Origin: Pseudobdellovibrionaceae bacterium | GTDB lineage: Bacteria > Bdellovibrionota > Bdellovibrionia > Bdellovibrionales > Bdellovibrionaceae | DNA length: 15,270 nucleotides | Assembly (NCBI GenBank): GCA_039810425.1 | Contig: JBDHWW010000063.1 | Location: forward strand, 1-15,270 | Direction of reading: 5' to 3' | Shown here: piece after piece, positions 1 through 15,270 of the stretch | How the letters are laid out: each line of letters starts with the position of its first letter | Position numbering within the stretch: the first letter of the stretch is position 1 | The notes under the pieces: model-generated | The model's database searches: none | What the model was told of the DNA's origin: nothing | What the model saw: only the letters and a program-made list of their open reading frames with translations | Position numbers and translations under genes: made by a program

Positions 1-105
1 TGAGGGGAGAGCCCTCAACAGACAGGATGTCTGTTTGCAGTGACTTTGCGGCAATAAAAAACTCCGCATTCTCCACCGAAACACCCCCTTCTAATAAACG
101 GAGAG

Positions 106-400
106 GCTCTAGAAAGAGCGGCCAAATGCCCTTTGGCCGGCATTCTGGAGACTTTATAGCCTAAAACCCTTCGAGTCCCTGACTCAACCACGGCGGTGAC
201 GGATAAGGGTTTGCATTTTGAGTGTTCAAAGGTCTCTAGGTCATCAAACTCGACTTCTTTTGCTCTACTGTAGACATGGTTTAATTGAGGAAGAAGGTCC
301 TTCGTATGAAGGCCTAAGAAGAGAAACTTTCTCACCACGGTTTTTACGTTAATCCTTAAAATCCGAGCTATTCTTCGTTGAGAGGTGCCACTTACAACCC
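106..400 (-). pseudogene. Transposase remnant (IS1-like/unclassified DDE type): HTH plus first catalytic motif only
   Basis: The frame of ORF 15..338 stays open upstream as SGTSQRRIARILRINVKTVVRK (HTH-like). It continues EFDDLETFEHSKCKPLSVTAVVESGTRRVLGYKVSRMPAKG, a DDE-type start I recall from Bdellovibrionota transposases. Similarity stops after ALSR, and an in-frame stop lies just upstream, so both ends are missing. Confidence 0.6.
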
Positions 401-433
401 CTTTGCCATCAACAGCGTAAGGGGGCAGTTTTT
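396..433. terminator. Imperfect stem-loop just downstream of hutU, possible terminator
   Basis: CCCCTTTGC-CATCAACA-GCGTAAGGGGG is followed by CAGTTTTT on the + strand. The stem is imperfect and the U-tract on the hutU strand is weak. Confidence 0.3.
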
Positions 434-439
434 AAAAAA

Positions 440-2092
440 TTAAACCCAAAGGCTTTTTACACCGCGCTCGCGGGCAACCGCGACGGCTTCTTCGTAGCCA
501 GCATCGACGTGACGGAAGACTCCCATGGCCGGATCGGCCGTCAATACGCGCTCTAAGCGCGCGGCAGCCTCCGCCGTCCCATCAGCGACGATCACTTGTC
601 CCGCATGCTGGCTGTAACCCATCCCCACGCCACCACCGTGATGCAAGCTCACCCAAGTAGCGCCGCAAGCTGTGTTCACCATCGCGTTCAGCAAGGCCCA
701 GTCACTGACCGCATCTGAACCGTCTTTCATCGCTTCGGTTTCGCGGTTTGGACTTGCCACAGATCCGCAATCCAAATGATCACGACCGATGACAATCGGT
801 GCTTTCACTTTGCCTTCAGCCACAAGTCTATTAAACATCAATCCGGCTTTCGCGCGCTCACCATACTCAAGCCAGCAAATACGTGCCGGCAAACCTTGGA
901 AGGCAATGCGTTCTTCGGCCATGTCTAACCAACGGAGAAGGTCTTTTTTGTGCGGAAAGAGTTCGCGCATGGCTTGGTCTGTGACTTTGATATCATTTGG
1001 ATCGCCTGACAAAGCCACCCAACGGAACGGCCCGCTGCCTTTGCAGAAAAGTGGACGGATGTAAGCTGGAACGAAACCAGGATAGTCGAACGCATTTTCA
1101 ACGCCAGCTTCTTGGGCACGCGCCCGCAAATTGTTGCCGTAGTCAAAAGTGACCGCGCCTTTTTCTTTCATCTTGAGCATGCCACGCACGTGCTTTGCCA
1201 TCGAGGCGTAGGCCGCCGCCAAGTACGCTTTTTGATCTTTCTTACGGAACTCCGCGGCTGTCTCGACCGTGTAGCCCTCAGGAATATAACCCACGAGCGG
1301 GTCGTGGGCCGAAGTTTGGTCCGTCAACAAATCCGGAGTGTAGTTTTTCTCGATGAGTTGCCAGATCACGCTCGCCATATTGCCTTCAACCGCGATGGAT
1401 TTTGCTTCGCCCGCTTGGGTGTACTTTTTTATTCTTGCCAAAGCGTCGTCAAGGTCTGTTGCGACTTCGTCGATGTACTTTGTCTCTAGGCGTTTTTGAA
1501 TACGCGTCGGATCGACTTCAACCGCCAACACGCAGGCCCCGGCAAACACACCCGCCAGAGGTTGCGCCCCCCCCATGCCGCCCAAGCCCGCAGTCAGAAT
1601 CGTGCGGCCCTTTAAATTGCCCCCGAAATGCTGACGGCCCGCTTCGACGAAAGTTTCGTAAGTGCCTTGAATGATACCTTGAGTGCCGATGTAGATCCAT
1701 GAGCCCGCCGTCATTTGGCCGTACATCATGAGACCTTTTTTATCGAGCTCATTAAACACTTCCCACGTCGCCCATTTCGGAACGAGGTTGGAGTTCGCCA
1801 GCAAAACGCGTGGCGCATCTTCGTGGGTTTTCAAAATACCGATTGGCTTACCGGATTGAACGAGCAGCGTTTCGTTGTTCTCAAGAGTTTTCAAAGCCGC
1901 CAAAATTTTATCGAAGCTTTCCCAGTTACGCGCTGCTTTGCCAATGCCGCCGTACACCACCAGATCTTCAGGGCGCTCTGCCACCATCGGGTCCAAATTG
2001 TTTTGGATCATCCGATAGGCCGCCTCTTGCAGCCAGCCTTTGCAAACAAGTTTACTACCAGTAGGGGCGCGCACGACGCGGGATTGTGACAT
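440..2092 (-). CDS. hutU: Urocanate hydratase (urocanase)
   Basis: Conserved motifs [71 protein letters not shown] and HHGGGVGMG. Start placed at ATG 2092 (MSQSRVV), downstream of a GGAGG SD. Confidence 0.98.
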
Positions 2093-2117
2093 GGGAATTT
2101 CCTCCAATTAGGAGGTG

Positions 2118-2146
2118 AAAATACGGAGTAAAAACTCACTTTTCAA
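2118..2146 (-). promoter_or_regulatory. Putative sigma70 promoter of hutU
   Basis: The minus strand reads TTGAAA (2146-2141), a 17 nt spacer, then TATTTT (2123-2118), about 25 nt upstream of the ATG. Confidence 0.5.
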
Positions 2147-2199
2147 GAAGTACAGGAGCCCCTCAGTGCGCCGCGACAGGGAGTAGGGCCCGACCTATT

Positions 2200-2601
2200 T
2201 TAGCTGCCGAAAATAAATGGATATGTGACTGGGAAGGTCTTCCCTTCTTCGGCCGGAGGAAATGTCCAATGGATGACTCTCTCAGTAACACAACCTTCGA
2301 GCGCCTGATCTTTGGAGGTATTGTCCTTGATCGTCAGGTTTTGTACGGCCCCTTTGTCGTCGATATCCCATTGAGCCGTGACCTTACCCTTTGTTGCCAT
2401 GCCCTCAATAATTAAATCGGTGTAGCACTGTTGCACGTCATTAAGGCGGCTTTTCACCACCTGTTTCACGGAACTGAGATTTAACTTCTCGGGACCTGCG
2501 GATTCTTTTTTAGCTTTGGCGGAGGCTTCTAGACTTAAGCCGAAAACACAAAGAAGTAGACTCGAGAAGAAAAGGAGCCTCTTTAAAATTCCTTTTTTCA
2601 T
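2200..2601 (-). CDS. Exported AgmX/PglI C-terminal (TonB-C-like) domain protein
   Basis: Signal-peptide-like N-terminus MKKGILKRLLFFSSLLLCVFGLSLEASA. Domain pattern VQQCY...GKVTAQWDIDDKGAV...LEGCV...WTFPP...VTYPFIF. ATG 2601 is preferred over the longer ORF start. Confidence 0.8.
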   Translation of the reverse strand: MKKGILKRLLFFSSLLLCVFGLSLEASAKAKKESAGPEKLNLSSVKQVVKSRLNDVQQCYTDLIIEGMATKGKVTAQWDIDDKGAVQNLTIKDNTSKDQALEGCVTERVIHWTFPPAEEGKTFPVTYPFIFGS

Positions 2602-2620
2602 AAGACACCATCCTGTGGAT

Positions 2621-2626
2621 ATTATA
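2621..2626 (-). promoter_or_regulatory. Putative -10 box for the AgmX/PglI-domain gene
   Basis: Perfect TATAAT on the minus strand about 20 nt upstream of ATG 2601. No convincing -35. Confidence 0.35.
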
Positions 2627-2771
2627 CAACAGCACCACATCCCTCCCTACGAGAAAATGATTTGCCGGTTTTTTGAACAGTATTTCAACGAAAAAACTGG
2701 ACTCTTACTCAATACAAAAGCCCAGTCTCGCGGTAAACAGTCACACCTTGGAAAACAAATCGCAGGTGACT

Positions 2772-3869
2772 CTAAGACTTTTTAAAAATGTGAAATTGAT
2801 AGACACCTGTTCCATCAATTTTCTGGGCCCATAAATCCCTTTCACGGAGATCTTGCCAGCCTTTCAAATCCGGCGCCGTCGGCGCACGCATGAAAGAGCG
2901 GATCACCATTTGCGATCCAGCCTTGGTGTCGCCATGCAGTCGTTGCAAAATCTGGTTCGCGTCCTCTTCAGGAAGGTAGGAAATCGTATCCGAAAGCGAG
3001 ATAAAATCGTAGTTCTTATTCGGCAGATGTTCCAGCATATTTCCGAGCAAGTAATTCACTTTGGTTGGCGCTGTTTTCACGCGTTCAAAAATATGCTGGT
3101 GTGCTTCGAGCGGCAGGCCCTCCTCGTAAACGATCTTTCCGAGGAAAAGAATCTGCATGAAGTAGTTCTTGCGCACAAGCTGCGTGCGGAAAATACGATC
3201 GAACTCCTGAGTGATGAACTCCCACGGGGCCCGGGCTTCAGTTTTTGCTTCGCTGCGGCCGCTGAAATGACCCTTGTAGAGAAACTTGTTAAATACATAT
3301 TCACTGCCCGCAACGCGGATGAAGGTCTTCCACCGGACGCGTGGCCAGTGCTTTTCATAGAGCTCCACTTGTTCGGGGAGCGACTGGGCTTCAAAAACTT
3401 TCGCGAAGTCACACTTCAGGACTTCGCGGAAAAGAAATCCGAGCTTTTGGAAATGCGACTCCCAGCGGCCAAGCAAAATAAATCCGCGGGGGGTCCAGCC
3501 GGCACTGCGTTCACTCCAGTATTTTTTTGCCTCTGGGCTGAGCGGCACTTTTTCAAAAACCGCTCTGCGGTCATCGCCCTCACGCGGACTCGATTGAAGC
3601 GCACCCCGATAGCCCATCAGAAACAGGTACTCTTCATAGGTCAGGGTTTTCATCGCCTCAAAGCGCAACTCACAGAGATAGTTTTGGCTCACCGACATAT
3701 CCACAACGTCGAGTTCCTTCGGATGTTTGGCGATCAGTGGCATGCAACGCGCGCCAGAGCCCGCGATACTGAAAACTCGGGACACTTTTTCCGGCAATAG
3801 GTCAAACTCAACACGGGTGTCTTCATTGGCCAACGTATAGTTTAAATCCGAAAAATACTCTTGCGCCAC
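2772..3869 (-). CDS. DUF3419/BtaA-family protein (SAM-dependent 3-amino-3-carboxypropyl transferase-like)
   Basis: Family pattern LNYTLANED...SIAGSG...VVDMSVSQ..LCELR, ILLGRWE, NYF and ISLSDTISY...IRSF. GTG start downstream of an AAGGA SD. The substrate is not established. Confidence 0.8.
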   Translation of the reverse strand: MAQEYFSDLNYTLANEDTRVEFDLLPEKVSRVFSIAGSGARCMPLIAKHPKELDVVDMSVSQNYLCELRFEAMKTLTYEEYLFLMGYRGALQSSPREGDDRRAVFEKVPLSPEAKKYWSERSAGWTPRGFILLGRWESHFQKLGFLFREVLKCDFAKVFEAQSLPEQVELYEKHWPRVRWKTFIRVAGSEYVFNKFLYKGHFSGRSEAKTEARAPWEFITQEFDRIFRTQLVRKNYFMQILFLGKIVYEEGLPLEAHQHIFERVKTAPTKVNYLLGNMLEHLPNKNYDFISLSDTISYLPEEDANQILQRLHGDTKAGSQMVIRSFMRAPTAPDLKGWQDLRERDLWAQKIDGTGVYQFHIFKKS

Positions 3870-3985
3870 GCGGGATCCTTTCTAAGGTCAGATAAGGCAA
3901 TTTCATAGTGATCTAATCCAAGTTCTTGCCTATAATACTCTAACCAGAGATTTTTGAAAAAGCATCTCGGAGAAAGACCAGATTC
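3870..3985. promoter_or_regulatory. Divergent promoter region between the btaA-like gene and the + strand operon
   Basis: AT-rich 116 bp gap. TATAAT at 3931-3936 on the + strand overlaps TATTAT on the - strand. Confidence 0.45.
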
Positions 3986-4732
3986 ATGAGTTTTCGTGCA
4001 CTTCTTGTCACGTCGCGAGTGACTTTTGTACCGGAGAATTACAATCAACTTGTCTGCGGGCTTGCTGAAGCCCCGCATATTGTCGGTTGCATGATCGTCG
4101 ACAACCGCGATTGGAAAATGGTTCTGCAAGGTTTGGCGTTAGTACTCACCGGCGCCGGCCCCCGCATGGGCACGCAGCTATTGAAAAATTACTTCAACGA
4201 TCTTCTTTCGCGCAAAGAATCGGCGTACCGGAATGCTGAAAAAAAATTCTTTATCGTCGGTGATCTTAATTCCGAGGAAGCCCTCGACATCCTTCGCCGC
4301 GAAAACATCGACTTGATCCTGAATGCGCGCACACGCACGTTCTTTAAGAAAAAACTTTTGGCCACTCCCCGTTTGGGCTGCATCAACATCCACCACGGTC
4401 TCCTGCCGGACCAACGCGGGCTGATGTGTGACTTCTGGGCGCATTTGGAAAAAACCCCTTCCGGCTTTTCAATTCACCAAATGACTTCGAAACTTGACGC
4501 TGGCGCCATTCTGAAAGTCGTCGAAGTAAAAACCGCGAAGACCGACTACCTGGAATCGATCTTTCATGGCTCCAAACAAGAGGTCATCGCCGCGAAAGAG
4601 GCCCTGGCGGAAATCGCTAAGGCCGGAGCGGTCTCTGGAATTGCAAATAGTGAAACCGAAAAAACCATTTACCGTTCAAACCCTACGATCTTGGACTTCT
4701 TTAAGCTTAAATTCAAAGGGACGAAAATATGA
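3986..4732 (+). CDS. Formyltransferase family protein (Formyl_trans_N domain only)
   Basis: CINIHHGLLPDQRG carries the catalytic Asn/His and HQMTSKLDAGAIL the catalytic Asp. At 248 aa it lacks the Fmt C-terminal domain. ATGA overlap with the next gene. Confidence 0.85.
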   Translation: MSFRALLVTSRVTFVPENYNQLVCGLAEAPHIVGCMIVDNRDWKMVLQGLALVLTGAGPRMGTQLLKNYFNDLLSRKESAYRNAEKKFFIVGDLNSEEALDILRRENIDLILNARTRTFFKKKLLATPRLGCINIHHGLLPDQRGLMCDFWAHLEKTPSGFSIHQMTSKLDAGAILKVVEVKTAKTDYLESIFHGSKQEVIAAKEALAEIAKAGAVSGIANSETEKTIYRSNPTILDFFKLKFKGTKI

Positions 4733-7140
4733 AAACCATTATTGCCCTGCATGGGAACCCGGGCTCCCCTGCCGACTGGAATATTTTGCGTGACAAAATA
4801 AGCCCGCAATTCCAACTCAAAGCAGTCGATGCTTATAGCGACGCCTGGAAACAAGAAGTCACCCGCGGAGGCGATAAGAAAATCATCGTGGCGCACTCGT
4901 GGGGTGCATACTTGATTTTGAAAAACCTGAAAGAACTTAAAAACCACATCGAGAAAGTGATCCTGGTCGCTCCATACGTAAAACCAGAGCGCCCACTTTC
5001 GGGCCTGGCGGCAACTTTGCTGAAAGTTCCGGGCCTTGGTGACGCTTTAATCAAGTCCAATCACCAAAAAGCCAAGGACGCTTTCGTGGGCGACCTGATT
5101 CACCCAAACACGGTGAAAGACCTTCCGTACTTCCAGACTTTGCACAATCACTTCCAAGACTGGACGGTTTGGCAAAAGACGGTGGTGAATAAAATCAAGA
5201 TGCAAGACAATCCTTGGAGCGAGGCAGAAATCACCGACGTGCCGCTCGCTGTTTTGTACGGCGAACTTGATAAGATCTCCAGTAACGAAATTCAATCGGC
5301 GGTGCTGGGTAAATACCCCCACGCGCAGATGAAAACCATTCCCGCGACGGGTCACGGGCTCCTTTGGAGCCACCCCGAGAAGATCATTTCTGAAATTTCC
5401 ACTGAAGGAGCGACTGTGAGCACGAACAATCAAAAAATCGGTTACTACGCTGGAAGCGATGAGCGTAACAATGTTATCAACTACATGGAAAAGCATTTGC
5501 GGGAGTTTCCGGACCGTGTGGCCCTGCGCTGGGCAAAGCGCGAATCCATGGCGCAATGGGATGGCTCTCCGAAAACACCCATTCAACATGATGAAATCAC
5601 TTACAAAAACTTTGCCGCGCGCATCAACTCTTTCGCACAAGGGCTGCTGGATATCGGTATTCAAAAAGGTGATCGCGTGATCATCTTCTTGCCTATGAGC
5701 CTCGATATGTACACGGCGATGTTCGCGGTTCAGCGTATCGGCGCCATTGCCGTATTTTTGGATTCTTGGGCGCGTAGCCATCACTTGGGGGCCTCCGCCG
5801 AGTGTGTGGGCCCGAAAGCCATGATCAGCTTTCAGCAGGCGTTTGCGCTCGTCGATCAGGTTCCAGAATTTAAATCCATGCCGATACGTGTCCTTTACGG
5901 CCCCGGTGACAAGTGCACCCACCGTTTTCCTGAATTATTGAAACCCACGGCTTCACCGATTGCGGCGGTTGAGAGTGAGTTCACCGCCTTGATCACTTTC
6001 ACAACCGGTTCTACGGGTAAACCAAAAGGCGCAAACCGCACGCACCGCTTCTTGTCCGCCCAGCATCATGCGCTTTCCCATGTGATTCCTTACACGGAAA
6101 AAGACAAAGACATGCCGGCATTCCCGATCTTCAGTTTGAACAACTTGGCCAGCGGAGTGACGACGATTTTACCAGCGGTGGACCTGGCGGCGCCTTCGGA
6201 ACGTGACTCAGCGATCTTAGCTTGTCAGATCTTGAACGAAGGTATCAACTGCACGACGCTTTCTCCGAGCATGCTGGTGGGCTTAGCCCGCTATTGCAAA
6301 GAACACGGCATTAAACTCGACAAACTCCGCCGCGTCGTCACCGGCGGCGCGCCGATTTCCAAAGACGACGTTAAGAACTTCTATGCGATCGCCCCGCAAA
6401 CAGATCTTTGGATCTTGTATGGCTCTACTGAAGCAGAACCAATGGCCCATATCGAAGGCCGGGATATGCTTAAAGAAAATCCTTCAGCGGATCCGGAGAT
6501 CATTGAAGAAGGCGTGAACGTGGGTCATATCAGCGAAGATATCGACTACAAATTCATCCGCATTAAAGACGGTCCGGTGGAATTGCAAGGTTCCTCTTGG
6601 TCACAAGTCGAGGTGGCAAACGGCGAAGTGGGCGAGTTTATCTGTACGGGTGATCACGTTTGCCGGGACTACTACAACAATAAAGAGGCCTTTAAAACCA
6701 CCAAAATTATGGATGGCCAAAACCAGGTTTGGCACAGAACCGGTGACTTGGCTTATATCGACTCTAAAAAGGACCTTTGGATCGTGGGCCGCACCAACAA
6801 CGCGATTGAGCGCGGCGGTAAGTACTACTTCCCGGTGCGAGCCGAAGTGCTGTTGAAGCGCATGCCCTTTGCTTATCGTTGCGCCTTCCTCGGCATGGAC
6901 GACAAAACCCTCGGTCAAGCCACTTTTGCATGTGTGGAGCTTAAAGCGGACATCGATAAAGCCACTTTTGACTTTGAGGCCGCGAAAAAAGAAATCAACC
7001 GCGTCTTTGCCAAGAACAGAATTCCCATCGATCAAATCAAGTTCGTCAAGGCGGTTCCGATGGATCCCCGGCATCACTCGAAAGTGGAATATAAAGTCTT
7101 GCGTGACCAACTGAAAGACCCGGGAGCTATCATTGCGTAA
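4729..7140 (+). CDS. Alpha/beta hydrolase fused to an AMP-binding (OleC-like adenylate-forming) enzyme
   Basis: N-terminal domain: LHGNPG, AHSWG (Ser57), YGELD, TGHG. C-terminal domain: ITFTTGSTGKPKG, TGGAP, YGSTEAEP, WHRTGD, IVGR, and MDPRHHSKV, which resembles the OleC PVDxRHNAKI motif. Confidence 0.88.
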   Translation: MKTIIALHGNPGSPADWNILRDKISPQFQLKAVDAYSDAWKQEVTRGGDKKIIVAHSWGAYLILKNLKELKNHIEKVILVAPYVKPERPLSGLAATLLKVPGLGDALIKSNHQKAKDAFVGDLIHPNTVKDLPYFQTLHNHFQDWTVWQKTVVNKIKMQDNPWSEAEITDVPLAVLYGELDKISSNEIQSAVLGKYPHAQMKTIPATGHGLLWSHPEKIISEISTEGATVSTNNQKIGYYAGSDERNNVINYMEKHLREFPDRVALRWAKRESMAQWDGSPKTPIQHDEITYKNFAARINSFAQGLLDIGIQKGDRVIIFLPMSLDMYTAMFAVQRIGAIAVFLDSWARSHHLGASAECVGPKAMISFQQAFALVDQVPEFKSMPIRVLYGPGDKCTHRFPELLKPTASPIAAVESEFTALITFTTGSTGKPKGANRTHRFLSAQHHALSHVIPYTEKDKDMPAFPIFSLNNLASGVTTILPAVDLAAPSERDSAILACQILNEGINCTTLSPSMLVGLARYCKEHGIKLDKLRRVVTGGAPISKDDVKNFYAIAPQTDLWILYGSTEAEPMAHIEGRDMLKENPSADPEIIEEGVNVGHISEDIDYKFIRIKDGPVELQGSSWSQVEVANGEVGEFICTGDHVCRDYYNNKEAFKTTKIMDGQNQVWHRTGDLAYIDSKKDLWIVGRTNNAIERGGKYYFPVRAEVLLKRMPFAYRCAFLGMDDKTLGQATFACVELKADIDKATFDFEAAKKEINRVFAKNRIPIDQIKFVKAVPMDPRHHSKVEYKVLRDQLKDPGAIIA

Positions 7141-8008
7141 CTGGCTGATTCTCATCAAAGAGCGTTTTAGTCCCGGAAGTTACCTTCCGATGATTTTCAT
7201 CTTCACTCTGGCTAACGGCCTGTACTTGTCGAAGGCCGCAAGTTACACCTTCGATACCGGCCGCTTTCTCTGCGTGCTGGCGCTGATGCTGAGTTTTTTC
7301 TTCCGCATGCGTTGCTTTGATGAAATCAAAGACTACGAAGTGGACCTAAAAGTGAATCCGACCCGCCCGCTGGCGCGCGGGGTGCTGACCGTTCCACAAG
7401 TTAAAAAGGGCCTCTTCTGGATGGTTCTTTTTGAAGTGGTTGTCGCGGCTTTTTTGGGTTTCTGGCCTTTCCTGATCCATGTGATGGCGATTGGTTACAG
7501 TCTGCTCATGTACGAAGAATTCTTTGTCGGCGATTTCCTGAGGCCTCACTTAACCACCTATGCCGTGACCCACACCTTCGTCAGCGTTCTTTTGGGTGTT
7601 TCGGCCGCGACCGCGATTGTGAATTTCAACCCCCAGAAAATTCAATTCGTGGATATTTGTTTCTTTCTGATGAACTGGTGTTTTTTCAATTTATTTGAAT
7701 TTGCCCGCAAGACCTTCGCGCCGAACGAGGAACGCCCGCATGTTCCCAGCTACAGCAATATCTTTAGGCCCAAAGGCGCTTGGTTGCTTTCGTGGTCACA
7801 GGTGCTCACCGGCACTCTCCTTTCTTGGGTGGCGCTCAGCAATCACCCGCGTTTTTATTGGCTGATTGTGGGGGCGGTTCTATATACGCTTTTAAGCGTT
7901 GGCTATGCGCTCAATCCCCAGTTGAAGATGGCTAAGATCTTCCGCAACGGCACCGGGGTGTATTTGCTTTTACATTACGTTCTAATCTGCTTTGTGATGG
8001 GAGCTTAA
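7133..8008 (+). CDS. UbiA prenyltransferase-superfamily membrane protein
   Basis: Multiple hydrophobic segments and the first Asp-rich motif FDEIKDYEVDLKVNPTRPLARG. TTG start overlaps the upstream stop by 8 bp. Confidence 0.8.
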   Translation: MRNWLILIKERFSPGSYLPMIFIFTLANGLYLSKAASYTFDTGRFLCVLALMLSFFFRMRCFDEIKDYEVDLKVNPTRPLARGVLTVPQVKKGLFWMVLFEVVVAAFLGFWPFLIHVMAIGYSLLMYEEFFVGDFLRPHLTTYAVTHTFVSVLLGVSAATAIVNFNPQKIQFVDICFFLMNWCFFNLFEFARKTFAPNEERPHVPSYSNIFRPKGAWLLSWSQVLTGTLLSWVALSNHPRFYWLIVGAVLYTLLSVGYALNPQLKMAKIFRNGTGVYLLLHYVLICFVMGA

Positions 8009-8009
8009 G

Positions 8010-10691
8010 ATGCTTGTAACGAAAAACTCCACGCACTTCTTTGCGAAAAACGAGGCTGGCGGCAAGGGTTTTAACCTGTACTTGATGACCAAAGCCGGTA
8101 TTCCCGTTCCCGAGTGGGTGGTTTTCGGCCGTCGCTACTTCCAAGACTTTGTTAAGAGTGCCGGCATCCACCAAGAGCTCTACCAACTGGTGGAAAAAGT
8201 CATTCACGGTCATATCACCGCCAAGGACGCCGAAGCCGCGATCGAGAAACTCTTTGCCGCTGGCAACACGACCGCTTTGCTGTCTTCGAGCATTGATCAA
8301 GCCTTGCAAATGCTGGGCGCCGATAAGGTTTTTTCCGTGCGCTCCTCGGCGGCGGACGAGGACGGCCTTTCACACTCCTTTGCCGGCCAGCTTTCTAGTT
8401 TCTTGTATGTAAACGGCAAGGAAGATATTTTAACGTACATTAAAAAATGCTGGGCTTCGGCGTTCTCTGAGCGCGGCCTGATTTACCGTAAGGAAAACCA
8501 AATCGATCCGCACAAAATCTCGGTTTCCGTGGTTCTTCAGCGCATGATCGATCCGGAAAAGTCCGGCGTGATGTTTACCTGCGACCCGGTAACCGGCAAA
8601 CTGGACAATTACGTCGTGTCGTCCGTTTATGGCGTTGGCGAAGGCCTTGTATCAGGCGCCTTGGATGCGGACTCCTACTGGTTGCACCAGCACACCGGTG
8701 ATCTGGTGAAATCTGAAATCATCGAAAAGAAAGAGATGATGAAGAAATCAAGCTCCGGCCACTGTCGCCTGCATCCAGTCGCTGCCGAGCTGGTCCTACA
8801 GCCGTCTTTAAATGGAAAAGAATTGCTGGGCTTGTATAAGCTGGGTCGCTTGATCCACGACCAGTATCACCGTCCGCAAGATATCGAGTGGGCGATTGAA
8901 AATGGAACCTTTTATATTCTGCAAACCCGTCCTGTGACGAATTTGCAATCAGATCTCGTTGGTTATCCGAATCTTTGGGATAATTCGAATATTATCGAAT
9001 CTTACGGCGGTTTGACCTCACCGCTGAGCTTTAGCTTTGCGCTTAGAAACTACAAGGCCGTCTACATCCAGTTCTGCGAAGTCTTAGGTGTACCGAATGA
9101 AATTATCAAGGACATGGATTCTTACTTAAGCTACATGCTGGGAAGCATTGATGGCCGCGTCTATTACAATCTCTTTAACTGGTACAAACTCGTCGGCGTT
9201 CTTCCGGGCTTTAAACAAAACCGCGAGTTCATGGAAACCATGATGGGCGTGTCTGAGGGCCTGACGGATGAAATCGCCAACCGGATTAAGCCCCACCCGT
9301 CTTGGGATACGTTCACCGGCAAGCTTCGCAAAATGGTGACCGGTTTTAACTTTATAAAGTACCACTTCACGATTCAAACAGTGGTGGATGACTTTTTAAA
9401 GACCTTCCATCGCGATTACGACAAGTATCGCGCGATGCCGCTCGCAAGCATGCGTGGCGATCAGCTCTTACGCGTGTACTTGGATGTGGAGCGCAACATG
9501 CTCGGCCGCTGGAAGGCACCGATCATCAATGACTTCCTTTGCATGGTGCACTTTGGCCTCTTACGCAAACTCACGACAACATGGTTGTCGAGCCTTGATT
9601 CAACTATTCAGAATGATCTTCTGGCCGGTGAAGGCGGACTTGAAAGCGCGGAGCCGACGAAGGCCTTACTGCGCCTCGCTGCGGAAGCGATCAAAGATGC
9701 CGATCTCAAGCGAATCATCGAAACGACGGATCCGAAAGACGGCCTCGAGGCTTTAAATCAGTCAAAGCACCGCAATTTCTACAATATGGTCCTCGATTAT
9801 CTCGATCGCTTTGGTTTCCGTTGCATGAGCGAGATGAAGCTTGAAGAAATTGATTTGCTGACGGACCCGTCTTATTTGTTTGTCTGTCTTAAGAACTACT
9901 TAAAGGCCGGCAAAGTGGAAGTCCACGATGACTCCCGCGAGAGGTCTCTGCGTGCGGCCTCTGAAAAGAAGGTCGAGGAGCATCTCTCGGGAATGCGCAA
10001 AAAGATTTACTTCTGGGTTCTCAAGCATGCCCGCAAGGCGGTGAAGAACCGCGAAAACACCCGTTTTGCACGGACACGTATTTATGGAATTGCCCGCACG
10101 ATCTTCCAGAACATCGGTGAAGATCTGGCCAACATAGGCGCGCTTCATAATGGCCGCGACGTTTTTTGGCTGACCATTGAAGAGGTCTTCGGGATTTACA
10201 ATGGAACACTGCCCTCTTACAATCTTCAGGCCTTCGTCAACTTGCGCAAGTCCGATTACGCGAAGTTCACTGAAGACACGGATCCACGCATCCTGACCCG
10301 GGGAGCGGTCTACTGGAACAATCCTTTCGTTAAAGAAGAAGAGGTTTCCATGAATATCGCGGAAGGCGAAGACTGTGATCTCAAGGGTCTGCCCTGCTGC
10401 CCGGGCGTTCTCGAGGGAACGGTGAAAGTAATTTTAAATCCGACCGACAACTTGGATTTGAATGGCGAGATTCTCGTGACGGCGAGAACCGACCCGGGAT
10501 GGGTTCCACTCTATCCGGCGATCTCGGGCTTGCTGGTGGAACGCGGAAGTTTGCTTTCCCACTCCGCGATCGTGGCGCGTGAAATGGCCATTCCCGCCAT
10601 TGTCAGCATTCCCGGCCTGACAAAGACTTTGAAGACCGGCATGCGAATTCGTATGGACGGCAAAGCCGGCACGATTAAAATTTTGGAATGA
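8010..10691 (+). CDS. PEP-utilising dikinase-type phosphotransferase (ATP-grasp, central substrate domain, C-terminal phospho-His swivel; RPH/PigC-like order)
   Basis: ATP-grasp motifs GGKG, VRSSAADED...SFAGQ, GVGEGLVSG, PQDIEWA and LQTRPVT. Swivel motifs GEILVTARTDPGW and GSLLSHSAIVARE (His851). No C-terminal PEP-binding TIM barrel, so it is not PpsA or PPDK. Confidence 0.88.
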   Translation: MLVTKNSTHFFAKNEAGGKGFNLYLMTKAGIPVPEWVVFGRRYFQDFVKSAGIHQELYQLVEKVIHGHITAKDAEAAIEKLFAAGNTTALLSSSIDQALQMLGADKVFSVRSSAADEDGLSHSFAGQLSSFLYVNGKEDILTYIKKCWASAFSERGLIYRKENQIDPHKISVSVVLQRMIDPEKSGVMFTCDPVTGKLDNYVVSSVYGVGEGLVSGALDADSYWLHQHTGDLVKSEIIEKKEMMKKSSSGHCRLHPVAAELVLQPSLNGKELLGLYKLGRLIHDQYHRPQDIEWAIENGTFYILQTRPVTNLQSDLVGYPNLWDNSNIIESYGGLTSPLSFSFALRNYKAVYIQFCEVLGVPNEIIKDMDSYLSYMLGSIDGRVYYNLFNWYKLVGVLPGFKQNREFMETMMGVSEGLTDEIANRIKPHPSWDTFTGKLRKMVTGFNFIKYHFTIQTVVDDFLKTFHRDYDKYRAMPLASMRGDQLLRVYLDVERNMLGRWKAPIINDFLCMVHFGLLRKLTTTWLSSLDSTIQNDLLAGEGGLESAEPTKALLRLAAEAIKDADLKRIIETTDPKDGLEALNQSKHRNFYNMVLDYLDRFGFRCMSEMKLEEIDLLTDPSYLFVCLKNYLKAGKVEVHDDSRERSLRAASEKKVEEHLSGMRKKIYFWVLKHARKAVKNRENTRFARTRIYGIARTIFQNIGEDLANIGALHNGRDVFWLTIEEVFGIYNGTLPSYNLQAFVNLRKSDYAKFTEDTDPRILTRGAVYWNNPFVKEEEVSMNIAEGEDCDLKGLPCCPGVLEGTVKVILNPTDNLDLNGEILVTARTDPGWVPLYPAISGLLVERGSLLSHSAIVAREMAIPAIVSIPGLTKTLKTGMRIRMDGKAGTIKILE

Positions 10692-10712
10692 TCGAAGGTG
10701 GCTTCAGGCAAT

Positions 10713-12857
10713 CTACCGAGAACCACTCTTGGCGCGTAAACGCGACAGCGCGAGGGAGCGGGTCAGTTCGATCTCTTTGTCGGAGACGATACCCATATGG
10801 CCCTGGATGGCGGCAAGTTCGACTCCGTGCTTGCGAGCCATCTTGTAGATGCCCTTGACTTTGTTCCACTCGATATCCCGGCCCATGGTGAAAGATTCAA
10901 ACTGTCCTTCCAACGCCAGCAAAGCGGTTTCAGCCAAGCAGGCATAAACCGCTTTGCCCGGAAGCCCCAAGTCACAGGTGATTTGCGCTGGACCCGGCAA
11001 AAGCACTTCGCCTGATTCGATGATCAAAACATCCGGGCGTTTCTTCGCATCTTCTTTGTCAAAATCGAGTGGTCGCGAACAATCACAGACGACACAACCC
11101 GGTTTTAATCTCATCACATCAATGATCTTCTGATCAAAGGCCGACGTGGCGGTCACTAGCGCGTCCGCCTGACCGGCGATTTCATTGGCATCCGTGGCGG
11201 TCAGGATTTCGCTGCGTGGAGCCAACTGACGGATCTCCGCCGCCAACTCATCCAAACGGTTTTGGCGAGGGGCCACTAAGCAAACTTTTTTAAAGGTCAA
11301 GGCCAAGAGCTTCGCGGACACTTTGCCGATGGAGCCCGTCGCACCGATGACCATGGCCATCCCATCCACTAATCCCGTATTCGGATCATTCTTAACCAGA
11401 TTCATTTTTTTAACGACTTCAGCTAAAGCCCAAAGCGTCGCGCTCGCGCTGAGACTATTGCCGGTTGTCACAGGAATCGGCGAATTGCGATTGATCGTCA
11501 CACCCGCATCGCCAACAACTTTCGTGTAAGCGCCTAGTCCAACGATCTTTGCTCCACGATTTGCGGCATCATAGCAGATCTTTTCGATTTTCGCGTAAGT
11601 AACCTCTGGATCTTCTTCTTTTAAAACCTTCGGCGTCGACAACAGGCCATAAATCAAACCATTCACTTCGCGGCCGCTTTCTTTACTGATCACGTGCTGG
11701 ACACTTCCGTAAATGATCGCCGGGGTCTTTGAAACAAGGCGATCAAAAGGATCGTTAAATTTCTGCGGCATCTTGCGCAACAAGCCCAGTCCTGGAATAC
11801 GCAATAAATCGCGATGAGAAAGTGCATGAACGACGAACGCAAAATCCGGTTCCTTTTCCCGCAGCAAAATATTTTTTACGCGGTTAATTCCATGCGAGAT
11901 CTTCGCCTGAGTCGATGTACGGTGGCTCACCGTGTACTGGCGGGTCATCTGTCGGACTTCCGGGCGCGGATTAATCAGTTCTTCCCATTCCGACACGGAT
12001 AGCGGAGCCGTTTTCCCATGCACCAGGCGCAGAGTCGCGTCCAAGATAGAGTAATTCATATACGGACTCATTTTGTACTCTTCCGGGAAAAGATTCACCA
12101 CAGAGCGCGGAGCGTATTTTTGCGCTTCTTTTTCCGCAGCCGGGTGATGAGACCAAACAATCAAATCTTTTCCGCGAACAAACTCCACGGCGGAATCAAA
12201 GAGCAATAGGAAAGGATAATCACTCGCCACGTACTGAACTCTTTCCACCTGTGACGCAAGAACGGAGCGGCCCATTTTCTGAATCTGCGTTTCCGCAAGC
12301 GGCGTATTGTTACGCATATCCTTTAAGTTCGCCACGTTCAGCGCAAGCTTCGAGAACGCCATCAAACCGGGCACCGGCGCTTGAATCATCAAAGGCAAAC
12401 CCAGCATCGAGTAAGCGTCACCAATGAAGACTTTTCCCGGATAGGATCTGCGTAAAAACTCTTCGAGCTCCGCGCTGAGCATCGCCGCCGGAAAAAAGAC
12501 GCCTGCTTCCGGGCTGACTTTTCCCGATTCAATGAGCTTAATCATGGAATTCAAATTTGAAATCTCACGAAGACCCGTGCCATCGCATAGAGGCACGGAA
12601 CAAGGCATTCCCATGATCTCAAGGTACTGGCGGTGAACATAGGTTTTCTCATCAAGCTTAATCACCGGAGGCAGGCTGCTCAGCGCGAAGGCATCGACAT
12701 CCATGCGCAAGTTTTGTATGAGTTTTTTAACCAGGTCGACTGAGAAGTTCACACCAAAGCGCTGAACTTCAAAACGGTGTCCCACATATTCATAACTGAA
12801 GGAATCATCCCAATGAGAGCGTCCGAAACTAATCTCAGCGATTCGAAATGTACTCAT
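10713..12857 (-). CDS. Two-domain oxidoreductase: uncharacterised N-terminal domain plus C-terminal acyl-ACP-reductase (AAR)-like domain
   Basis: C-terminal half: FAFVVHAL, GLGAYTKVVGD, TTGNSLSA, Rossmann VIGATGSIG, and YACLAETALLALEGQFESFTMGR, close to cyanobacterial AAR FACFAEAMLLEFEG...FSWGR with the catalytic Cys. ATG 12857 follows a GAGG SD and overlaps the upstream gene by 23 bp. Confidence 0.75.
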   Translation of the reverse strand: MSTFRIAEISFGRSHWDDSFSYEYVGHRFEVQRFGVNFSVDLVKKLIQNLRMDVDAFALSSLPPVIKLDEKTYVHRQYLEIMGMPCSVPLCDGTGLREISNLNSMIKLIESGKVSPEAGVFFPAAMLSAELEEFLRRSYPGKVFIGDAYSMLGLPLMIQAPVPGLMAFSKLALNVANLKDMRNNTPLAETQIQKMGRSVLASQVERVQYVASDYPFLLLFDSAVEFVRGKDLIVWSHHPAAEKEAQKYAPRSVVNLFPEEYKMSPYMNYSILDATLRLVHGKTAPLSVSEWEELINPRPEVRQMTRQYTVSHRTSTQAKISHGINRVKNILLREKEPDFAFVVHALSHRDLLRIPGLGLLRKMPQKFNDPFDRLVSKTPAIIYGSVQHVISKESGREVNGLIYGLLSTPKVLKEEDPEVTYAKIEKICYDAANRGAKIVGLGAYTKVVGDAGVTINRNSPIPVTTGNSLSASATLWALAEVVKKMNLVKNDPNTGLVDGMAMVIGATGSIGKVSAKLLALTFKKVCLVAPRQNRLDELAAEIRQLAPRSEILTATDANEIAGQADALVTATSAFDQKIIDVMRLKPGCVVCDCSRPLDFDKEDAKKRPDVLIIESGEVLLPGPAQITCDLGLPGKAVYACLAETALLALEGQFESFTMGRDIEWNKVKGIYKMARKHGVELAAIQGHMGIVSDKEIELTRSLALSRLRAKSGSR

Positions 12858-13851
12858 TGTAACCTCGCCAGAAAGATTTTTCGTAACTGTCAAACTCAGG
12901 ACACCAGCCTTCGCCAAGAATGTCGCACGTCGAAACCGAGTCGTACTTCGGGAACATCAAAAGATAATTGAGCTGCTCTTCAGGGAACTTCACCGTCCAC
13001 TTCGAGACCTTCGTGAGCAAGGTCTTCGGCGCGCGGCTTACAAAGGTGATTCCGCGATGGGGAATAAAAAGCTGCTTCAATGTTTTGAGATATAAATCGC
13101 GAGTGATCAAGCCCTCTTTCGGTGTGATATGAAAACTCTGGTAACCGGTGGCTTCAGTTGCTTGTGACCATTTGGCAAAACCCGCGACCGCCTCCGCCGC
13201 TTTATCCACCGGCACCAAGGGAAGACGGTTCATTTTTTTGCCTGGCAAGGGAAATGAGGACGGAAAGCTTTCAATAAATTTACGAATTCGCTCGAATGCC
13301 TGTGGCGCATGGTAGGGGCCATCAATGCGCTCGATCTTTCCATTCACGGTGTCGCCGACAAGGACACCCAAACGCATATTAATGCACAGTTTGAAATGCA
13401 TGGACTGATTCACAATCATCTGCTCAGCCAAGGCCTTGCTTTCAGAGTACGGGTCCGGAAACGGGCGGCTAAAATTCAAATCAAACGGCCGCACCATTTT
13501 GAGCGGCGAGTTCACCGCAGCCGCCACGGAGCTTGCGTTCATAAAAACGGGGATTTGCAATTCACGGGCGATTTTCAAAGCGGTTCCTGTCGCTATCACA
13601 TTCTGCTGAAAAGCATCCCTGTGACTGGCCGCGAGGTCGTACAAGCCGGCCAAGTGAATAAAAACATCGTATTTTTTCTTTTTTAGAGCCTCAAGATTCA
13701 AGCCCGCATTCCAGCGGGTCAGATCGCCGCGAACTTCCGCTGTTTCCGAGCGCGAAATCACCTCGACGTCGGCAAATTCACGCAGCATCGGCAAAACCTG
13801 TTTGCCCAGAAACCCCGTCCCGCCTGTCAAAAGAATTTTTATTTTTCCCAT
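12835..13851 (-). CDS. Extended SDR oxidoreductase resembling the N-terminal domain of two-domain fatty acyl-CoA reductases (Maqu_2507/AcrA1-like)
   Basis: LTGGTGFLG, HLAGLYDL, SSVAAA, catalytic YSESK, GVLVGD..NGKIERIDGPY and LPLVPVD. ATG 13851 overlaps the kinase gene end by 13 bp. Confidence 0.82.
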   Translation of the reverse strand: MGKIKILLTGGTGFLGKQVLPMLREFADVEVISRSETAEVRGDLTRWNAGLNLEALKKKKYDVFIHLAGLYDLAASHRDAFQQNVIATGTALKIARELQIPVFMNASSVAAAVNSPLKMVRPFDLNFSRPFPDPYSESKALAEQMIVNQSMHFKLCINMRLGVLVGDTVNGKIERIDGPYHAPQAFERIRKFIESFPSSFPLPGKKMNRLPLVPVDKAAEAVAGFAKWSQATEATGYQSFHITPKEGLITRDLYLKTLKQLFIPHRGITFVSRAPKTLLTKVSKWTVKFPEEQLNYLLMFPKYDSVSTCDILGEGWCPEFDSYEKSFWRGYNEYISNR

Positions 13852-14855
13852 CGGACTGAGCCCACGACGACAGGAAGGCCTTTGTGCAGGCATTTCACAG
13901 ACAACTCCGCCACGTCTTTGAAAAGAATCTCGCCGTCGCCGAAGAAAGTAATCGGGCGGTTGGGATTCTTCGCGCGGACCTTGAACTCGGTGATCTCATA
14001 AGATGTAAAGCGCTTCGATTGGCTGACGGTCCCTTTTCTCAAATGCCAGAACGAGGATAGGTGTTCACGAACGCGGCGGCCTTCGGCGAGCAGTAAGTTC
14101 ACAGTGCCATCGGTATTGGAAGTAAATGGCGCCGGCAAGAACTTGTTGCCGATGCTCGGTTGATTGTTGACCAGGACAATGGGCGCATCGCTGGCGAATT
14201 TTTTATCTCCTGGAAGTTCAAATTCAAGCTCCCAGCCGTTCGGATCCCAGGTGCGCAAGGCTTCGGCCACCATCAGCGAATAAACGCCTGGGCCGATTTT
14301 TTTAATAAGCCGGTAGCTGTTTTTGGCAATCGACTTAAAGACCGTCGCGGTTTGCGGGCAGTTCGCCACTTTTTGCAAACTCGAACGCACCTTGTTCGCG
14401 AGATCCGCAGTCATCGCGGGGATGCCGAACCCGCCGTTGGTTAACATGAAGGCTTTTTTGTCTCCGGAAGAAATTTGAATGATGTCGATGTTGCGGACGG
14501 AGCCCTCGAGGATGTTGCGAACTGCTTGATCAATCCGGTGGCTGATGCCGATTTCATGAGCCAAGTCATTCGCCGTCCCCGAACGCACGATCGCGATCGG
14601 CGGAATTTTTGTCAGGTCTTCTCCGGCGTGGACAAGGTATTGCAAGCACGTGTTAACGGTGCCGTCGCCACCGCAAATAAGGAAGTAGTCGGTTTTCTGC
14701 GCAAGTTCCTCGCACAAAAATTGGCCCATCTCTTCGAGAGTCTTGGCCTTCGAGAAAACCAATTCACAGCGAAACAGAGCGGTACGGATTTTTTCTTCGA
14801 TCAACGCGGGGTTCACGGAGCCCGCCTTTGGGTTGATGACAACAGAGACTCTCAC
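13839..14855 (-). CDS. Diacylglycerol/sphingosine-kinase-family lipid kinase (DAGK_cat, YegS/DgkB-like)
   Basis: INPKAG, CGGDGT, SGTANDLA and GDGE motifs. Start taken as GTG 14855 (AGGA 8 nt upstream). ATG 14864 is the alternative. Confidence 0.9.
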   Translation of the reverse strand: MRVSVVINPKAGSVNPALIEEKIRTALFRCELVFSKAKTLEEMGQFLCEELAQKTDYFLICGGDGTVNTCLQYLVHAGEDLTKIPPIAIVRSGTANDLAHEIGISHRIDQAVRNILEGSVRNIDIIQISSGDKKAFMLTNGGFGIPAMTADLANKVRSSLQKVANCPQTATVFKSIAKNSYRLIKKIGPGVYSLMVAEALRTWDPNGWELEFELPGDKKFASDAPIVLVNNQPSIGNKFLPAPFTSNTDGTVNLLLAEGRRVREHLSSFWHLRKGTVSQSKRFTSYEITEFKVRAKNPNRPITFFGDGEILFKDVAELSVKCLHKGLPVVVGSVRWEK

Positions 14856-14878
14856 TGGACACATCCTTCCATATGACT

Positions 14879-14907
14879 TTAATAGCAATCAATATTCCAG
14901 TACTCAA
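14879..14907 (-). promoter_or_regulatory. Putative sigma70 promoter of the kinase-SDR-AAR operon
   Basis: The minus strand reads TTGAGT, a 17 nt spacer, then TATTAA, with TG at the extended -10 position. Confidence 0.4.
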
Positions 14908-14994
14908 GCCCGTCTCCGGCACTCTGGCCCTGTCCTAAGGACCCAGGACCGTCTATCCTTTAGACAAAAGCCCTAGAGCGGCCCTCGTTGCTGT

Positions 14995-15270
14995 GGCCTC
15001 TCGGGTTTTAGCTGTGGGTAGGTTTCATGCCAGGCTGCTATATTTGAATAGACGGCGGGTATCCATGTGTCTCGAATTGAGAAATCCACATCGTTGAAGG
15101 ATCTTTAGCATAAAGGATTCCTCGTTCTGATAACTGTAAGCCATCGCCTTTAAAACTCGGATCTTGTTGTTGAGTCCTTCACTGATAGCCGTAGTTATTA
15201 ACCAGAGCAATACATAGTTTGCATTTTTCCCAGAAAAATTGTAGTCTGAGGAGATGGGCAAAGACGGACG
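14995..15270 (-). mobile_element. ISL3-family insertion sequence remnant (3' end with probable degenerate terminal inverted repeat)
   Basis: Transposase C-terminal motif followed shortly after the stop by ACCCACAGCTAAAACCCGAGAGGCC, which resembles ISL3 ends (...GAAGAGCC). The other end is not visible. Confidence 0.55.
15025..15261 (-). pseudogene. ISL3-family transposase C-terminal fragment
   Basis: TTAISEGLNNKIRVLKAMAYSYQNEESFMLKILQRCGFLN matches the ISL3 consensus TNxxxEGxNNKIKxxKRxAYGYRN. The usual R and G are substituted and the upstream sequence is poorly similar. Cut by the window edge. Confidence 0.75.

Follow-up and report, generated by a model that had tools for sequence, protein, structure and literature searches.

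The eight genes at positions 2772-14855 of the window (the whole analysed stretch, 15,270 nucleotides) appear to form one cassette, whose product we tentatively read, with somewhat less than even confidence, as an accessory envelope lipid with an O-linked fatty alcohol, a glycerol-type backbone and a predicted N-formylated homoserine head. The ORF map places eight ORFs in this span, all of them enzyme genes with no other gene in between, and profile and motif searches found the genes contiguous and the catalytic motifs retained in all eight. Each has a counterpart in Bdellovibrio bacteriovorus HD100:

g1, 2772..3869, minus strand: BtaA-like (DUF3419) SAM-dependent 3-amino-3-carboxypropyl transferase, divergent subfamily; HD100 Bd3156
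g2, 3986..4732, plus strand: N-formyltransferase, PF00551; HD100 Bd3150
g3, 4729..7140, plus strand: Ser-type alpha/beta-hydrolase fused to an OleC-clade AMP ligase; HD100 Bd3151
g4, 7133..8008, plus strand: UbiA-fold membrane transferase, PF01040; HD100 Bd3152
g5, 8010..10691, plus strand: RPH/PigC-type phospho-His dikinase, PPDK_N and PEP-utilizer; HD100 Bd3153
g6, 10713..12857, minus strand: acyl-thioester reductase, PigE/AAR-like; HD100 Bd3160
g7, 12835..13851, minus strand: extended SDR, PF07993; HD100 Bd3161
g8, 13839..14855, minus strand: YegS/DAGK-family lipid kinase, PF00781 and PF19279; HD100 Bd3162

Junctions within the operons are tight (-4 bp for g2/g3, -8 bp for g3/g4, +1 bp for g4/g5, -23 bp for g7/g6 and about -13 bp for g8/g7), with g1 and g2 divergent and 116 bp apart and g5 and g6 convergent and 21 bp apart. 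The start codon of g8 is a GTG at 14855 with GGAAGG just upstream. The ORF map, profile matches and junctions bear out a preliminary description of the locus as eight contiguous enzyme genes uninterrupted by an unrelated gene. It divides the locus into three gene units; g1, alone here, seems to belong with g8-g7-g6. The left flank of the cassette encodes a urocanase and an AgmX/TonB-C protein, and transposase-like fragments lie at both contig ends. A promoter and terminator scan of the window returned chance-level counts (9 vs 10.4; 28 vs 21.2).

Linkage was followed in 251 genomes of the phylum and in 83 loci from many phyla, a sample in which the counted loci also supplied the locus HMMs, many loci end at contig edges, and kin are not independent. 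Reductase g6 is present in 69 of the 251 genomes; 65 of these 69 also carry dikinase g5, in 49 cases within 20 kb. Conversely, the dikinase occurs in 80 genomes, about a third of the phylum sample, accompanied by g6 in 65 and by a DUF3419 gene in 74. In a set of 41 relatives the two thresholds, at least 43% identity for g5 and at least 50% for g6, pick out an identical group of 12 genomes, 11 of which have g1, a match beyond what chance would give. Co-occurrence of the two convergent operons in other genomes, which had been set as a check, was thus seen, and the earlier reading of one system is supported, here as a conserved one. Where g5 and g6 lie apart, g1 is near g6 in 11 of 16 genomes, and likewise at L118 and L122, which suggests that g1 belongs with the g8-g7-g6 unit. 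All eight genes are co-directional in L021, L022, L121 and L124. Pairs that tend to lie side by side are UbiA-dikinase (adjacent in 64/70), DUF3419-phytol-type kinase (29/30), GNAT-ligase (31/38) and formyltransferase-ligase (16/21). The cassette was found in Planctomycetota, Verrucomicrobiota, Acidobacteriota, Cyanobacteria, Bacteroidota and others, a spread that would bear on lipid biomarkers.

Three slots, for reductase, kinase and formyl/acyl transferase, hold mutually exclusive alternatives across the 83 loci, from which we read a fatty alcohol, a phosphorylated lipid and an amine blocked at N. The reductase is AAR-type at 17 loci and HMGR-like at 30, with both together at none of the 83; at L095 ligase and reductase are fused. 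The HMGR-like gene, which replaces g6-g7 in other phyla and lies within 7 kb in 5 of 15 dikinase genomes without g6, shares diagnostic residues of FcrA (PMC11948995): an acidic residue at S684 in 26/30 and Phe at L862 in 24/30, with K735 lost in the one sequence aligned. A role for this partner in making mevalonate was dropped, since the FcrA residues are present. Some FcrA enzymes have been proposed to feed ether lipids (PMC11948995); the window contains no FcrA, and with zero occurrences of "UbiA" in the main text of that paper the cassette is seemingly not described there. The kinase slot holds YegS at 15 loci and a membrane protein at 31, never both (0/83); we presume the latter to be phytol/dolichol-kinase-like from its motifs, a Pfam search of the protein having given no match. 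The N-blocking slot holds a formyltransferase at 21 loci and a ceramide-synthase-like GNAT at 42, again with both at 0/83. We take the annotation "dATP pyrophosphohydrolase" to denote bCerS. In Rubrobacter and Streptomyces records, distant homologs of the GNAT are flanked by an SPT-like aminotransferase and an epimerase, an arrangement known as a sphingolipid gene trio (PMC11334938). Exporter-type genes join the set as LolA-like (11 loci), FtsX (7) and MMPL (5); relatives add an ABC/LolA-like/outer-membrane exporter, and the source genome is without such a dedicated one.

The individual enzymes were compared with family models and solved structures. g1 scores 196 bits against PF11899 (DUF3419; cut-off 28), whereas five phylum genomes without the dikinase carry DUF3419 genes at 374-402 bits. 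We read the latter as canonical BtaA and g1 as a probable divergent, lower-scoring subfamily; no solved structure of any g1 sequence relative was found. In g2 the motif N134-x-H136...D171 is kept in 21/21 homologs, and among solved structures the nearest relatives belong to Fmt and amino-sugar N-formyltransferases. The g3 hydrolase has S57/D181/H209, with the Ser motif in 15/17 homologs, and the fusion exists as two separate genes in some relatives. Its ligase scores 368 bits with PRK09274 (cut-off 478), 220 with OleC (900) and 203 with FadD-type (476), which would place it nearer the OleC clade than FadD. This lean to OleC over FadD-type qualifies the preliminary description, which names acyl adenylation, and counts against the envelope-lipid reading.

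The C-terminal domain of g6 matches PigE (4ppm, E 7e-24) and AAR (6jzq, E 3e-11); it has a Rossmann GATGSIG at 505 and catalytic Cys640, and scores under the AAR equivalog cut-off. The Cys motif is present in 12/15 homologs, the other three being fragments. The match covers PigE positions 2-348 only, with no class III aminotransferase domain fused. Foldseek by itself gave no clear fold for the N-domain, whose top structural match is again AAR 6jzq (Z 10.0, rmsd 4.9, 233 aligned; next 8.7). g6 is thus an apparent tandem AAR fold, with the modelled N-terminal half probably a second, degenerate AAR, and the two halves share no sequence similarity. Only two fragments turned up when stand-alone forms of the N-domain were sought, and its look-alikes carry the Atlas label "quinate 5-dehydrogenase family" (0.92) and no Pfam family. 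g7 (NF005539, 117 bits) has TGGTGFLG and Y135xxxK139 and resembles PRK07201-type fatty acyl reductases over their N-terminal half; g8 has the GGDGT motif, with YegS/BmrU as solved relatives.

Residues R60, D63, K66, D67, D71, M126, E129, Y143, H147, E189, R192, K193 and Y207 of g4 are invariant in 45 sequences. The first Asp-rich motif is intact (DExxDxxxD, then PxRP), and the second is swapped for a basic E189-x-x-R192-K193 (ExxRK) in all 45. The predicted model (pLDDT 95.5) has DGGGP synthase 7bpu as its top fold match (TM 0.67, 15% identity), with ordinary UbiA nearly tied; DGGGPS models scored below cut-off on a g4 homolog. Fold and first Asp-rich motif together place g4 within the UbiA superfamily. 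A DPPR-synthase-like phosphoribosyltransferase is disfavoured, 8j8j being only 12th in the fold ranking (TM 0.53). g5 scores 1274 bits with NF004881 (cut-off 883) and under cut-off with RedH, PigC and Rph models (PigC/RedH 357/1300 and 381/1350 bits). It aligns to solved enzyme 5fbs across the ATP-grasp and swivel domains, and H851, R681 and E682 are invariant in 10 sequences. With ATP-grasp, central substrate domain and C-terminal swivel His all present, g5 is assigned by its sequence to the RPH/PigC phospho-His dikinase superfamily.

The genes with their motifs and linkage, the exchanges within slots, the expression pattern in HD100 and the dispensability of the genes are established; each substrate, the product and the order of steps in the following route are inferred. 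The g3 ligase would supply an acyl thioester, reduced by g6 to the aldehyde and by g7 to the alcohol. The g5 dikinase would phosphorylate the alcohol or alcohol phosphate, and g4, its constant neighbour, would O-alkylate with the phosphorylated alcohol as donor, as DGGGP synthase does with prenyl diphosphate. Action of the g8 kinase and then g1 would give a phospho- or ether-linked homoserine head, its amine formylated by g2 or, in relatives, acylated by the ceramide-synthase-like GNAT. The g3 hydrolase may trim or transfer an acyl or formyl group, and in most relatives the ABC/LolA-like system would carry the product to the outer membrane. The combination suggested in the preliminary description (fatty alcohol, two phosphotransferases, UbiA transfer, SAM-derived homoserine) is supported as part of one conserved system, its product, ether link and order of steps being predictions. 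UbiA enzymes need allylic diphosphate donors, a saturated alkyl phosphate being a poor one, and we know of no precedent for a UbiA enzyme with a plain alkyl donor. That the top fold match of g4 is an ether-forming enzyme, DGGGP synthase, speaks for the O-alkylation step; the altered second Asp motif, the 15% identity of that match and its near tie with ordinary UbiA speak against it. Within the phylum the kinase and g1, not g4-g5, are the companions of the reductase, a poor fit to alcohol formation followed by dikinase phosphorylation. No acyltransferase or glycerol-handling gene is present in the cassette.

Each gene has a relative in a characterised pathway (betaine lipid, olefin/beta-lactone, prodiginine, myxobacterial ether lipid or mevalonate-linked prenylation), but identity with any of these is highly improbable because the defining partners are absent. 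g1 belongs to the BtaA family (BtaA matches DUF3419 in the available part of PMC6642084), but the window has no BtaB N-trimethylase, having instead a kinase and an N-formyl/N-acyl transferase. Archaeal DGGGP synthase shares the logic of a phosphorylated donor followed by UbiA O-alkylation, as does plant phytol salvage, in which phytol kinase, phytyl-phosphate kinase and UbiA-family transferases lead from alcohol through phosphate to donor; the route proposed here would instead draw its alcohol from a fatty acid and rely on a phospho-His dikinase for activation, and g4 departs from the second Asp motif. For the sphingolipid trio Spt-bCerS-CerR, the GNAT of relatives is a distant homolog of the operon GNAT, but Spt is absent from the window and does not recur among the clustered loci, and a formyltransferase fills the window's GNAT slot. 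The hydrolase-ligase fusion of g3 recalls OleABCD, but the OleC-clade ligase reaches 220 and 208 bits against cut-offs of 900 and 850, the hydrolase has a Ser nucleophile unlike the Asp of OleB, and OleA is absent from the window (2 of the genome's 3 ACP_syn_III genes were scanned; best NF006720, 106 vs 285). NocH as an OleC-like enzyme found no support in the available text of the nocuolin paper, which describes it as FAAL-ACP. ElbD combines reductase, ligase, ACP and acyltransferase in one multidomain protein (PMC11948995); neither an ACP nor a PlsC domain occurs in the window. A literature search, with subscription journals largely outside its coverage, found neither a paper on the set nor a matching characterised pathway, a match that would have refuted the preliminary description. 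To our knowledge, no characterised pathway combines a phospho-His dikinase and a UbiA-fold enzyme, and none joins a BtaA-like enzyme to a kinase and an N-formyl/N-acyl transferase. The novelty would therefore lie in this combination, which fits none of the known pathways tested, the product itself being predicted. If the envelope-lipid reading is true, bacterial ether or amino lipids have a further biosynthetic route, and three well-known enzyme families gain new chemistry.

A glycerol-free amino-lipid is doubtful: g1 would place homoserine directly on a fatty alcohol or alcohol phosphate, the amine would be blocked, and the OleC-like ligase would activate the carboxyl for reduction or ester formation, making homoserine the backbone of a ceramide mimic built without serine palmitoyltransferase. 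It would explain why g1 accompanies the reductase and kinase in split cassettes (11/16; L118, L122) and why the N-blocking enzyme sits beside the ligase even as a formyltransferase, which needs no acyl-CoA (16/21); the GNAT is homologous to sphingolipid-operon GNATs, and the SAM chemistry requires no unusual alkyl donor. However, the most constant pair, UbiA-dikinase, is left without a clear job, and FcrA activity has been demonstrated solely on plain fatty acyl-CoA (PMC11948995).

A small lipophilic secondary metabolite or signal is fairly unlikely. The dikinase would then activate the oxygen of an aldehyde or (form)amide so that condensation can follow, as in PigC and TamQ (TamQ-TamH are the tambjamine counterparts of PigC-PigE). 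g5 has PigC/RedH-like architecture and the g6 C-domain is the PigE reductase domain, some loci also contain P450, MFS and sulfotransferase genes, the cassette genes are non-essential with one half attack-phase specific, the cly/noc cluster has a DUF3419 gene at its border, and, in the available part of the nocuolin paper, methionine supplies carbon and nitrogen of nocuolin A. Against this, scores fall far under the prodiginine/tambjamine cut-offs, no aminotransferase domain (in g6 or elsewhere in the window) or pyrrole gene is present, and the lipid kinases, membrane UbiA and Lol-type/MMPL transporters suggest a membrane lipid. Assignment of the DUF3419 enzyme by that paper is unsupported, "DUF" and "NocK" having zero occurrences in the part available. 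That g2-g5 and g8-g7-g6-g1 are separate pathways sharing only a neighbourhood is quite improbable: the halves are separated by more than 1 Mb in 2 genomes, fall on different contigs in 14 and differ in HD100 RNA-seq, but they co-occur in 65/69 genomes, are interleaved within one operon (at L121, at L124 and in the canonical order), and five of six looked-up genes rise jointly in host-independent cells.

HD100 carries the set as Bd3150-53 and Bd3156-62. In RNA-seq of two phases, Bd3150-53 are attack-phase specific and Bd3156-62 scored silent in both. The earlier view of one system from both operons is thus favoured by genome linkage but not by co-expression of the HD100 halves in these two phases, and the attack-phase versus silent division counts against a single pathway. 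A rare "phosphatidylthreonine", of the same mass as phosphatidylhomoserine, is reportedly made by HD100. An extended form of the envelope-lipid reading, which we consider distinctly unlikely, would make the dikinase-UbiA pair a new ether-lipid route, with an ordinary fatty alcohol activated and then transferred by an archaeal-type membrane enzyme, and the kinase-BtaA pair a one-step SAM-dependent source of a phospho-homoserine head, to be N-formylated afterwards; the "phosphatidylthreonine" could be an intermediate, and the attack-phase half would tailor the hunter's surface. Insertion mutants in the HD100-type genes of strain 109J grow and have no predation defect, and with the HD100 genes named the system is testable now.

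The eight genes between 2772 and 14855 constitute a real and widespread lipid-type pathway that is apparently undescribed. The preliminary description had proposed an uninterrupted cluster, and this held on re-annotation: the interval is filled by eight open reading frames with no unrelated gene, and the gene junctions match those described before. Family assignments and flanking features are listed below, where the residue roles for the g2, g3 and g5–g8 motifs are those that we presume.

15–380, minus strand: transposase-like fragment at the left contig end, so labelled by resemblance
440–2092, minus strand: urocanate hydratase, an ordinary flank gene retained in close relatives
2200–2640, minus strand: small AgmX/PglI C-terminal-domain protein, an ordinary flank gene retained in close relatives
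2772–14855, eight genes, assigned by Pfam/NCBIfam:
g1: DUF3419 protein
g2: formyltransferase; N134/H136/D171 present
g3: hydrolase plus AMP ligase; S57/D181/H209 present
g4: UbiA protein
g5: phospho-His dikinase; H851 present
g6: AAR/PigE-like reductase; GATGSIG and C640 present
g7: extended SDR; YxxxK present
g8: YegS kinase; GGDGT present
15025–15270, minus strand: transposase-like fragment at the right contig end, ISL3 (Pfam)

The window is an entire contig of a genome that is 99.9% complete, and the fragments at its two ends probably mark assembly breaks. Those g5 homologs that bear names are of Bdellovibrio origin.

Linkage of the genes was examined within the phylum. Among 41 relatives, g5 (at least 43% identity) and g6 (at least 50%) occurred in the same 12, and g1 in 11 of these; the single genome lacking g1 is 72% complete. 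Across 251 genomes passing a 90% completeness filter, a g5-type dikinase was found in 80, g6 in 69 and both in 65, with DUF3419 in 74 of the 80 dikinase genomes and all three in 64; neither the dikinase family nor DUF3419 was found in any of 14 control genomes. Where g5 and g6 co-occurred, they lay within 20 kb in 49 genomes, far apart on one contig in 2 and on separate contigs in 14, and in the 16 cases of separation DUF3419 lay close to g6 11 times and close to g5 5 times. Counts are given without p-values because kinship among the genomes makes them non-independent. Gene arrangement varied: a co-directional single run was seen in L021, L022, L121 and L124 and a divergent layout in L115 and L116, the operons converged in L032 and L033, and the halves were split in L117/L118 and L020/L122.

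Scanning GTDB genomes turned up at least 681 stretches, of which the 80 best were kept, and these gave 72 loci in many phyla. Adding the window, 2 plasmid loci and 8 of the 14 loci from relatives (of the other six, 4 were duplicates and 2 belonged to other dikinase subfamilies) brought the annotated set to 83 loci, many interrupted by contig ends; HMM scores for the loci are circular, since the HMMs were trained on the same 83. The loci contained the dikinase (83), UbiA (70), ligase (62) and DUF3419 (61), and further slots were held by GNAT (42) or formyltransferase (21), by HMGR-like (30, one partial) or AAR-like reductases (17, two weak PigE-type), and by phytol-kinase-like (31) or YegS kinases (15); a hydrolase was present in 17, an SDR in 12 and a LolA-like gene in 11. 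No locus contained both members of the pairs GNAT/formyltransferase, HMGR-like/AAR-like or phytol-kinase-like/YegS. The N-transferase swap is separable from the reductase swap, as formyltransferase accompanied the HMGR-like gene in 4 loci and GNAT accompanied AAR in 5. Elsewhere the most frequent order was HMGR-like, UbiA, dikinase, DUF3419, kinase, GNAT, ligase. Adjacency of UbiA with the dikinase (64/70 loci), of DUF3419 with the kinase (29/30) and of the N-transferase with the ligase (GNAT 31/38, formyltransferase 16/21) suggests three functional pairs. Three cyanobacterial loci (L057, L062, L089) have neither reductase nor kinase and carry a radical SAM gene and two unknown genes upstream. 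In L027:6033–14121 and L114:5012–7354 the kinase slot is occupied by a third type, an APH/choline-kinase-like domain that forms one protein with the HMGR-like reductase; in L027 a ligase joined to an ACP is present as well, alongside an AurF-like di-iron protein.

At the position of human S684, 26 of 30 sequences of the HMGR-like gene carry an acidic residue, and 24 of 30 carry Phe at L862, the misses being mostly regex failures; the single sequence aligned has Met at K735. These features mark the fatty acyl-CoA reductase FcrA (PMC11948995). Because a gene with these features swaps into the slot of g6–g7, the product of g6–g7 is most likely a fatty alcohol. Of 15 dikinase genomes without g6, five have the HMGR-like gene within 7 kb of the dikinase. 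Among the others inspected, two have a P450 inside the cassette, and three (L111, L112, L113) carry a more distant dikinase-UbiA pair, without DUF3419 and adjoining a P450, PlsC acyltransferase or PKS. Such occurrences suggest that dikinase and UbiA form a portable module.

The N-terminal 325 residues of g6 (11883–12857, minus strand) matched nothing in Pfam or NCBIfam, and no sequence likeness to the C-terminal domain was found. A structure model built from 12 sequences (pLDDT 78.8) aligned best with AAR (Z 10.0, rmsd 4.9 over 233 residues; next Z 8.7), and the domain lacks the Rossmann Gly motif. From this model, and by a modest margin, g6 is read as an active AAR with a putative degenerate tandem copy. 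The unnamed domain family, auto-labelled 'quinate 5-dehydrogenase', has clusters commonest in Deinococcota, Chloroflexota and Armatimonadota; its members may be degenerate partner subunits of acyl reductases generally.

The g4 model (pLDDT 95.5) best matched DGGGP synthase (TM 0.67, 15% identity), with ordinary UbiA close behind, and a profile search agreed. ExxRK replaces the second acidic motif and M126, E129, Y143 and H147 are additional invariant residues, so the donor or acceptor is probably unusual.

Distant homologs of GNAT (25–28% identity) adjoin lptFG in Roseomonas and Sphingomonas, and in Rubrobacter and Streptomyces records are flanked by an SPT-like aminotransferase and an epimerase. 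Because the latter gene setting matches the Spt-bCerS-CerR sphingolipid trio (PMC11334938), the slot held by g2 likely blocks a lipid amine. The sole amine source within the cassette is the SAM-derived unit of g1. DUF3419 is matched by BtaA (PMC6642084), but g1 scored 196 bits, against 374–402 for five presumed true BtaA genes from genomes without the dikinase.

Taken together, we think it probable that a single pathway leads to a compound that carries both a fatty chain and an N-blocked homoserine unit. Its detailed form can be put forward only tentatively: a fatty alcohol would be formed first and activated by the dikinase, the UbiA enzyme would O-alkylate a glycerol-type backbone, the kinase plus the BtaA-like enzyme would build the head, and the head would be N-formylated. 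O-alkylation is the weak point, since a saturated alkyl phosphate serves UbiA enzymes poorly as a donor; an allylic alcohol from a 2-enoyl precursor, or the enol phosphate of an aldehyde, would remove this difficulty. A glycerol-free product with homoserine itself as the backbone seems unlikely, and a diffusible metabolite somewhat more so. A dedicated exporter is absent from the source genome. The search for an outer-membrane homolog gave nothing, and the closest matches to the LolA-like, permease and ATPase genes (24–46% identity) are located away from the cassette. No OleA match above cut-off was obtained in two of three candidate genes scanned in that genome.

A tractable model host for the cassette exists in B. 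bacteriovorus. The HD100 g5 (CAE80911) is 78% identical to that of the window, and the cassette corresponds to Bd3150–53, Bd3156 and Bd3160–62, with outer-membrane and LolA-like genes at Bd3157 and Bd3159, as mapped by annotation, size and order and checked against the named locus L034. In an RNA-seq study, Bd3150–53 were attack-phase specific (40- to 294-fold), upstream Bd3148–49 likewise, and Bd3156–62 were scored silent in both phases (PMC3627812). Six genes were looked up in microarray data on host-independent growth: Bd3151 and Bd3153 were up 1.7- to 2.3-fold, Bd3156, Bd3160 and Bd3161 up 3.5- to 6.4-fold, and Bd3162 down to 0.7–0.8 (PMC2797640). The split expression of the halves counts against tight co-regulation. 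In Tn-seq data for strain 109J, the ten matching genes had fitness of 1.28–2.72 under four prey conditions, similar to their neighbours, with a defect cut-off of 0.1 (PMC6561027). From these data we therefore conclude that the product is accessory. No description of the cassette or its Bd genes was found in searches of an open-access library. Both published tables label the UbiA-fold gene (HD100 Bd3152, 109J EP01_RS01045) a manganese transporter permease, and the cassette may have been overlooked for this reason.

Further loci were also noted. A second operon in the source genome (L126:1211–13552, about 53–65.5 kb on contig G000:C13) encodes an AMP ligase, isoprenylcysteine-methyltransferase-like, KAS III-like, amino acid-ACP ligase-like and thioester reductase-like proteins, an ACP and an ABC/FtsX/LolA-like exporter. 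Another dikinase subfamily (TTADFRDGG motif) adjoins a PigE/TamH-type aminotransferase-AAR fusion in L028:6063–11139, L058:12573–17199 and L073; in the latter two, dikinase and fusion lie within the cassette as an insertion, accompanied by a P450, sulfotransferase and MFS transporter. L029:4884–17938, where a dikinase adjoins an SPT-like aminotransferase, YegS kinase, nucleotidyltransferase, two acyl-CoA dehydrogenases and a sulfotransferase, is a possible modified-sphingolipid cluster.
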